Below, piece after piece: positions 1-64,000 of a DNA stretch of 64,000 nt (its first letter is position 1; each line of letters opens with the position of its first letter). The notes under the pieces were generated by a model that saw nothing but the letters and a program-made list of their open reading frames with translations, was not told the DNA's origin and searched no databases. A program made the translations under genes and the position numbers. Location: NCBI GenBank assembly GCA_035480035.1, contig DATIID010000001.1, positions 137,323-201,322 of the forward strand, written 5' to 3'. Source of the DNA: Candidatus Saccharimonadales bacterium (GTDB taxonomy: Bacteria; Patescibacteriota; Saccharimonadia; Saccharimonadales; OMJO01).

Positions 1-295
1 TTAGCCGTTGATCGTGTTCATCATAAAATTCTTGCCAGACTTCATGTTTTTGGTTATCCGGCAGTTCATCATAGTACTTGTGCCACGCGGATTGGATTTC
101 GGCCAAAGACTTGCCCGATGCGCTCAATTCATACATAAAACGCTGGTGTTTGCTGCGATGCTTAACGGTCTCCACTTCAGCTAGTTCGGCCCTGGCATTC
201 GGCTCATGGGCGAAGGAGTTATGGATTTTTTGACGGATTAGCTTAACGGCTGGGCTGCTATCGTCATTAGAGTTTTTATGATCTGTGTTTGACAT
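1..295 (-). CDS. hypothetical protein (N-terminal part; ORF runs off the left edge)
   Basis: ATG at 295-293 opens an uninterrupted reverse frame to position 1 (98 codons, MSNTDHKNSNDDSSPAVKLIRQK...). Absent from the ORF track because no stop lies in the window. No family recognised. Confidence 0.35.
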   Translation of the reverse strand, partial: MSNTDHKNSNDDSSPAVKLIRQKIHNSFAHEPNARAELAEVETVKHRSKHQRFMYELSASGKSLAEIQSAWHKYYDELPDNQKHEVWQEFYDEHDQRL

Positions 296-376
296 AAAGC
301 GTTAGCGCTGTATTAACAGAGTTAAGTATAGTACAATAGCGCATGATTACCTATAGATTAACAGAGGTAAATATTT

Positions 377-463
377 GCCGGGGTGGCGGAATTGGTAGAC
401 GCGCTGGACTCAAAATCCAGTGGTAGCAATACCATGCGGGTTCAAGTCCCGCCCCCGGCACCA
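377..463 (+). tRNA. tRNA-Leu (anticodon CAA)
   Basis: Acceptor GCCGGGG/CCCCGGC, anticodon stem CTGGA/TCCAG with loop CT-CAA-AA, long variable arm, T-loop GGTTCAAGTCC, encoded CCA. Confidence 0.9.
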
Positions 464-469
464 ATCTCG

Positions 470-742
470 ATGAGTAATTTTCTAGTCAAAATTGAAGTTT
501 ACCCGAAAGACGGTATGCCTGACCCGAAATCGTCTGATGAACAGCGACGACTCGATATATTATTTCCTGAATCGAGTTCGCGCGATTTAAAAATTCGAAA
601 ATTGATAACATTCGTAATAGAAGCGCCTGAGTCAAACCTTGTTCCAGAAATAGCACTAAACTTATGTAAGGATATTTTAGCCCAACCAGTGCTTGAAGAT
701 TATGACATCACCACCATTGAGCCCTACATTGAATCGTTATAA
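470..742 (+). CDS. purS: PurS-like small protein (FGAM synthase PurS family)
   Basis: The track ORF 383..742 overlaps the tRNA, so I take the in-frame ATG at 470. FLVKIEVYPKDGMPDPK...DLKIRKLITFVIE...LCKDILAQPVLEDYDITTIE lines up with the Bacillus PurS pattern (KVxVxLKxxVLDPQG...VRxGKxxELxxE...MCEKLLANxVIEDY). Confidence 0.5.
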   Translation: MSNFLVKIEVYPKDGMPDPKSSDEQRRLDILFPESSSRDLKIRKLITFVIEAPESNLVPEIALNLCKDILAQPVLEDYDITTIEPYIESL

Positions 743-1518
743 ATGGCAGTCGTCAGAGCCTGGAATGGTTTGGTCGGGTTTTGGAGCCACCAGACGGCTG
801 AACTGGCAGCTGTTTTGACTTGCCAATTATCGCGAACGTCCGGAGTTGTACTTATTTGACCACCGACGGCCACCATTATTTGGTCATAGTGTTTGGTCAT
901 TATATTAATGGGATAGGACTGCGAAAAATCAGCCAATAGGTCAACTAGTCTCAGTAATGGCATGGTATAAGTAATTGGCTGGGGATATTTAAGAGCTTTA
1001 ACTAGCCGTTGTAGCTGCGATAAAGATAATACTAAGGTTACATTACCACGATTGATAAGTGGTGCCGGATTCGATGTCAAATAATCAACAGCATCTTTTG
1101 TCAGAGTAACATGTCCGGCGTGTTTTGACAGAAATTTTTCAATGATAATCGCCGTTTCGCTATTGCGACCTAAATCACCAGCTATCAAGGTACCGTCTGC
1201 CCAGTTGGCTTGATCCAGAAATTCAGACAAGGCCGATTGGGCGAAACTACCGCTAGGTGTATTTGCTGCAAATTCGCTAGCATCTAATACTTTGCCAACT
1301 GTTTTTTTTAGGGCTTGAGGCAATAAAACCCGAACCATGCCGACGCCGGCTTGCTCGGCGACTGTAAAAGCTTCAGCTGGAGCGGCAAAGCCGTATAAAT
1401 TACCTCCAATGATTAATAATTTGCCGGCTTGTCGCTTATTCTCAGGTCGACTCCAAATTAAATCAGAATAAAGCGGTTTATCGGCCGACTGTTTATGCCA
1501 ATATGTATGATCCATCAC
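724..1518 (-). CDS. YjeF C-terminal / carbohydrate-kinase-fold protein (NAD(P)HX dehydratase-like, divergent)
   Basis: LLIIGGN...GVGMVRVLLP...LIAGDLGRNSET...LTKDAVDYL resembles the ribokinase-like YjeF_C fold. The C-terminal GGxGD motif is not evident. Confidence 0.4.
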   Translation of the reverse strand: MMDHTYWHKQSADKPLYSDLIWSRPENKRQAGKLLIIGGNLYGFAAPAEAFTVAEQAGVGMVRVLLPQALKKTVGKVLDASEFAANTPSGSFAQSALSEFLDQANWADGTLIAGDLGRNSETAIIIEKFLSKHAGHVTLTKDAVDYLTSNPAPLINRGNVTLVLSLSQLQRLVKALKYPQPITYTMPLLRLVDLLADFSQSYPINIMTKHYDQIMVAVGGQISTTPDVRDNWQVKTAASSAVWWLQNPTKPFQALTTAIYNDSM

Positions 1519-2209
1519 TGTGTTTCAGTTTATAAACCACGTTTTTACGCTCCACCACAATTGGCCACTTCTGACCCCGCGCATGATCAAACAACTCTCG
1601 TGTTGGGTTAAATGCGATCGGATGCTCGACTATCTCCATCATTGGGATATCACTGCGTGAATCGCCAATGGCATAACTGTCAGTCATTGATAAATCGTGT
1701 TTTTCAACAAACTGTCTTAGGCTGGCTTTTTTATCGTGGCTGGCGACGTCTTTGGTACCAATAAACCGGCCGACTCCTCGGTGGTAATAACTGCCGACCC
1801 AATCATCAAAACCATGTTGTTTAGCAATAATGCCAACCAGTTCGTCGTGTGAACCGGAGATGGCCAATAACCAGTAACCTTCACTCTTGAATTGATAGAC
1901 CAGATCGCGGGTATAGGTGTAAACCTGTTCTTTATATTCATCGGCGACCTCTCGAGCTATTCGATCAAAGACCGACGGTTTTAAGTCATTAAGTGCTTTT
2001 TCATAAAATTTGACCAAAAATTGCTCATAATCCTCAAATGCATCTGGGTGCTCACGTCGTTTCCAAACCATGCGTTGGCCATGGATTTGCTCCTCGGCAT
2101 CAATTCCCAAGTGTCCTTTTTTAGCCAAACGATCAACCACGGCATGGTACAACTGCCAGCGAACCAGAGTCCCGTCGATATCAAACACCGCAAATTTTCG
2201 TTGGCTCAT
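1493..2209 (-). CDS. HAD-superfamily hydrolase, subfamily IB (SerB-like)
   Basis: Motif I FDIDGTL near the N-terminus, motif IV GDSRSDIPM, 238 aa. Confidence 0.7.
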   Translation of the reverse strand: MSQRKFAVFDIDGTLVRWQLYHAVVDRLAKKGHLGIDAEEQIHGQRMVWKRREHPDAFEDYEQFLVKFYEKALNDLKPSVFDRIAREVADEYKEQVYTYTRDLVYQFKSEGYWLLAISGSHDELVGIIAKQHGFDDWVGSYYHRGVGRFIGTKDVASHDKKASLRQFVEKHDLSMTDSYAIGDSRSDIPMMEIVEHPIAFNPTRELFDHARGQKWPIVVERKNVVYKLKHSDGSYILA

Positions 2210-3000
2210 AACGCTAAATCAATACTAATTGGGCAATGGTCAGAACCCATCACGTCTGCGTGAATATCAGCCGCTTTAACCTTGGACTTCAAACTGTCTG
2301 ACACTAAAAAGTAGTCAATTCGCCAGCCGACATTTCGAGCCCTGGCATTTGCCCAGTGGGTCCACCAAGTGTAATGGCCGTTGCCTTGATGAAACATACG
2401 GTAGGTATCAATAAAGCCATGATCGACCATGGCTTGAAAACCAGAGCGCTCTTCATCAGTGAAACCACGTTTACCAATATTTTCCTTTGGTCGGGCTAAA
2501 TCCTCTTCAGTATGGGCGACGTTGAGGTCACCACAGAAAATGACTGGTTTGTTCTGTTCGAGTCGCTGACAATAAGCAATAAAGGCTTTATCCCAAGTCA
2601 CCCTAAGTGGCACACGACTCAGATCGTCCTTAACATTAACTGTATAAACCGTAACAATAAAAAACTTATCGAACTCAACGGTAATTACCCGCCCTTCCTT
2701 GTTGGCGTCGCCATAAGTATCGCCTTCAACATGGTATTTTTGTATTAAATCTGTCGGTAGGCCATTAATTACATTAAGCGGTTTTAGTTTAGTGAAAACG
2801 GCGGTACCACTATAACCTTTTTTCTCAGCTGAGCTCCAATATTCATGATAATCCTTTAGGTCCAACTCGGCTTGACCTTGCATAGCTTTGGTTTCTTGCA
2901 AGCATAAGATGTCCGGCTGGTACTTCTTTATGAAATCCGGAAAAGCGCCTTTATTAACCACGGCACGAATACCATTAACGTTCCACGAATAAATCTTCAT
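2206..3000 (-). CDS. xth: exodeoxyribonuclease III
   Basis: MKIYSWNVNGIRA...LCLQETK...GDLNVAH...SDHCP, the canonical ExoIII/AP-endonuclease motifs. 264 aa. Confidence 0.9.
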   Translation of the reverse strand: MKIYSWNVNGIRAVVNKGAFPDFIKKYQPDILCLQETKAMQGQAELDLKDYHEYWSSAEKKGYSGTAVFTKLKPLNVINGLPTDLIQKYHVEGDTYGDANKEGRVITVEFDKFFIVTVYTVNVKDDLSRVPLRVTWDKAFIAYCQRLEQNKPVIFCGDLNVAHTEEDLARPKENIGKRGFTDEERSGFQAMVDHGFIDTYRMFHQGNGHYTWWTHWANARARNVGWRIDYFLVSDSLKSKVKAADIHADVMGSDHCPISIDLAL

Positions 3001-3038
3001 AACTTAATTATAACTGTTTATAGAGTTTCTTAACAGAT

Positions 3039-3129
3039 TGGCGGAGAGGGAGGGATTCGAACCCTCGATACCCTTGCGGATATACCACCTTTCCAAGGTG
3101 GCGCACTAGACCAACTATGCGACCTCTCC
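3039..3129 (-). tRNA. tRNA-Ser (anticodon GGA)
   Basis: Reverse complement GGAGAGG...CCACC-TT-GGA-AA-GGTGG, long variable arm, GGTTCGAATCC T-loop, CCTCTCC-G-CCA 3' end. Confidence 0.9.
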
Positions 3130-3171
3130 CTGATCAGTAGAAGTATACCTAAAAATACTACATTTAACACC

Positions 3172-3201
3172 TTGCTGCCGATTGCTAAATCGGACTACAA
3201 T
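3172..3201 (+). promoter_or_regulatory. sigma70-like promoter, leaderless-type geometry
   Basis: TTGCTG (3172-3177), N18, TACAAT (3196-3201), then only 8 nt to ATG 3210 with no SD. Confidence 0.45.
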
Positions 3202-3209
3202 ACCATGTA

Positions 3210-4094
3210 ATGCCAATCATTCAACTCAAAGACGTATCCAAACTATACGGCTTCGGCGATGCCACTAACGTGGCACTCGAAGAAATTAACTTGGATGTTA
3301 ACCGAGGTGAGATGGTGGCCGTTATGGGGCCGAGCGGTTCTGGCAAGTCAACTCTGATGAACATTATTGGGTTACTCGACCGACCGACTCATGGTGAATA
3401 TTACCTAAACGGTCGGTCAGTGTCCCGCTTGCGACCCAACCAACAAGCCAAATACCGTCGGGATACCATTGGTTTTGTTTTTCAGTCATTTAACTTGTTA
3501 CCGAAATTAAATGTTTTAGAAAATGTTGCCTTACCGCTGACTTACAAAGGTATCACCCAAACTCGCCGCCTAAAACGAGCCTCGACGATTTTAGAATTGG
3601 TTGGCCTGCGCGACCGTGAATACTATATGCCCAAACAGCTTAGCGGTGGTCAAGCCCAACGGGTAGCTATTGCCCGCGCCTTAGTTAATAATCCTCATCT
3701 GATTATTGCTGATGAACCGACCGGTAATCTGGATAGTGAATCCAGCCGCTTGGTCATGGAGTTGCTCAGTGATATTCACGCTGATGGTAATACGATACTA
3801 ATTGTAACCCATAACCCAGAGGTCACACGGTTTGCTACTAGAGTAGTGTTTATGCGTGACGGCATCGTGGTGGCTGATGAACAATCAGCAATTGGCGAAG
3901 TCCCCAAAATGGTGCGGCGTAACCTTTACTTTCGTCCGCAAACTACGATTGATGATCAGCTTGCTGGTGTATCGAGTCTGATGAAAGCCTTGCCTCAAAA
4001 AGCTAATCCCAAAAAATTGGTTAAAAAACGCAAGCCCAGGTCCAAAAAAGCTACTTATAAACCGCGTGTCAAAAAAGCTAAGGCTCGAAACTAA
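3210..4094 (+). CDS. ABC transporter ATP-binding protein (MacB/LolD type) with Lys-rich C-terminal tail
   Basis: Walker A GPSGSGKST, signature LSGGQAQR, Walker B LIIADEPTGNLD. The tail reads KKLVKKRKPRSKKATYKPRVKKAKARN. Confidence 0.85.
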   Translation: MPIIQLKDVSKLYGFGDATNVALEEINLDVNRGEMVAVMGPSGSGKSTLMNIIGLLDRPTHGEYYLNGRSVSRLRPNQQAKYRRDTIGFVFQSFNLLPKLNVLENVALPLTYKGITQTRRLKRASTILELVGLRDREYYMPKQLSGGQAQRVAIARALVNNPHLIIADEPTGNLDSESSRLVMELLSDIHADGNTILIVTHNPEVTRFATRVVFMRDGIVVADEQSAIGEVPKMVRRNLYFRPQTTIDDQLAGVSSLMKALPQKANPKKLVKKRKPRSKKATYKPRVKKAKARN

Positions 4095-5323
4095 TGCAGT
4101 TTGGCAATAATCTCAAGATGGCGTTATCGTCAATCCGCGGATCGAAATGGCGCAGTGTCCTAACAATGATGGGCATTATCATCGGTGTCGTCAGTGTAGT
4201 CACGACGGTCAGCTTGGGCGAAGGCGTGCGTCAACAAATTGCCGGTCAAATCAAACATGTTGGCCAGGACCTAATTACTATCCGTGCCGGTAAAACAATT
4301 AATCGCGACAATCACGGCAACATTACAAGTGTTAATTTACCGGCCACCTTTGCGACCACTGCACTTTCGGAGGGCGATTATTACATCGTTAAAAGCGTGC
4401 CGGGTGTTAAATTGGTATCACCGTTTGATTTAGTTAACGGTACTGTCACAGTCGACGGTCGGACATTTAATAATGGTTTAGTTATCGCTACTTCTGAGGC
4501 AGTGCCTGAATTACTTAATCAACGTGTGGAATTTGGTGCATTCTTTAGTCCAAGCGATGCTAATCAGTACGTCGCTGTGATTGGCCAGACGGTGGCGCGT
4601 GAACTGTTTCATGAAAACGTACCGCTTGGCAAAATGTTCCAAATGCGCGGCCAAAATTTTGTCGTCGGCGGTATTTTCGAAAGATTCGACAACAGTCCTT
4701 TGGCGCCCAACTCCGACTACAACTCAGCTATCTTTATCCCTTACGCTACTGGCAAGCATTTAACACTTGACCAAACCCAAATTTACCAAATACTAGTCAA
4801 GCCAAATGATCCAAAGCAAACTAACCAAACTGCAAGTGCTATTACGGCCGCCTTAGCTTCCAATCACGGTAATCAAACCGACTTTACAGTCTTAAAGCAA
4901 TCCGAAACTTTAGCCGTGGCCAATAAAGTTTTCGATCTATTGACCAGTTTGATTGCCGGCATTGCCGCCATTTCGTTAATTGTCGGCGGCATTGGCATTA
5001 TGAACATTATGTTTGTGTCTGTAACCGAACGGACCCGTGAAATTGGCGTTCGTAAGGCGGTCGGTGCGACCAACCGTCAACTACTAAACCAATTCATGAT
5101 TGAAGCCGCCGTAATTAGTGTCGTTGGCGGTATCTTAGGTGTATTGGTTTCGATTTTGGTCGATTTCTTAATTCGGATTTTTACCAATCTACAACCAATA
5201 ATTACTGTGCCAATAATGTTTATCGCAGTTGGCATGGCACTAATGATTGGGGTTCTATTTGGCATTGCCCCGGCTGTCAAAGCCTCGCGTAAAGACCCGA
5301 TTGAAGCCTTGCGCTACGAGTAA
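4094..5323 (+). CDS. ABC transporter permease (MacB/FtsX family)
   Basis: N-terminal TM, large periplasmic-type domain, C-terminal FtsX-like region (GIGIMNIMFVSVTERTREIGVRKAVGA). Its ATG overlaps the upstream TAA. Confidence 0.8.
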   Translation: MQFGNNLKMALSSIRGSKWRSVLTMMGIIIGVVSVVTTVSLGEGVRQQIAGQIKHVGQDLITIRAGKTINRDNHGNITSVNLPATFATTALSEGDYYIVKSVPGVKLVSPFDLVNGTVTVDGRTFNNGLVIATSEAVPELLNQRVEFGAFFSPSDANQYVAVIGQTVARELFHENVPLGKMFQMRGQNFVVGGIFERFDNSPLAPNSDYNSAIFIPYATGKHLTLDQTQIYQILVKPNDPKQTNQTASAITAALASNHGNQTDFTVLKQSETLAVANKVFDLLTSLIAGIAAISLIVGGIGIMNIMFVSVTERTREIGVRKAVGATNRQLLNQFMIEAAVISVVGGILGVLVSILVDFLIRIFTNLQPIITVPIMFIAVGMALMIGVLFGIAPAVKASRKDPIEALRYE

Positions 5324-6021
5324 GCCTTAATAACTAATAATTGATCAACTGTCACGAATTGATAACCTTGTCTCTTCAATTCCTCGATAATTAATCTAAC
5401 AGCTTCCACTGTTTGGTGCCGGTTGCCGCCGCGGGCATCAAAACCATCATGAAAGATAATGATTGCACCAGGGCGAACTTTTTTGAGCGTCCGTTTAGCC
5501 ATAATTTTAGCTGAGGGCTGAAAAACTTCTAGTTCATGGCCAAAACGCCCAGATACAATTTGTAAGCCCTTTTGCTTAACGGTGGTCATTAGCATCGGCT
5601 GACGCCAAAGCCATGGCGGTCGGAATAAGGCAGGTGTTTGGCCAATTGTCTTGTTAATCAAGACTTGGGTTTTATCAATTTGATGTCGGTAACTTGGTTC
5701 AATGAAGTAACGACCAAACTGATGCGACCAACCATGGTTACCAATGGTGTGGCCAGTTTGAGCGACTCGTTTTACGATTTCCGGGTAACGCTCAACACAT
5801 TTACCAACCATAAAAAACGTAGCTTTAACTTTTTGTCGGTCCAATATATCAAGCAACGCAGAGGTATAAGGTTCATTGGGCCCATCATCAAAAGTTAAGG
5901 CTACCACTTTTTGCTTGGTTTTAACTTGGTATGGGAAACTGCCGAACACTTGCGAAAATGGTGACATAAACAACCAGTAAATTAGAACTAGCGACACTAC
6001 AATAATAACTAGTAGCAACAT
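5314..6021 (-). CDS. polysaccharide deacetylase (NodB homology domain)
   Basis: ALTFDDGPNEPYT...ATFFMVG...GNHGWSH motifs with an N-terminal TM. Confidence 0.8.
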   Translation of the reverse strand: MLLLVIIVVSLVLIYWLFMSPFSQVFGSFPYQVKTKQKVVALTFDDGPNEPYTSALLDILDRQKVKATFFMVGKCVERYPEIVKRVAQTGHTIGNHGWSHQFGRYFIEPSYRHQIDKTQVLINKTIGQTPALFRPPWLWRQPMLMTTVKQKGLQIVSGRFGHELEVFQPSAKIMAKRTLKKVRPGAIIIFHDGFDARGGNRHQTVEAVRLIIEELKRQGYQFVTVDQLLVIKAYS

Positions 6022-6920
6022 TATGGTTTTTTCTTATCTTTATCAATGGCGCGAGAAGTGTCCTTAATAACTCGAGTTGTCTCGTGCACGACATAATGAC
6101 GGGCGTTATGTTGGGTAATTACTAGCGTCAACAAAAAGCCGATAATTGCCGCATTAAACAAGGATAGAATTTTGGGACTAAAATCGTTTCGAAAATGCGG
6201 TGCTGAACCCAAGATGCGTCGTTTAAAGATGCGATTCAAGTTGTACTCTAAAACGTAATAAATCAAAAATGATACAAAGAAGTTATATATAAAACCGCGA
6301 GCTAAACGGCGCGCTGAGGTCAGAGTTGGGTTGCCGTTGGCGAAAACTACCCGGCCTTGTTTACGCAAGTTGCGTAGTAAGTCCAACTCGTCACCACCTT
6401 GAGTTAGTGTGGTGTTGTAGCCGTGCCAGGCTGATTTTTTAAAGGCAATGTTAGTGGCCGTAGCGTAATAAGTCCGACCGGTGACGCGGTATATCGTGCT
6501 TATCAAGCCAAACAATAAATACGGATAGATTAAACCCCAAATCGGGCCATCACTATAGTGGCATGAGCCAACCACAGCGACAGCATCCTTGTGAATCGAA
6601 AAAGTGCCATCAATTCGTGATAGCCAATCTACTCGAAATTGCGTGTCGGCATCAGTTGAGATAACAATCTCGCCCTGAGCCACTTCTGTACCCCTTTGTC
6701 GAGCGTTACAAACACCTGGGTTTTTTTCTTCCACAACATTAGCTCCCAGACTACGGGCTATTTCGGCCGTCGCGTCCGACGAGTTATTATCAACCACGAT
6801 TATTTCAAAACGGCCGGCGAAGTTTTGACGCTTCAAGGACAATAATGTTTCAGCAATGTATGGCGCTTCGTTGTAGGCCGGGATAACTACACTAAAACGC
6901 GGCAGACTTTTATGCTTCAT
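6021..6920 (-). CDS. glycosyltransferase family 2
   Basis: FSVVIPAYNE...VVDNNSSD...STDADT (DxD-type). The start is probably the MKHK Met at 6920 rather than 6971. Confidence 0.75.
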   Translation of the reverse strand: MKHKSLPRFSVVIPAYNEAPYIAETLLSLKRQNFAGRFEIIVVDNNSSDATAEIARSLGANVVEEKNPGVCNARQRGTEVAQGEIVISTDADTQFRVDWLSRIDGTFSIHKDAVAVVGSCHYSDGPIWGLIYPYLLFGLISTIYRVTGRTYYATATNIAFKKSAWHGYNTTLTQGGDELDLLRNLRKQGRVVFANGNPTLTSARRLARGFIYNFFVSFLIYYVLEYNLNRIFKRRILGSAPHFRNDFSPKILSLFNAAIIGFLLTLVITQHNARHYVVHETTRVIKDTSRAIDKDKKKP

Positions 6921-7037
6921 AGTAGAACTAAGTGTAACAAAAGGCATTATTGTACAAAATACTACATGCAAAGACTTTTGCCTTTTTCGCTTATGCTTTG
7001 TATACTCAAGTTATATTAAAAGATAAGGGTAATAACT

Positions 7038-7241
7038 ATGGCCAAGAAATCATTAACTATTAAAACTTTACGCGAGGCTCAGCGAGTCATTCTAGCGACC
7101 ACCTCACTCCTGGTGACTGGTCTAGTAATTATATTCATTGGTTGGGTAATCGAAGGCAATGCCGGACAACTACTGATTGGCTTTGGCTCAGCCATGCTAT
7201 TAATTAGCGCCATCCTTTATTGGGGCGAAATCCACAAATAA
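7038..7241 (+). CDS. small membrane protein, hypothetical
   Basis: 67 aa with two hydrophobic helices. No family recognised. Confidence 0.3.
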   Translation: MAKKSLTIKTLREAQRVILATTSLLVTGLVIIFIGWVIEGNAGQLLIGFGSAMLLISAILYWGEIHK

Positions 7242-7265
7242 ACAGAAGTTAACATTTAGCTAGCT

Positions 7266-7721
7266 CTATTCAACAATCAAAGTACCAATCATTGATGTAT
7301 TGAGGTGGTTATGATAGCCATGGCTTCCAGTGGTGGTTACGGTTATGGTTTGGCTTTGGCCAGGTTCAATTAAGCCAATGTTTATTTCTGGGTCATCAGT
7401 GTGTACTGGGTGGGGATCAGAATCAAATTGGATTGGCTCGGACGAGTTGTTCTTAACTGTTAGTTTGCCACCCGATTTGATGGTTGTGGTGCTAGGTGAA
7501 AACCCATCGTTGTTATAAGTAATCGTGGCCGCACTAACGGTAGATGAATTATTGGGATTTTGAGTTGTAGTATTTGACGTCGTGTTTGAAGTGGTAGATT
7601 GCTGAGTTGTTGTAGTTGAACTATTTGAACTAGTTTTAGTTTTGTGTTTGCTGTAATACCAAGCGCCACCACCTGCACCCACCAAAATGATTATTACTAC
7701 TACGATTAGACCACTTTTCAT
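7266..7721 (-). CDS. secreted/anchored cupredoxin-like domain protein with S/T/N-rich linker
   Basis: N-terminal TM/signal, a long STN-rich low-complexity linker, and a C-terminal beta-sandwich-like segment (TIKSGGKLTVKNNSSEPIQFDSDPHPVH...PGQSQTITV). AAGGAG RBS lies 5 nt upstream. Confidence 0.45.
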   Translation of the reverse strand: MKSGLIVVVIIILVGAGGGAWYYSKHKTKTSSNSSTTTTQQSTTSNTTSNTTTQNPNNSSTVSAATITYNNDGFSPSTTTIKSGGKLTVKNNSSEPIQFDSDPHPVHTDDPEINIGLIEPGQSQTITVTTTGSHGYHNHLNTSMIGTLIVE

Positions 7722-7783
7722 GATGTCTCCTTAAAGTCTTATTACTGTATTTATATTAACTTAATATTGGCTTAGAACGACAA

Positions 7784-8245
7784 CTAACGATCAAATTTAG
7801 TGGCGGCCTGAGCGGCCCTCTCCTGTTCGTGTTTTTTAAGGTCGGCTCGTTTGTCATAAAGCTTCTTGCCTCGCCCAGCGGCAATCTTTAGTTTGATAAA
7901 ACGACCTTTAGTAATCAGTTCCAGTGGCACAATTGTTAAACCCTGTTGCTTAGCAGTGATCAAGTCGTCAATTTCCTTGCGTTTGGCAAGTAGCTTGCGA
8001 GTTCGAGTTTGGTCCTGATCAACTAATCTGACAGCATTAGTGCCGGTAATTGTGGCATTAATTAGCCATAGTTCATTGTCTTTCACAGTTACATAGGCAC
8101 CCCGCAAATGGCCATGCCCCATTCTTAATGCCTTGACTTCAGCTCCAGTTAGTTCTAAACCGACAATTAAAGAGTCACCCAAATCATAATCATGCCGGGC
8201 GCGTCGATTGAGGATAATCTTAGTTAGGCTAGATTTTTTCTTCAT
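7784..8245 (-). CDS. smpB: SsrA-binding protein SmpB
   Basis: NRRARHDYDL...LTGAEVKALR...TRTRKLLAKRKEI, 153 aa. Confidence 0.9.
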   Translation of the reverse strand: MKKKSSLTKIILNRRARHDYDLGDSLIVGLELTGAEVKALRMGHGHLRGAYVTVKDNELWLINATITGTNAVRLVDQDQTRTRKLLAKRKEIDDLITAKQQGLTIVPLELITKGRFIKLKIAAGRGKKLYDKRADLKKHEQERAAQAATKFDR

Positions 8246-8254
8246 AGCATAACC

Positions 8255-8304
8255 ATTGTACCTCAGAAATACTTATAGACAAAGACATATTAATATAGTA
8301 TAAT
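8255..8304. promoter_or_regulatory. divergent -10 boxes, both leaderless-type
   Basis: Minus strand: TACAAT (8260-8255), 9 nt, ATG 8245. Plus strand: TATAAT (8299-8304), 7 nt, ATG 8312. Confidence 0.4.
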
Positions 8305-8311
8305 AATACTT

Positions 8312-9304
8312 ATGGAATTGCCGAATTATTTTATTGAGGAATCTGATAACCGACTGGAGTCAGCCGGCTTTAACGAGCAAAGACTACCTGATTTCCAAAT
8401 TCCCGAAATTCAACACGCCGATAACGGCCCAAATCAACTAGTGTCTTATCAGGTTTTTGGAGATCGTGGTGCTCCTAACTTGATCGTTGAATCAACCACT
8501 TTCTTTACCTACTTGAAAAATGAACACGAAAGTGTTCGCTTGCTAAGTAAGCGACAAGTACTTGGCCCTAATTTTGCTATTGTGGCAATTGATTCTTATG
8601 ATCCAGCTGAAAAGTTTAGCCACGCTGAACGTAAAGAGATAGCCCATGGCTCATTTGCGCCATTATCACAACGTGAGTTAGCCGTGCTGGATCAGCTAAA
8701 CCCTGGCGCTGACCAAAATATCTACAGTTATGGCTACTCAATGGCTGCTGACGTGGCTGTTCAGTTAGCCAATGACAGTCAATTTAACCCTAATCGAGGC
8801 ACTCATGATATAAAGGCGGTCGGGGCGATTGAAATGGCCCGTTCTGTTGATCGCAGTATGTTAGCGGTTATGGGGGCAATGAATTCATCAGGTAAGCGAT
8901 TACCAGAAAATATCATGGATAGTCGAATGCCGGCATTGGAAGAGGCTTGGGGTATAGATGGTCAAGATAAGTATAAAAAGGCAGTTAAAGGTCAAGTTAA
9001 CTCAAGTGTTATAAAATATATTTTAGCTGGTCCTGCTAACAACATTGCCATGGGTCGTGGTTTTGGTACCGATACCTCAACCCAACAATTAACCGAATTA
9101 CTGATCAATAAATCAATGCCAGTCTTGGTTGGCCGCCAGCGACAGTCGACGGTTTGCCCAAGCGAGGTATTTGATAGATTATCAGACTACACTGATCGGG
9201 CGGATCTAACTCTACTCGAAGAGGATAACGATCACTCAGCTGACGATAATTTACGTCTAGCGGCTGCTAGAATTCTTTACTTTGCTTCTGAAGTTGCGGC
9301 TTGA
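8312..9304 (+). CDS. hypothetical protein, alpha/beta-hydrolase-like
   Basis: Possible nucleophile elbow YGYSMAAD and a late DHSADD His. No confident family. Confidence 0.3.
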   Translation: MELPNYFIEESDNRLESAGFNEQRLPDFQIPEIQHADNGPNQLVSYQVFGDRGAPNLIVESTTFFTYLKNEHESVRLLSKRQVLGPNFAIVAIDSYDPAEKFSHAERKEIAHGSFAPLSQRELAVLDQLNPGADQNIYSYGYSMAADVAVQLANDSQFNPNRGTHDIKAVGAIEMARSVDRSMLAVMGAMNSSGKRLPENIMDSRMPALEEAWGIDGQDKYKKAVKGQVNSSVIKYILAGPANNIAMGRGFGTDTSTQQLTELLINKSMPVLVGRQRQSTVCPSEVFDRLSDYTDRADLTLLEEDNDHSADDNLRLAAARILYFASEVAA

Positions 9305-10449
9305 GTATTTAGCTGATTAGCTCGGGTAAATTCTGATTTGGCGACGTTCCAAAGCGATGGATCATGGGCTTTTTCCTTACGCCAATACCACCATTCCACA
9401 CCCCAAGCGTCAATTGTTCTAAGACCAGTATCTTCAGCGTAACGAAAGCGTTTTTGTAGACGATCGGCATTCATTGATTTATTCTGCTCAGGGATTGACG
9501 CAATATCGTTCATGGCAAAACCATTCGGCAACCAGGGTTCCATCTGTAGTTCATGAATGACCAGTGGCTTACCGTGGATCAACTCACCCAATCCACCCAA
9601 GAAACCATAAAACCACGGCGGATATGGATATTCAAAGTAACGATGCATCACCGTATAATCAAACACTCGTTTATAGACAGCTACCGCGTAAATATCCGGC
9701 GTTGGCTCGCCAATTGGCACACCGCCCCAGTTATTACTACGAGTTACCACGATTGGTTTGGTTGGATCCAGTCGTCTGACCAAATTGTATTCGGTCACCA
9801 ACCGGTTGCGATCAAAATTAGTACATTCGCCAAAAATGGTCATGAAAAATTCGTTTTCGACCTGATAACTAATCAGGGCTGGACTGTTTTTATAGCGCTC
9901 AACCACTGCGGTCATAAAACTCCTTAGTTGGGGATACCATACCGATTCTGGTTCGCTGGCTGCCCAAGTCGGCATATGACATTCTGGCCAACGGGGTTGC
10001 CTAAGGCCAACCGCCAAATCAACTTTGGCACCAGCGGCTTCGGCTTTGGTAAATTGCCAGTCGAGTTGGCTAAAATCATAAGTACCAGGTGTTTTCTCGA
10101 TGTCGTCCCAATAACTGACTAAACGAAAACGTCGAACACCCAATTCATCAATAATGGCCTGCATGGTTTGTTTGGGGTCAAGACCAAAAAAAGCCGCATA
10201 ACGCGGAATAAATGTCACGCCAAGAGTTAGCGGTTCGTGACGATGCCTTTGGAGGTACCAATATGAAATGCCGTAACTGCCACTAACTAAAATCGTTACG
10301 ATAACCATCAGAATAATAACTAAGCGCTGCCACAAACTACGACGCCACCAGTCCCACAGATTAATCGATGAAGAATAAAACTTTGATTGAACCACCCGAT
10401 GTTTGATGGTGTTATTAACAGATTTGGCGTTTCGTTTGGTTTGAGGCAT
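9277..10449 (-). CDS. membrane-anchored glycoside hydrolase, clan GH-A TIM barrel (GH5/GH42-like)
   Basis: N-terminal TM, W..IE..PGTYDF..LD pattern, and acid/base-type YQVENEFF motif. Confidence 0.5.
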   Translation of the reverse strand: MPQTKRNAKSVNNTIKHRVVQSKFYSSSINLWDWWRRSLWQRLVIILMVIVTILVSGSYGISYWYLQRHRHEPLTLGVTFIPRYAAFFGLDPKQTMQAIIDELGVRRFRLVSYWDDIEKTPGTYDFSQLDWQFTKAEAAGAKVDLAVGLRQPRWPECHMPTWAASEPESVWYPQLRSFMTAVVERYKNSPALISYQVENEFFMTIFGECTNFDRNRLVTEYNLVRRLDPTKPIVVTRSNNWGGVPIGEPTPDIYAVAVYKRVFDYTVMHRYFEYPYPPWFYGFLGGLGELIHGKPLVIHELQMEPWLPNGFAMNDIASIPEQNKSMNADRLQKRFRYAEDTGLRTIDAWGVEWWYWRKEKAHDPSLWNVAKSEFTRANQLNTQAATSEAK

Positions 10450-10466
10450 TTGGTAAAATTAATCCA

Positions 10467-11312
10467 GTGACACAAAAAGCATTAACATTATCGTTGATTA
10501 TACCGGCTTACAATGAAGAAAACCATTTAAAAGCCTGTTTAGAAGCAATCGCTAATCAAATCGTTCTACCAGATGAAGTTATTGTCGTGGACAATAACTC
10601 AACCGATAAAACCGCTCAGATCGCCCGACAATTCCCTTTTGTAAAGTTTCTCAAGGAGCATCAGCAAGGCTTATATTTTGCCCGCCAGCGTGGCCTGAAT
10701 GCTGCTACAAGTGAGATTCTCGGTCGGATTGATGCTGACACGATTATTGATGAAAATTGGACCCAGGCTGTTATTTCAGCGTTTCAAAACCCGACTATCT
10801 CTGCTGTCAGTGGTCCGGTTGGTTATCATGATATGCCGTTCCCGCAATTTACTCGTGGTGTCGAGGACATTTTTCTGAGATTGGCTAAAGCTGGACATTA
10901 CCACTTTCTGATGGGTGCCAATATGGCGATTCGGAGTTCGACGTGGCAGTTAATTAAAAATGATCTCTGTAACAAACCGTTTATCTTCGAAGACATTGAT
11001 CTTGCCATTCATCTGACCAGCCATCACTTTTTACCAACCTATGTAACGCAAATGATGGCGCATGTGTCATCCAGGCGGCTTCAAGATCGGCCAAACGACT
11101 TTTTGCGTTATATCGGTGGCCATTCTCGTACCCTTGAGTATCATTATTTAACGACACCGCCTGGTGTTCATTTGTCAGAAACAGCTCTAGCGGCCACTTA
11201 TTTCCTAATAAAACCTTTGCACATGGCCTTTGATCCGAAATTACGGCGACCAAGTCTGGCTTATCTACTTGAAAGCCGTCAGGCTCGACCTGATCCAATG
11301 ATGGTTAGTTAG
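10467..11312 (+). CDS. glycosyltransferase family 2
   Basis: LSLIIPAYNE...VVDNNSTDKT...RIDADT. GTG start lies 7 nt after TGgTAAAAT (10451-10459). Confidence 0.75.
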   Translation: MTQKALTLSLIIPAYNEENHLKACLEAIANQIVLPDEVIVVDNNSTDKTAQIARQFPFVKFLKEHQQGLYFARQRGLNAATSEILGRIDADTIIDENWTQAVISAFQNPTISAVSGPVGYHDMPFPQFTRGVEDIFLRLAKAGHYHFLMGANMAIRSSTWQLIKNDLCNKPFIFEDIDLAIHLTSHHFLPTYVTQMMAHVSSRRLQDRPNDFLRYIGGHSRTLEYHYLTTPPGVHLSETALAATYFLIKPLHMAFDPKLRRPSLAYLLESRQARPDPMMVS

Positions 11313-11883
11313 CGTTATTTGAAGTGTAACCACCGTATTGATTTTTGGTTGGTTGACAGTTATGCCAAAGTCCGCGGTTTTGTTGGCGAGCAGTGGTTTG
11401 AGCGGCCAGGAATTGATCGGATTTAGTAAATGGAAAACTGGTGTAAGCAAAACCGTAACCTTGTTTAATGATCTCGAGATTTACTAATGTGCCATTGGGC
11501 AAATAAATATAACGAAGCAACCGATTATAACGGTCTCGATTCGACGATAATGGGTCTGATTCTAGCCGCACGGAGTTACTACCAATTAATTGTTTAGTGA
11601 AGCTGGCCGCAGCTTGACCAAAACATTGGACAGCTTTACGCGGATCATGGGTCTCTGGAGTATCAACACCAATAAACCGGATTTTCTCGCGTGTACCATT
11701 CATATTAACATCGATGGTATCGCCATCATCAAAATGAACCACCGAGTACAAACCGGGCTGCGATTTCTCTAATACTTGTGCCGGTGCTTTAGTCCAACCA
11801 TAATGTTGAGCCAGCAACAGCCCTAATCCAATAATTAATGCTACAAGGCCGCTGGCATGACGACGTTTCAATGAACGTTTCAT
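11305..11883 (-). CDS. thermonuclease (staphylococcal nuclease homologue), membrane-anchored
   Basis: DGDTIDV...IRFIGVDTPE...NRLLRYIYL...GYG pattern of the SNase fold. Confidence 0.8.
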   Translation of the reverse strand: MKRSLKRRHASGLVALIIGLGLLLAQHYGWTKAPAQVLEKSQPGLYSVVHFDDGDTIDVNMNGTREKIRFIGVDTPETHDPRKAVQCFGQAAASFTKQLIGSNSVRLESDPLSSNRDRYNRLLRYIYLPNGTLVNLEIIKQGYGFAYTSFPFTKSDQFLAAQTTARQQNRGLWHNCQPTKNQYGGYTSNNAN

Positions 11884-12453
11884 CTAGTAATCAATACCCT
11901 TATTGGCTAAATATTTATCGTCAAAATGATGCTTTAGCTTGGTCATATCGGTAGCGATATCAACCTTATTAAGGAGTTTCTTGGGGAAATTACGCCCTGT
12001 TAAGCAAAGACTCGTCTTGACTGACTTGTTGTTGATTAAATCACTGAGTTGTTGCTCAGTAATCAAACTATCGTGCACGGCATTATTGATCTCGTCGCAT
12101 ATCACCAAGTCGTATTTGCCGCTAGTTACACAATTGAGTGCTTTGTTATAAGTATCCAACGCTGCTTGATGATGCTGGGCTTCAGTTATGTGTTTATCAC
12201 TTAAATCACCGGCCTTATAGAAACCCTTGCCACCTTTGTAAAAATATAGCTGGTCTTTGAAGGTTGGCAAGATATCACGGATAAACACATGTTCACCAAC
12301 GCCCCAATATTTGATGAACTGGATAAAGGCCACTTTATGGCGGTTACCGAGTGCTCGCACCATTAGACCAAGGCTGGCACTAGTTTTGCCCTTCCCTTCG
12401 CCAGTATAGACAATTACCACTGACGGCTTGTTTTTATAATCCTCAAACGCCAT
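11884..12453 (-). CDS. cobO: cob(I)yrinic acid a,c-diamide adenosyltransferase (CobA/CobO/BtuR type)
   Basis: VYTGEGKGKTSASLGLMVRALG...VAFIQFIK...VICDEIN...LTGR...KGIDY, collinear with Salmonella CobA including the C-terminal GIDY. Confidence 0.85.
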   Translation of the reverse strand: MAFEDYKNKPSVVIVYTGEGKGKTSASLGLMVRALGNRHKVAFIQFIKYWGVGEHVFIRDILPTFKDQLYFYKGGKGFYKAGDLSDKHITEAQHHQAALDTYNKALNCVTSGKYDLVICDEINNAVHDSLITEQQLSDLINNKSVKTSLCLTGRNFPKKLLNKVDIATDMTKLKHHFDDKYLANKGIDY

Positions 12454-12499
12454 AACTATAGGTTAGTATAGCTTAATGACCATGGCTGATTGGTTAAAT

Positions 12500-12949
12500 T
12501 TAAATCGTGGCTTCTTCTAAGGAGTTAACATCAGCCATCATCATTATCATACGACTTACCCTAACTCTTTGAGTATATTGATTGGCATTAACCGACTTCT
12601 TCCACTGCTCACGGACATCTTTAAAAGTTATGTCTTGATCGATTTTGGCTTCGGTTGAGTCGTCAAAGTTCACAAAAGGAAAAATATCCGGTTGGTCTGG
12701 GTCATAAGCTTGTTGCCACTTTTTTTCGGCAGCGACCATAACTTCTTGTTCAAAAACTGGCGCGGGTTTGTTATCAGAGTCACGAATCACCTCGTCAACA
12801 GCTAAAGGACCTAGCACCGATACATGTCTCATTAATGCCTGATGCATCAATTCTGTATTTTCATAGATGGCTGACTGGAGATTTTCCAAAGCTTGAGCAC
12901 GCTCAGGCCGCAAGTCATTGATGATAAAATGTGGTCGATTTCTCTCCAT
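12500..12949 (-). CDS. hypothetical acidic protein
   Basis: 149 aa with no TM. Strong GGGAGGTGG SD 5 nt upstream. No family recognised. Confidence 0.4.
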   Translation of the reverse strand: MERNRPHFIINDLRPERAQALENLQSAIYENTELMHQALMRHVSVLGPLAVDEVIRDSDNKPAPVFEQEVMVAAEKKWQQAYDPDQPDIFPFVNFDDSTEAKIDQDITFKDVREQWKKSVNANQYTQRVRVSRMIMMMADVNSLEEATI

Positions 12950-12969
12950 AAAGCCACCTCCCTTACACC

Positions 12970-12999
12970 GTTATAATAACACACATAGTGTAATGTCAA
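12970..12999 (-). promoter_or_regulatory. sigma70-like promoter for 12500..12949
   Basis: TTGACA (12999-12994), N18, TATAAC (12975-12970), followed by an SD-containing leader. Confidence 0.45.
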
Positions 13000-13007
13000 C
13001 AATAACT

Positions 13008-13250
13008 TTATTTAACCAGTTTTTTGTCGCGGAGTAAAAGATCTATTTGAGGTCTGTTAAAGCCAATCACAATGGTTCCGTCAATATCAATCACCGGCAC
13101 TCCCATTTGGCCGGATTTGGCCACCGCTTCATGTGCGGCTTGGAGATCTTCTTCGACGTTAACATCACGATATTTAACACCAAGTTTATCGAAGTAAGCT
13201 TTAGCCATATGGCAAAAGCCACACCAAGTAGTTGAATAGACGGTTATCAT
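13008..13250 (-). CDS. glutaredoxin-like protein (NrdH/YruB type)
   Basis: VYSTTWCGFCHMAKAYF (CxxC) ...GVPVIDIDG, 80 aa. Confidence 0.75.
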   Translation of the reverse strand: MITVYSTTWCGFCHMAKAYFDKLGVKYRDVNVEEDLQAAHEAVAKSGQMGVPVIDIDGTIVIGFNRPQIDLLLRDKKLVK

Positions 13251-13257
13251 AGGTGTT

Positions 13258-13279
13258 AGTATAGCAGATTTGCTATACT
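13258..13279. promoter_or_regulatory. back-to-back extended -10 promoters in a 35-bp intergenic gap
   Basis: Minus strand: TGcTATACT (13266-13258), 7 nt, ATG 13250. Plus strand: TGcTATACT (13271-13279), 6 nt, ATG 13286. No SD on either side. Confidence 0.5.
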
Positions 13280-13285
13280 GGCGGC

Positions 13286-13936
13286 ATGACTGATGATGAA
13301 GTTAAGACGCGTCGATTGCCAAAGTTAAACTGGTGGTTTGGGCTAATTACGTTTTTACTAGGTATTATCTGCTTCATTGCTTTCCGCTTTGCGACTTTTA
13401 AGAGTGACAATGTCCATTATCACGCTAATTTTGCTCTCTATATCAATGACCAACGCGATGAATTTAAGAACTTCACCTTTTATGAAGAGGTTGCAGCTTG
13501 TACAAGTAATAACTTAGATAACCCTAAAACTCGGGTCCACATGCACGATCAAAACAATGGTTTGGTCCATGTGCATGCCCACACGGTAACCTGGGCTCAA
13601 TTTTTTGATAACCTGGGCTACGTGTTGGGCGACAAGCTTGTTGAAACCGATAACGGCGTTTATGTTGATGGTCAAAACAGCGAGCAACTAACTTTTGTGT
13701 TAAACGGTCAAAAAATCACAGATGTAGCCAATCGGGTGATTAGGAGCGAAGATCGACTGCTGATTAATTATGGTCGTGATGACAGCAGCACTATTACCAA
13801 ACACTACGATAGCGTGCCAACTGATGCTCACCGAGCAAACACCGAAAGCGATCCAGCCACCTGTAGTGGTTCAACCAAATTGACAACTTGGGAGCGGCTA
13901 AAAGAGTCCGCGGGCTTTAGTCCAACTTCACACTAA
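13286..13936 (+). CDS. membrane-anchored hypothetical protein with His clusters
   Basis: One N-terminal TM. HYHANF and VHMHDQNNGLVHVHAH motifs. No family named with confidence. Confidence 0.4.
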   Translation: MTDDEVKTRRLPKLNWWFGLITFLLGIICFIAFRFATFKSDNVHYHANFALYINDQRDEFKNFTFYEEVAACTSNNLDNPKTRVHMHDQNNGLVHVHAHTVTWAQFFDNLGYVLGDKLVETDNGVYVDGQNSEQLTFVLNGQKITDVANRVIRSEDRLLINYGRDDSSTITKHYDSVPTDAHRANTESDPATCSGSTKLTTWERLKESAGFSPTSH

Positions 13937-14924
13937 GTCGGTTTTGATAGGTCTTGGCGACTAGGTTTGTCATTGACCAGCGAAAATAAGTATCGGGCAA
14001 ATCAGCTAGATTACTCCTAGTCTTGAGTTTGGCTGAAGCGGCTTGATTATAGTATTTGATAAGATCTAGCGAACCATTTATAGCACCGCTATCAAAAAGT
14101 AGTTCGATGATGCGAGAATTAGATTTTCGGGCATCGCTTTTTAATAAAGCTCTAAGAGTTGGTGCTTGCTTGGATTTGAGAGCCAGTAATAATGGCATAG
14201 TGTAAACACCTTCGCTAATATCATTGCCGACTGGTTTGCCGATTAACTGTGGTGTTGACAGTAGGTCAAGCAAATCGTCAATTGACTGGAAAGCCATACC
14301 GAAATTATCGCCGAAAGCCCCGTAATTATTAATTTGGGCCGGGCTTAAACCACCGCAGATTGCGCCTAATCGACAAGCGGTTTCAAATAAAGCGGCAGTT
14401 TTACCACTATGTGCTAGAGCCAGCGAGCGCGTTGTTCGATTTAGATTGTGTTCATCGCCGATTTCGCGACTTTGGCCATCACACAAGCTAATCATTGCTT
14501 GACCAATTAATCCAGCGGCCGTTTGGTTAATTTGGGCTGCCCGACTGAAGGCCAATCCAAATAAATAATCGCCGATCAAAATGGCATGGTTATCACCTTC
14601 ACGACCATTGATGGTCGGCTTACCCCAACGCATCATAGCGTGATCCATGATGTCGTCATGGATCAAACTAGCAATATGTAATAACTCAATCGCAACGCAA
14701 CCGTCTATAACTGTTCTATTTATGGCTTTATTATGACTGCGTACGATAGCTAACAACAAAGCTGGTCTCAAACGTTTGCTATGTGCCTTGAGCAAACGTT
14801 TGACTGGTTGACGGATGTAGGGGTTATTGGTAAGAATTGAAACTTCGAGCTGATGCTCAACTCGATTGATATAACTATCTAATTTGGGCAAGCCCAACAC
14901 GGCTGCCATGTCTAGCTTCTTCAT
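13917..14924 (-). CDS. polyprenyl diphosphate synthase (trans-IPPS)
   Basis: First Asp-rich motif LIHDDIMD and second motif SIDDLLD, 335 aa. Confidence 0.85.
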   Translation of the reverse strand: MKKLDMAAVLGLPKLDSYINRVEHQLEVSILTNNPYIRQPVKRLLKAHSKRLRPALLLAIVRSHNKAINRTVIDGCVAIELLHIASLIHDDIMDHAMMRWGKPTINGREGDNHAILIGDYLFGLAFSRAAQINQTAAGLIGQAMISLCDGQSREIGDEHNLNRTTRSLALAHSGKTAALFETACRLGAICGGLSPAQINNYGAFGDNFGMAFQSIDDLLDLLSTPQLIGKPVGNDISEGVYTMPLLLALKSKQAPTLRALLKSDARKSNSRIIELLFDSGAINGSLDLIKYYNQAASAKLKTRSNLADLPDTYFRWSMTNLVAKTYQNRLSVKLD

Positions 14925-15032
14925 CGAGCTTAATTATACATTGCCTCTGACAGTTATCCTTAAGATGTCCGAAGTCAGCATAGTATAGTTACCTAATAAT
15001 AGTTGTATGTATATAATGGTAACGAAGTGCTT

Positions 15033-15929
15033 ATGACTAAACGCAAAAATAAGCTTAACCAGGGATGGCTCGTACTAATAATTATTTTGGGCCTAATTGA
15101 CTTCGGCTTGCTCATCAGAAAATTACTGCATGGCCATAACGTCGGGTTGTTTAATCCCAAAGGACGGATTGCCGAGCAACAACATAGCTTAATGATCTAC
15201 GTCGCAGTCGTTATGCTCATAATTGCTATACCCTCAGTTCTGCTACTTTACTTCATTGCTTGGAAATACCGGGAATCCAACACCAAAGCCACCTACGATC
15301 CTGATATGCGCCGTAGTAGATGGTTTGATTTTAGCGCATGGGCGGTCCCCACGGTATTTATGTTGTTGCTAGCCTCTGCGATGATCCCTGCTAGTCATAG
15401 GCTTCAGCCACGAAAACTAATCGCTTCTGACGCTAAACCCCTGACTATCCAAGTAATATCAATGCGTTGGAAATGGTTATTTATATATCCCGATCAAAAA
15501 ATTGCGACGATCAATTTCGTTCAGCTTCCTTTAAATACACCAGTAACATTTGAGATGACGGCTGACGAAACACCAATGAGTTCATTTTGGATTCCGAATC
15601 TCGGCGGTCAACTGTATACCATGACTAGTCATGTTAATCGGCTAAATCTGATAGCTAATACACCTGGCGATTATCCAGGTAGTTCAGCCGAGCTAAATGG
15701 AGCTGGCTTTGCCGGGATGAAATTTACGGCTCGCGCTAGTTCTATGGAAAATTTTGATAATTGGGTGCAATCAGTAAAGCAGTCTCCAGAAGTTCTCGAT
15801 GCTACTGGATACCAGAGTTTATTGAAACCCAGTGAATATAACCCGGCCTCCTTTTACTCGGCAGTTGAGCCCAATCTATATACTTATGTAATAAGCAAAT
15901 ACGAAGGGCCCGGAGGACATAAGCACTAA
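15033..15929 (+). CDS. cyoA: cytochrome o-type quinol oxidase subunit II
   Basis: Two N-terminal TMs plus a cupredoxin domain lacking CuA ligands (SAELNGAGFAGMKF, compare E. coli CyoA SASYSGPGFSGMKF). I use ATG 15033 instead of the track's TTG at 15003. Confidence 0.85.
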   Translation: MTKRKNKLNQGWLVLIIILGLIDFGLLIRKLLHGHNVGLFNPKGRIAEQQHSLMIYVAVVMLIIAIPSVLLLYFIAWKYRESNTKATYDPDMRRSRWFDFSAWAVPTVFMLLLASAMIPASHRLQPRKLIASDAKPLTIQVISMRWKWLFIYPDQKIATINFVQLPLNTPVTFEMTADETPMSSFWIPNLGGQLYTMTSHVNRLNLIANTPGDYPGSSAELNGAGFAGMKFTARASSMENFDNWVQSVKQSPEVLDATGYQSLLKPSEYNPASFYSAVEPNLYTYVISKYEGPGGHKH

Positions 15930-15931
15930 AG

Positions 15932-18022
15932 ATGAAAGAATTACTCTTGGGTAAGTTGAATTTGGAAGCGCTACCACACGAATGGTTTACCATCGGTGGA
16001 TCGTTAGCTTTTTTCACACTGGCTTTATTTGCCGCTCTGGTAGTTACCCGAACCAAGGGTTGGAAGTGGCTCTGGAAAGAATGGCTGACTTCGGTTGACC
16101 CTAAGAAGATTGGCATTATGTACTTTCTAGTTGGTGGTTTTATGCTACTGCGAGGTGGGCTAGACGCAATTATGATCTGGCTGCAGCAGGCCATATCAGT
16201 CGGTGGATCGCATGGCTATCTCTCAGCTGATCATTTTCAACAGATTTTTACAGCCCACGGCAATATCATGGTTTTCTTTGTGGCCATGGCCTTCGTTTTT
16301 GGGTTTATCAACTACATTGTACCGTTACAAATCGGTGCTCGTGATCTGGCATCACCGTTTTTGAATTCGCTGGGATTTTGGCTGTTTGTCGGCGGTGTGG
16401 TAATGGTGAATATGTTTTTCCTACTTGGTGGGCAATACGCGGCGACGGGGTGGCTGGCGGTACAACCATTAGCCGCCAAGGCGTTTAGCCCAGGCGTCGG
16501 GGTGGATTATTGGATATGGAGTCTGCAGATTTCTGGGGTCGGTACGACACTTGGTGCCATAAACTTTATAATGACGATTCTAAAAATGCGGGCTCCGGGA
16601 ATGACCTTGAGCAAGATGCCAATGTTTACTTGGGGATCGCTGTGCAGCATGATTATGGCGGTAACCGTGTTCCCATTACTTACTGCCACACTATTCTTGG
16701 TGTTTTTTGATCGATATTTGGGCACACATTTCTTTACCACTGGTGCCGGTGGTGACCCGATGATGTATACCAATCTTATCTGGATGTGGGGACACCCGGA
16801 AGTGTACATCTTAATGCTGCCGTCCTTCGGTATATTTTCAGAAGTAGTCTCGACGTATAGTCGTAAGGCTATAGCTAGTTATTGGACAAACGTACTCGGT
16901 ATGATCGGTGTCTCAGCATTAGCACTTTCGGTCTGGCTTCACCACTTCTTTACTATGGGTGCCAGTGCTGACGTAAACGCATTCTTTGGTGTTATGACAA
17001 TGATAATTGCCATTCCAACGTCGGTATTGGTGTTTACTTGGATTGCCACAATGTATAAAGGGCGGATACGGTTTGATACGCCAATGCTGTGGTTCCTTGG
17101 CTTTATTGCTATCTTTGCCATCGGCGGAATGGCTGGAGTTATGTTGGCGGTGCCACCAGTTGACTTCCAACTCCACAATAGCCTGTTCCTAGTGGCCCAC
17201 TTCCATTCTATGGTCATAGGTGGCGTACTGTTTGGTGTTTTCTGCGGAATAAACTACTGGTTTCCAAAGATTACCGGGCTAAAATTAAACGAACGACTCG
17301 GACGGTATGCATTTTGGTGCTGGATGGTTGGCTTCTGTCTGTCATTTATCCCAATGTACGTGCTAGGACTTATGGGAGCGACCAGACGGCTTGATCATTA
17401 CGACGCTTCCACCGGCTGGCAGCCACTGTTTATCCTTATGTTTATAGGTGGGATTGTCATCGCGATTGGTACAGCCATGCAGCTGGCCCAGATTCTCGCC
17501 ACGGTTATTCAAAAGAGACAACTGCGTGACACAACCGGCGATCCTTGGGATGGACGAACTCTGGAATGGGCTACGGCTTCACCGCCACAGTTTTACAATT
17601 TCACAGTTATTCCGCATGTTAAAACCCGTGATGCTTATTTTGAAATGAAACGTCAAGGTTTGCTAAAACCCGCCTATGAAGATATCCATATTCCCAAGCA
17701 TACGGCGGCTGGTATTTATATTGCTGGCTTTGCCTTCTTGGCGGGCTTTGCCTTTGTTTGGGAAATTGTCTGGCTGGCGGTAGCATCAATAATCGGTATT
17801 ATCATAGTCTTTGTTATTCGGGCGTTCAACGAAGATATTGAGTATACCGTATCAGCGGCCGAAGTGCGTCAACTTGAGGAGGCTAGGCACAAGAAAACCA
17901 CTGAGGTTAGTCGTAAAGAGACTGACGATACCGATGAAGACATGGGTCTATTTGAACTAATAAAGGTTGCCTTTGCCTTTGCTATGGATGTAATCAGGAA
18001 AAAACGGTGGCGCAAATGGTAA
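15932..18022 (+). CDS. cyoB: cytochrome o-type quinol oxidase subunit I
   Basis: Heme-copper oxidase subunit I signatures (WMWGHPEVYILMLP, HHFFTMG, VAHFH). 696 aa with a charged C-terminal extension. Confidence 0.9.
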   Translation: MKELLLGKLNLEALPHEWFTIGGSLAFFTLALFAALVVTRTKGWKWLWKEWLTSVDPKKIGIMYFLVGGFMLLRGGLDAIMIWLQQAISVGGSHGYLSADHFQQIFTAHGNIMVFFVAMAFVFGFINYIVPLQIGARDLASPFLNSLGFWLFVGGVVMVNMFFLLGGQYAATGWLAVQPLAAKAFSPGVGVDYWIWSLQISGVGTTLGAINFIMTILKMRAPGMTLSKMPMFTWGSLCSMIMAVTVFPLLTATLFLVFFDRYLGTHFFTTGAGGDPMMYTNLIWMWGHPEVYILMLPSFGIFSEVVSTYSRKAIASYWTNVLGMIGVSALALSVWLHHFFTMGASADVNAFFGVMTMIIAIPTSVLVFTWIATMYKGRIRFDTPMLWFLGFIAIFAIGGMAGVMLAVPPVDFQLHNSLFLVAHFHSMVIGGVLFGVFCGINYWFPKITGLKLNERLGRYAFWCWMVGFCLSFIPMYVLGLMGATRRLDHYDASTGWQPLFILMFIGGIVIAIGTAMQLAQILATVIQKRQLRDTTGDPWDGRTLEWATASPPQFYNFTVIPHVKTRDAYFEMKRQGLLKPAYEDIHIPKHTAAGIYIAGFAFLAGFAFVWEIVWLAVASIIGIIIVFVIRAFNEDIEYTVSAAEVRQLEEARHKKTTEVSRKETDDTDEDMGLFELIKVAFAFAMDVIRKKRWRKW

Positions 18023-18615
18023 CACACGAAATAAGTGTTAACGAAAAACACGAAGCTGAGTATAACGATAGAATTATGTTCGGTTTCTGGGTTTATTTGA
18101 TGACTGATCTCTTAATGTTTTCGGTCCTATTTTCGGTCTTTGCGGTGTTACATGACTCTACATTCGGTGGCGAGTCGGGCCACCAGTTGTTCAGCTTGCC
18201 GTTTGTATTAACCGAAACTTTGATTTTGCTAACTAGTAGTTTTACGGTCGGCATTGGCATGATAGCGGCACGGCGCAGCCAGCAGCTCCAGACAATCATC
18301 TGGTTCGGCATAACGTTCCTGCTAGGTGTAGCGTTTTTGACGATGGAGCTAACTGAATTTGTAGCGCTTTTCAGGGAAGGTCACACCTTACAAAGTAACG
18401 CTTTCTTGTCCTCGTTCTTTGTGTTGGTGGGTACACACGGATTACACATAACATCGGGATTACTTTGGATGTTGATTACAATGATTTTTGTAGTGAAGCG
18501 AGGACTTAACCCGCACCTAGTTCGAAAATTGACCATGCTTAGTCTGTTTTGGCACTTTCTAGATATCGTGTGGATCTTTATCTTTACTATTGTGTATTTG
18601 AGGGCTTTCGTATGA
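18007..18615 (+). CDS. cyoC: cytochrome o-type quinol oxidase subunit III
   Basis: Five-TM subunit III pattern (FWVYLMTD...VGTHGLHITSG...LFWHFLDIVW). Confidence 0.85.
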   Translation: MAQMVTHEISVNEKHEAEYNDRIMFGFWVYLMTDLLMFSVLFSVFAVLHDSTFGGESGHQLFSLPFVLTETLILLTSSFTVGIGMIAARRSQQLQTIIWFGITFLLGVAFLTMELTEFVALFREGHTLQSNAFLSSFFVLVGTHGLHITSGLLWMLITMIFVVKRGLNPHLVRKLTMLSLFWHFLDIVWIFIFTIVYLRAFV

Positions 18616-19307
18616 GCGATACCTCACATAGCCAGAATAGCAAACCGATGCCAGAACATGGAACCACTAAGGCCTATGTGGTTGGATTTATAATATCTCT
18701 GATCTTTACGTTTATACCGTATTACTTGGTGGTCCATCATAACTTTTCTGGTTCGGTACTACTGGCAACGATATTAGGGTTTGCGGTCCTGCAGATGATT
18801 ATTCAAGTAACCTTTTTCTTGCATCTGGGCCGAGGGCCAAAACCCAAATGGAATTTATTCTTTTTCATATCCACGGTGGGAATCATATTAGTTGTGGTGG
18901 GTGGTTCCATAATGATCATCAACAACTTGCACTACAATATGTCGCCAGGAGACCAGCTACAGAAACTGGTTGGCGATGAGGCCATTTACCAAATCGGTGG
19001 CGCCAAGACTGGCGCATGCCAAGGGCAGCATCACAATCATAAGGCCACGATCAAAAATGGCCGGGTAAATCCTGCCCATACGCTTGCGAGCAAGTGTGAT
19101 ACTCTGACGTTCATTAATGAAGATAGCAACCCGCGTTCAATCGCTTTCGGAGCGTACCCACAACATAAGGCCTATGCTGGCGAAATTGACCTATCACTTC
19201 CTAAAGGCTATAGCCAAACAATAACGTTGTCCGAACCAGGCTCATTTAAATTCTACGATCGTCAGCACACTCAATCATCCGGCGACTTTAATGTAAGCCC
19301 GCGATGA
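18612..19307 (+). CDS. cyoD: quinol oxidase subunit IV (CyoD) fused to a C-terminal cupredoxin-like domain
   Basis: From ATG 18612, the first ~110 aa form a three-TM CyoD (YVVGFIISLIFTFIPYY...FLHLG). About 120 further aa resemble the C-terminus of the 7266..7721 protein. The track start at 18549 overlaps cyoC and is rejected. Confidence 0.7.
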   Translation: MSDTSHSQNSKPMPEHGTTKAYVVGFIISLIFTFIPYYLVVHHNFSGSVLLATILGFAVLQMIIQVTFFLHLGRGPKPKWNLFFFISTVGIILVVVGGSIMIINNLHYNMSPGDQLQKLVGDEAIYQIGGAKTGACQGQHHNHKATIKNGRVNPAHTLASKCDTLTFINEDSNPRSIAFGAYPQHKAYAGEIDLSLPKGYSQTITLSEPGSFKFYDRQHTQSSGDFNVSPR

Positions 19308-20182
19308 CAATGGGCATGGTCATTAGTAAATTTAAGACCTATCTTTCACTTACTAAGCCGGGGATTATTCGGGGTAACTTAATGTTGGCCACCGCTGGAT
19401 TTTTATTAGCTTCAAAAAGCCAAATCGACTGGGGTAATTTAGCCACAGTCCTAGTTAGCATTATGCTAATCATTGCTTCGGCCTGCGTTTTTAATAATTT
19501 TATTGACCGGGAAATTGATAAAAAAATGGCCCGAACCCAGAAAAGAGCTTTAGTTAACGGCTTGGTAAGTGGTCGTAATGCACTGATCTATGCCTCGATA
19601 TTGGGCTTGGCTGGTTTAATTATTTTAGCCAAATACACCAATGGTTTAACTTTCTTGGCCGGCACCATTGGTTTTGTTGACTATGTCGTGATTTATGGCT
19701 TAGCCAAACGTCGATCAACCCTTAGTACATTAATTGGTAGTATATCCGGTGCTATGCCCTTAGTTGCTGGTTATTTAGCTGTAACTAACCATTTTAATGC
19801 TGTGGTAATAGTTTTGTTCTTGATAATGGTGTTTTGGCAAATGGCTCATTTTTTTGCCATTGCTATCTATCGTTATGATGATTATAAGGCGGCTGGTCTG
19901 CCGGTTTTGCCTGTCAAAAAGACTATTAAATCGGCCAAACAGCAGATCATCAGTTATATAGTTGCTTACGATTTGTCCATTTTATACCTTGGCTACTCAG
20001 CCAAAATGAGTAAAATCTACTTCATAGTTGCTGGATTGATGGGTTTATGGTGGCTGGTTTTAGGGATTAAGCTTTGGCCAAATAAAGACGATCAAACATG
20101 GGGAAAACGCATGTTTCTTGTGTCGCTTGTGGAAATTACGTTATTTTCAATACTGCTTTCGGTTGATGCATTTTTCAAATAA
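19304..20182 (+). CDS. cyoE: protoheme IX farnesyltransferase (heme O synthase)
   Basis: UbiA-family polytopic protein (NNFIDREIDKKMARTQKRAL), placed directly after cyoD. Confidence 0.85.
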   Translation: MTMGMVISKFKTYLSLTKPGIIRGNLMLATAGFLLASKSQIDWGNLATVLVSIMLIIASACVFNNFIDREIDKKMARTQKRALVNGLVSGRNALIYASILGLAGLIILAKYTNGLTFLAGTIGFVDYVVIYGLAKRRSTLSTLIGSISGAMPLVAGYLAVTNHFNAVVIVLFLIMVFWQMAHFFAIAIYRYDDYKAAGLPVLPVKKTIKSAKQQIISYIVAYDLSILYLGYSAKMSKIYFIVAGLMGLWWLVLGIKLWPNKDDQTWGKRMFLVSLVEITLFSILLSVDAFFK

Positions 20183-20200
20183 AACTTGTATGCTGTTAGT

Positions 20201-20467
20201 ATGATTATTATCCTTCATATCATGTCTGCCCTGGTTAGCTTATTAATGGCTAGTTATTTACTCTTCAAGCCGTCTAAAAGGCTTTTTAAAACCACCAATA
20301 CTTTAACTGTGACAACAGTCGCTAGCGGTACTTACTTGGTTTGGAGTCGGCATTCATCCATCTTATCGGCATGCATGGCTGGTTTAGTTTATTTGAGTTT
20401 GATCTCCATATCTCTATTTTTAACTCATGCTCGCTTGAATCGAATAAAAGTTGTCAGTGAAGATTAA
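20201..20467 (+). CDS. small membrane protein, hypothetical
   Basis: About 88 aa from ATG 20201 (the track uses TTG 20186). Three hydrophobic segments. Follows cyoE. Confidence 0.3.
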   Translation: MIIILHIMSALVSLLMASYLLFKPSKRLFKTTNTLTVTTVASGTYLVWSRHSSILSACMAGLVYLSLISISLFLTHARLNRIKVVSED

Positions 20468-20504
20468 CTCCGCTTAATAATTTTGCATAACCGTCTTAAA
20501 AAAC

Positions 20505-20534
20505 TTGCAGCTCCCCTGTTATAACTGATATACT
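20505..20534 (+). promoter_or_regulatory. atp operon promoter, leaderless-type
   Basis: TTGCAG (20505-20510), N18, TGaTATACT (-10 at 20529-20534), then 8 nt to ATG 20543. Confidence 0.5.
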
Positions 20535-20542
20535 GCCTTGGA

Positions 20543-20848
20543 ATGGGAAGAGTGAGCACCAAACCTAAAGCACCTTCAAGTGCTTCGAATAAAGATGAAA
20601 TTGCGCGACTGGCAGCTGCAGCCACTTCTAAACAGCAATTTGTTAACTCGGCTATGGACATGGGTTGGCGAATGGCCATTAGCGTAATTGTGCCGGTCAT
20701 CATCGGCAGTTGGCTCGATCACAAATACCACACCTCACCATCATGGACTTTAGTTTCACTATTTGTGGCGGTCACGTTAGCCGTTATGGTAGTGATGAAA
20801 ACGATCAAAGATCTTAATAACAGCCAAACTAATCGGAAAGCTAGGTAA
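20543..20848 (+). CDS. AtpZ/AtpI-like small membrane protein
   Basis: First gene of the atp operon. Two TMs with the GSWLDHKY...P motif typical of the AtpZ family. Confidence 0.5.
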   Translation: MGRVSTKPKAPSSASNKDEIARLAAAATSKQQFVNSAMDMGWRMAISVIVPVIIGSWLDHKYHTSPSWTLVSLFVAVTLAVMVVMKTIKDLNNSQTNRKAR

Positions 20849-20850
20849 AA

Positions 20851-21669
20851 ATGTCATTGTTTGCACTTGCTGCTGAATCTGGTCCAGTCGTCCATATTAC
20901 GCCAGTGACACTTTTTAATATCCATGGCTGGCCGATTACTAACTCGATGCTGTTTGCTTGGTTATGCTCGCTGGTGATTAGTTATGTATTGATTATGACT
21001 GCCCGGCGTCTAACCCTGCGACCCAAAGCTGGCTTCAGCCAAATTGTCGAGGCCGGCACTGAATTTATAACAGATGTAGTACAAAATAGCTTGGGTAGCC
21101 GCGAGTTGGCCATCAAATACTCACCTTACTTCACCGGCATCTTCTTTTTCATTGCATTTAGTAGTATTTTTGGTCTATTGCCAGGCGTCGGCGAAGCCTT
21201 TACTTATCATGGTCAGCCAATTTTTCGAGCCTTCACGGCCGATTTAAACGGTACTTTAGCAACCGCGGCAGTCTCGTTAATTATGGTCCAGTACTTTGCG
21301 ATTAAAGAATCTGGCATTATTCGTCACCTGCGGCACTATTTTGCTGGCAAATTGTGGAATCCGGCAACATATTTAGTTGGTGTGTATGAAGTGCTTAATG
21401 AATTTATTCGTTTATTTAGCTTGTCTCTTCGATTGTTTTTAAATATTGCCATCGGTGAAATTATTATTTCAGTATTTGCCTATCTAGGTAAATTTGCGGC
21501 ACCGATTACCTCGCTACCCTTTTTATTACTTGAGCTAGGAGTTTGCTTACTTCAAGCCTATATTTTTGTTATGCTAAGCGTTACTTATTTGTCTCTGGCA
21601 ATTAACCACGCCGATGAGGAAATTGAGACCCATGGTAATATTGCTGACATCAAGGCATCAGGAGAATGA
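20851..21669 (+). CDS. atpB: F0 ATP synthase subunit a
   Basis: Polytopic protein with the conserved LSLRLFLNIAIGE arginine helix. Confidence 0.9.
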   Translation: MSLFALAAESGPVVHITPVTLFNIHGWPITNSMLFAWLCSLVISYVLIMTARRLTLRPKAGFSQIVEAGTEFITDVVQNSLGSRELAIKYSPYFTGIFFFIAFSSIFGLLPGVGEAFTYHGQPIFRAFTADLNGTLATAAVSLIMVQYFAIKESGIIRHLRHYFAGKLWNPATYLVGVYEVLNEFIRLFSLSLRLFLNIAIGEIIISVFAYLGKFAAPITSLPFLLLELGVCLLQAYIFVMLSVTYLSLAINHADEEIETHGNIADIKASGE

Positions 21670-21713
21670 ATGAAATTAAGCATTAATAATTTAACTAATG
21701 AGGAGAAAAGCTA

Positions 21714-21947
21714 ATGTTATATCTAGCGGAACTAACCGGAAATGTCGAGGTTGTTGGTAAGGGTCTAATGCTGGGAGCCGGTATGATTGGCCCCGGTATT
21801 GGTGTAGGGCTAATTGGCAACAGTTTCATGAATGCAGTTGGACGCAATCCAGAGTCGGCCAAATTCTTGGGCCAGATTTTAGTATTTGTGGCGATTGTTG
21901 AACTCATGGCGCTACTAGTCTTTGCTTCACTGTTTATCATTAAGTAA
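21714..21947 (+). CDS. atpE: F0 ATP synthase subunit c
   Basis: 77-aa hairpin with GRNPE loop and carboxylate in AIVELMAL. No Na+-type Q...ES/T signature. Confidence 0.9.
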   Translation: MLYLAELTGNVEVVGKGLMLGAGMIGPGIGVGLIGNSFMNAVGRNPESAKFLGQILVFVAIVELMALLVFASLFIIK

Positions 21948-21966
21948 CTTAGGGTTTTAAGAATAT

Positions 21967-22506
21967 ATGATTTTGACTTTTGTAGCCGAAGCTTCCAGTA
22001 GCGGATCACCGCTGGCCGCTTTGGGCGTCAGCCTAAAAACCTTCGTGATTCAGTTAATTACTTTTGTCCTGGTCTTTTTAGTACTCAAACGATTCGCTTT
22101 TAAACCGATTACCAAACTACTCGAGGAACGCCGCAAAGTGATTGACGACGGTGTTAAGGCTGGTCAAAAGCTGGCGGCTGATCAAGCTGAGTTTGAAAAA
22201 AAGATGGCTGACGCAACTCGTGATGCGCGCCACGAGGCCGATAAGATTATTGCCAATGGCCACAAAGAAGCTCGCGAGATTATTCGTGAGGCCGAAAAAG
22301 TCGCCGGTCGTAAAGCCGAAGGCATTATTAGCGACGCTGAAGTTCGGATTGCCGAAGAAGCTGCCCACTCGCGACGCAAGCTTGAAAAAGAGATTGTCGG
22401 CCTAATCTCCGAAGCGACCGAAGCAATTGTTGGTGAGAAAATCGATAGCAAAAAAGACGCCGCTCTCATTGACCGAGTTATGAAGGGATTAAATAAAAAA
22501 TCATGA
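21967..22506 (+). CDS. atpF: F0 ATP synthase subunit b
   Basis: One TM followed by a long charged helix. Operon position. Ends at TGA. Confidence 0.85.
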   Translation: MILTFVAEASSSGSPLAALGVSLKTFVIQLITFVLVFLVLKRFAFKPITKLLEERRKVIDDGVKAGQKLAADQAEFEKKMADATRDARHEADKIIANGHKEAREIIREAEKVAGRKAEGIISDAEVRIAEEAAHSRRKLEKEIVGLISEATEAIVGEKIDSKKDAALIDRVMKGLNKKS

Positions 22507-22910
22507 ATCAGTCCAGGCATCACATGGCCGAAGTGATTGGCGCAAAAACTCTTAAGATTAATGATACGCGCTCATTAGCTAAAGAAATTGCCGCTTTTTT
22601 ATTGGTTGAACACCGCACTAGTGAGCTTGATTCCCTACTCCGCGATATTGTTCAATATCGAGCCGACCATGGTGTTGTTGAAGCAGTTGCCGTCAGTGTT
22701 GAAGGATTGGATGATGCAGTTAAGAAAGATATTCGTAATTTTTTGCACAACGAATTTCCGAAGGCTAAGACATTAGCCTGGCACGATAAACTTGACCCAG
22801 ATGTAGTTGGGGGTCTTAAGGTTGAACTGCCCAATGAGCAATTGGATATCACTACTAGAGCTAAACTCGATACTTTTAAACGGTTAACCGGCGCAGGACA
22901 GGAGCTTTAA
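22503..22910 (+). CDS. atpH: F1 ATP synthase subunit delta (OSCP), short form
   Basis: The C-terminal part matches OSCP ([10 protein letters not shown]...[12 protein letters not shown]...LDIT). The region before it is only ~58 aa. Confidence 0.7.
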
Positions 22911-24487
22911 TGCAGGACGTTTCGATTCAAGATCTAGCCAAAGAAATCCGTGACGCCATTGCTGAACTTAAAACTCGTCCGGAAATTGAAAAAGTTGGTG
23001 TGGTGACACGAGTTGGTGACGGTGTCGCCTGGATTTACGGTCTGACTAATTGTGGTTATAACGAAATGATTGACATTGTTGCCATTGACGGTACGCGAAT
23101 CACAGCTTTTGCTTTCAACCTTGGCGAGGATGAAATTGGCGCAGTCATTTTAGGTGACGACACCCAGATCAAGGCTAGTGCCAAAGCCCACTTGACTGGC
23201 AAAATTCTAGAGGTGCCAGTCGGACCAGAACTAGTCGGCCGAGTCGTCAATCCACTTGGTCAAGCTATGGATGGCAAAGGTGAAATCAAGGCTAAGTTAA
23301 CAAGTCCGGTTGAAAAGATTGCTCCTGGGGTTCTGGCTCGTAAAAGTGTCCACGAACCACTAATGACTGGTATTACTGCCGTTGATGCGATGGTACCGAT
23401 TGGCCGTGGCCAACGTGAATTAATTATTGGTGACCGCCAGACGGGCAAAACCGCAGTGGCGCTCGACACCATGATTAATCAGCACCGTCAAAACACCGAT
23501 GTGATTAACATCTATGTGGCGATTGGGCAGAAACTTAGTAAGGTAGCTCGTTTGGTTGAGCGACTGAAGCGTGAAGGTGTTATGGAACAAACCATTGTGG
23601 TGGCTACCAGTGCGGCTGATCCGGCCAGTCTGCAATACCTAGCTCCTTATGCCGGTTGTGCCATGGGCGAGTATTTTCGCGATAACAAAAGACACGCTTT
23701 AATTATTTACGATGACCTAAGTAAACATGCGGCTGCTTATAGGCAGATGAGTTTACTACTTCGTCGCCCACCCGGTCGTGAAGCCTACCCAGGCGATGTA
23801 TTTTACTTACACTCTCGATTACTCGAACGGGCCTCTAAACTCAGCGATAAATTGGGTGCTGGTTCTCTAACAGCCCTGCCAATCATCGAAACTCAAGCTG
23901 GTGACATCAGTGCCTATATCCCAACTAATGTTATTTCAATTACCGACGGCCAGATCTTTATGGAAACCGATTTGTTCTATCAAGGGATTCGACCAGCTAT
24001 TTCAGTTGGCCTGTCTGTTTCGCGCGTCGGTGGTAATGCTCAAACCAAAGCTGTTAAAAGCGTGGCTAAAAGTTTACGAATTGATCTGGCGCAGTTTCGA
24101 GAATTAGCAGCCTTTAGTCAATTCTCAACCGATCTTGATGCCGATACACGTCATCGAATTGAGCGTGGCCAGCGTTTAACCGAATTACTAAAGCAGCCCC
24201 AGTTTCAACCTTATGCCATTTGGCAACAATATGCTGCATTATTAGCGGCCGAAAACGGTTGTTTTGATGCGGTGCCAATCGAGAGAGTTAAAACCGTTGA
24301 AGCTAACCTGCTGCGTGAACTTAAGCACGACAACCCAAAGCTGGTCGAGAAAATTAATACTGGCGATGAACCCGACGACCAAACCAAGAAAGTAATCGTT
24401 GATATGGCTAACAAAATTGCGATTAGCTATAAAGTCGAAGACAAGCCAGAAGCTAAAGAAAATACTTCAGAAAAGGTTGAGGTATAA
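22910..24487 (+). CDS. atpA: F1 ATP synthase subunit alpha
   Basis: Walker A GDRQTGKT and the highly conserved alpha sequence throughout. Confidence 0.95.
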
Positions 24488-24789
24488 TGGGACTGACAAA
24501 CCGAATTGGTCCTCCATTTAGTGGCTCTGAGCGTGCCTTAGCTGCTTTTAATAATGCATCCTACTTATCGATTACGATGGGGCTTGAATTAGATAAAGAT
24601 ACAGGTAACATCACTACTTCTGCCCCAGGCAGTGAAAATCCGGAACCTCTTGTGGGCAGTCCGGGCGAAGTTATGACTGATCCGCGATTTTATATACCTA
24701 GAGTAATTAATGAAGCAGATCGGATAGATTTAGCTTTTACGCTGGGCTACTGTTTAGCAAAACTTGAAAGTGTGAATCAAAATGGCTAA
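24487..24789 (+). CDS. orphan ORF between atpA and atpG (100 aa)
   Basis: ATG overlaps the atpA TAA (TAATG). Its stop lies 8 nt inside atpG. No family recognised. Confidence 0.45.
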   Translation: MGLTNRIGPPFSGSERALAAFNNASYLSITMGLELDKDTGNITTSAPGSENPEPLVGSPGEVMTDPRFYIPRVINEADRIDLAFTLGYCLAKLESVNQNG

Positions 24790-25651
24790 TACAATTACCC
24801 TTAAGCGTCGGATTAGCTCCGTTAAAAACACGCGGCAAATTACCAAAGCCATGGAGTTAGTAGCTGCTAGTAAAATGCGTCGAGCTCAGGAAAGTGCTTT
24901 GCATGGTCGAGCTTATCGAGAAGCTGCGCACGAGTTACTAACCAAGTTAGGTCAAATCATCGAAGTCGACCAACATCCGCTTTATGTTAAACGGGCGGTC
25001 AAAACTAGGGTTTATGTAGTTATTACTAGTAACCGTGGTCTGGCCGGAGCTTACAACTCCAACATTATTCGAATGCTGTCACGAGCTATAATTGAAGACC
25101 AAAGAAATCATATCAATTCCCAAGTCATTGCCATTGGTAAACAAGTCGCAAATTTTGCGCGGCGAGTTGAAGGCGTTGAGTTATTGGCGGCCTACTCTGG
25201 TTTTGGCGACCATCCAACAGCTAACGACATTCGGCCAATACTTAATCAAGTGGTGGAGCTTTACACTGAGCAAAAAGCCGATGACATCAAACTACTCTAC
25301 ACTACTTTCCAATCCAACCTGGTTCAAACACCGACTAACTTAGCGTTACTGCCGGCCATTTTCGAAGCTGGCGAAAATATCGACAAAACCATTAACAGTG
25401 TCACGTTTGAGCCATCAATCGAGGCGGTTCTAGATAACGTCACTGTACGACTCTTGGAAGTTCAACTCTGGCAAGCTATGCTGGAAAGTGTCGCTTCTGA
25501 GCATTCCATGCGGATGATGGCCATGAAAAATGCTACCGACAACGCATCAGATTTGATTGATGACTTGACGCTAGCTTTCAACACGGCGCGGCAAGCGGCG
25601 ATTACCCAAGAGTTAGCCGAAATAACAGGTGGTGCGGAGGCCATAAAATGA
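24782..25651 (+). CDS. atpG: F1 ATP synthase subunit gamma
   Basis: MANTITLKRRISSVKNTRQITKAMELVAASKMRRAQ...ITQELAEI, 289 aa, full length. Confidence 0.9.
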   Translation: MANTITLKRRISSVKNTRQITKAMELVAASKMRRAQESALHGRAYREAAHELLTKLGQIIEVDQHPLYVKRAVKTRVYVVITSNRGLAGAYNSNIIRMLSRAIIEDQRNHINSQVIAIGKQVANFARRVEGVELLAAYSGFGDHPTANDIRPILNQVVELYTEQKADDIKLLYTTFQSNLVQTPTNLALLPAIFEAGENIDKTINSVTFEPSIEAVLDNVTVRLLEVQLWQAMLESVASEHSMRMMAMKNATDNASDLIDDLTLAFNTARQAAITQELAEITGGAEAIK

Positions 25652-26115
25652 GCTTAGGCGAACAAATTAGATCACTTGAACCGGCTGATGCTTTGTGGAA
25701 TGCCATTGCTGATACAAATTTAGGCTTAGTCGACGGCGAAACCCTAATTGGCGGTGCCGAGGCACGACTGGGCTATCCGTTGGCGGGTCAAATAAGGACT
25801 GATTTGTTAAGCTTGGCCGATGGTGAGGTTACGCACTATAAGGAGACTGTACACCCCGGGTACTTAATTATAGATAAGGATGAATATTGGCTCGATAATT
25901 ACTGTGAACCACTGACACCTGATGAAGCAATGCAATTTGCCAATCAAGAAGTATTGGACTATTTGTCAGAACGTGCAATTAAGCACGCTCTACTTCAGAT
26001 AAAAGAAGAAAAACCACACCTAATGCAAAGCGATCTTAAAGCAAAAAGAATGGCTGAGCTAGCAACAGAATTTGCCTTGGGAATAAAACCAATTTTTGAA
26101 ATGGTAGAGGAGTAG
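25648..26115 (+). CDS. orphan ORF between atpG and atpD (155 aa)
   Basis: ATGA overlap with the atpG stop. Ends 3 nt before the atpD ATG and carries its GAGGAG SD. Acidic. No family recognised. Confidence 0.45.
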   Translation: MSLGEQIRSLEPADALWNAIADTNLGLVDGETLIGGAEARLGYPLAGQIRTDLLSLADGEVTHYKETVHPGYLIIDKDEYWLDNYCEPLTPDEAMQFANQEVLDYLSERAIKHALLQIKEEKPHLMQSDLKAKRMAELATEFALGIKPIFEMVEE

Positions 26116-27509
<1,394 letters not shown>

Positions 27510-27510
<1 letters not shown>

Positions 27511-27752
27511 TGCCTAATGGTGAACTAAGTCAGCCGGATATTAATAGACTAGCACTTGAGCAGCACATGCGAGCTATCAAGGATACTGATGAATTTGGTT
27601 ATCCAAAAGAAGGAATCGAGCATCATCCTATTGCAGCTCAAATCGCTGGTAAATGGGCAGTGGCTGAAGCCCGCGATTCAGATGGCCCCACTCAATTATT
27701 TGGCTATGATGACAACGAGGAGTTTAGACAGGTTCAGCTAGGAGAAGCTTAG
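27510..27752 (+). CDS. orphan ORF between atpD and atpC (80 aa)
   Basis: ATG overlaps the atpD TAA (TAATG). Acidic. No family recognised. Confidence 0.45.
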
Positions 27753-27759
27753 TAAAGCT

Positions 27760-28188
27760 ATGATCAGACTTGAGTTGATTACATTAAATGGTTCTAAATT
27801 TGCTGGTGATGTTTATGAGGTGCTGTTGCCGACCCTAGATGGCCGGATTGGTGTTTTAGATCACCATATGCCCTTAATTAGTGTTGCCATACCTGGAGTA
27901 ATTAGTATTAGACGAAAAAGCACCGATCGTGATGATTATATGGAGCACTATGCCACCAACGGTGGGGTCATTGAAGTCGAGGATAATGTGTTGCGGGTTC
28001 TGGTTGACGAAGCTGACCATGAAGAAGAAATCAACGAACAAGAAATTCAAAAGGCTATGGCCGAAGCCCAACGCCTAAAGGCTGAGGCCAAAGACCATGT
28101 AACTGCGGAGCAGGCACAAAGTATTATTGATCATAATCAAGCCCGTCTACGTGTAGCTGGACTTAAACGTCGGAAATCCCACCATTGA
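27760..28188 (+). CDS. atpC: F1 ATP synthase subunit epsilon
   Basis: N-terminal beta-sandwich pattern (LPTLDGRIGVLDHHMPLIS) plus a C-terminal helical hairpin, 142 aa. Confidence 0.85.
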   Translation: MIRLELITLNGSKFAGDVYEVLLPTLDGRIGVLDHHMPLISVAIPGVISIRRKSTDRDDYMEHYATNGGVIEVEDNVLRVLVDEADHEEEINEQEIQKAMAEAQRLKAEAKDHVTAEQAQSIIDHNQARLRVAGLKRRKSHH

Positions 28189-28528
28189 GCAATTGCTCTA
28201 GTTGATGTGACTCTCGAAGAGGTTCGGCAACGTCAATTATAACTTCCGCAGCTCCCCTTAGCACCGATAAAGCAATGACGCCGCGAAATTGGTCGGGCGA
28301 CAAGTCAGGCCGGCCGTTCTTATCAAAGCTTAAAGAGCGGTTTGAGCCAATTTCTTTGTAAACATGTTTGATTGTGTCGTGGATTCTCTTATATAGAGTG
28401 GGGTTGGAGATTTTAAGAGATTCGTCGATGTAGCTAATGGTAACAGAATCGAGTATCGATTCATGGTCAGATGAATCTTCAACCAAAGGTAGATACTTTA
28501 CTAATCCTTCGAGCTCACTTTCCACCAT
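28163..28528 (-). CDS. hypothetical acidic protein
   Basis: 121 aa with an AAGGAG SD 7 nt upstream. Its 3' end overlaps atpC by 26 nt. No family recognised. Confidence 0.4.
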   Translation of the reverse strand: MVESELEGLVKYLPLVEDSSDHESILDSVTISYIDESLKISNPTLYKRIHDTIKHVYKEIGSNRSLSFDKNGRPDLSPDQFRGVIALSVLRGAAEVIIDVAEPLRESHQLEQLLNGGISDV

Positions 28529-28678
28529 ATAGCGTCTCCTTGTAATTTAATGGTACCACATATAGTGCTATTGCCAAAATTTTAAGTTTGGAGTAAAGTT
28601 ATACCGTTTGTGAGTTAAAGATAGAAAATAATGGAAAAGACTGATCAAATGAGAGAGATTAACGGAGGTGATTTTATA

Positions 28679-29623
28679 ATGCCAAAACTAGAAATTCAGA
28701 GAATTAATACGGGTCTCGGTTTTGGAGAAGGCTCGATCACTTACTCAGAAAGAATTGATCAAGTTGGCGAACAAAAAATCAAGGCCGTAGAATCGGCCAT
28801 TAATTCTGGTGAGTTACTAGTGCCAATTGATACTGATTCTGATAGTCAAGTGATCGATGATGATGGTTGCGGCGACGGTCGGGTGGTACGTCGAATTTTT
28901 CACGGCGAAGTTGAAAAAAAGCATTCTTTGAGAAGGCCAAAAGTATTTGGCGGTGGGCCAGCTATGGCAGCAGCTAGTATAATCGGTCTTGGTGACGCCG
29001 AAAATCAAGGTTTACAAGAATTATTTTCGAATGGAATAAGTTCATTAAAAGCTTCAAAAATTGATTTTGGCGGACATACAGATAGCCATTCTCATGGACC
29101 AAACTGTGGTTGTGGCGCACTGGATAAAGCTCCGGAGGTGATTACCAATGTTGCCAAGTATGCTGATTCAATAAAGAATTCTATTATTGGTCTTGGTGAG
29201 GATACTACAGATTTGGATGAAGTTTTGGATAATTATAGGAACTACGCCGCCAAAATCGCGGAGCACAACGCGGATTATTCCGGAGCAGCTGTAATGTCGG
29301 AAATCATCGAAAGTGGAAAAATTGTCAAAGAGCTTGACGGGACACATAACGAGATGTTTATCGTTGTAAATTTCGTAGATGGACAAACCATTGATCAAGA
29401 GAAGGTTCGCGAATTAAGTGATGGTGATATCCAGGTTTTTGCGGTTGATGCTTGGCGACTTTATGATATTGCAGACCGACTTTATGACGGTGAGCCACAA
29501 GCTACAAAACACCAAGCTTTACTTGGTGAATTGGCATATACTCTTGGTGTTTCGGCCACTTTAACAAAAGGTGACTTGCCGGTATATGCTGTAACTCCAC
29601 GGACCGAACTGGTTACGGCGTAA
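28679..29623 (+). CDS. hypothetical protein with CxDxR...H...C(x)C signature (possible Zn enzyme)
   Basis: GGAGGTG SD 8 nt upstream of ATG 28679 (the track start 28631 is also possible). Motifs are DDDGCGDGRVV and FGGHTDSHSHGPNCGCGALD. Confidence 0.45.
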   Translation: MPKLEIQRINTGLGFGEGSITYSERIDQVGEQKIKAVESAINSGELLVPIDTDSDSQVIDDDGCGDGRVVRRIFHGEVEKKHSLRRPKVFGGGPAMAAASIIGLGDAENQGLQELFSNGISSLKASKIDFGGHTDSHSHGPNCGCGALDKAPEVITNVAKYADSIKNSIIGLGEDTTDLDEVLDNYRNYAAKIAEHNADYSGAAVMSEIIESGKIVKELDGTHNEMFIVVNFVDGQTIDQEKVRELSDGDIQVFAVDAWRLYDIADRLYDGEPQATKHQALLGELAYTLGVSATLTKGDLPVYAVTPRTELVTA

Positions 29624-29662
29624 AATTGACAATTATATTTGTGATAGCGCAAAAAAGTATTA

Positions 29663-29671
29663 TGCTATAGT
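29663..29671 (+). promoter_or_regulatory. extended -10 element upstream of the MIP channel gene
   Basis: TGcTATAGT. The leader contains a GGAGGG SD before ATG 29698. Confidence 0.35.
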
Positions 29672-29697
29672 CATAACTAATTGGAGGGTTTAAACAA

Positions 29698-30423
29698 ATG
29701 TTTGGACGTAATAAGGTAGCCATGATTGTGGCTGAATTTCTTGGTACCGCGATTTTGGCGGTAGCCGTTTTTTCAATGTCAAGGTATAGTGGTGCTCTAC
29801 CGTTCTTACCTTCACCGGCTTTCATTGCTGGTTTGACGGCTGGACTGATGGTACTGGTAGTCGGTGACATATCCGGTGCTCACATCAACCCGGCTGTAAC
29901 CTATGGTTTATGGACAGTCCGAAAAATTAGTACTTACCAAGCAGTTGTTTATATCACCGCTCAAATGTTGGGTGGTCTGGCCGCTTGGCAATTACTCAAA
30001 TATTTAGCGGTCGATAGCCGAGCTCCGCTGATGGATATTGCTGGCAAAAATATCGATGTTAAAGTGATGATCGCCGAAGGCCTGGGAGCATTCGTATTCA
30101 TAACGGGCGTAGCCGCCGCAGTCTATAAAAAGTTTGATGGCTTACAAAAAGCTTTTACGATTGGGGCTTCACTGACACTCGGTATTCTAGTCGCTTCTAT
30201 TTTTTCAAATGGCGTCGTTAACCCAGCCGTAGCGGTCGGCATACGTTCGTTCAATGTATCCTACGTTGTCGGTCCGTTAGTTGGCGCAGCAGTCGCTACT
30301 AACCTTTACGCATTACTATTTGCTCCTCAGGAAGCTAGAACATCATTGGTTCGACGAGCAGTTAGTGCCACCCGACGGTCAACTCCACGGGCTCGTGGTG
30401 GTTCAACACGTCGTCGACGCTAA
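29698..30423 (+). CDS. MIP-family channel (aquaporin/glycerol facilitator) with Arg-rich tail
   Basis: Two NPA boxes (HINPAVT, VNPAVAVG) and six TMs. The tail reads RRAVSATRRSTPRARGGSTRRRR. Confidence 0.85.
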   Translation: MFGRNKVAMIVAEFLGTAILAVAVFSMSRYSGALPFLPSPAFIAGLTAGLMVLVVGDISGAHINPAVTYGLWTVRKISTYQAVVYITAQMLGGLAAWQLLKYLAVDSRAPLMDIAGKNIDVKVMIAEGLGAFVFITGVAAAVYKKFDGLQKAFTIGASLTLGILVASIFSNGVVNPAVAVGIRSFNVSYVVGPLVGAAVATNLYALLFAPQEARTSLVRRAVSATRRSTPRARGGSTRRRR

Positions 30424-30425
30424 AA

Positions 30426-33400
30426 CTAAGAATTTTTTAGTAGATCTTCTTCGAACTGTAAAATACCTTGGAGATTTTGGGGATACATACTAGTATCTGG
30501 CAAATCAAGCTGCATTACACAGTTCCAAACGGCTTGGACGAGTGAAGCCAGTCGTGTCAGGTCGTCGGGTGTAGGTAGATAGGTCAGCGTCAACTTAGCC
30601 TTGGCATCGGCTTCGACGTATATCATCTGTCCAATTATTTCGCCCTTAACTTTTACGCCTGGATCTAATTTAAGTAAAAGAGCATAAAACATCAATTGAA
30701 GTTTGTGCCGCCAGGCTCGTACGCCATCATTACCCGAGGTCAGCGACAACGAGTTAAGCGGCCGCCCGGTTTTATAGTCCTGAACAATTGTATTTTCACC
30801 AGTCATATCCAATACATCTAACTTACCGCCAATTTTGGCGGTGTTACTGAGTATTTCGGTTATGTTGTACTCGGGTCGTGCGCCAATACTAAACTCCCAA
30901 TTATGTTTCTCCATGAAACGATTAAGTACTCGATGTCCAAGCGTGAGCCGTTTTTGGTAATCAGTTTCTGGTAGTCCCTGATCGAGCAGTGATTGATCAA
31001 ATCGAGCTAGTACTTTGGCGATATTAAAGTCGCTAGCATTATGAAGTAATAGAGCTTCTTCTAGAGCATCATGTACTGCGGTGCCCATGGCAGCTGATGG
31101 CGTCTTGGCTTCTGGCAGTCGAAGTAAATTCCGCTCCTTAAAATGCTGAGGACCGCCCCTGGTCACGTCCAAGAAGTTGATTAGATTCGAAACATTTAAA
31201 TGGTAAGTCTCAAGCCGCGGTTTCAATAATCTTAATTCATTGGATTGATCTAACCTTGGCCATAGCAGGGTTCGCTCGAGTACTTGGGCAAGTTCTTTGC
31301 CAGTGCTGGCTGGCTGATCGGTAATCGGTATGGCGTTGAGTGACTTAGCGGCCGGCACATTGTCGCCGGTTGGCGATGTATTGAAAGATCCAAATATCAA
31401 AGTGCTCTTAGCTCGGGTAGCCGCTACATACATCAACCGGACATAATCGTCGGCGTCGTCTTCAGCCGGTCGGAGTGGCAGATTGGCCGGCGGGATTCGT
31501 CCGTATGAGCGGGGCGACCATTCGCTTTCGACGGTGTCAATGATAATCACCGTATCAAATTCCAGACCCTTGGCTTTATGAACGCTCAACAGTTCAACAC
31601 AGTGTTCGCCACTGACAAATGGAGAAGTGTCGCTAATGACTTTATTATTCTCGATCATCAGATCAACGAATTGTACAAACGTTTCAACTTTGGCGACGCC
31701 GATTGATCGGAATTCACTAATTAGACCCCGTAGTAGCTGTACGGCCGACAACGTTTCTATATACGATTCGGCCATCATCTTACTTTTAAAGAAGTAATTG
31801 CGTACAGGGCTATCCAATAGATCGTTGTCTCGCAACCCCAAAATATATTCAACAACAACCATTAATGGCTCGCTAGCGCTGAGCTCGACTAACCAATTTA
31901 GCCAAGCACCGATTGCAGATAACTGTTTTTGTTTACTGGCTGACAGTCCGCTTAGCCAATCGTAGGTTTTCTGTTGATCGACCGCAAACTGCCAGAGTCG
32001 CTCGGACTTAATGCCCCACATTGGATGGCGCAAAGTTTGATTTAATAATTGATTAACTGAGCTGATTTCCCCTCTTTTTATATGTACGATTAGTTTCAGG
32101 ATAATGTAGAGCTGTTCAACCACCGGCTGCTCGAGAATGTTGTTGTTTTGTTCGTAATCAATCGGTATAGCTTTAGTGTGCAATAACATAGCAATATCAC
32201 GTAGGCTGCTATGATGACGAGCCAAAACAGCGACACTGCCCTTTTCTAACAACTGACCAGCCATATCAGCTAAATTATCCAATTGTTCCTGGCGGCTGCG
32301 ATAGCTACGGGTTTCAATCAAACCTTTGATTTTGGGTGAATTAACTGCCACCAGCTTTTTAGAAAGATCAGGACGTTCAGTAACTAGTCGATAACTGGCA
32401 TGCTCAATAATAGTTTTAACACTGTCTAAAACCGCTTGAGTTGAACGATAGTTATCGGTTAATACCACCGTTTTAGCACTCGGATATTGTCTAGTAAAGC
32501 CAAGCATATTACTTAACTCAGCACCCTGGAACTTAAAGATTGATTGGTCGTCATCGCCAACCGCCATAATGTTTGGGCTATCGAGCTCGACATTATCGGC
32601 AATGAGGTGGGCTAGCCTTAGTTGGGCAGCGTTGGTATCCTGAAACTCGTCAATTAACACATATTGAAATTGCTCTTGTAAACTGGCTCGCAGATCTTCG
32701 CGTTGCTCAATTTGGCCTATAACCTCAACTAGCATATCGGCATAGTCATAGTATCCGCGTCGATGTAGTCGGTCGCGATACTGCTCATATGCATCGGCAA
32801 TGGCCAACCACCACAGATTACGCTTTCTCTCGTCAAACATCGCGTATTGACCGTCGTGCTTTTGTAACCAACGAGATTTCCACTTGCTGATAGCGACAGT
32901 TTTGCCAGTATTCATATATTCACGACTAGCCCGTGCATGGCTGTCCGAAATTATAGTCTGAAGTGAACTAAGTGGTGTTATTAGTTTGTCAACTGTTTGC
33001 GCCGGCAAGGCTGCAACAATATTGTCAATTTGTTGGAGACTTTTAGGACTAACAGTAATCTGCCCCAAATCAGCCATTATTGGTTCAATGATATCTAGAT
33101 AAGCCAGATTAGCGGCAATTAAGGCCCGGAGTTTATCCGGTGTTAAACCAGCTTCTTTAGCTAGGTTAATCGCTGCTGAAACTTCGCGGATTAGAGTAAA
33201 TTGACCGGCAAACTTTAATGCCAACGGGTGTTCAGTCGGCAGATTGTTTAGTATTTGTTGCAAGACTTCCAGCTGAATGGCATCAGCCGCAATATCCAAC
33301 TGAGCGCCTTTCCAAAAGTACTCTGGGAATCGATTCATAATATCAGCCGCCAAGCCATGGAAAGTCTTTACCGCTACACTATGAGCTTCCTCTCCAATAA

Positions 33401-33632
33401 TATTAAGTAATCGTTGTTTCATATTATCGGTGGCTTTGTTTGTAAAAGTCAGACACAATATGCCCTCCGGGTAAATGTCACTTTTTAACAAGATGTTTGC
33501 TACCCGCATGCTTAATAGTTGGGTTTTGCCAGTGCCGGGCCCGGCAATTACCAATACTGGACCGTTAATACTATCGACTGCTTGACGTTGGCGAGAATTT
33601 AATTTGGCGTATTGTTTATCAAAACTATTCAC
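30426..33632 (-). CDS. UvrD/PcrA-family helicase fused to a RecB-type PD-(D/E)XK nuclease
   Basis: Walker A AGPGTGKT, motif II LIDEFQDTN, and a C-terminal nuclease motif GGKLDVLD...IVQDYKTG...QLMFYALL. 1068 aa with a GTG start. Confidence 0.8.
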   Translation of the reverse strand: MNSFDKQYAKLNSRQRQAVDSINGPVLVIAGPGTGKTQLLSMRVANILLKSDIYPEGILCLTFTNKATDNMKQRLLNIIGEEAHSVAVKTFHGLAADIMNRFPEYFWKGAQLDIAADAIQLEVLQQILNNLPTEHPLALKFAGQFTLIREVSAAINLAKEAGLTPDKLRALIAANLAYLDIIEPIMADLGQITVSPKSLQQIDNIVAALPAQTVDKLITPLSSLQTIISDSHARASREYMNTGKTVAISKWKSRWLQKHDGQYAMFDERKRNLWWLAIADAYEQYRDRLHRRGYYDYADMLVEVIGQIEQREDLRASLQEQFQYVLIDEFQDTNAAQLRLAHLIADNVELDSPNIMAVGDDDQSIFKFQGAELSNMLGFTRQYPSAKTVVLTDNYRSTQAVLDSVKTIIEHASYRLVTERPDLSKKLVAVNSPKIKGLIETRSYRSRQEQLDNLADMAGQLLEKGSVAVLARHHSSLRDIAMLLHTKAIPIDYEQNNNILEQPVVEQLYIILKLIVHIKRGEISSVNQLLNQTLRHPMWGIKSERLWQFAVDQQKTYDWLSGLSASKQKQLSAIGAWLNWLVELSASEPLMVVVEYILGLRDNDLLDSPVRNYFFKSKMMAESYIETLSAVQLLRGLISEFRSIGVAKVETFVQFVDLMIENNKVISDTSPFVSGEHCVELLSVHKAKGLEFDTVIIIDTVESEWSPRSYGRIPPANLPLRPAEDDADDYVRLMYVAATRAKSTLIFGSFNTSPTGDNVPAAKSLNAIPITDQPASTGKELAQVLERTLLWPRLDQSNELRLLKPRLETYHLNVSNLINFLDVTRGGPQHFKERNLLRLPEAKTPSAAMGTAVHDALEEALLLHNASDFNIAKVLARFDQSLLDQGLPETDYQKRLTLGHRVLNRFMEKHNWEFSIGARPEYNITEILSNTAKIGGKLDVLDMTGENTIVQDYKTGRPLNSLSLTSGNDGVRAWRHKLQLMFYALLLKLDPGVKVKGEIIGQMIYVEADAKAKLTLTYLPTPDDLTRLASLVQAVWNCVMQLDLPDTSMYPQNLQGILQFEEDLLKNS

Positions 33633-33639
33633 AATTTAT

Positions 33640-33721
33640 ATTGTACTGGTTTAATGTCTGACTAGGTACTAACTATATCCGGTTTAATCTCAGTTAATTT
33701 TCAGCCCAAAAGGCCTACAAT
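33640..33721. promoter_or_regulatory. divergent leaderless-type -10 boxes
   Basis: Minus strand: TACAAT (33645-33640), 7 nt, GTG 33632. Plus strand: TACAAT (33716-33721), 6 nt, ATG 33728. Confidence 0.4.
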
Positions 33722-33727
33722 AATGTT

Positions 33728-34408
33728 ATGCGTATTTTAGTTGTTGAGGACGAGCATAAGATTGCTAATGCTGTTAAGCGTGGCTTGGAACAACATACTT
33801 TTGCAGTTGATGTGGCTTATGATGGCGATCAGGGTTTAACTATGGCCATGACCGAACCGTATGACTTAATAATCTTGGATCGTATGCTACCTGGGTCAAT
33901 AGACGGACTTGGTATTTTAAAATCATTGCGCACCAACCAGAAACACGTACCTGTTTTATTCTTAACCGCCAAAGATCGAATACTGGATCGAAGTGACGGT
34001 CTAAACGCCGGTGCCGACGACTATTTAGTTAAACCCTTTGCTTTTGTTGAGTTAATCGCGCGGGTACGGGCCTTATTGCGTCGGCCACCGACGTCCATTC
34101 AAAACAGCCTAAGCTATAATGATTTAAGCCTTGATGCCGAACAATTTGTAGTGCGGCGCAATCATCAGCCAATCGAACTTACCACTCGGGAATTTGCCTT
34201 ACTTGAGTATTTGATGCGCAATGCGGAGCGAATTGTTACTAAGGATGCAATTATGCAACACGTTTGGAATTATGACGCCGATATATTACCTAACACAGTT
34301 GAGGTTTATATTGGCTACCTTAGAAACAAGATCGATAAACCATTCGAAAGCTCTAATCTAATCCATACTCGTCGTGGTTTCGGCTATTTCTTTGGGATTA
34401 AAAACTAA
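33728..34408 (+). CDS. OmpR-family response regulator
   Basis: Receiver domain (ILVVEDE...DLIILDRMLP...TAKD) plus a winged-helix domain (LTTREFALLEYL...VEVYIGYLRNK). Confidence 0.9.
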   Translation: MRILVVEDEHKIANAVKRGLEQHTFAVDVAYDGDQGLTMAMTEPYDLIILDRMLPGSIDGLGILKSLRTNQKHVPVLFLTAKDRILDRSDGLNAGADDYLVKPFAFVELIARVRALLRRPPTSIQNSLSYNDLSLDAEQFVVRRNHQPIELTTREFALLEYLMRNAERIVTKDAIMQHVWNYDADILPNTVEVYIGYLRNKIDKPFESSNLIHTRRGFGYFFGIKN

Positions 34409-35422
34409 ATGTTTCATAAAACCTCGCTTCGGCTAACTGGACTTTATCTGACAATAATTATGGTTATTAGTGTTTGTTTTAGTGTGACGGTTTATCATTT
34501 ATCAACTGAAGAACTTAATCATGGCTTTTCAAGACAGCAACAACTAATCGATCATTTACCAAGTTATGGCTTGGGCGGTAATATTCGTAATCAACTAATG
34601 AATCAACACGAACGTGATGTTGATGAAGCCAATAACCGAATAATTACTCGTTTAGTTATCACGAATCTTTTAATTTTAATGATTGGTGGCATCTTGAGCT
34701 ATTACTTAGCCCGAAGCAGCCTTAAACCGATTGAAGATGCCCACGAGGCTCAAAGTCGCTTTACAGCCGATGCTAGTCATGAACTTCGGACACCCTTAGC
34801 CGCTATGCAAACTGAGATAGAGGTCGCGTTGATGAAACCGCGCCTCAAGTTATCAGAGGCAAAAGAACAACTTAAGAGTAACCTAGATGAGATCGGTAAG
34901 CTAAATCAGCTCACTGACAGGTTGCTTCGTTTAGCTAGACTTGACCACAATGGCTTAAATAAAGAAAAAATTGAAATTCAAAAGATTATTAATTTAGCCA
35001 TGACTCGACTTTTGCCGACAGCCGAAGTTAAACATATTTTAATTGAAGCCCAAAACATTCAACCACTCAGGGTGGTTGGAGATGAAACTAGTTTGATCGA
35101 ATTATTGATGATTATTTTAGACAATGCCATAAAGTACAGCCCACCCAAATCACAAATTGAGCTGACGGTTAAAAAACAATTACAGCACGCAGTTATAACC
35201 ATTAATGACCACGGTATTGGCATTAAAGACGTCGACCAGGGCCATATCTTTGATCGCTTTTATCGAGCTGATAGTGCTCGAAATAAAAACCACCTCGCCG
35301 GCTATGGCTTGGGTCTGGCGATGGCCAAAAGCATTGTCGATCATCACGCTGGTCAAATAACGGTTAATAGTGTGTTTGGCCAGGGTTCAGTTTTTACAGT
35401 TCGTTTACCGCTAGCGACTTAA
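34409..35422 (+). CDS. sensor histidine kinase
   Basis: Two TMs, H-box FTADASHELRTPL, N box LDNAIKYS, G boxes DHGIGI and GYGLGLAM. Confidence 0.85.
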   Translation: MFHKTSLRLTGLYLTIIMVISVCFSVTVYHLSTEELNHGFSRQQQLIDHLPSYGLGGNIRNQLMNQHERDVDEANNRIITRLVITNLLILMIGGILSYYLARSSLKPIEDAHEAQSRFTADASHELRTPLAAMQTEIEVALMKPRLKLSEAKEQLKSNLDEIGKLNQLTDRLLRLARLDHNGLNKEKIEIQKIINLAMTRLLPTAEVKHILIEAQNIQPLRVVGDETSLIELLMIILDNAIKYSPPKSQIELTVKKQLQHAVITINDHGIGIKDVDQGHIFDRFYRADSARNKNHLAGYGLGLAMAKSIVDHHAGQITVNSVFGQGSVFTVRLPLAT

Positions 35423-35424
35423 GC

Positions 35425-36030
35425 CTAACGGTGTCGTTTAGATCGAGCCAGCAACCATACCAGCGAAGCGATAACTAGAAACATAGCCGAATAAAATCCG
35501 ACTTCACCATACAATTCGACTTTATAGCCTTCATTGAAGTTAAAGTAGAAATAAGCCACAGTGGTAGAGGTGTAGGCAGCGATACTCAGGGCTGCAGTAC
35601 CAAATATCGCTGTTCGACTAGCTGCAATGGCCGACACGACGATTGGTATTAAATACAAAACAACTGCCCGGCTAGCCATGCCTCGCTGAGTATAAACCTG
35701 ATAACTCGCAAAACTAATATCTGCCAAGATCAAGGTTAATAGCAAAAGTTTATAAACACCAACAGTGCGTATTCGAGTTCGAGCCATAAACCAAATAATT
35801 ACAACTATTGTTAGAAAAACGGCCGTTGATACCCAGCGGCGAAAAACAGCTTGAGGTGTTATCAATTTGGCCGCATCATAAGCAATTATTTGAATAATAA
35901 CGGCCAAAATATAAACAAAGTGTGCCCGAGTAGCGCGGATTAAGCCGACGTGCAGGTCGCTGTGGTTAGTCGATTTCATAACTAAAGGATAAGCGTATTG
36001 AAACATGTGGTGGCTAAAGGTGTCAACCAA
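35425..36030 (-). CDS. polytopic membrane protein, hypothetical
   Basis: About six hydrophobic segments. No family recognised. Confidence 0.35.
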   Translation of the reverse strand: MVDTFSHHMFQYAYPLVMKSTNHSDLHVGLIRATRAHFVYILAVIIQIIAYDAAKLITPQAVFRRWVSTAVFLTIVVIIWFMARTRIRTVGVYKLLLLTLILADISFASYQVYTQRGMASRAVVLYLIPIVVSAIAASRTAIFGTAALSIAAYTSTTVAYFYFNFNEGYKVELYGEVGFYSAMFLVIASLVWLLARSKRHR

Positions 36031-36036
36031 CCATAA

Positions 36037-37245
36037 TTATGTACGGGTGGTTAATTTCTTGATGGCCAACATTAAAGCAGCCTCTTTTAAACTAACCGAT
36101 TTAGCTGTTGATAAATTGTAAGTTGCATCAATAGCCGGGCGCAGATATTCTTCTAATCGTAAATTTACCTGGGCTTCAGACCATTTTTGGTGATTTGTAT
36201 TCTGGAGCCATTCAAGATAACTAACTATCACACCGCCGGAATTAGCAATAATGTCTGGCAAAATAGCCACACCGTTATTGTCTAATATTTCACCGGCTTC
36301 ATCATCGATGGGTCCATTAGCTAGTTCCATAATTAAATTGCTGTTCAGCTGATTGACATTTTTGGATGTAATTGCGCCCCCGAGAGCAGCCAGTACAAGC
36401 ACATCAACTGGCTGATTGAGTATTGCTTCAGCTGGCATGACTTCTATGCCCAGTTCTGAAAATTGAACAAAGTTATGACCGGCTGATTTAAATTTGGCTA
36501 AGCGTTTAGCCGATAAGCCATTATCCGAGACTAAAGTAGCAGAAGAATCGCTTGCCGCTTTCAATTTCCATTTTGGCTGTTCTTGCTCAGCGATTAAAGC
36601 GAAATAACTACCAACATTACCAAACCCCTGGACGGCATAGTCTAAACTTGCCGATCTTTTAGACAACCTCAGATATTCTTTAAGTATTGCAACTCCGCCT
36701 CGTCCGGTCGCCGCCTCACGACCTTGGCTGCCACCTTTTGCTAAACTTTTACCGGTAAAACTGGCGCCAGATTGATCGCCACTAATTTTGGCATACTCAT
36801 CAACCATCCAGTCGATTACTTGAGCATCAGTATTTACATCTGGCGCTGGGATATCTTGATCTGGTCCAATGTTGGTTGCTAAACCCTTAACATAGGCTCG
36901 ACTGAGTTCTTCTAATTCTGATTTAGACAATACTTTTGGGTTAACTCGAACGCCACCCTTACCACCGCCCAGCGGTAAGCCAACGGCCGCAGTCTTTAGG
37001 CTCATGAGTAGCGCCAGTGCTTTAACTTCATCCAGTTGGACTTCAGGGTGAAAGCGGACACCACCTTTATATGGGCCCAGCCGATTATTGTGCTGGACGC
37101 GGTATGCCGGTAGCCTTTTCCCAGATGATAATTCAATCTCGAATTCATGGACATGGTCATTTTTTAGCAATTTATCAATTTGTGCTTGATTTAGACCCAA
37201 TTGACGACCAACTTGTTGAACTAAATACTGTGTACTTTTGAGCAT
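36037..37245 (-). CDS. gdhA: Glu/Leu/Phe/Val dehydrogenase family (glutamate dehydrogenase-like)
   Basis: GPYKGGVRFHP and LPLGGGKGG catalytic motifs plus a Rossmann GFGNVG motif. Confidence 0.8.
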   Translation of the reverse strand: MLKSTQYLVQQVGRQLGLNQAQIDKLLKNDHVHEFEIELSSGKRLPAYRVQHNNRLGPYKGGVRFHPEVQLDEVKALALLMSLKTAAVGLPLGGGKGGVRVNPKVLSKSELEELSRAYVKGLATNIGPDQDIPAPDVNTDAQVIDWMVDEYAKISGDQSGASFTGKSLAKGGSQGREAATGRGGVAILKEYLRLSKRSASLDYAVQGFGNVGSYFALIAEQEQPKWKLKAASDSSATLVSDNGLSAKRLAKFKSAGHNFVQFSELGIEVMPAEAILNQPVDVLVLAALGGAITSKNVNQLNSNLIMELANGPIDDEAGEILDNNGVAILPDIIANSGGVIVSYLEWLQNTNHQKWSEAQVNLRLEEYLRPAIDATYNLSTAKSVSLKEAALMLAIKKLTTRT

Positions 37246-37307
37246 AATATAATTGATTCCTGAGCCTGCTAATTGTAACTAAATAATTTTGTCTAACCAA
37301 ACTCTGA

Positions 37308-37335
37308 TTGACTAGTGTTGATAAAGTATTAGAAT
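37308..37335 (+). promoter_or_regulatory. sigma70-like promoter, near-leaderless
   Basis: TTGACT (37308-37313), N16, TAGAAT (37330-37335), then 9 nt to ATG 37345 with no SD. Confidence 0.5.
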
Positions 37336-37344
37336 AGCTAAGTT

Positions 37345-38202
37345 ATGTTAAAAGTAGCAATTCAAGGTGCCCAAGGTTCGTTCCATGAGCTAGCCGCTCA
37401 GCGGTACTTTGGCAAAAAAGTGCCAATAGTTTACTGTGATACTTTTAAAGCAGTTTTTGATGCTATCCATGATAATACGGCGTCCGCTGCGGTTGTGGCG
37501 ATTGGCAATAGCCACTATGGTGATATTGATCAAGTTTACGATCGACTGATTGCTAACAATTTAAACCCCAAATCAAAGCTAAAATACTGGATAAGCGGTG
37601 AAGTTTACATAAATATTGAACAATGCCTGCTGGGCGTACCAGGCACAACCTTAAAAACCATCACTGAAGTCCACTCCCAAGCGCCGGCCCTAGGACAGTG
37701 TTTTAATTTTTTGCATACCCGTTTGAGCGGAGTTTTACATGTTGAACAAGATGATACTGCCAAAAGCGCATTACTGGTTAGTCAGTGGCAAGATCCAACA
37801 AAAGCGGCGATTGCCAGTCGAACGGCGGCTAAACTTTATAATCTAAAAGTAATTGCCAGTGCTATTCAAGATCATAAAGTAAATATCACTCGGTTTTTAA
37901 TCATTGAAACTTCCGCTATGCACGATTTAGCCGACAGTAACAAAACTTCACTGTTACTAAAAACCAGTCACCAACCTGGCTCCTTAGCCAAAGCTCTGGT
38001 ATTGTTTAGTGATTTTGACATTAACCTGAGTTATCTACAATCAGTACCGATTCCCCATCAGCCATTTCAATATCGTTTTTATATTGATATGGAAGCCGGT
38101 CTAGAAGACAAACGCGTCGTTAAAGCTTTAAAAGTATTACGCTTAGCAGACTATAAGATAGATGTACTTGGTAGCTACAAAAAGGCGAAATTCCCCAATT
38201 AA
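37345..38202 (+). CDS. pheA: prephenate dehydratase with ACT domain
   Basis: VAIQGAQGSFHE...NITRFLII...SLLLKTSHQPGSLAKAL pattern, 285 aa. Confidence 0.8.
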   Translation: MLKVAIQGAQGSFHELAAQRYFGKKVPIVYCDTFKAVFDAIHDNTASAAVVAIGNSHYGDIDQVYDRLIANNLNPKSKLKYWISGEVYINIEQCLLGVPGTTLKTITEVHSQAPALGQCFNFLHTRLSGVLHVEQDDTAKSALLVSQWQDPTKAAIASRTAAKLYNLKVIASAIQDHKVNITRFLIIETSAMHDLADSNKTSLLLKTSHQPGSLAKALVLFSDFDINLSYLQSVPIPHQPFQYRFYIDMEAGLEDKRVVKALKVLRLADYKIDVLGSYKKAKFPN

Positions 38203-38227
38203 AACTTCGGCAAAATAAAGCCTAAAT

Positions 38228-38247
38228 AATGTCAACATTTTGACATT
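38228..38247. repeat. perfect inverted repeat AATGTCAA-N4-TTGACATT
   Basis: Read directly. It shares the 11-mer ATAATGTCAAC (38226-38236) with 44328-44338. Confidence 0.6.
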
Positions 38248-38267
38248 GATATGTTAGGCTGTAATAG

Positions 38268-39224
38268 ATGAAATTGGTTGTTCAAATTCCGTGTCTTAAT
38301 GAACAAGACACTCTGCCGCTAGTTATTAACTCCATTCCCAAGAAAATTGTTGGAATTGATAAAATTGAGATCTTAGTCATAGATGATGGTTCGACCGATA
38401 AAACGATCGCGGTTGCTAAAAAATTAGGTGTTAAACACTTCGTTCATCATACCCGCAACATGGGATTAGCCAAATCGTTTTCAGACGGTGTTATGAAAGC
38501 TTTAGAAATGGGTGCTGATATTGTGGTTAATACCGATGGCGATAACCAGTACCCTCAAGCTGACATACCTAAACTCGTTAAACCAATTATTGATGGCCGG
38601 GCTGACATTGTAGTTGCTAACCGACAAGTCAATCAAATTCGTGAGTTTTCGTGGGCCAAGAAGGGCTTGCAACTGCTTGGTAGTAAGGTAGTTAACTTAG
38701 CTGCTGGAACTGATATACCTGATGCCGCCAGTGGTTTCCGAGCTTATTCACGCGAATCAGTAATAGCCCTAAATATCATTACCCGATTCAGTTATTGCAT
38801 GGAAACGATTATACAGGCCGGTAATAAACGATTAGCAATTACCAGTATACCGATTAAAACCAATGCCAAAACCCGGCCATCACGATTATTTAAGTCGACT
38901 CCCGAACATGTTTTTAAATCAACGGTCGCCATTTTGCGCTCCCTAACCATGTATAAACCATATTTACTGTTTATTACACTAGGTACGCTCTTTTTGGCTT
39001 TAGGCTCAGTACCGTTTTTACGTTACCTGTGGTTTTATTTTCACCATGACTCTGACGGACACATTCAATCGTTAGTCATTGGCGGCTTGTTACTAACTTG
39101 TTCGTTACTATCTTATGTTTTAGGGGTAATTGCTGACCTAGTTAGGATTAATCGAATCCTAATTGAAGACCAATTGACAGTCTCGAAACGCGAACACCTA
39201 AAATCATTTAGGGCCAATAATTAA
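38268..39224 (+). CDS. glycosyltransferase family 2 (polyprenol-phosphate sugar transferase-like)
   Basis: VVQIPCLNE...VIDDGSTDKT...NTDGDNQY, with C-terminal TMs like Dpm1/GtrB-type enzymes. Confidence 0.8.
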   Translation: MKLVVQIPCLNEQDTLPLVINSIPKKIVGIDKIEILVIDDGSTDKTIAVAKKLGVKHFVHHTRNMGLAKSFSDGVMKALEMGADIVVNTDGDNQYPQADIPKLVKPIIDGRADIVVANRQVNQIREFSWAKKGLQLLGSKVVNLAAGTDIPDAASGFRAYSRESVIALNIITRFSYCMETIIQAGNKRLAITSIPIKTNAKTRPSRLFKSTPEHVFKSTVAILRSLTMYKPYLLFITLGTLFLALGSVPFLRYLWFYFHHDSDGHIQSLVIGGLLLTCSLLSYVLGVIADLVRINRILIEDQLTVSKREHLKSFRANN

Positions 39225-40715
39225 TCGCTGTAGTACTGAACGGGCATCACTATTAAGTCGATTAACCGTTGTATTAGGCCAATACCACGATGAATCACTT
39301 CTTAAAATATAGACACCAATTCCGCCGCCCTGAGTAATTAAAATTAGCCCAGCCAAAATCACACTTGCTAGCTTAAGTTTAGTAGCACCACTAAACAGTT
39401 TGTTAATACCTAGACCAAATAATAGATACAAAATTGGCAGTACCGGTATAAGGTAACGGCCTTGGATAGCCACAGCTAGTCCCAAATGCACAAAATCGAC
39501 ATAGTTTTGGAGCCATAGCGTTGTTATGTATATGATGGCAACGACAATTAGTAGATTAAGATGATACTTTTTTCGTAAACTACTTTGCCACCAAATAAAG
39601 CACAGGCTGCCAATACCAATAGTTATAACTGACAAATATCGGACAAGACGATAAGGTTGTCCGGTCTTGAAGTTGGAACTAGAGCCATTTAAGGTGTAGA
39701 ACAAATCATTGCTAATTTGTTTTAGCCACGTACGAATAGTGTAATTAATCGGATTAGTCGAAACCGTTGGTAGTTTGTGGTTTAGTTTATCTTGATGAGT
39801 TTGATAATTGCGAAGCCAAGAACCATTATCCCTACACTTCTCAACACTTAACACTTGATCGCATTCCGGTGTGGGAGTGTGATAGCGGATAGTGTTAAGA
39901 CCATAACGCTCAAAAAATAGACCGCTCAACACAACGATGATCAACACCAGTAAAGTTTGTTGAAGATGACTTATAACATGCCAACTTAAGACAAAAGACT
40001 TAAACCGACTAGTCTTCGGCTTACTAAACCAAGTTTTCCAGATCTGGTAGACGAGCACGACAGCCACACCTAAACCAATCGGCAAGAAGGCGTATTTAAC
40101 CAGTGAACCAAATAACAGGGCAATTATTAATTGACAAAACTTTTTCAGATCTAGAGTTTTGTGAGTGGCTAGCGTTTGACCGATTTGCTGGCTGAGTAGC
40201 AAAGTTATCGCCACCATTAAAAATAGCAAGTTATCATAGTTGATCTGAGCCGCCAGAAACGGCACCACAGGTGTTAATACAAAGATAGCCAATACCACGT
40301 GCACTAACGCCCTAGGGGCTTTGGTATTTAACAATACCTTACGGTAGATAATTAAACCTAGACCAAATAGAATCACACTAATTAAACGTAGTGAAATCAC
40401 TTGAATGGTTTCGGACTGAGTAAATAGAACGATTATTCGATAATAAAAACTCAGCAAATAATGATACATATACGATGGGTCACGACTAACTGCCCCAAAA
40501 ACCGCACTGCCATCTGGCTGACGGGACCAAAATGGCGATAGATGATGTGCGTATAGGCGGATAATACTCAAATGGTTATTCTCATCAAATGCCATCGAGA
40601 ATAAGCCGGATAACGCAATCCAAGCCGCTTGAATGACGAATAAAACAAGGGTTGCGTAAAAGAATTTAACTGACCTTAATACATCTAAAGTTTTTGCTAA
40701 CCCGCGCGACTTCAA
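39204..40715 (-). CDS. large polytopic membrane protein, GT-C-like (ArnT/PMT/DUF2142-like), paralog A
   Basis: At least 12 hydrophobic segments. MAFDENNH in the first loop, then RDPSYMYHYL and FVLTPVVPFLAAQINYDNL. Clear paralog of 44405..45901. TTG start with a GAGG SD. Confidence 0.45.
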   Translation of the reverse strand: MKSRGLAKTLDVLRSVKFFYATLVLFVIQAAWIALSGLFSMAFDENNHLSIIRLYAHHLSPFWSRQPDGSAVFGAVSRDPSYMYHYLLSFYYRIIVLFTQSETIQVISLRLISVILFGLGLIIYRKVLLNTKAPRALVHVVLAIFVLTPVVPFLAAQINYDNLLFLMVAITLLLSQQIGQTLATHKTLDLKKFCQLIIALLFGSLVKYAFLPIGLGVAVVLVYQIWKTWFSKPKTSRFKSFVLSWHVISHLQQTLLVLIIVVLSGLFFERYGLNTIRYHTPTPECDQVLSVEKCRDNGSWLRNYQTHQDKLNHKLPTVSTNPINYTIRTWLKQISNDLFYTLNGSSSNFKTGQPYRLVRYLSVITIGIGSLCFIWWQSSLRKKYHLNLLIVVAIIYITTLWLQNYVDFVHLGLAVAIQGRYLIPVLPILYLLFGLGINKLFSGATKLKLASVILAGLILITQGGGIGVYILRSDSSWYWPNTTVNRLNSDARSVLQRLIIGPK

Positions 40716-40825
40716 GCCGATTCCTCTCTATTTGTTCACTTATCTACCATACTAACTTATTACCATCATGAAGGCCAAATCCAAGATTTAGCTTAATTTA
40801 GCTGATTTAATTGTAAGATAGGTAG

Positions 40826-41698
40826 GTGAAATCAATTAAACGATGGCTAAGTATCGCCACTTTACTTTTAGTAGCCGTGGCTTTTACTTATTATTGGCGA
40901 GCTCACCCTGAACTAAACCAGAACTTGAGTCGTCTATCAACTCTTACTTTTACTAAGGTGATATTACTCTACGGATTAATGTTGGTAGTGCTAGTTGGGA
41001 TTTATGACACAATTCTTAAGTTATGTCGTAAATCGATACCCCTACAAGAACATACCCAGTTAACTATTTATTCGTCGATTGCTAATTTTTTTGGTCCATT
41101 GCAAAGCGGTCCAGGCGTTAGGTCAATTTATCTAAAACAAAAACACCAAGTTAAATTTAAGGATTACGCGACAGCCACGGTGATTTACTATTTAATGTTT
41201 GCAGGTATTAGTGGTTTAGCCTTAATCAGTGGACTGCGTCCAATTTGGCTAGCTCTAATCATAGTCGTAGTGGTGGCTTTAATCGTTTTGGTTTTATATC
41301 TAAGTATTGGTCGTTACCGTCCCCAGTTAATTAAAGACGATTATTCACTAAGTCTTTTAAGTCGTTTAGCGCTAATTACATTTGCCCAAGTTTTATTAGT
41401 TAGTTTGATATATTTTATTGAGCTTAAAAGCATTAACTCTCACATTAATTTTTCACAAGCAATAGTTTATACGGGTGCCGCTAATTTTTCGTTATTTGTT
41501 TCGTTGACGCCAGGTGCACTCGGTTTTCGAGAATCATTTTTATTATTCTCGCAGCACTTGCACCACATCAACGCCAGCACCATCATTATTGCCAATGTAA
41601 TTGATCGCGCCGCTTACATAACCTTTCTAGCTGGGTTGTTTATAGTCGCTATGGCGCTGCATGCCAAAAGTAAAATTTCAGCTAAGGCAGTTGCTTGA
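40826..41698 (+). CDS. flippase-like / LPG-synthase-TM-family membrane protein
   Basis: Eight hydrophobic segments with general UPF0104-like architecture. GTG start 6 nt after TAAGAT (40814-40819). Confidence 0.35.
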   Translation: MKSIKRWLSIATLLLVAVAFTYYWRAHPELNQNLSRLSTLTFTKVILLYGLMLVVLVGIYDTILKLCRKSIPLQEHTQLTIYSSIANFFGPLQSGPGVRSIYLKQKHQVKFKDYATATVIYYLMFAGISGLALISGLRPIWLALIIVVVVALIVLVLYLSIGRYRPQLIKDDYSLSLLSRLALITFAQVLLVSLIYFIELKSINSHINFSQAIVYTGAANFSLFVSLTPGALGFRESFLLFSQHLHHINASTIIIANVIDRAAYITFLAGLFIVAMALHAKSKISAKAVA

Positions 41699-42749
41699 TT
41701 AGTTTGTTTAGTTTATCAGCCAGAATTTTATTAGAAAAATTGACCAGATAAAGTTTTTGACCAGACTTGCCAATTTGGTTTAATTGCTTAGGGTGATCAA
41801 AAGCCCAAATAATTGCCTCGACCAAAGCATGACTATCAGCTAGCGGTACCTTTAAGCAATTATTCTTGTCTTTAAATAAATCTGACGCCAGATTGTTTCC
41901 GACAAGAGTTGGTTTGCTACTGGCCAGAAACTGATAGGTTTTGCCGGTTATGACGTACTTAGCTTGGTTAGTATTGCCAAACGGCCCACCCAAACATAAA
42001 TCAGCCTGTTGGATAATTGGTGGTAACTTATCAAACTTTACCCAAGACTGGTATTTAATATTGGCACCCTGCCCGACTGCCTTATCAATCATCATTTGAG
42101 TCCGTTGGTTACCGCCAATTATCCTAAATTCAATTGGCCGATCTTTTAATGTCTCGGCAGCCGCTAAGACATATTCAAGACCATGCAACGGTAGCATGTT
42201 GCCATAATAAAAAACTGAAAATTTAGTGGTTGTTTTTAATGATTCGTTGCCAAGCCTTAAAAATAAATTCTCATCGGTACTCACCGGCAAAGCAACAAAT
42301 TTTTCTTGGGGTAATGCCAGTAGTTTAGAGCTGTAATCAGCGTGAACGTCAGTGTCCGCTAACACGTATCGACAGCCATTAAGTAACTGTCGGTAGAAGC
42401 GCTTTAGAAGTGATTTTGGGATTAACTTTACCCAAAACTCTGGTCTTGGCTCGGCCAGCCATTCCAATGGATTAACAAACTCGTCATAGATCAAGGGTCT
42501 CGGCCAACTCAGCAGTTTAACAAATGGTAAAATTTCATATCCTCGAAAGGTCAACACATAAATGTCCGGACGTTGTGTTAGGCGTAGCCAAATTAATTTG
42601 ACCATAACCTCCGGATAACGTAACCAGTTAGTCTGACGGTTTTTGATAATTGTTATTTCAATTGACTGATTTAGCGCTAGAGCTCGACGTAGCGTCACTG
42701 CTCGAACATAGTCAGGTTGTTTATAACAGGTAATAATTGCCAAACGCAT
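41682..42749 (-). CDS. glycosyltransferase, GT-B fold (GT1/GT4-like)
   Basis: The C-terminal half has the nucleotide-sugar-binding pattern (GGPFGN...KTYQFLAS.KP). 355 aa. Confidence 0.55.
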   Translation of the reverse strand: MRLAIITCYKQPDYVRAVTLRRALALNQSIEITIIKNRQTNWLRYPEVMVKLIWLRLTQRPDIYVLTFRGYEILPFVKLLSWPRPLIYDEFVNPLEWLAEPRPEFWVKLIPKSLLKRFYRQLLNGCRYVLADTDVHADYSSKLLALPQEKFVALPVSTDENLFLRLGNESLKTTTKFSVFYYGNMLPLHGLEYVLAAAETLKDRPIEFRIIGGNQRTQMMIDKAVGQGANIKYQSWVKFDKLPPIIQQADLCLGGPFGNTNQAKYVITGKTYQFLASSKPTLVGNNLASDLFKDKNNCLKVPLADSHALVEAIIWAFDHPKQLNQIGKSGQKLYLVNFSNKILADKLNKLIKQLP

Positions 42750-42799
42750 TGCTATATTATGTTTGGCGAGTCCTAAATTACCAAGTACTTAAGTGTGGA

Positions 42800-43015
42800 T
42801 TACCTTATCCGCTTAACTGAATCTTGGGCCCGTTTTTCGGCTTCGTCAGCCTGGCGGCCTTGACGATCTAAGCCCGCAGCTTCAGATTCGAGTTGTGCAG
42901 CCGCTCGTTCCATATCGCTAACCGACTGTCGCATTGAATTAGCTTGCACCCGGTGTTGGCGGGCTTGTTGACGAGCTTGTTGAGCAGCGTTTCTAGCATG
43001 ATTTCCAGCAGCCAT
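42800..43015 (-). CDS. small Gln/Arg/Ala-rich coiled-coil protein
   Basis: AAGGAGG SD 4 nt before ATG 43015 (the track start 43033 is less likely). MAAGNHARNAAQQARQQARQHRV...; locally GC-rich. Confidence 0.4.
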   Translation of the reverse strand: MAAGNHARNAAQQARQQARQHRVQANSMRQSVSDMERAAAQLESEAAGLDRQGRQADEAEKRAQDSVKRIR

Positions 43016-43078
43016 AGATCCTCCTTGCAACACATATAATAAATCAAACTGGACTTTAAAGCAGTTAGATAGATTACA

Positions 43079-44299
43079 TCAAAAAGCAGTTAGTCCGAGC
43101 GGTGAGCCCAGACCTGTAGGTCCGTCATAGCCAACTGTGCCTTGGCACAAATACATACCACAACCACCATTCTGCCCGGTAGTTATATCATGGAGATTAA
43201 CGCCATAGTTTTGATTGTTATAAGTATATGTAACTGGTTGATTCAGGTTTTCAAAATTATTGGCTAAGCCATAAATACCAGCAATTAGAGGTGCCGCTAA
43301 ACTGGTGCCGCCAACTTGAAACCAACCGCGGTAGCCACTATAGCCATAAGAGTCGTAAATAGCAGCCCCAGTGTTTGGGTCGGCATCAGCACTGACGTCG
43401 GTGTTAGTGCGATGAGTGCACGGTGTGTCTGTTTGAAAAGTTGGTTTAAGCTCGTAGCGGCTGCAACCACTGCCACCGTCTGACCAAACCGTTTCAGACA
43501 ACCAATGATTTTGAGTATCAATATTTAAAGTAGTACCGCCAACTGAGATAACATTCGGTGAGCTGGCTGGATAACTGTTTACAAAACCGCTGTCACCCGA
43601 ACTAAATATAAAAGCGATGCCTGGATAATTGAAGTGTGAATCAAAGGTGCTTTCACTGCTAAACTCATTCGAACCATAAGAATTAGAGATGATATTAGCA
43701 CCTAATAAACGGGCTCGATCAACGGCTTTCATTAAATTGGTGTAACTTGAGCTTGAGGCTTCAACAAGGATTAGTTTACAATTTTGGCAAATTTGGTGAG
43801 CGGTCTGAACATCTAAAGCTATCTCTAGTGCCCAACCAGAATTGCGTGATGGATAGCTAGTTCCACCATTCTGGTTAACTTTTAGAAAACAACTAGTTGT
43901 AACAGTGCCTTTGCACAACGGAAAACTAGGCAGTCCGAAGGTTTGGTTGTAAAGTGCTAGGTCATTGACGATATTGGGGTTGTCGTAAGCAGCCACGACC
44001 GCAATGGTTGCTGGGTGGGCGCTGGTAGCTGGTAATTGATAGGCTGTATGAAATTGAGTTGGACTGTAGCCAGTCGGCCCGCTGGTAACATCGGGAGTAT
44101 TAGATTGATTACTGACCACTTTGGCAAAACAATGCATGGCGCTGGTAACCGGCTTATTGCAAACGCCTAAACGGCTACCTTTTAATAACTTTGGGTGATA
44201 TTGGTTGGGCGTCGAAGATTTGGCCATAACGCTTGCCCCAACACCGGTCAAACCTAAGACGGTGATGACCGACAAAACAACGGTTTGTATTTTTTTCAT
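43079..44299 (-). CDS. secreted S53 (sedolisin/kumamolisin-like) serine peptidase
   Basis: Signal peptide, FSSGDSGF and GGTSLAAPLIAGI motifs. 406 aa. Confidence 0.65.
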   Translation of the reverse strand: MKKIQTVVLSVITVLGLTGVGASVMAKSSTPNQYHPKLLKGSRLGVCNKPVTSAMHCFAKVVSNQSNTPDVTSGPTGYSPTQFHTAYQLPATSAHPATIAVVAAYDNPNIVNDLALYNQTFGLPSFPLCKGTVTTSCFLKVNQNGGTSYPSRNSGWALEIALDVQTAHQICQNCKLILVEASSSSYTNLMKAVDRARLLGANIISNSYGSNEFSSESTFDSHFNYPGIAFIFSSGDSGFVNSYPASSPNVISVGGTTLNIDTQNHWLSETVWSDGGSGCSRYELKPTFQTDTPCTHRTNTDVSADADPNTGAAIYDSYGYSGYRGWFQVGGTSLAAPLIAGIYGLANNFENLNQPVTYTYNNQNYGVNLHDITTGQNGGCGMYLCQGTVGYDGPTGLGSPLGLTAF

Positions 44300-44337
44300 T
44301 TGACATTATGATAGCGCTTATGTTCCTATAATGTCAA
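44300..44337. repeat. 10-bp inverted repeat TTGACATTAT-N18-ATAATGTCAA spanning the peptidase promoter
   Basis: Read directly (44300-44309 and 44328-44337). Confidence 0.6.
44308..44337 (-). promoter_or_regulatory. sigma70-like promoter, leaderless-type
   Basis: TTGACA (44337-44332), N18, TATCAT (44313-44308), then 8 nt to ATG 44299. Confidence 0.5.
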
Positions 44338-44404
44338 CTTGGTTTGAACCGAATTAATTAAATGCTTATGTCTATAGTAAAATAACAATAGTACTATAAA
44401 AGCG

Positions 44405-45901
44405 GTGGTTAAATTTTATCAACAAACAGTTAAATTTATCGGTTCTAAAAGTTTTTTTGTTGTAATTCTGCTTATTTTTGGATTCAGTGCTGGCTGGTTG
44501 GCTGTATCGTCACGTTATCCAATGGCTTTTGACGAGGACTACCACTTAGGTTTAATACAGTTACACGCCCAGCAAAACAGTCCGATTTTTACTCATCAGC
44601 CAACTGGTGTTGCCCGCTATGGTGCCCTAACACGTGATCCGTCTTATCTTTATCATTATCTGATGAGCTGGCCTTATCGCTGGCTGAACCACACTAACAT
44701 TAGCGTTAGCCACCTTATCGTGACCTTACGATTTATAAATATTGGTTTGTTTATGGCTAGTTTAGTAGTATTTCGAAAATTATTTTCGAGTCTGCGGGCT
44801 TCACCGCAAATTATTAACATTAGTTTTTTGTTTTTTGTGTTAACACCGGTCGTACCACTGTTAGCGGCTCATATTAACTATGACAACCTGCAGATTTTAC
44901 TGTTGGCGATCGTATTGTTATTAATGATTAAATTTAAGCTATCGTTAGCTAAAAAACCAGACGGGTCATCGCTTATTAACGCTCTAACTATCAGTTTGCT
45001 TGGCTGCTTAGTAAAGTTCACGTTTTTACCATTTCTAACTGCGATAGTAATTTATATGGTGATAGAGCTGGTCAGTCATCAACGTCGTAATTTATTGGCC
45101 AAGTTTAAAACCGACTTTAAAGCCAAGCCAGTCCACCGGCAGATAGTCTTGATGAGTGGTTTAGTGTTGGCTACGGCATTATTTATCAACACCTACGGCG
45201 TTAACTTGATCAAGTACCATAATCCAGTTCCACAATGCGGTCAGGTCTTGGGGGTTGAACGCTGTGCGGCTTACCCGCCCTGGAACCGTAACCATCTGGC
45301 CGCTCTAACTAACACTGGTGTCGATCCAAGTCCTTTGCGTTTTTCGGTTGGCTGGATTTGGGGTATGTTTGACCGTTTGTTTTTTACAATTAATGGCCAC
45401 GGTCAAACGGCCGACAACACCAATTATTTGGCACCGATAATGGCAGGCATGGCCATATTAATCATTGTATTTGGTGTCTATTTGTTGATTAAACATGGTC
45501 GGGAAATTCTTGCTAAAGATCCAATTCTAAACCTAATTTTATTCGTCAGTATCGTCTATATCATGTCGCTGTGGGGTCGTAATTATCATGACTACCTTAA
45601 TTTAGGCCGAATGGTAGCAATTAATGGCCGTTACTTAGTGCCAGTGATTCTACCTTTTTATATCCTGCTGGCTCAAGCTTATCAACGCCATCTGGCTGGC
45701 CAGGTTAAAGCCAAAGCCATACTGCTACTAGCGGCTTGTCTAGCTTTTAGCCAAGGCGGCGGTGTAATCAGTTTTATGTATTACAGTAACCCAGATTGGT
45801 ATTGGCCCCATGATCAGTTTGTTAACCAAATTAACAGCGACGCCAAGCGATTAGTTAAACCGCTCTTTGTCGCTGGTAATTGGCCGTATCACCGGCGCTA
45901 A
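44405..45901 (+). CDS. large polytopic membrane protein, GT-C-like, paralog B
   Basis: MAFDEDYH, RDPSYLYHYL and FVLTPVVPLLAAHINYDNL are collinear with 39204..40715. GTG start. Confidence 0.45.
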   Translation: MVKFYQQTVKFIGSKSFFVVILLIFGFSAGWLAVSSRYPMAFDEDYHLGLIQLHAQQNSPIFTHQPTGVARYGALTRDPSYLYHYLMSWPYRWLNHTNISVSHLIVTLRFINIGLFMASLVVFRKLFSSLRASPQIINISFLFFVLTPVVPLLAAHINYDNLQILLLAIVLLLMIKFKLSLAKKPDGSSLINALTISLLGCLVKFTFLPFLTAIVIYMVIELVSHQRRNLLAKFKTDFKAKPVHRQIVLMSGLVLATALFINTYGVNLIKYHNPVPQCGQVLGVERCAAYPPWNRNHLAALTNTGVDPSPLRFSVGWIWGMFDRLFFTINGHGQTADNTNYLAPIMAGMAILIIVFGVYLLIKHGREILAKDPILNLILFVSIVYIMSLWGRNYHDYLNLGRMVAINGRYLVPVILPFYILLAQAYQRHLAGQVKAKAILLLAACLAFSQGGGVISFMYYSNPDWYWPHDQFVNQINSDAKRLVKPLFVAGNWPYHRR

Positions 45902-45944
45902 TGATTAAACTTTACAGAGTTACTCTGCTTAACTAACCATTAAC

Positions 45945-46250
45945 CTAATCGTCGTTGTCCCAACGATTGTGGTCAGAACCCTTGTGATGACAATCTTTAT
46001 GGTGGTGGTGTTGTTGGCTACACTCATTCTTCATCCACCATTTATTACCATCTCGTTCATCATCATTTCGATCCCAACGATTCATCCAAAAGCAACCATG
46101 GTGTTCGTCATTGTCGTGATGGCGACTCATGTTATTGTCGCTGTGCCAATCGTTATGCATACCAGTCGCCCCAACTATACCTGGCGACGCGACTAACAAT
46201 AACGTTAGTGAACTGGCGATAGTTCCGCCCAATCGAATTAATTGTTTCAT
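45945..46250 (-). CDS. secreted His/Asp/Asn/Trp-rich small protein
   Basis: Signal peptide followed by ~70 aa (HNDWHSDNN...HHDNDEHHGCFW...NRWDRNDDE...QQHHHHKDCHH...NRWDNDD). AAGGAGGGGAG SD. Confidence 0.5.
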   Translation of the reverse strand: MKQLIRLGGTIASSLTLLLVASPGIVGATGMHNDWHSDNNMSRHHDNDEHHGCFWMNRWDRNDDERDGNKWWMKNECSQQHHHHKDCHHKGSDHNRWDNDD

Positions 46251-46380
46251 ACTCCCCTCCTTAGTTTATGACCTTATAGCTAAGTTTAGCCTTTATCTTT
46301 ATACCGAATCATCACGCTGAAGTATGTAATATACATCACAACCTAATTCAGGTGGCTTGCAAGTTTTTATCAAGTTAGCC

Positions 46381-46761
46381 TTATTGTCTCAAGTTGCGCC
46401 AGCCACCCGCTTGGTTGTTGGCAACTACCGCTTTGATGAGGTTAACAAAAGCTGAAGAGTTAATCGGTTGATTTTCATAAATTTGAATTGCTCGAGCTGT
46501 GGCATTATCTTGGCCTTGATTAATTAGACCCTCGGGATCCGGTGCGATTGGGTCATAAATAAAAATATTGACGTGATCTTTAGTGGCCAATATGGCACAG
46601 ACATTGCCCCTAAAGGTAAAGTACGGACGATTAGTGAACTTAATAGTTTCGACAATACTCGGCTCAGCTTCGTGAATTAATAGTCTAATTTGCTGACAAA
46701 TTTCTTGCTGCCAGGATGGTAAGGAGTTTATGTAGCTGTCAATTCGTTTATCTTTAGTCAT
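46381..46761 (-). CDS. DUF1801 (YdhG-like) domain protein
   Basis: IDSYINSLPSWQQEICQQIRLLIHEAEP...ETIKF pattern. 126 aa. Confidence 0.55.
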   Translation of the reverse strand: MTKDKRIDSYINSLPSWQQEICQQIRLLIHEAEPSIVETIKFTNRPYFTFRGNVCAILATKDHVNIFIYDPIAPDPEGLINQGQDNATARAIQIYENQPINSSAFVNLIKAVVANNQAGGWRNLRQ

Positions 46762-46785
46762 AAATTGTATGTATCAATATCACTT

Positions 46786-46860
46786 TGGCTGGGGAGGAGG
46801 GATTCGAACCCCCGAATGCCAGTACCAAAAACTGGTGCCTTACCACTTGGCCACTCCCCA
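46786..46860 (-). tRNA. tRNA-Gln (anticodon UUG)
   Basis: Reverse complement TGGGGAG...CCAGT-TT-TTG-GT-ACTGG...GGTTCGAATCC...CTCCCCA-G-CCA, 75 nt. Confidence 0.9.
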
Positions 46861-46961
46861 TCACCGCCCATGAGACAAACCTACGGTTTTTCTCATCGCG
46901 CCGGGCAAATGGAATACATTTGCATCGGGCTGCTCTTTTCCCTTGAAAAGTAACAGTTAAC
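46861..46961 (-). ncRNA. candidate structured 5' leader / small RNA co-transcribed with tRNA-Gln
   Basis: Three tight hairpins (46870-46896, 46905-46923, 46935-46950). A possible minus-strand promoter reads TTGAGT (46996-46991), N17, TAAAAT (46973-46968). No known RNA family recognised. Confidence 0.2.
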
Positions 46962-47002
46962 AGGTTGATTTTAACCTAACAGTGGTATTTACTCAAGCAG
47001 TA

Positions 47003-47030
47003 TTAACTTGTTTGAGGTATTTGCTAAACT
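47003..47030 (+). promoter_or_regulatory. extended -10 promoter, leaderless-type
   Basis: TTAACT (47003-47008), N16, TGcTAAACT (-10 at 47025-47030), then 6 nt to ATG 47037. Confidence 0.4.
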
Positions 47031-47036
47031 GATGTT

Positions 47037-47894
47037 ATGAGGGTCGTTGAACCGGCAAATTTTAAAAGACGTCGGATTAAGTTACATGCTAAAGTCACCG
47101 CAGTCTGGCTTATCTTTGCGCTATTGATTGGACTTGGTGGCTACAGTCTCTGGCAGCTCAGCCAACCATCATCGTCGCCAAAACGACGTAATGACAAGCC
47201 GACAGTTAAAGCTGAATCGACAACTGTTCCAACACCCAAACCACCAAAGACTTTTACCGGCGAGCAATTTAAGCAACTTTATCACTCAATTACCTACCCT
47301 AATACCCAGCCGTTGGTTGGGACAAACGAAATCACTGGCAATTCCTTGGCCGACCAGCGGATTCGACAATTAGCCCAACAAGCCGGTTATAGACCAACAT
47401 CATATCCGATTAATCCAATCCTTAAAATTCCAGGTATGGAATCACCCGACAATCAGTTGCAACCACAGGCGCTCAGTGCTTGGCTTGATTTGAAAGCCAT
47501 GGCTGAGCAAGAGCTCATACCAATTAAGATTATTTCGGCCTTTCGGACAATTGACTATCAGCGTCAATTATTTCTAAGCCGCTTACTATCACCAACAGTT
47601 ACCCCTGAAACAATTGCGGCTGGTCAATCAGACCAAGCTGTCGAAGTTACATTGCATTTAACGGCAGTACCTGGCTATTCACGCCATCACACTGGTTATA
47701 CCGTCGATTTTGGTTGTGATGATGGTAGCTCAACTTTTGCTAAAAGCATTTGTTTTAGTTGGCTAAATGCCAATAATTACCTAAATGCCAAAGAGCGTGG
47801 CTGGATACCCAGCTATCCGCCTGGCGCTAATGAGCAAGGACCGGAACCTGAACCATGGGAATATGTCTGGGTGGGACGCGACAAGTTAGTCTAA
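47037..47894 (+). CDS. D-alanyl-D-alanine carboxypeptidase family (VanY / peptidase M15B), membrane-anchored
   Basis: SAFRTIDYQRQLF and PGYSRHHTGYTVDF (H..G..D metal site). Confidence 0.7.
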   Translation: MRVVEPANFKRRRIKLHAKVTAVWLIFALLIGLGGYSLWQLSQPSSSPKRRNDKPTVKAESTTVPTPKPPKTFTGEQFKQLYHSITYPNTQPLVGTNEITGNSLADQRIRQLAQQAGYRPTSYPINPILKIPGMESPDNQLQPQALSAWLDLKAMAEQELIPIKIISAFRTIDYQRQLFLSRLLSPTVTPETIAAGQSDQAVEVTLHLTAVPGYSRHHTGYTVDFGCDDGSSTFAKSICFSWLNANNYLNAKERGWIPSYPPGANEQGPEPEPWEYVWVGRDKLV

Positions 47895-47942
47895 ACTCTT
47901 AAGGTTGCGCTTTTTAATGCCCTTAGTTACAGTTGATGTACT

Positions 47943-48869
47943 ATGTCAAAACAAACTAAAAATCCAGCTGATTATATCGAGACGCTTTACATGAACGGTT
48001 TGCATGGCCGAATGTTATTTTTGCCATCATCTACTAAAAAGAAACGCGAAATACTACTGGTTTACGGTCACCACGCCAGTCTGGAACGAATGTTTGGTTT
48101 GGCCGAAGAATTTAGCAAATATGGTAACGTCACAATGCCTGACCTACCCGGCTTTGGCGGTATGCAGAGTTTTTATAAAATTAAAGAAAAACCGACTCTC
48201 GATAATCTAGCCGATTATTTGGCGGCGTTTATCAAACTGCGCTTTAAGCGAAAGCGACTGACAATTATGGGTATGTCGTTTGGTTTTTTGGTAGCTACCC
48301 GGATGTTACAAGTCTATCCTGAGCTGGTCGATAAAGTTGATCTGCTAATTAGTATTGTCGGCTTTGCCCACAAAGATGATTTTCGTTTCAAGCGCCGCAA
48401 TTATTTATTAATGCGCTATACTTCAAGTTTTTTCTCAAATTATTTACCATCTAAGTTTGTCCAGCACTTTATTATGCGAGGTCCTATTATTCGGAAAGTT
48501 TATCAACTCCAAGCTGATAGTCATAGTAAGTTAAAAGATGCTGATAAAGTCGAACAACAGCGTCGAATTGATTTCGAAATTGTGCTTTGGCAAATCAATG
48601 ATGTTCGAACTTACATGGACACCACAATTACGATGTTCACGATTGACTTGTGCAAATCCCAAGTTGACTTGCCGCTACACCACATTGAGGTCAAACATGA
48701 TCGGTATTTAAACAACCGAATCGTCGAGCAGCATTTAAAGGTTATTTATAGCCAAGTTGATATTATCAAGACCTCGCTCGAGGCTCACGCTCCAACGGTT
48801 ATCGCTGACGCCAAAGATGCTGCACCTTTTGTACCAACCAAACTACGGCGATTATTAGCTAAGTCCTAA
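47943..48869 (+). CDS. alpha/beta hydrolase
   Basis: LLVYGHHAS oxyanion region and GMSFG nucleophile elbow. Confidence 0.55.
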   Translation: MSKQTKNPADYIETLYMNGLHGRMLFLPSSTKKKREILLVYGHHASLERMFGLAEEFSKYGNVTMPDLPGFGGMQSFYKIKEKPTLDNLADYLAAFIKLRFKRKRLTIMGMSFGFLVATRMLQVYPELVDKVDLLISIVGFAHKDDFRFKRRNYLLMRYTSSFFSNYLPSKFVQHFIMRGPIIRKVYQLQADSHSKLKDADKVEQQRRIDFEIVLWQINDVRTYMDTTITMFTIDLCKSQVDLPLHHIEVKHDRYLNNRIVEQHLKVIYSQVDIIKTSLEAHAPTVIADAKDAAPFVPTKLRRLLAKS

Positions 48870-48890
48870 CCTGTTATACTAAATGCAAGT

Positions 48891-49997
48891 ATGAAAATCG
48901 GTCTAGTCTGTCCGTACAATATATTTAAAGGTGGTGGTGTACAGGAATGTGTCCTGGCATTACAAAAAGAGCTGTCTAGACGTGGTCACCAGGTTCATAT
49001 TATTACACCAACGCCGCGTGACCATCCAGCCAAAGTGCCCGAATCAATAATCCTGCTTGGTACGGCCGCTAACGTTAAGTCTTTTCACACTACTGCCCAA
49101 GTGTCGGCTAGCGTTAACACTGATTTGGTTGATGCAGCGCTGGAAAAATATGATTTTGATATTTTGCATTTTCATGAACCTTGGGTACCAATTCTAAGCC
49201 GCCAAATCCTGACGCGCAGTCGTAGTAAAAATATTGCGACATTTCACGCTAAATTACCCGACACCGTGATGTCACGGACCATCGAACGGGTTATTACGCC
49301 CTACACCCGCTCAATTTTAAAATACCTCGATGGTTTAACGGCAGTATCCGATGCCGGAGCCGAATTTGTTCATAGCTTGACAGATAAACCAGTCAAAATT
49401 ATTGCTAACGGCATAGACCTAAAATATTACCATCCGGACAAATCAATTGAAGAGCATCCAAAAACCATAGTCTATGTCGGTCGCTTAGAAAAGCGTAAGG
49501 GCGTGAAGTATTTACTGAACGCTTATTGGCTATTACTTCAAACCCGACCGGACGTTCGTCTGATAATTGCTGGTGATGGCGTTGATCGTCAAAAACTAGA
49601 AGACACGGTCGCTAATTGGCCAAGCGGTCAGGTCGAATTTCTCGGTTTTGTTAGCGATAAACAAAAATTACAATTAATTCAGCAGGCCGATGTTTTCTGT
49701 TCACCGGCCCGCTATGGTGAGAGTTTTGGTATCGTGCTACTAGAAGCTATGGCTTGTGGTACGCCAACTGTTGCCGGCGACAATCCAGGCTATCAAAGTG
49801 TCTTAAAAGACGAGGGTGCGTCGTCAATTGTTAACACCAAAGACAGTGATGCTTTTGCGGCCAAACTCGATCAATTTTTGTACGATGATAAATTACGCCA
49901 AGCTTGGAGTAGCTGGGCACTCAGCTATGTTAAGCAGTTTTCTTATACTAATATCGTTGATCAATACGAATCATTATATAAACAACTGGGCAGCTAA
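48891..49997 (+). CDS. glycosyltransferase family 4 (GT-B)
   Basis: KIGLVCPY..., GRLEKRKG, and the E(x7)E region SFGIVLLEAMACGTP. Confidence 0.8.
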   Translation: MKIGLVCPYNIFKGGGVQECVLALQKELSRRGHQVHIITPTPRDHPAKVPESIILLGTAANVKSFHTTAQVSASVNTDLVDAALEKYDFDILHFHEPWVPILSRQILTRSRSKNIATFHAKLPDTVMSRTIERVITPYTRSILKYLDGLTAVSDAGAEFVHSLTDKPVKIIANGIDLKYYHPDKSIEEHPKTIVYVGRLEKRKGVKYLLNAYWLLLQTRPDVRLIIAGDGVDRQKLEDTVANWPSGQVEFLGFVSDKQKLQLIQQADVFCSPARYGESFGIVLLEAMACGTPTVAGDNPGYQSVLKDEGASSIVNTKDSDAFAAKLDQFLYDDKLRQAWSSWALSYVKQFSYTNIVDQYESLYKQLGS

Positions 49998-49999
49998 AT

Positions 50000-51163
50000 A
50001 TGAAAATCGGTTTTGTACTGGACGATAGTTTAGATAAGGCCGATGGTGTCCAGCAATATATCTTAACCTTGGGTCGCTGGTTTACGCAGCATGGCCATGA
50101 AGTTCATTATTTGGTTGGCCAAACCGCGCGTCGTGACATTAAACACGTCCATAGTTTAAGCCGTAATCTGCAGGTTCATTTTAATCAAAACCGGATGTCG
50201 ACGCCTTTGCCAGCTGACAAGAATCAAATTAAAAAATTGCTTGAACAAGAACGATTTGATGTATTGCATGTCCAGCTGCCATATAGTCCATTGATGGCTG
50301 GACGGGTTATTCGAGCGGTCAGTCCTCAAACGGCTGTGGTTGGCACCTTTCATGTCATTCCGTTTTCGAAGCTAGAGAGTCGAGCTACACGGTTGTTGCG
50401 ACTTTGGCTGTGGCGAAACATCAAGCGTTTTGACGCAGTTGTTAGTGTGTCACTGCCGGCCCAAAAGTTTGCTCGGACAAAATTTAAGGTCAAGTCGCAA
50501 ATCTTACCAAACCCAGTTCAGATCTCAGCTTTTAATGGTGGCAAACGACTTAAAAAATATAGCGACGGCAAATTAAACATTGTTTTTTTGGGACGATTAG
50601 TCGAACGTAAAGGCTGTCTGCATTTACTTAAGGCCTTACAGCTTTTGCACGATCAGAATTCATTACTCAATGTTCGGGTTATAATTTGCGGCAAAGGACC
50701 ACTTGAGCAGACTCTTAAAAACTACGTTAAAGAGCACCGCTTAGCTAAAATTGTCCAGTTTGTCGGCTTTGTTAGTGAAGATGATAAACCAGATTATTTG
50801 GCATCAGCCGACTTAGCAGTTTTCCCCAGTCTTGGCGGTGAAAGCTTTGGTATTGTTTTGATTGAGGCCATGGCCGCCAGGTCAAAGATAGTTATAGCCG
50901 GTAATAATCCTGGCTATCATTCAATCTTGCACGATCGACCAAAACAACTGGTTGATCCGACCAATACCCTTCAATTCGCTAAAACCTTAAAACAATTTTT
51001 ATATACTAATAGTCTTCGGCGTCAATCGGAAATTTGGCAAGCTAATGAAGTTAAACGTTATGATGTGGCAGTTGTCGGTGGACAGTTACTCAAACTTTAT
51101 CAAGAGTTAGTTGCAAAACGCACCAACAATTCTCATAATAAAAGCGATGTTGATCAAAAATAA
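50000..51163 (+). CDS. glycosyltransferase family 4 (GT-B)
   Basis: GRLVERKG and SFGIVLIEAMAA. Tandem with the preceding GT4. Confidence 0.8.
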   Translation: MKIGFVLDDSLDKADGVQQYILTLGRWFTQHGHEVHYLVGQTARRDIKHVHSLSRNLQVHFNQNRMSTPLPADKNQIKKLLEQERFDVLHVQLPYSPLMAGRVIRAVSPQTAVVGTFHVIPFSKLESRATRLLRLWLWRNIKRFDAVVSVSLPAQKFARTKFKVKSQILPNPVQISAFNGGKRLKKYSDGKLNIVFLGRLVERKGCLHLLKALQLLHDQNSLLNVRVIICGKGPLEQTLKNYVKEHRLAKIVQFVGFVSEDDKPDYLASADLAVFPSLGGESFGIVLIEAMAARSKIVIAGNNPGYHSILHDRPKQLVDPTNTLQFAKTLKQFLYTNSLRRQSEIWQANEVKRYDVAVVGGQLLKLYQELVAKRTNNSHNKSDVDQK

Positions 51164-52220
51164 GGTCGAAGTATTAATTTCTAACAGAACTATTGTTAGG
51201 ATACTTGGCGTAATAATCTTGGTAATGCTAGTACTTCGATTCGTGGTCAACGTTGAACATGTTTTAGAATTGATTTTTATCGCCTTCTTTTTGAGCCTAG
51301 CGCTCAATCCGGTCGTTAGTTGGATATCTAGACAACTCCACCTAAAAAGTCGAGCAGCGGCTACTGGTATCGCCTACATCGCCGTGGTTGTCCTTCTAAG
51401 TGCCTTTGTGACAGCTGTTGTCCCACCGCTGGCCAAGCAAACCGTCGATTTCGTTCGTCAAGCTCCGGCTACAATTAGTTCACTAAAAGATGAGAATACC
51501 TCAGCTGGACGGTTTGTCGTGAAGTATAAGCTACAAGATAATATTGATGGTCTTAGTCAAAGCGTTCATGATCACACCAAAAATTTTCAAGAACCAGTTA
51601 TCTCCACGGCTACCAAAGTCGGTAGTGCCATGCTTTCAATATTAACCGTCTTTGTTTTAACTTTTATGATGCTAGTGGAAGGTCCGGTGTGGCTAAGAAG
51701 ATACTGGAAATTACACCCCAAATCACGACGTGAACACGATCAGGAATTAGCGTTTCGAATGTATCGAATAGTTACCGGTTATGTCAACGGTCAAGTTATC
51801 TTATCAACTTTAGCCGCCTTGATTACGCTAGTTGCCCTACTCATTACTAGTACTATATTGCATGTTTCAATTAATGTTGTAGCGCTGGCTGGAATTGTTT
51901 TTATAACTGGCTTAATCCCGATGATTGGACACATCATAGGTGGTGTAATTGTGGTTTTTGCCTGCCTACTAGTATCCGTTCCACTAGCTATCATTATTGG
52001 TTTGTTTATATTACTTCATCAACAAATTGAAAACGTGACCTTACAACCCTATATTCAGGCTAAATATAACGAGCTAACACCACTTCTGGTTTTTATTGCT
52101 GCGCTACTAGGCATTGGTTTGGGCGGCCTCCTCGGTGCTTTTGTGGCTATTCCAGCGGCTGGTTGCGCCAAAATACTGGCCGAAGATTATGTTGCCTCGA
52201 AAGGTATTTCTCAGGAGTAA
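51147..52220 (+). CDS. AI-2E family transporter (PerM/UPF0118)
   Basis: Eight-TM pattern with C-terminal GGLLGAFVAIP. I take ATG 51147 rather than 51111. Confidence 0.7.
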   Translation: MLIKNKVEVLISNRTIVRILGVIILVMLVLRFVVNVEHVLELIFIAFFLSLALNPVVSWISRQLHLKSRAAATGIAYIAVVVLLSAFVTAVVPPLAKQTVDFVRQAPATISSLKDENTSAGRFVVKYKLQDNIDGLSQSVHDHTKNFQEPVISTATKVGSAMLSILTVFVLTFMMLVEGPVWLRRYWKLHPKSRREHDQELAFRMYRIVTGYVNGQVILSTLAALITLVALLITSTILHVSINVVALAGIVFITGLIPMIGHIIGGVIVVFACLLVSVPLAIIIGLFILLHQQIENVTLQPYIQAKYNELTPLLVFIAALLGIGLGGLLGAFVAIPAAGCAKILAEDYVASKGISQE

Positions 52221-53608
52221 ACTCTTGACCAAACAGTGCCTTGGGCAGTATCGCGTACAACGACACCTTCTTCTAATAACTCTTTTCTGAGTTTATCAGC
52301 TATTAACCAATCTTGGGTTTCGCGAGCCGTTTGACGCTTAATAATTACCTCTTTTTGCTTTTCATTTATATCGTCGTTTTGGCCAAGCTTCAATCCGAAT
52401 AAACTATCAATTAGTTTGATGGCTTTAGTAATTGATTCGGTATCAATGCCCAGCTCTTCAACCGAATCAATCATCCGATTGATGATTGCCAAGGCCGTCG
52501 GTGTTTTTAGATCATCAGATAGCTGTTCATCAATTTCTTTAAATGATTGTTCGTAAAATTTAGCTAACTCCGCAGACTTAAAAGTTTGAAAGCGTAAATC
52601 GGCCCACTGTCTAAAACTAGTCAATCGGTTCTGACTAGCCTTCAGTAATTCCCAGGAGAAGTGGACTTGACTACGGTAATGGGCCTGCAGGATTAATAGT
52701 CGAAATGCCATGGGATCAAACTTTTTACTTATAACATCTTGCAGTGTATAAAAATTACTCGCTGATTTAGCCATTTTTTTGCCTTCAATTAAAACGTGCT
52801 CGTTGTGAATAAACCATTTGGCCATGGTTGGCTGGCTAAGTAAAGCGGTGCTTTGGGCAATCTCATTTTCATGATGTGGAAAAATTAAATCAACGCCACC
52901 GGTGTGAATATCAAATGGTATTTCTAAACTAGTTTCACTCATCGCTGAGCATTCAATATGCCAACCGGGCCGACCATCTATCGAGGCGTCGCCAATCTTA
53001 AAAGACCAAGCCGGCTCACTTGGTTTTGATTTTTTCCAAAGTGCGAAGTCATGGACTGAAGCTTTGTCATACTCATCGTTTTGAATGCGCTGATTACTGG
53101 TGTTGTCGGCAGTTATTTTAAGTAATTGACCATATGTTTTGCCGGCCTTTTGATAAGCTTCTATTGAAAAATACACACCATCATCAGCCAAGTAAGCGAA
53201 ACCGCCGTTGTAAAGCCTGGTAATTAAGGCTTGCATGTCATTAATGTGATCAGTTGCCCGCTGAAAATCCAAAACCGCGGCATCATTACCAATTAAAGCC
53301 ATGTCATTTAAAAATAAATCGATATATTTATCAGTTAGCTGCCGCAAAGCCTCAAGCGGCGGTTTATCAATAGTTTGACTGCGCTTAATAGTCTTATCAT
53401 CGACGTCGGTATAATTCATCACGTGATGCACATCATAGTTATTAAACTCAAGCACCCGGTGCAGAGTATCAGCAAAAATATAAGCGCTCAAATTACCAAT
53501 ATGGGCATGTTCATAAACTGTTGGTCCACACGAATAGATACGGACCATTTGCTCATTGATGGGGTTAAATTCTTCAACTTGGTGTGTAAGGGTATTATGT
53601 AGTCGCAT
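52211..53608 (-). CDS. cysS: cysteine--tRNA ligase
   Basis: CGPTVYEHAHIGN (HIGH) and KMAKS (KMSKS). 465 aa. Confidence 0.95.
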   Translation of the reverse strand: MRLHNTLTHQVEEFNPINEQMVRIYSCGPTVYEHAHIGNLSAYIFADTLHRVLEFNNYDVHHVMNYTDVDDKTIKRSQTIDKPPLEALRQLTDKYIDLFLNDMALIGNDAAVLDFQRATDHINDMQALITRLYNGGFAYLADDGVYFSIEAYQKAGKTYGQLLKITADNTSNQRIQNDEYDKASVHDFALWKKSKPSEPAWSFKIGDASIDGRPGWHIECSAMSETSLEIPFDIHTGGVDLIFPHHENEIAQSTALLSQPTMAKWFIHNEHVLIEGKKMAKSASNFYTLQDVISKKFDPMAFRLLILQAHYRSQVHFSWELLKASQNRLTSFRQWADLRFQTFKSAELAKFYEQSFKEIDEQLSDDLKTPTALAIINRMIDSVEELGIDTESITKAIKLIDSLFGLKLGQNDDINEKQKEVIIKRQTARETQDWLIADKLRKELLEEGVVVRDTAQGTVWSRVYS

Positions 53609-54605
53609 GATCTTTATCTAGATTATCGAGGAGTGCGGATGCTAAGGCAATACACTCTTTTTTAATTTCATTAATGGTTCGGCCATCGGTTACTTTAAAA
53701 CCGCTAGCGTAAGGGTGGCCACCGCCACCAAAGTGCTCTGCTAATTTATCGGCAATAGCTTTACCATAATTAGTTTTAATCTTGGCTGTAATTCGACCAT
53801 CTCGGTAAGTTTTAAAACCAATAGCGACATCCGTATTTTCACCAAATCGCATTTCATCCAAAACTAACATCGTGGGATTGTATAACGGGCTGTACTTTTC
53901 AATTTCAGACCAAGGAATAGTTATGGTGACAATACGATTATTGTCATAAAACTCAATTCGCTGAAGTAAACGGCCTTTATAAGCTAAAAGTTCTGGGCTC
54001 TTACGCATCATATTCCGCCGCGCGTCTTCAAGTTTGGCTAAACTGACTCCACCCTCAACTAACTCAGCGATAACTTTAATACTGTGAGCAGTCGTGCCTT
54101 CACTAACTAAACCGAGGCTGTCCGACATAATCGATACCGCCAAGAATTCTTTGGCCGCAAGATTAAGTGGCCACTTAAATTTTTGAGACAGGTCATAAAT
54201 TAATTCACCAGTAGCTACGGCTGGCTTGATGTGCTTAATGTCAGCAAAATCAATTGTTGGCGGTGAGCTGTGATGATCAATCACCAGGCACGGCTTTTGT
54301 TTAAGTAGGCTTTTGTTCGGGTCGTTACTTAAACGTTCTAATAAAACTTGAGCACTAGCATCAACGACTATGCTAGTGTCGAAATCTTTAGGCAATTGAT
54401 TATCAACCCGATCCCAGCCAGATAGATAGCGCAAATATGTTGGTATATCAACGCCGCAATACAGCGATGGTTGTTTATCCATGTCGCCCAATATTTGTTC
54501 GAGCGCTAAGGCACTGGCTAAACTGTCGCCATCTGGATTGTCGGCTTGGATAATCAAAATTTTTTGGTTATCATCGATTAATTTCTGGATAGCCGCGGTA
54601 CTCAT
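53595..54605 (-). CDS. nrnA: DHH-family phosphoesterase (NrnA-like)
   Basis: DGDSLAS, VIDHH and DHHA1 GGGHPYASG. Confidence 0.8.
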   Translation of the reverse strand: MSTAAIQKLIDDNQKILIIQADNPDGDSLASALALEQILGDMDKQPSLYCGVDIPTYLRYLSGWDRVDNQLPKDFDTSIVVDASAQVLLERLSNDPNKSLLKQKPCLVIDHHSSPPTIDFADIKHIKPAVATGELIYDLSQKFKWPLNLAAKEFLAVSIMSDSLGLVSEGTTAHSIKVIAELVEGGVSLAKLEDARRNMMRKSPELLAYKGRLLQRIEFYDNNRIVTITIPWSEIEKYSPLYNPTMLVLDEMRFGENTDVAIGFKTYRDGRITAKIKTNYGKAIADKLAEHFGGGGHPYASGFKVTDGRTINEIKKECIALASALLDNLDKDHATT

Positions 54606-55207
54606 AACTTGGTTCTGCCCTCTAATGCTCGGCCTAGCGTAATCAAATCGGCATACTCTAAATCCACACCAACCGGCAAGCCGCGAGCCAAACGGCTAAT
54701 TTTAACTGGTCGCTTACCAATTTGCTGTTGGATGTATAATGCTGTCGACTCGCCCTCTACACTGGCATTGGTAGCTAAAATTATTTCTTCAACTTGGTCA
54801 TTATCAAGACGTTTAATTAATTCAGCAATATGTAATTGTTCTGGGCCAACACCGTCGATTGGCGACACCAAACCACCAAGTACGTGGTAGGTACCCTTAA
54901 ACTGTCCAGTTTTTTCAAGCGCCATAATATCAAATGGTTCAGCTACCACAGCCACTATTTGTTTATTACGACGTGGATCACTATAAAGAGCTGATACATT
55001 TTGTCCTTTTTGGATTAACGCAAAAGTGATTGGGCAATAATCGACCTTGTCATGCAATTGAGCTAAATTTTGGCTAAGCTGGTTGGCATTTGTTGGATTA
55101 GCGCGTAATAAATGATAAGCATAGCGTTCAGCCGTGCGCGGCCCAACCCCGGGCAGGTTGCCGAGTGATTCAATCAACTCTAATAAGGCCGCTGGCAGGA
55201 CTGACAC
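54602..55207 (-). CDS. recR: recombination protein RecR (zinc-finger cysteines largely absent)
   Basis: LPGVGPRTAERYAYHLL HhH, Toprim (VVAEPFDIMALEKTGQFKGTYHVLGG), and a Walker-B-like tail. The C4 region reads YCPITFALIQKGQNVSALYSDPRR. Confidence 0.9.
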   Translation of the reverse strand: MSVLPAALLELIESLGNLPGVGPRTAERYAYHLLRANPTNANQLSQNLAQLHDKVDYCPITFALIQKGQNVSALYSDPRRNKQIVAVVAEPFDIMALEKTGQFKGTYHVLGGLVSPIDGVGPEQLHIAELIKRLDNDQVEEIILATNASVEGESTALYIQQQIGKRPVKISRLARGLPVGVDLEYADLITLGRALEGRTKL

Positions 55208-55220
55208 GGTTAGTTAACTC

Positions 55221-55514
55221 CTATAAACCAAGATCACCCAAAGCACCCATCATCGGTTGCATTTTCTCAGCGGCGACCTTTTGACTTTGATGAATGGCTT
55301 CTTTTACGGCATCTTCTAGCCAACGTTCCAGTTGACCAATATCGTCAAGGTCAACATATTCCGGATCAATGTGAATTTTTTTAATCTTTTGTTCACCAGT
55401 GATTTCCACTTTTACAGCACCATCACCTTGCTCTACGGTAATTGTCATTTTCTGTAGCTCTTTCTGCAGTTTTTTGACTTTCAGTAACATTTTAGCTTGA
55501 TCAAAACGACTCAT
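55221..55514 (-). CDS. ybaB: YbaB/EbfC nucleoid-associated protein
   Basis: 97 aa with KLQKELQKM...GDGAVKVEITG pattern. Classic dnaX-ybaB-recR neighbourhood. Confidence 0.85.
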   Translation of the reverse strand: MSRFDQAKMLLKVKKLQKELQKMTITVEQGDGAVKVEITGEQKIKKIHIDPEYVDLDDIGQLERWLEDAVKEAIHQSQKVAAEKMQPMMGALGDLGL

Positions 55515-55560
55515 TCGCTCTCCTAGTTAATTTTTCCTCTTATTATTGTATCAAAAGTGG

Positions 55561-56739
55561 TTAAAAACGCTGGGAAAATTCAGACCGTGTAGTGTGGGTA
55601 TTAGGCCACGCAATGAAATAATTATTAACTTGGTAAAACACAGTTAATAATACGGCTACCGTCATTAGAGTTGCGCCAATATTGCCCGCTAAAGGATTAC
55701 GTGGAAAAACCCTGAACCAGTCATCTAACATAAAGGCTAACCCGGCGGTTATGGTCAGGTAAATAATTGGCAAAATTAAAGCCAGTCCGACTGGGCCATC
55801 TAGTGACGCTAGTACCCAGCCAATTATTAGCGCGCAAATAACTAAGCGGTTGCGGTCGAGCGATAAATTATTAACACAAGCATAAATGCCTAATACCGCC
55901 ATCGCAGTGCTGAAGATATCAAGTAATGGTAAATGAGGGATAGATAAGTGGGCTGCTAAGTCGCTTCGAATAAAGATAGTAATCGGTACATGCCAAAAAT
56001 TATTAACAAAAGTTAGGATGCTGAAATGATTGGGTAGGCCAAAAACAGCTAAGATTATGCTTGGTTCACGCACAATTCCGTAAATTAACGGTATCAAAAA
56101 CACTGTAAAAATAAGGCCACAAGTCGCGATTAACCATTTTGGCAACTTTTTAACTTCTAAAATGATGGTGCTAGCTCGCAAGGCCAAAGCCAGGATTAAT
56201 AACCAGATAAGGCCGGGGATATACAGCATTAAGGCGGCACAAATGCTAAATAAGATTAATACCAAAAAGCGACGACGTGTCCGCATTAGCCAAACACTAA
56301 TTAAGATTGGTACAATAACTAGACTTTGTAAGATATCAGTTGTACCATAGCGCCCAGTCCTAAGTAACCAGCTGGATGAAACGAATAATAGTGTGCCAAG
56401 GGTGGCAATTCGTAAGCTATACCAAAAGCGGAGTAACCAATAAAACGCAACAACAACTGCCAAGGCCATTAACGCACTGAGTCGACGATTATTTACTAAA
56501 TTGTGATGATGTAGTTTTTGGCCAATGGTCAGAATCAAATTGTAGGGCATATTAATGGGATTATTAAAAATTTCTTTATATGACCAAATTCGTTGAGATA
56601 CCGCAATTTCTGCTGGGCTAGCACCATTGGTCAATGAACCAATTCGAAACATTAACAAACTGATAGCAAATAGTAGTCCGACTCCGCCAAACAAAATCGC
56701 TCGCCAACTAGCCGTCACATAAAACCACGACCTATTCAT
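55561..56739 (-). CDS. polytopic membrane protein, hypothetical (possibly GT-C-like)
   Basis: About 11 hydrophobic segments. TGtTAAGAT -10 (56755-56747) lies 7 nt upstream of ATG 56739. Confidence 0.35.
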   Translation of the reverse strand: MNRSWFYVTASWRAILFGGVGLLFAISLLMFRIGSLTNGASPAEIAVSQRIWSYKEIFNNPINMPYNLILTIGQKLHHHNLVNNRRLSALMALAVVVAFYWLLRFWYSLRIATLGTLLFVSSSWLLRTGRYGTTDILQSLVIVPILISVWLMRTRRRFLVLILFSICAALMLYIPGLIWLLILALALRASTIILEVKKLPKWLIATCGLIFTVFLIPLIYGIVREPSIILAVFGLPNHFSILTFVNNFWHVPITIFIRSDLAAHLSIPHLPLLDIFSTAMAVLGIYACVNNLSLDRNRLVICALIIGWVLASLDGPVGLALILPIIYLTITAGLAFMLDDWFRVFPRNPLAGNIGATLMTVAVLLTVFYQVNNYFIAWPNTHTTRSEFSQRF

Positions 56740-56769
56740 TAGTTTAATCTTAACATAACCATAATTTTA

Positions 56770-58128
56770 TTAATCAAAAGGCGTGGAGCTGTGTTTGGTA
56801 TCAATACTACGAAAACGCTGTTTTTCTCGGTCAAAGTAGAGTTCAGCCGCACCAGTTGGACCATTACGATGTTTCTTTACGAAAATATCTGTTAGGTTTT
56901 TGCGATCGGTATCCGGATTGTAATAATCTTCTCGATAGATAAAGGCCACTACGTCTGCATCTTGTTCAATCGAGCCCGACTCACGTAAGTCGGCCAGCTG
57001 AGGGATTTGTGGACTACGTGATTCTACTGAACGACTTAACTGACTTAGAGCTAGAACTGGCACATTGAGTTCACGGGCTATGCCTTTAAGGCCACGCGAA
57101 ATCTCGGATATTTCTTGTACCCGGTTGCCGTCACCATATGAGCGAGAAGAGCTGCTCATCAGTTGTAAGTAGTCAACAATTATAAGACCTAGTTCACGTT
57201 GATGTGCTTCACGACGGGCCTTGGTGCGGAGATCGCTAACCGTGATACTAGGTGAGTCGTCAATGTAGATCTGTGCTTCACTAAGAGTACCCATTGCCTG
57301 TCCAATTTTTTCAAAATCGGCATCTGTTAAATTACCAGTCCTAAGCGACCAGGCGTCAACACCAGATTCCATGGCCAGCATGCGATCAACCAACTGCTCC
57401 TTACTCATTTCTAAGCTAAATAGCAAGACTGGTAAGCTTGATTGCACGGCAACGTTATGAGCAATATTTAACGCCAAAGCAGTTTTGCCCATCGATGGTC
57501 GGGCGGCCAAAATAACTAAGTCGGAACGCTGTAAGCCAGCAAGAATGCCGTCCAGATCTTTAAAACCAGTCGGTACGCCGCGAATTTTACCCTTGTCTTT
57601 ATGAAGCTCATCTAGACGGTCAAAACTTTCGCTTAAAATCGTTTCCAGGCTAGTAACATCTTGTTTGAGGTGGCGCTGGCTAACTTCAAATAAACTAGTT
57701 TCAGCTTCTTCAATTAATTCTTGCAGGTTCTTGGCTTCGTCAAAGCCTAGGCCAACGATTGTTTCGGAAGCTTTAATTAAACGTCTTCGCAAAGCTTTTT
57801 GACTAACTATTTCGGCATACTGCTCAACATGTGCTGCCGTCGGTACAAAATTGGTTAACTCGGTTAAGTAAGACGACCCACCGACTAAATCTAAAAAACC
57901 AGTATTTTTTAGCTGATCAGTTAATGTTAAAACATCAATCGGACTGCGTTTGTCGTAAAGTGACATAGCTGCTTCAAAAATGCGTTTATGGCGTTCCTCG
58001 TAGAAGTCATCTTTAGTAACTACGTCGGCAATTTTGACAATGGCATCACTATCAATCAGAATGGCGCCGAGTAATGAGGCCTCGGCTTCAGCGTTTTGCG
58101 GCGGAATTTTAGCGACTGTTGGTTCCAT
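56770..58128 (-). CDS. dnaB: replicative DNA helicase DnaB
   Basis: PPQNAEAEASLLGAIL N-terminus and Walker A ARPSMGKTA. 452 aa. Confidence 0.95.
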   Translation of the reverse strand: MEPTVAKIPPQNAEAEASLLGAILIDSDAIVKIADVVTKDDFYEERHKRIFEAAMSLYDKRSPIDVLTLTDQLKNTGFLDLVGGSSYLTELTNFVPTAAHVEQYAEIVSQKALRRRLIKASETIVGLGFDEAKNLQELIEEAETSLFEVSQRHLKQDVTSLETILSESFDRLDELHKDKGKIRGVPTGFKDLDGILAGLQRSDLVILAARPSMGKTALALNIAHNVAVQSSLPVLLFSLEMSKEQLVDRMLAMESGVDAWSLRTGNLTDADFEKIGQAMGTLSEAQIYIDDSPSITVSDLRTKARREAHQRELGLIIVDYLQLMSSSSRSYGDGNRVQEISEISRGLKGIARELNVPVLALSQLSRSVESRSPQIPQLADLRESGSIEQDADVVAFIYREDYYNPDTDRKNLTDIFVKKHRNGPTGAAELYFDREKQRFRSIDTKHSSTPFD

Positions 58129-58150
58129 GCTACTTTTACTTCCCTAACTG

Positions 58151-59566
58151 TTAGGATTCTAGCACCTCAGCGTCACCAAAAATATTGCTTATGGTTGTTA
58201 TAGAATCGCTGGATTTAACTTTTGGTTGATTGATTGATCCATCGGTTTGGTTAACCATGAAGTCAATTTTATAATCGCGTCCGGTTATACGCCGGATGAT
58301 GCCAGCGATTATTTGCTTGTTTTTAGGCTCGTTTAATCGCTTTTGGTGAAAAGCAAATTCAAACTCTAAAATTAAGCTATCTGGCCCAGTTGTGGTTTGG
58401 GCCATTCGGGCAATGCTATATAAAGTATTATGATGTTTTTTAACTTCTTGTAAGACTTTTGGCCAAAGCTCGGTTGGCTCTAAATTTTCTAGATTGGCCG
58501 CTGGTTCATCAATAATTATTTGGTCAGCCGGCTTAAGCTCATCAATTGTTTTTGCGGGTGATTCTGATGGTTGCTTAGATTTAACGGCGGAGCCTGACTT
58601 CATCTCTGGTATTAATGCTGCTTCGACAAGAGCAATTTGTAAGGCTGCTGCTGGATCATGAGATGCTGGCACTTCAATTAATTGACGCATTAGCGTCGTT
58701 AGTTTGTTGTTCGGTAAAGCCAAGCTAGAGTCTAGCATTTCTCGACGAAGTTCATCACTAAGTTGTCTTGCCAATTGTTTTGGTGAGCTGCCGTAATCAA
58801 GTAGCTGACTCAACGAATTGATTACCAAGGCGCTATCATTATCAGACAAGCCATCAATCAACAATTTTATAGCTGACATGGGCGCAATGCCGAGCATTTG
58901 TCTAACCGTGTCCACCTCAAGCTGCCCTGGTGAATTACTCATTTGGTCTAACAAGCTAATACTGTCTCGAAATGAACCATAGCCATGCTCAGCTACTAAC
59001 TTTAGGGCATCATCAGAAATTGCAATTTTTTCATCGTCAGCTAATTGTCGCAAATACTTGGTAGCCGTCTGGTCTTCGATGGGTTTAAAATTGAAACGCT
59101 GGGTCCGACTGACGATGGTTTCAGGTAATTTGTGAGCCTCAGTTGTAGCTAAGATAAAAATTACGTGTTCTGGTGGCTCTTCAAGCGTTTTAAGCAACGC
59201 ATTAAAAGCCTCACGTGTTAGCATATGAACTTCATCTATGATATAGACCTTATACTTAGCACTGGTTGGTGCATTGTGGACCTTTTCACGCAATTCACGA
59301 ATCTCGTCGATTCGGCGATTACTGGCGGCATCAATTTCGATAATATCGAGTGGCGTACTTTGCTCATCGTAAGGCAAACCGTTAACTTCATAAGCCAAAA
59401 TTCGAGCCACACTGGTCTTACCGACACCGCGCGGGCCAGTAAACAAGTAAGCATGGCTAATCCGACCAGTTTTCAAGGCACTGTTCAGCGTCTTGGTAAT
59501 ATGATCCTGTCCAATTACCTCACTTAATTTTTTTGGCCGATGCTTACGGTATAATGCCTGCCCCAT
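58151..59566 (-). CDS. dnaX: DNA polymerase III subunit gamma/tau
   Basis: YRKHRP..., GPRGVGKTS, IIDEVHML, SRTQRF. TATAAT (59581-59576) lies 9 nt upstream of the ATG. Confidence 0.9.
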   Translation of the reverse strand: MGQALYRKHRPKKLSEVIGQDHITKTLNSALKTGRISHAYLFTGPRGVGKTSVARILAYEVNGLPYDEQSTPLDIIEIDAASNRRIDEIRELREKVHNAPTSAKYKVYIIDEVHMLTREAFNALLKTLEEPPEHVIFILATTEAHKLPETIVSRTQRFNFKPIEDQTATKYLRQLADDEKIAISDDALKLVAEHGYGSFRDSISLLDQMSNSPGQLEVDTVRQMLGIAPMSAIKLLIDGLSDNDSALVINSLSQLLDYGSSPKQLARQLSDELRREMLDSSLALPNNKLTTLMRQLIEVPASHDPAAALQIALVEAALIPEMKSGSAVKSKQPSESPAKTIDELKPADQIIIDEPAANLENLEPTELWPKVLQEVKKHHNTLYSIARMAQTTTGPDSLILEFEFAFHQKRLNEPKNKQIIAGIIRRITGRDYKIDFMVNQTDGSINQPKVKSSDSITTISNIFGDAEVLES

Positions 59567-59609
59567 ATAGCCTATATTATACCGCTTGGCTAGCTGTAGG
59601 ACTGTTGTG

Positions 59610-60299
59610 CTATTCGCCTATTGTCGGTGTTTCGAGCGAACTTTTGCTAAAGCCGGTTTCCAAAAAATATTTGGTAGCCGGAAGTTTATTGATAGTCCCG
59701 CCAGCTATCGCTGTCCAACCAATCGTCTCCAAGCCCGCATCGACAAGTCCTGGTGCATGTTTATCGACCATTGATTTCAGCATTAAAGTACCTAGTCCGC
59801 CAACAATCAATGTAGCACCGATTTTCGACTCGTCAGTTGGATGAATTTCGTGCCCCCGCCACTTAGCAGCTAGGCTACCGGTCGCATCAGCTATTTTTGG
59901 TAAAGCTACAGCCGCTGCTGCTGCAGTCGGTATGACGTTAACGTGTTGGAGTACCGCCAAACCAGCCAGCAACTCGACACCATCAGCAGTGACATCAAAG
60001 GCCTCGCCAACCTTACCCTTCGTGCCAGTTACGTCAGCCATTTTACCGTCGGCTACGTCACACAGCTTACCGGCGATAACTTTAGTTGTGCCTATGCCCT
60101 TTTGGCCGTTTGCAAAATCAGCCAAACCATTACTAATTAAGATAAAACCACTAAGTGTAATGGTGTTGCCAACTGTCGCGATACCTTTGGTTTTTTTAGC
60201 AATCTTTTGTAAGACGCTTAATTCATCATTAGCAACACCATCCCAATCATTCTGGTTGCCTTCGATTTGGTGCATTTTTTCAGCACTTCGCCTAAACAT
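59610..60299 (-). CDS. CDP-alcohol phosphatidyltransferase family protein
   Basis: DG(x2)A(x9)G(x3)D(x3)D signature is present as DGKMADVTGTKGKVGEAFDVTAD. Membrane protein. Confidence 0.5.
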   Translation of the reverse strand: MFRRSAEKMHQIEGNQNDWDGVANDELSVLQKIAKKTKGIATVGNTITLSGFILISNGLADFANGQKGIGTTKVIAGKLCDVADGKMADVTGTKGKVGEAFDVTADGVELLAGLAVLQHVNVIPTAAAAAVALPKIADATGSLAAKWRGHEIHPTDESKIGATLIVGGLGTLMLKSMVDKHAPGLVDAGLETIGWTAIAGGTINKLPATKYFLETGFSKSSLETPTIGE

Positions 60300-60305
60300 A
60301 GGTAT

Positions 60306-60314
60306 ATTATACCA
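60306..60314 (-). promoter_or_regulatory. perfect extended -10 (TGgTATAAT), leaderless-type
   Basis: -10 at 60311-60306, then 6 nt to ATG 60299, no SD. Confidence 0.45.
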
Positions 60315-60331
60315 GAATTAACGACCGTTGT

Positions 60332-60841
60332 CTATAAAGCGGCTTCTAGTGCGGCCCATTCAGCGTGTGTGTCATCTTCGGGGATATTGACGCTTACTTG
60401 ATCGCCAGGTTTAGCCTTAAAATAAGTTACACTAGCTAAAAGGACACGGTAGTCTTTACCATTAACGTCAACGAAATAGTGGCCATTCTCTTGTTTAAGG
60501 GCACCGACGACTTGTTTGCGTGGAATTGGTCCAATCTGTTTGTACATGAAGGCGCCGTCATCAGCAATTGTTAATTTCAGAATATCACCTTGAACTAATT
60601 TGGATTTGCTAGCGTAGTTAGCCGGAACGGGGTAAGTTTTACCATCTGAACCAACCATGCTCTGGCCATCAAAAACACCTTCTACAATTTTCCCAAGTGG
60701 TTCGTCTTTAATGTTGGCCGTAATTGTCTCATCTTCGCCAACTACACTAACAAGTAGTTCTTTAGCGGCTGCTAAAGAAGTTTCGGCCTCAGCAATTAAA
60801 GCCTTTAGGCGTTTTATTTGCTTGTCAGGTACATCTGCCAT
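60332..60841 (-). CDS. hypothetical protein (N-terminal coiled coil plus beta-rich C-terminus)
   Basis: 169 aa, directly downstream of rplL. No family recognised. Confidence 0.4.
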   Translation of the reverse strand: MADVPDKQIKRLKALIAEAETSLAAAKELLVSVVGEDETITANIKDEPLGKIVEGVFDGQSMVGSDGKTYPVPANYASKSKLVQGDILKLTIADDGAFMYKQIGPIPRKQVVGALKQENGHYFVDVNGKDYRVLLASVTYFKAKPGDQVSVNIPEDDTHAEWAALEAAL

Positions 60842-60986
60842 TTTATTATTGTTATCTCCCAGTGGGTAAGTTTTTTGTTTACCGTCACCTTAGCCTTACC
60901 GTATCATGGTTGCTACGTCAAGTCAAAACAAAATCCAAGCTGTGGAAAAGGCTGTTATCCAAGGGTCAGGTCAATTTTAGACTAGG

Positions 60987-61448
60987 CTAAGCTAGCTCGA
61001 CTGTTGCGCCAGCTTCTTCTAGTGTTTTCTTGGCGTTTTCGGCGTCGTCTTTTTTAGCTTTTTCTAGAACTGTCTTTGGTGCACCATCGACCAAGGCCTT
61101 GGCTTCACCTAGACCTAAGTTGGTTAGGTCCTTGACGGCTTTAATTACGGCAACCTTTTGAGCACCGGCATCCTTCAAGATAACATCATACTCGGACTTA
61201 GCTTCTTCAACTGGAGCAACATCAGCACCAGGAGCAGCAGCTACAATAGCAGCTGGAGCAGCGGCACTAACGCCCCAATATTCCTCTAAAAATTTAACAA
61301 ACTTACTAATCTCGAGGGCTGACATTTTGTCTAGCTCACTAACTAGTTTTTCAAACTCTTTAGGAGTAGCTACTTTATCAGCTTTTTTCTCAGCCTTCGC
61401 TTCCGCAGCTTCGACTACCGTCTCGTCTTTCTTATCTTCATCCGCCAT
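60987..61448 (-). CDS. rplL: 50S ribosomal protein L7/L12 with ~27-aa charged N-terminal extension
   Basis: The C-terminal domain [18 protein letters not shown]...[10 protein letters not shown] is canonical. AAGGAG SD 7 nt before ATG 61448 supports the long form. Confidence 0.9.
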
Positions 61449-61474
61449 AATTTTTCTCCTTTAATTTATACAAT

Positions 61475-62005
61475 TTAATTTAATGATTGGGCTCGGGCAT
61501 TTAAAACTTGTAAAACACCGCGTACATTGCCAGAAACGACATTTACAAAGCCACTTAATGGTGCGGCTAAAGTACCGACCAGCATACCACGCAACTGATC
61601 CTTGCTGGGTAAGCTAGCTAGGGCTTTAACATCATCAGTGCTAATAAAATTACCATCAGCAGTAATAGCTCCGACAAACTGCAGACTCGGTTGAGTTTTG
61701 GCAAAATTCGCAATAACCTGGGCTGGTGCAACTTCATCTTCTGAGTTGAAGGCATATAACAACATACCGTTTAAAGCGCTGATGTCAACATCTTTCAGGT
61801 TATCAGTGCTTTTTAAAGCTTTGATAACTAGGCGATTTTTAACGACCTGTACGGTAGTACCGTTGTCACGAGCTTGCTGGCGCAATTGCTGTAGGGCTTT
61901 AACTGGAGTGCCTTGATAAGCAGTTACGACAGTTAATTTAGAGTCAGCCAGTAACTGGCCAATTTCGGCGACAACTTCATTCTTCTTGTCTTTTGTTAAT
62001 GCCAT
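61475..62005 (-). CDS. rplJ: 50S ribosomal protein L10
   Basis: MALTKDKKNEVVAEI...QLRQQARDNG..VQVVKNRL pattern. 176 aa. Confidence 0.9.
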   Translation of the reverse strand: MALTKDKKNEVVAEIGQLLADSKLTVVTAYQGTPVKALQQLRQQARDNGTTVQVVKNRLVIKALKSTDNLKDVDISALNGMLLYAFNSEDEVAPAQVIANFAKTQPSLQFVGAITADGNFISTDDVKALASLPSKDQLRGMLVGTLAAPLSGFVNVVSGNVRGVLQVLNARAQSLN

Positions 62006-62016
62006 ATAATTAATTC

Positions 62017-62037
62017 CTTTTATCGACCTTTATCGAC
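62017..62037 (-). repeat. tandem direct repeat GTCGATAAAG / GTCGATAAAAG between the leader terminator and the rplJ RBS
   Basis: Read directly. On the plus strand it is CTTTTATCGAC-CTTTATCGAC. Confidence 0.6.
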
Positions 62038-62038
62038 T

Positions 62039-62064
62039 AAAAAAGTCCTTGGTAAACCAAAGAC
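62039..62064 (-). terminator. intrinsic terminator-like hairpin inside the rplJ leader
   Basis: Minus strand: GTCTTTGG-TTTA-CCAAGGAC followed by TTTTTT. The single non-Watson-Crick pair is G.U on the minus strand and C.A on the plus strand. Confidence 0.5.
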
Positions 62065-62144
62065 TTAAACATCATCAATAAATTTATGATTGCCTAGGCG
62101 ACATTATCAAGCTTTTGGCCGTCGCTGTCTTTGGTAACTGGTGA

Positions 62145-62173
62145 ATTATAGGTTATTTTAAGTTATTATTCAA
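62145..62173 (-). promoter_or_regulatory. sigma70-like promoter for rplJL
   Basis: TTGAAT (62173-62168), N17, TATAAT (62150-62145). Confidence 0.5.
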
Positions 62174-62708
62174 GCGTTTCTGTAACTTCAATATCAGTCA
62201 TTGCTTGATGCCCCAATTGATTAGTTAGTCCCGGGTCTTTTTTACGAGGTAAATACTGAAGGTAAAGCTCGGCCAGTGGGCTGCTTTCAATATTTTCTAA
62301 AATTTCCACTTCGGCATCTGAAAAGTCGTCTGGCATTGGCGGATAACCATTAGTCCAACTTAAAATCTTTCGGCTATAGTCTTCCTGATCAACTGGTAGC
62401 ATCATCTCTAATTTTCTATTAAGGATATCGTTAGCTCGAGCCAACAAACCAGCTTGGGTAATTTGGGCATCGCGCAGCTGATCGTTGGTTAAAAACTTAG
62501 TCGGTGCCCGACCGGTCATTAATTGTTGCACACCTTGACTGTAATGAAGCTTTAAAGCCAGATCAGGGTTATACCAAATGAAATCATAATCACATTCATC
62601 CGAAGGCCGGTGAGAGGTTTCGCCAAAAGTATCACCGAATTGATCGCCACCAACTCGGCTTATTCTTCGATCCGGCATATACACTTCCCGGTCAACCAGT
62701 TTTGCCAT
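62166..62708 (-). CDS. hypothetical acidic protein (180 aa)
   Basis: AAGGAG SD 7 nt upstream. No TM. No family recognised. Confidence 0.45.
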   Translation of the reverse strand: MAKLVDREVYMPDRRISRVGGDQFGDTFGETSHRPSDECDYDFIWYNPDLALKLHYSQGVQQLMTGRAPTKFLTNDQLRDAQITQAGLLARANDILNRKLEMMLPVDQEDYSRKILSWTNGYPPMPDDFSDAEVEILENIESSPLAELYLQYLPRKKDPGLTNQLGHQAMTDIEVTETLE

Positions 62709-62726
62709 ACGTGCACTCCTTTCAAT

Positions 62727-62753
62727 AAAAAGCGGCCCTGGCGGGCCGTTTTT
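62727..62753 (-). terminator. GC-rich intrinsic terminator (symmetric, bidirectional-looking)
   Basis: AAAAAG-CGGCCC-TGGC-GGGCCG-TTTTT. It sits 19 nt upstream of the 62708 start codon. Confidence 0.55.
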
Positions 62754-62861
62754 AGTTTGTTGACAATATTCTCTAGGCCCGCAGCTTAGTGCTGGTAATA
62801 ATCGAGTTAATAATGATTATTTGAGCCACGAAAACTATATTGCTCTTTAAAGCTTGGGATG

Positions 62862-63137
62862 TCAACCTGCCGACTCTTCAACAGGTATGACTCTGATTTC
62901 TGATTGGCCGACTACACTACCAACTTGCCATGCCTGATGTGGTACATCCCACCGACTTCTTATTGTTTCTTGATGACTTCCGGTTCTAGTTACACCTGTA
63001 ATCGGATCGTAATCCAAAACCATAGTGTCAGGATCCACATCCATTTCTTCACTGGGCACAACCACTGGCTGTGCTTCTATTTTTTGATTATTTACAAACG
63101 GATCACCACTCCATTCGCCTCTTGCCCATATACTCAT
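62862..63137 (-). CDS. hypothetical protein (91 aa)
   Basis: AAGGAG SD 6 nt upstream. No family recognised. Confidence 0.45.
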   Translation of the reverse strand: MSIWARGEWSGDPFVNNQKIEAQPVVVPSEEMDVDPDTMVLDYDPITGVTRTGSHQETIRSRWDVPHQAWQVGSVVGQSEIRVIPVEESAG

Positions 63138-63154
63138 ATTTTTCTCCTTAAATT

Positions 63155-63180
63155 AAAAACAAGCTTCGTTGAAGCCTGTT
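63155..63180 (-). terminator. intrinsic terminator / attenuator hairpin abutting the RBS of 62862..63137
   Basis: Minus strand: AACAGGCTTC-AAC-GAAGCTTGTT followed by TTT (63157-63155), giving the run TTTTT with the stem's last two T, then AATTTAAGGAG. The one non-canonical pair is G.U on the minus strand and A.C on the plus strand. Confidence 0.5.
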
Positions 63181-63287
63181 ATTTTGGACTGTACTAGCGA
63201 GCTTTAGATGCTCGAGGCTTCAACCATACTGAAGCACAGCCCTTGAAGGCTGAGTAGGAGCTGACTTAACAGGTTGAAAACTTTCAC
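63181..63287 (-). promoter_or_regulatory. leader with alternative hairpins and a 27-codon GTG mini-ORF
   Basis: Segments 63235-63230, 63224-63216 and 63180-63168 can pair 1:2 or 2:3. Mini-ORF GTG 63287 to TAA 63204 (VKVFNLLSQLLLSLQGLCFSMVEASSI). Confidence 0.4.
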
Positions 63288-63294
63288 AAATTGA

Positions 63295-63345
63295 ATCGTA
63301 CCACCAAATTAAGCTATTGACAATAGCTAAGTTTGAGCGTACATT
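63295..63345. promoter_or_regulatory. divergent overlapping promoters sharing a palindromic -35
   Basis: Plus strand: TTGACA (63317-63322), N17, TACATT (63340-63345). Minus strand: TTGTCA (63323-63318), N17, TACGAT (63300-63295). 17-bp perfect palindrome AGCTATTG-A-CAATAGCT at 63312-63328. Confidence 0.5.
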
Positions 63346-63466
63346 CTATGCTCGTGAGTAATTTCAATCATCTTGCCAAGACTACAAGTAACCGTATGTA
63401 CGGTTTCATTGTAATTGGCTAATGATTGGAGTTCCGCGAGACTAAAAAAATAAGCAAATCAAATCA
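63346..63466 (+). promoter_or_regulatory. structured leader (long irregular hairpin 63361-63432) with a GTG mini-ORF
   Basis: Helices are 63361-71/63422-32, 63375-79/63415-19, 63383-87/63409-13 and 63390-95/63400-05. GGAGTTCCG (63428-36) can alternatively pair with the terminator 5' arm. Mini-ORF GTG 63354 to TAA 63422. Confidence 0.4.
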
Positions 63467-63499
63467 CCGGACTCCAAACCAAAGGAGTCCGGTTTTTTT
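63467..63499 (+). terminator. strong intrinsic terminator immediately upstream of an RBS
   Basis: CCGGACTCC-AAACCAAA-GGAGTCCGG followed by TTTTTTT, then AAGGAG and ATG 63514. Confidence 0.75.
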
Positions 63500-63513
63500 A
63501 AGGAGAAGCAAAA

Positions 63514-63830
63514 TGGCTAAAGTGAGACGACAAAGATTTGACAATTTTGAACATTCTGCCAAAGATTTGGCAAGGGTCAGACTTGATTATAGTCGCGACG
63601 GAACATTCGACCTGGATTTAATGGAGGGTGTGTCCCAGTTTGCCCACGCTTTAGGCGTCTGTGCTATGTCAAAAGGACAGGGTTCCAGTCGTGCTCGACT
63701 AGAAGCCTTATCAATGAGAGCTATGCAAAACGCCGACAATGATTGGTCTACTTTGGCGGACCAATCTCAACAAATTGTAGTTGACGAATCTCCAACTGAG
63801 AGTATATTAGGGAATCGAGAACAGCAATGA
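63514..63830 (+). CDS. hypothetical protein (105 aa)
   Basis: AAGGAG SD 7 nt before ATG 63514. The track's 63426 start would read through the terminator and is rejected. Confidence 0.5.
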
Positions 63831-64000
63831 TACAAATAGAGGCTGGTGGTTCAGTTTTAGCTGAGACTTTACGGCAACCCATGGATCCGAAAATACTGGG
63901 AGGGTTAGCGGTAGGTAACTTCATCGATGAGACCGTACTACACACTGCCGAAAAACAACTCGAGAATTCATTACAAATGGCTAGTCGGGATGTAACCAGG
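63827..64000 (+). CDS. hypothetical protein (N-terminal part; runs off the right edge)
   Basis: ATGA overlap with the preceding stop. 58 open codons (MIQIEAGGSVLAETLRQPMDPK...) reach the window end. Confidence 0.4.
   Translation, partial: MIQIEAGGSVLAETLRQPMDPKILGGLAVGNFIDETVLHTAEKQLENSLQMASRDVTR

What the first reader, a model, noticed from the sequence alone, without database searches (positions are those of the whole stretch)
63346..63513. Plus-strand leader: long irregular hairpin, riboswitch-like antiterminator/terminator platform and a GTG mini-ORF
Seen downstream of the TACATT -10 box. An extended hairpin spans 63361-63432, with an 11-bp basal helix including two G.U pairs (63361-71/63422-32), then 5-bp, 5-bp and 6-bp helices and an ATGT loop. 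GGAGUUCCG (63428-63436) overlaps the basal helix and can instead pair with the 5' arm CCGGACUCC of a strong terminator. That terminator is a 9-bp stem at 63467-63475/63484-63492 with U7 at 63493-63499, ending 1 nt before the AAGGAG of the 63514 gene (T-tract 63493-63499, AAGGAG 63501-63506). When the basal helix forms, the antiterminator is sequestered and termination is favoured. This is the usual logic of riboswitches and attenuators. A GTG at 63354, 8 nt after the -10 box, opens a 22-codon ORF ending at TAA 63420-63422, just where the 3' arm of the basal helix begins. I do not recognise the fold as any known riboswitch class.
Basis: partly seen in the sequence, partly recalled or inferred. 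Interest (0 to 1): 0.55.

Follow-up and report, generated by a model that had tools for sequence, protein, structure and literature searches.

The report
Leaderless leader-peptide transcription attenuator in Saccharimonadales
The hairpin, terminator and tiny GTG reading frame are all real and conserved in related Saccharimonadales, but together they look like a ribosome-sensing (leader-peptide) transcription attenuator, a well-known kind of switch not reported for this group in the papers I could search, rather than a metabolite-binding riboswitch.

Summary
Promoter, 90-nt hairpin, competing antiterminator, 10-bp terminator with U7, and a 22-codon GTG ORF sit where stated; AAGGAG and the ATG are each 1 nt further left.

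The element is not in Rfam. It is conserved in 18 Saccharimonadales lineages, although most downstream proteins are unrelated ORFans.

In every lineage a GTG lies 7-8 nt after the -10 box, so the mRNA is probably leaderless. It opens an in-frame ORF of 22-27 codons. One lineage has 79 codons through an in-frame insertion. The peptide ends in R-x-Y-G-Φ-V-Φ-V-x-A.

Three mutually exclusive helices covary:
- ORF 5' end, including the start codon, with the stretch just 3' of the stop
- that stretch with the terminator's 5' arm
- the terminator itself

Cognate partners beat non-cognate ones in all 50,000 permutations. This is the four-segment logic of trp/leu-type attenuators, so the mini-ORF rather than a ligand pocket is the likely sensor.

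Two sibling elements support this. One is a divergent Leu-rich leaderless leader sharing the same -35, which precedes leuA-like or ilvA genes in relatives. The other precedes M20 peptidases.

The sensed signal and the regulated genes' function remain unknown. I class it as a new member of a known kind.

The parts
63317..63345 (+). Sigma-70-type promoter of the leader: -35 TTGACA 63317-22, 17-nt spacer, -10 TACATT 63340-45. The -35 overlaps, on the other strand, the -35 (TTGTCA 63323-18) of the divergent leader.
   Evidence: 10/12 match. TTGACA is invariant, and its distance to the GTG is 35-37 nt in 13 of 13 genome loci. The shared back-to-back -35 is conserved in 10 of 12 loci that hold both leaders.
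63354..63422 (+). Leader ORF: GTG plus 21 codons plus TAA (M/V-SNFNHLAKTTSNRMYGFIVIG*). It probably starts at or within 1-2 nt of the transcript's 5' end, i.e. it is leaderless.
   Evidence: A homologous in-frame ORF of 22-27 codons is present in all 18 lineages, and of 79 codons in L209. Stop codons over the homologous stretch are 0 / 38 / 12 in frames 0 / 1 / 2. The second codon position (U) is conserved in the C-terminal hydrophobic codons.
63351..63371 (+). Segment 1: the 5' strand of the basal helix of the long hairpin. It covers the GUG start codon and codons 2-6.
   Evidence: Folds. In 16 of 17 lineages the paired stretch begins within 2 nt of the G of GUG.
63351..63440 (+). Long irregular hairpin (the 1:2 structure) that encloses the whole leader ORF. 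Apex ACCGU-AUGU-ACGGU at 63391-63404.
   Evidence: -28.6 kcal/mol, z = -4.7. Covariation on the CM alignment A7: 70% of cells paired vs 32-41% when slid, 31 pairs with double changes, 0 of 500 shuffles as good. Cognate test.
63422..63440 (+). Segment 2: the 3' strand of the hairpin base. Its core UUGGAGUUC(CG), 63426-36, is the antiterminator strand and begins 4 nt after the stop codon.
   Evidence: (I5, I8). Across lineages the antiterminator strand spans a median of +3 to +15 nt after the stop codon.
63441..63465 (+). A-rich unstructured linker (ACUAAAAAAAUAAGCAAAUCAAAUC). A similar AAGCAAA-type linker occurs in the sibling 'group B' leaders.
   Evidence: Unpaired in all folds. Alignments. 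Group B sequences.
63466..63499 (+). Intrinsic terminator. Segment 3 is ACCGGACUCC 63466-75, which together with AA 63476-77 also pairs with segment 2. Loop 63476-83. Segment 4 is GGAGUCCGGU 63484-93. U7 is 63493-99.
   Evidence: 10 bp, 7 G-C. -19.4 kcal/mol. 93% of cells paired, with 6 of 9 pairs showing double changes (helix 10).
63500..63515 (+). Shine-Dalgarno AAGGAG 63500-05 and ATG 63513-15 of the first regulated gene. There is no room for, and no match to, a separate promoter between terminator and gene.
63513..63830 (+). Regulated gene 1: a 105-aa ORFan with no Pfam, NCBIfam, PHROG or PADLOC hit. The AF2 model has low confidence (mean pLDDT 54, pTM 0.28); it draws four helices, which should be treated as unreliable.
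   Evidence: Two homologues (42% and 39% identity) lie in the same synteny behind the same leader.
63827..64000 (+). Start of regulated gene 2: a 147-aa ORFan that overlaps gene 1 by 4 nt, runs off the window, and is convergent with thyX-tmk.

Best explanation
The element is a ribosome-mediated (leader-peptide) transcription attenuator.

Layout:
- Transcription starts about 7-8 nt after TACATT, so the RNA begins at or next to GUG 63354 and the 22-codon leader ORF is translated from a leaderless 5' end.
- Four RNA segments compete. Segment 1 is 63351-71 (start codon and first codons). Segment 2 is 63422-40 (immediately 3' of the stop codon). Segment 3 is 63466-77 and segment 4 is 63484-93 (the terminator arms).

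Three outcomes:
- No ribosome loads. 1:2 forms the long hairpin, 3:4 forms, and RNA polymerase terminates at U7, giving a terminated RNA of about 146 nt. Its start codon is locked in the helix.
- A ribosome translates smoothly and reaches UAA. It sits on segment 2, whose antiterminator strand lies +4 to +17 nt after the stop. Again 3:4 forms and transcription ends.
- The ribosome is slowed inside the ORF. The most likely place is the conserved C-terminal run of hydrophobic Gly-Phe/Leu-Val/Ile codons. Then 1:2 cannot close around the ribosome, segment 2 is free and pairs with segment 3 as it emerges. The terminator cannot form, and polymerase reads into the 105-aa and 147-aa genes, which have no promoter of their own.

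Shown by computation: the anatomy, conservation, coding character of the ORF, and covariation of all three helices.

Inferred: the transcription start, translation of the ORF, the direction of the switch, and above all the signal. My guess is the supply of charged branched-chain (Ile/Val/Leu) tRNAs; confidence in that guess is low.
For: 1. Conservation independent of the cargo.
- nhmmer and a CM find the element in 17 further Saccharimonadales lineages, in the same place between thyX and rplJ.
- tblastn finds none of the four flanking proteins in the 80 related genome loci.

2. Leaderless ORF.
- The TTGACA-to-GTG distance is 35-37 nt in 13 of 13 genome loci, which puts the GTG 7-8 nt after the -10 box.
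- The ORF is open for 22-27 codons in every lineage.
- L209 carries a 55-codon insertion that stays in frame and open, while frame 1 is closed by 5 stops (frame 2 also has none), and it keeps the N-terminus MSxYFNHII and the C-terminus RMFGLVIVLA*.
- Stops per frame are 0 / 38 / 12.
- Codon periodicity: the second-position U is conserved in the hydrophobic codons.

3. Three mutually exclusive helices covary (N = 17).
- Antiterminator: -15.8 vs -11.3 kcal/mol, z = -6.7.
- Hairpin base: -15.9 vs -11.4 kcal/mol, z = -5.9.
- Terminator: -14.1 vs -10.1 kcal/mol.
- No permutation of 50,000 was as good for any of the three.
- The controls 1x3, 1x4 and 2x4 are flat.
- Explicit compensatory examples: UGGAAUCCG/CGGAUUCCA in L008, GGAGCC/GGCUCC in L011, CUCGGA/UCCGAG in L023.

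4. Geometry fits a ribosome sensor.
- The antiterminator strand starts a median of 3 nt and ends a median of 15 nt after the stop codon.
- Segment 1 starts at the GUG.

5. Folding of partial transcripts gives the predicted alternatives.

6. There is no promoter and only 13 nt between the U-tract and the ATG.

7. Sibling elements built the same way.
- The divergent leader 63287-63148 encodes a leaderless Leu-run peptide. In relatives it precedes HMGL-like (leuA-type) genes, and an Ile-rich version precedes ilvA.
- 'Group B' leaderless ORFs with a covarying antiterminator precede M20 peptidase operons.

8. Precedent: leaderless leader peptides proposed or shown as attenuators in Deinococcus deserti (PMC4007540) and mycobacteria (10.1101/834739).
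Against: - No experimental transcription start, ribosome profiling or Term-seq exists for this organism.
- The leader peptide has no run of one amino acid, unlike trp/leu/his leaders. Overall enrichment is modest: Ile 1.5x, Met 2x, Thr 1.5x, and Cys 5.6x mostly from one structural column. The window's own peptide lacks the Ile-Ile doublet common in relatives.
- The regulated genes are ORFans with no link to amino-acid metabolism.
- A stalled ribosome does not physically cover segment 1, as it does in trp. The claim that 1:2 cannot close around a ribosome is a steric argument, not a result.
- RNA structure and coding constraints overlap everywhere in the ORF, so peptide conservation cannot be cleanly separated from helix conservation.
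- In 7 lineages the next gene lies more than 100 nt beyond the terminator, behind a further structured UTR.
- The CM alignment used is fitted to the structure.
Confidence: 0.65

Rival explanations
1. It is a metabolite- or ion-binding riboswitch. The long hairpin is an aptamer whose ligand-bound form holds segment 2 and so favours the terminator. The ORF is incidental.
For: - The hairpin is stable and conserved, and the expression platform (antiterminator/terminator) is real.
- There is no Rfam match, so it would be a new class.
Against: - The reading frame, start and stop are conserved in 18 of 18 lineages, with codon-phase conservation.
- A 165-nt in-frame insertion sits in the middle of the would-be aptamer in L209.
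- The inner helices are only 52-78% paired, with no block of conserved unpaired nucleotides typical of ligand pockets.
- The downstream genes differ between lineages, so they give no common ligand logic.
Confidence: 0.04
2. It is a stand-alone gene for a functional 22-aa hydrophobic-tailed micro-protein (for example a membrane-active peptide or type-I-toxin-like product) and/or a roughly 146-nt small RNA with its own terminator. The 5'-3' hairpin only limits its translation. Expression of the downstream genes by read-through is a by-product.
For: - The peptide motif R-x-Y-G-Φ-V-Φ-V-x-A* and the N-terminal x-F-N/Q-H-I-I are conserved.
- The start codon is locked in a long 5'-3' helix, as in many type I toxin mRNAs (my own knowledge).
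- In 7 lineages the next ORF lies more than 100 nt away.
- Attenuator leader peptides and terminated leaders can act in trans, as peTrpL and rnTrpL do (abstracts listed).
Against: - The covarying antiterminator has no role if termination is meant to be constitutive.
- The hydrophobic stretch is only 6-8 residues, and the peptide carries K/R/N/H/T throughout, so it is too short and too polar for a membrane helix.
- In L209 the peptide takes a 55-residue insertion.
- No antisense promoter or antisense RNA partner is evident.
- The window's downstream gene has no promoter of its own.
- This rival is not exclusive of the attenuator model.
Confidence: 0.15
3. It is a protein- or factor-mediated antitermination leader. 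A trans-acting protein, for example a product of the operon or a global RNA-binding protein, binds the hairpin or segment 2 and decides between the antiterminator and the terminator.
For: - The next leader in the same region, the L10 leader at 62030-62152, works this way in Bacillus (Rfam hit; PMC4538822 listed).
- The conserved hairpin apex GCCGY-N4-6-ACGG could be a protein site.
Against: - The operon proteins are not conserved while the leader is, which rules out autoregulation by them.
- This model does not explain the conserved frame, the start at the 5' end, or the stop codon placed 3 nt before the antiterminator strand.
Confidence: 0.08

Closest known systems
Classical amino-acid leader-peptide attenuators (E. 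coli trp, leu, ilvGMEDA, ilvBN, thr, his, pheA leaders)
   Same: - Promoter-proximal short ORF and an intrinsic terminator just upstream of the first structural gene.
- Four segments forming mutually exclusive 1:2, 2:3 and 3:4 helices.
- A stop codon placed so that a terminating ribosome masks segment 2.
- 'Superattenuation' when the ORF is not translated.
- The C-terminal codons are Val/Ile/Leu/Phe-rich, as in the ilv leaders (my own knowledge of those peptides).
   Different: - No Shine-Dalgarno: the ORF starts with GUG at the 5' end of the RNA.
- The start codon itself is part of segment 1, and the whole ORF lies inside the 1:2 hairpin.
- No tandem run of one regulatory codon.
- The cargo is a pair of fast-evolving ORFans rather than a biosynthetic operon.
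- No sequence or CM similarity to the Rfam leader families.
Leaderless leader peptides or short ORFs proposed or shown as attenuators in Deinococcus deserti (14 predicted; PMC4007540) and mycobacteria (poly-Cys leaderless sORFs; 10.1101/834739). Leader peptides of trpE, leuA, ilvB and aroF in Corynebacterium glutamicum (PMC3890552) are a related case.
   Same: - A 5'-AUG/GUG leaderless short ORF as the first cistron.
- Ribosome progress on that ORF controls the downstream genes.
   Different: - Those ORFs are rich in the cognate amino acid and precede tRNA-synthetase or biosynthesis genes.
- The mycobacterial ones act by unmasking a ribosome-binding site, not through an intrinsic terminator.
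- The element here belongs to a different phylum (Patescibacteria/CPR) and is a different sequence family.
The two sibling leaders found here in Saccharimonadales: the divergent Leu/Ile-run leader (window 63287-63148, minus strand) and the 'group B' leaders upstream of M20 peptidases
   Same: - Same promoter type, a leaderless start 6-9 nt after the -10 box, a short ORF, an A-rich linker, a covarying antiterminator/terminator, and the same genomic hotspot.
- Group B is linked to this family by nhmmer and by the CM: L020 scores 43 bits.
   Different: - The Leu/Ile leader has an obvious regulatory codon run (LLLGL or IIILSL) and, in some lineages, matching cargo (HMGL-like, IlvA).
- In group B the antiterminator lies inside the ORF's 3' end (GSKERG codons) rather than after the stop.
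Antibiotic-responsive leader-peptide attenuators (ermC/ermA leaders; transcriptional ones such as bmrCD, mef/mel)
   Same: - Short ORF, ribosome stalling and alternative hairpins.
- The transcriptional versions use a terminator (PMC4191407 and PMC4335068, listed).
- The C-terminal Φ-V-Φ-V stretch recalls the IFVI/IAVV stalling motifs of Erm leaders (my own knowledge; a resemblance, not a test).
   Different: - No resistance gene lies downstream.
- There is no evidence of drug dependence.
- In Erm leaders the stalling motifs are not at the extreme C-terminus next to a stop codon.

Membership tests
Ribosome-mediated (leader-peptide) transcription attenuator | A short ORF at the 5' end of the leader that is translated | tested here: inconclusive
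   Comparative evidence for coding is strong: the ORF is open and in frame in 18 of 18 lineages, L209 has an in-frame 55-codon insertion, stops per frame are 0/38/12, and there is codon periodicity. Translation itself cannot be shown with these tools.
Ribosome-mediated (leader-peptide) transcription attenuator | An intrinsic terminator between the leader ORF and the first structural gene | tested here: met
   A 10-bp G+C-rich stem plus U7 at 63466-63499, 13 nt before the ATG. It is conserved, with compensatory changes.
Ribosome-mediated (leader-peptide) transcription attenuator | Mutually exclusive 1:2, 2:3 (antiterminator) and 3:4 (terminator) pairings, conserved in relatives | tested here: met
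   In the cognate versus non-cognate duplex tests, none of 50,000 permutations was as good for any of the three helices, and the negative controls were flat. Pair counts are and partial-transcript folds.
Ribosome-mediated (leader-peptide) transcription attenuator | The stop codon is positioned so that a terminating ribosome occludes segment 2 | tested here: met
   The antiterminator strand spans a median of +3 to +15 nt after the stop codon in 17 lineages, and +4 to +17 nt in the window.
Ribosome-mediated (leader-peptide) transcription attenuator | A run of regulatory codons cognate to the end-product of the regulated operon | tested here: not met
   There is no single-amino-acid run, only a C-terminal cluster of mixed Val/Ile/Leu/Phe codons and modest Ile/Met/Thr enrichment. 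The cargo is of unknown function. This feature defines the amino-acid subclass, not ribosome-mediated attenuation as such.
Riboswitch (any class) | A conserved ligand-binding aptamer: conserved junction or loop nucleotides, an architecture intolerant of large insertions, and a match to a known class or a coherent gene association | tested here: not met
   - No Rfam hit at gathering or E <= 10 thresholds.
- Conservation follows codon phase.
- L209 has a 165-nt insertion inside the hairpin.
- The cargo is unrelated between lineages.
Riboswitch (any class) | Direct ligand binding by the RNA | not testable with these tools
   This needs in-line probing, SHAPE or ITC.
Type I toxin-antitoxin (hydrophobic peptide mRNA plus antisense RNA) | A peptide with a membrane-spanning hydrophobic helix, and an overlapping or adjacent antisense RNA gene | tested here: not met
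   The hydrophobic stretch is 6-8 residues and the rest of the peptide is polar or basic. No antisense promoter is found within 63346-63513. The 5'-3' helix that sequesters the start codon is the only shared trait.
Rfam leader families (Leu_leader, Trp_leader, His_leader, Thr_leader, leu/phe leader, L10_leader) | A covariance-model match at or near the gathering score | tested here: not met
   Nothing matches in 63100-63650 except chance-level hits at 22 bits or less. The L10 leader hit is a separate element at 62030-62152.

The most novel reading that the evidence does not exclude
The conserved C-terminal motif R-x-Y-G-Φ-V-Φ-V-x-A-stop may be a nascent-chain arrest sequence rather than a hungry-codon sensor. 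It would stall the ribosome only when a small molecule occupies the exit tunnel or peptidyl-transferase centre, for example a host-derived metabolite or a macrolide-type antibiotic made by actinobacterial hosts. Epibiotic Saccharimonadales would then use a one-shot, leaderless, co-transcriptional sensor to switch on rapidly evolving ORFan cassettes, possibly host-interaction genes, in a hypervariable hotspot next to rplJ.
Probability: 0.1. Interest if true: 0.75.

Novelty: new member of a known kind. Interest (0 to 1): 0.45.

Why it matters
Candidate-phyla-radiation bacteria such as Saccharimonadales have tiny genomes and few recognisable regulators, and I found almost nothing on their cis-regulatory RNAs. 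In the held literature I found no report of leader-peptide attenuation or of leaderless translation in this group.

The window and its relatives show at least three related families of leaderless short-ORF attenuators:
- a Leu/Ile type,
- an M20-peptidase type,
- the present type with an unknown signal.

If the model is right, these host-dependent, amino-acid-auxotrophic cells read their translational status directly to control genes. They also start translation at a 5'-terminal GUG or AUG. Some of the genes under this control are lineage-specific ORFans in a hypervariable spot between thyX and rplJ.

Practical consequences:
- It gives annotators a conserved 22-27-codon gene that gene callers miss.
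- It gives a covariance model for an RNA family absent from Rfam.
- It gives experimenters a compact, testable switch.

Tried and rejected
- Rfam: a gathering scan of the whole window and an E <= 10 scan of 63100-63650 gave only chance-level hits in the region (Lig thermometer 22 bits, mir-29, freshwater-2). Ten related loci gave only L10 leaders.
- Homology of the cargo. The 105-aa protein found only itself in the word-indexed search and two real relatives in the exhaustive search. A third hit, a 1405-aa repeat protein, matched on a low-complexity RDGTYDVDYDDG stretch and was discarded. The 147-aa protein found only itself. Pfam, NCBIfam, PHROGs and PADLOC were all empty. The AF2 model of the 105-aa protein has pLDDT 54, so no fold search was run.
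- All-against-all BLASTP and jackhmmer of the downstream proteins of 14 lineages. Apart from the p105/p147 homologues and one 57/64-aa pair, they are unrelated.
- MAFFT plus RNAalifold on 13 homologues recovered only the hairpin apex and the terminator, because the arms are misaligned. I therefore used an alignment-free cognate versus non-cognate duplex test.
- A single-sequence CM (R1) was too weak and gave partial matches. A 9-sequence CM (R2) worked.
Only 2 of 120 loci were true members, so the pattern was far less specific than I had estimated.
- Looking for a regulatory amino acid by composition: no run, only modest Ile/Met/Thr enrichment.
- A scan of the 64-kb window for other promoter + leaderless short ORF + terminator units found only the two divergent leaders.
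- I considered and dropped two ideas. First, that the terminator serves a convergent gene: the neighbouring gene is divergent, and the minus strand has no U-tract. Second, that the ORF from TTG 63426, in frame with the 105-aa gene, is the real start: it runs through the terminator and has no SD.
Full report
**1. The observation**

- TTGACA 63317-22, a 17-nt spacer and TACATT 63340-45 form the best plus-strand promoter match in the region (10/12).
- GTG 63354 lies 8 nt after the -10 box and opens 22 sense codons that end at TAA 63420-22.
- The 11-bp basal helix 63361-71/63422-32 has two G.U pairs. The inner 5-, 5- and 6-bp helices with the AUGU loop are the minimum-free-energy fold. The fold also adds 63351-56/63435-40, so the GUG is itself paired.
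- The terminator is a 10-bp stem with 7 G-C pairs at 63466-93, followed by U7.
- Two coordinates are off by one: AAGGAG is 63500-05 and the ATG is 63513.
- The leader folds far better than shuffles (z = -8.2 for 63346-63513 and -4.7 for the hairpin).
- With segment 1 withheld and segment 4 not yet transcribed, the predicted antiterminator is the MFE structure (-12.2 kcal/mol, z = -3.0).

**2. Context**

- The window comes from a Candidatus Saccharimonadales (TM7) metagenome-assembled genome (source name).
- The gene order is rplK, rplA, tmk, dcd, thyX-tmk fusion (minus strand); then the 147-aa and 105-aa genes (plus strand); then this intergenic region; then the 91-aa and 180-aa genes (minus strand); then the L10 leader, rplJ and rplL.
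- The four small proteins have no Pfam, NCBIfam, PHROG or PADLOC family.
- None of them is encoded in 80 related Saccharimonadales loci fetched through the thyX-tmk protein.
- In those loci the distance from thyX to rplJ ranges from 277 to 5,459 bp, so this is a hypervariable spot.

**3. The non-coding DNA is conserved although the genes are not**

- nhmmer with the 375-nt intergenic region finds it at full length in 9 loci and in part in about 35 more.
- The plus-strand element, which I call group A, is present in 13 of the 80 genome loci: L005, L006, L008, L011, L012, L023, L027, L037, L046, L062, L066, L068 and L083.
- It is also present in two metagenome contigs (L128, L167).
- It lies upstream of the only two homologues of the 105-aa protein that an exhaustive search found (P0002 in L205 and P0004 in L209).
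- A covariance model built from nine members recovers six non-training members at 45-72 bits and nothing unrelated.
- No Rfam family matches in the window or in ten relatives.

**4. The mini-ORF is real**

- In all 13 genome loci the distance from TTGACA to the GTG is 35-37 nt, which places the GTG 7-8 nt after the -10 hexamer, where transcription should start. The GTG sits in a conserved YCGTGA.
- From that GTG, every one of the 18 lineages has an open frame of 22-27 codons, and the stop falls at the 3' foot of the hairpin.
- Over the homologous stretch, frames 0/1/2 hold 0/38/12 stop codons.
- The peptides share x-F-N/Q-H-I-I near the N-terminus and R-x-Y-G-Φ-V-Φ-V-x-A at the C-terminus.
- In the hydrophobic codons the second position (U) is conserved while positions 1 and 3 vary. 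That is a coding signature.
- The strongest single case is L209. A 165-nt insertion in the middle of the hairpin stays in frame and open (79 codons). Frame 1 is closed by 5 stops, though frame 2 also has none. Both peptide ends are kept.
- With only 7-8 nt between the -10 box and the start there is no room for a Shine-Dalgarno sequence, so translation would have to be leaderless. That is an inference; no 5'-end data exist.

**5. Three competing helices covary**

Sequence alignment misplaces the hairpin arms. I therefore compared, without alignment, the duplex energy of each lineage's own partner segments with that of partners taken from other lineages (N = 17).

| Pairing | Cognate (kcal/mol) | Non-cognate (kcal/mol) | z |
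|---|---|---|---|
| Segment 2 x segment 3 (antiterminator) | -15.8 | -11.3 | -6.7 |
| Segment 1 x segment 2 (hairpin base) | -15.9 | -11.4 | -5.9 |
| Segment 3 x segment 4 (terminator) | -14.1 | -10.1 | -6.2 |

- For none of the three was any of 50,000 permutations as good.
- The control pairings 1x3, 1x4 and 2x4 show no cognate advantage.
- Against composition-preserving shuffles the mean z is -4.4 for the antiterminator and -2.5 for the hairpin base.
- Examples of compensation: UGGAAUCCG/CGGAUUCCA in L008, GGAGCC/GGCUCC in L011 and CUCGGA/UCCGAG in L023.
- On the CM alignment, hairpin plus terminator are 70% paired against 32-41% when slid. 31 pairs show double changes, and 0 of 500 shuffles are as good. 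This alignment is fitted to that structure.
- The antiterminator, to which the alignment was not fitted, is 70.5% paired against 22-56% when slid. Its covariation score is 0.162 against 0.083 or less, and 8 of 500 shuffles are as good.

**6. Geometry**

- Segment 1 begins within 2 nt of the G of GUG in 16 of 17 lineages.
- The antiterminator strand runs from a median of +3 to +15 nt after the stop codon.
- Established knowledge is that a ribosome with a stop codon in its A site covers roughly that stretch.
- Only 13 nt, with no promoter match, separate the U-tract from the ATG of the 105-aa gene. That gene therefore depends on read-through.

**7. Mechanism (inferred)**

This is the four-segment logic of the trp/leu attenuators.
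- Without a ribosome, 1:2 forms, then 3:4 forms, and transcription stops. The released 146-nt RNA has its start codon locked in the helix, so only a ribosome that loads co-transcriptionally can sense anything.
- A ribosome that runs to the stop codon masks segment 2. Again 3:4 forms and transcription stops.
- A ribosome held inside the ORF keeps 1:2 open and leaves segment 2 free to capture segment 3. Polymerase then reads through.
- The signal is not established. The most conserved codons are the C-terminal Gly-Φ-Val-Φ-Val stretch. Ile is 1.5-fold enriched, but there is no run of one amino acid.
- My working guess is the supply of charged branched-chain tRNAs. A nascent-peptide arrest that needs a small molecule is not excluded.

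**8. Sibling elements strengthen the reading**

(a) The divergent leader of the 91-aa gene.
- It starts with its own leaderless GTG (63287), 7 nt after TACGAT.
- Its -35 (TTGTCA 63323-18) is the reverse complement of the plus-strand -35. The two leaders therefore share one palindromic -35, and this arrangement is kept in 10 of 12 loci that hold both.
- It encodes MKVFNLLSQLLLSLQGLCFSMVEASSI, and 26 relatives encode x-LLL(G/S)L-x-GLCF(S/T)MVEA.
- It has a 1:2 / 2:3 / 3:4 set: 63237-31, 63226-15, 63177-68 and 63166-58, followed by a U-rich tail before AAGGAG.
- In L009, L067 and L205 it precedes an HMGL-like (leuA-type) gene. In L062 an Ile-rich version precedes threonine dehydratase.
- This sibling looks like a textbook Leu/Ile attenuator.

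(b) 'Group B' leaders.
- They are found in L017, L019, L020, L054, L055, L080, L028 and L029.
- Each has a leaderless ATG 7-9 nt after the -10 box, a peptide of the type M..MILGLVIFGSKERG, the same A-rich linker and a similar terminator.
- The antiterminator lies inside the ORF's 3' end. It still covaries: -19.0 vs -15.9 kcal/mol, p = 0.017, N = 8, with GGAUUUGAGCGUCG/CCGAGCUCAAAUCC replacing GGAGCGCGG/CCGGGCUCC.
- They precede operons that contain M20 peptidases.

**9. Comparison with what is known**

- Leader-peptide attenuation is textbook.
- Leaderless leader peptides have been predicted in Deinococcus deserti (14 cases; PMC4007540).
- Leader peptides for trpE, leuA, ilvB and aroF are reported in Corynebacterium glutamicum (PMC3890552).
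- Leaderless poly-Cys short ORFs attenuate translation in mycobacteria (10.1101/834739).
- I found nothing on attenuators or leaderless translation in Saccharibacteria or Patescibacteria in the held library.
- The present element is therefore a new sequence family and a first for its phylum, as far as I can see, but it belongs to a known mechanistic kind.
- Its unusual traits are these: the start codon is part of segment 1, the whole ORF is enclosed by the 1:2 hairpin, there is no codon run, and the cargo consists of fast-evolving ORFans.

**10. Rivals**

- Riboswitch. This is contradicted by the conserved frame, the codon-phase conservation and the large in-frame insertion.
- Stand-alone micro-protein or small-RNA gene. 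This cannot be excluded as an additional role, but it does not explain the covarying antiterminator or the promoterless downstream gene.
- Protein-mediated antitermination. This would not explain the ORF, and the operon's proteins are not conserved.

**11. Limits**

- All evidence is computational.
- The sequences are related to one another, so the permutation counts are not exact probabilities.
- The CM alignment leans towards its own structure.
- The transcription start, the translation of the ORF, the direction of regulation and the signal are all inferred.

Noticed in passing
window 63148-63323, minus strand: The divergent leader of the 91-aa gene is itself a leaderless leader-peptide attenuator.
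- Promoter TTGTCA 63323-18 / TACGAT 63300-295.
- GTG 63287 opens MKVFNLLSQLLLSLQGLCFSMVEASSI* (8 Leu in 27 residues; stop at 63204-06).
- The alternative pairings are 63237-31 / 63226-15 / 63177-68 / 63166-58, followed by a U-rich tail and then AAGGAG.
- Its 48-nt core (63213-63261) is about 90% identical across genomes whose proteins are only 60-70% identical.
- In relatives it precedes HMGL-like (leuA-type) genes or, in an Ile-rich version, ilvA. Here it precedes two ORFans.
   Followed up: partly
window 63295-63345 (palindrome 63298-63342, centre 63320): The two leaders are transcribed back to back from promoters whose -35 hexamers overlap on opposite strands (TTGACA/TTGTCA within AGCTATTGACAATAGCT). 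Two polymerases probably cannot bind at once. The arrangement is conserved in 10 of 12 loci that hold both leaders. The palindrome could also be an operator.
   Followed up: partly
L017 8424-8559, L019, L020 8435-8530, L054, L055, L080, L028, L029: A related 'group B' leader has a leaderless ATG ORF (M..MILGLVIFGSKERG*). The antiterminator lies inside the ORF's 3' end, and the linker and terminator are similar to this element's. It sits upstream of a ~380-aa unknown protein plus an M20 peptidase (ArgE/DapE-like).
   Followed up: partly
between thyX-tmk and rplJ: window ~62166 to beyond 64000; loci L005-L084: This interval is a hypervariable hotspot. It is 277-5,459 bp long in 63 related genomes and is filled with unrelated small ORFans, while the leaders in it are conserved. 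The window's four small proteins (91, 180, 105 and 147 aa) have no family in Pfam, NCBIfam, PHROGs or PADLOC.
   Followed up: partly
L005 ~6625-6760, L006 ~5260-5393, L012 ~9035-9160, L027, L046 ~8946-9045, L066, L128 (minus strand of each locus): In seven lineages the terminator is followed by a further conserved structured 5' UTR of about 130 nt. It consists of a variable hairpin, a hairpin GGRAG-N5-CUYCC (GGAAGCACCGCUUCC is identical in three lineages), one more hairpin, and a conserved ACAAUUUGGAGGAA ribosome-binding region before a small gene. There is no Rfam match. Its function is unknown.
   Followed up: no
window 62030-62152, minus strand: The ribosomal protein L10 leader (RF00557, 50.3 bits) lies upstream of rplJ/rplL. 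The L7/L12 protein here (153 aa) carries an N-terminal extension, [35 protein letters not shown], which is also present in L027.
   Followed up: no
window ~63213-63221; L002, L003, L004 position 1: Three independent Logan assemblies of the same organism break at the highly conserved core of the minus-strand leader. This suggests that the block is shared by co-occurring strains or exists in several copies and confuses assemblers. L057 and L076 each carry two copies of this leader.
   Followed up: no
L209 3660-3860: The leader ORF of this lineage holds a 55-codon in-frame insertion, giving a 79-aa product, inside the hairpin. It may be a natural experiment on how far the ribosome can travel before the decision point.
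   Followed up: partly
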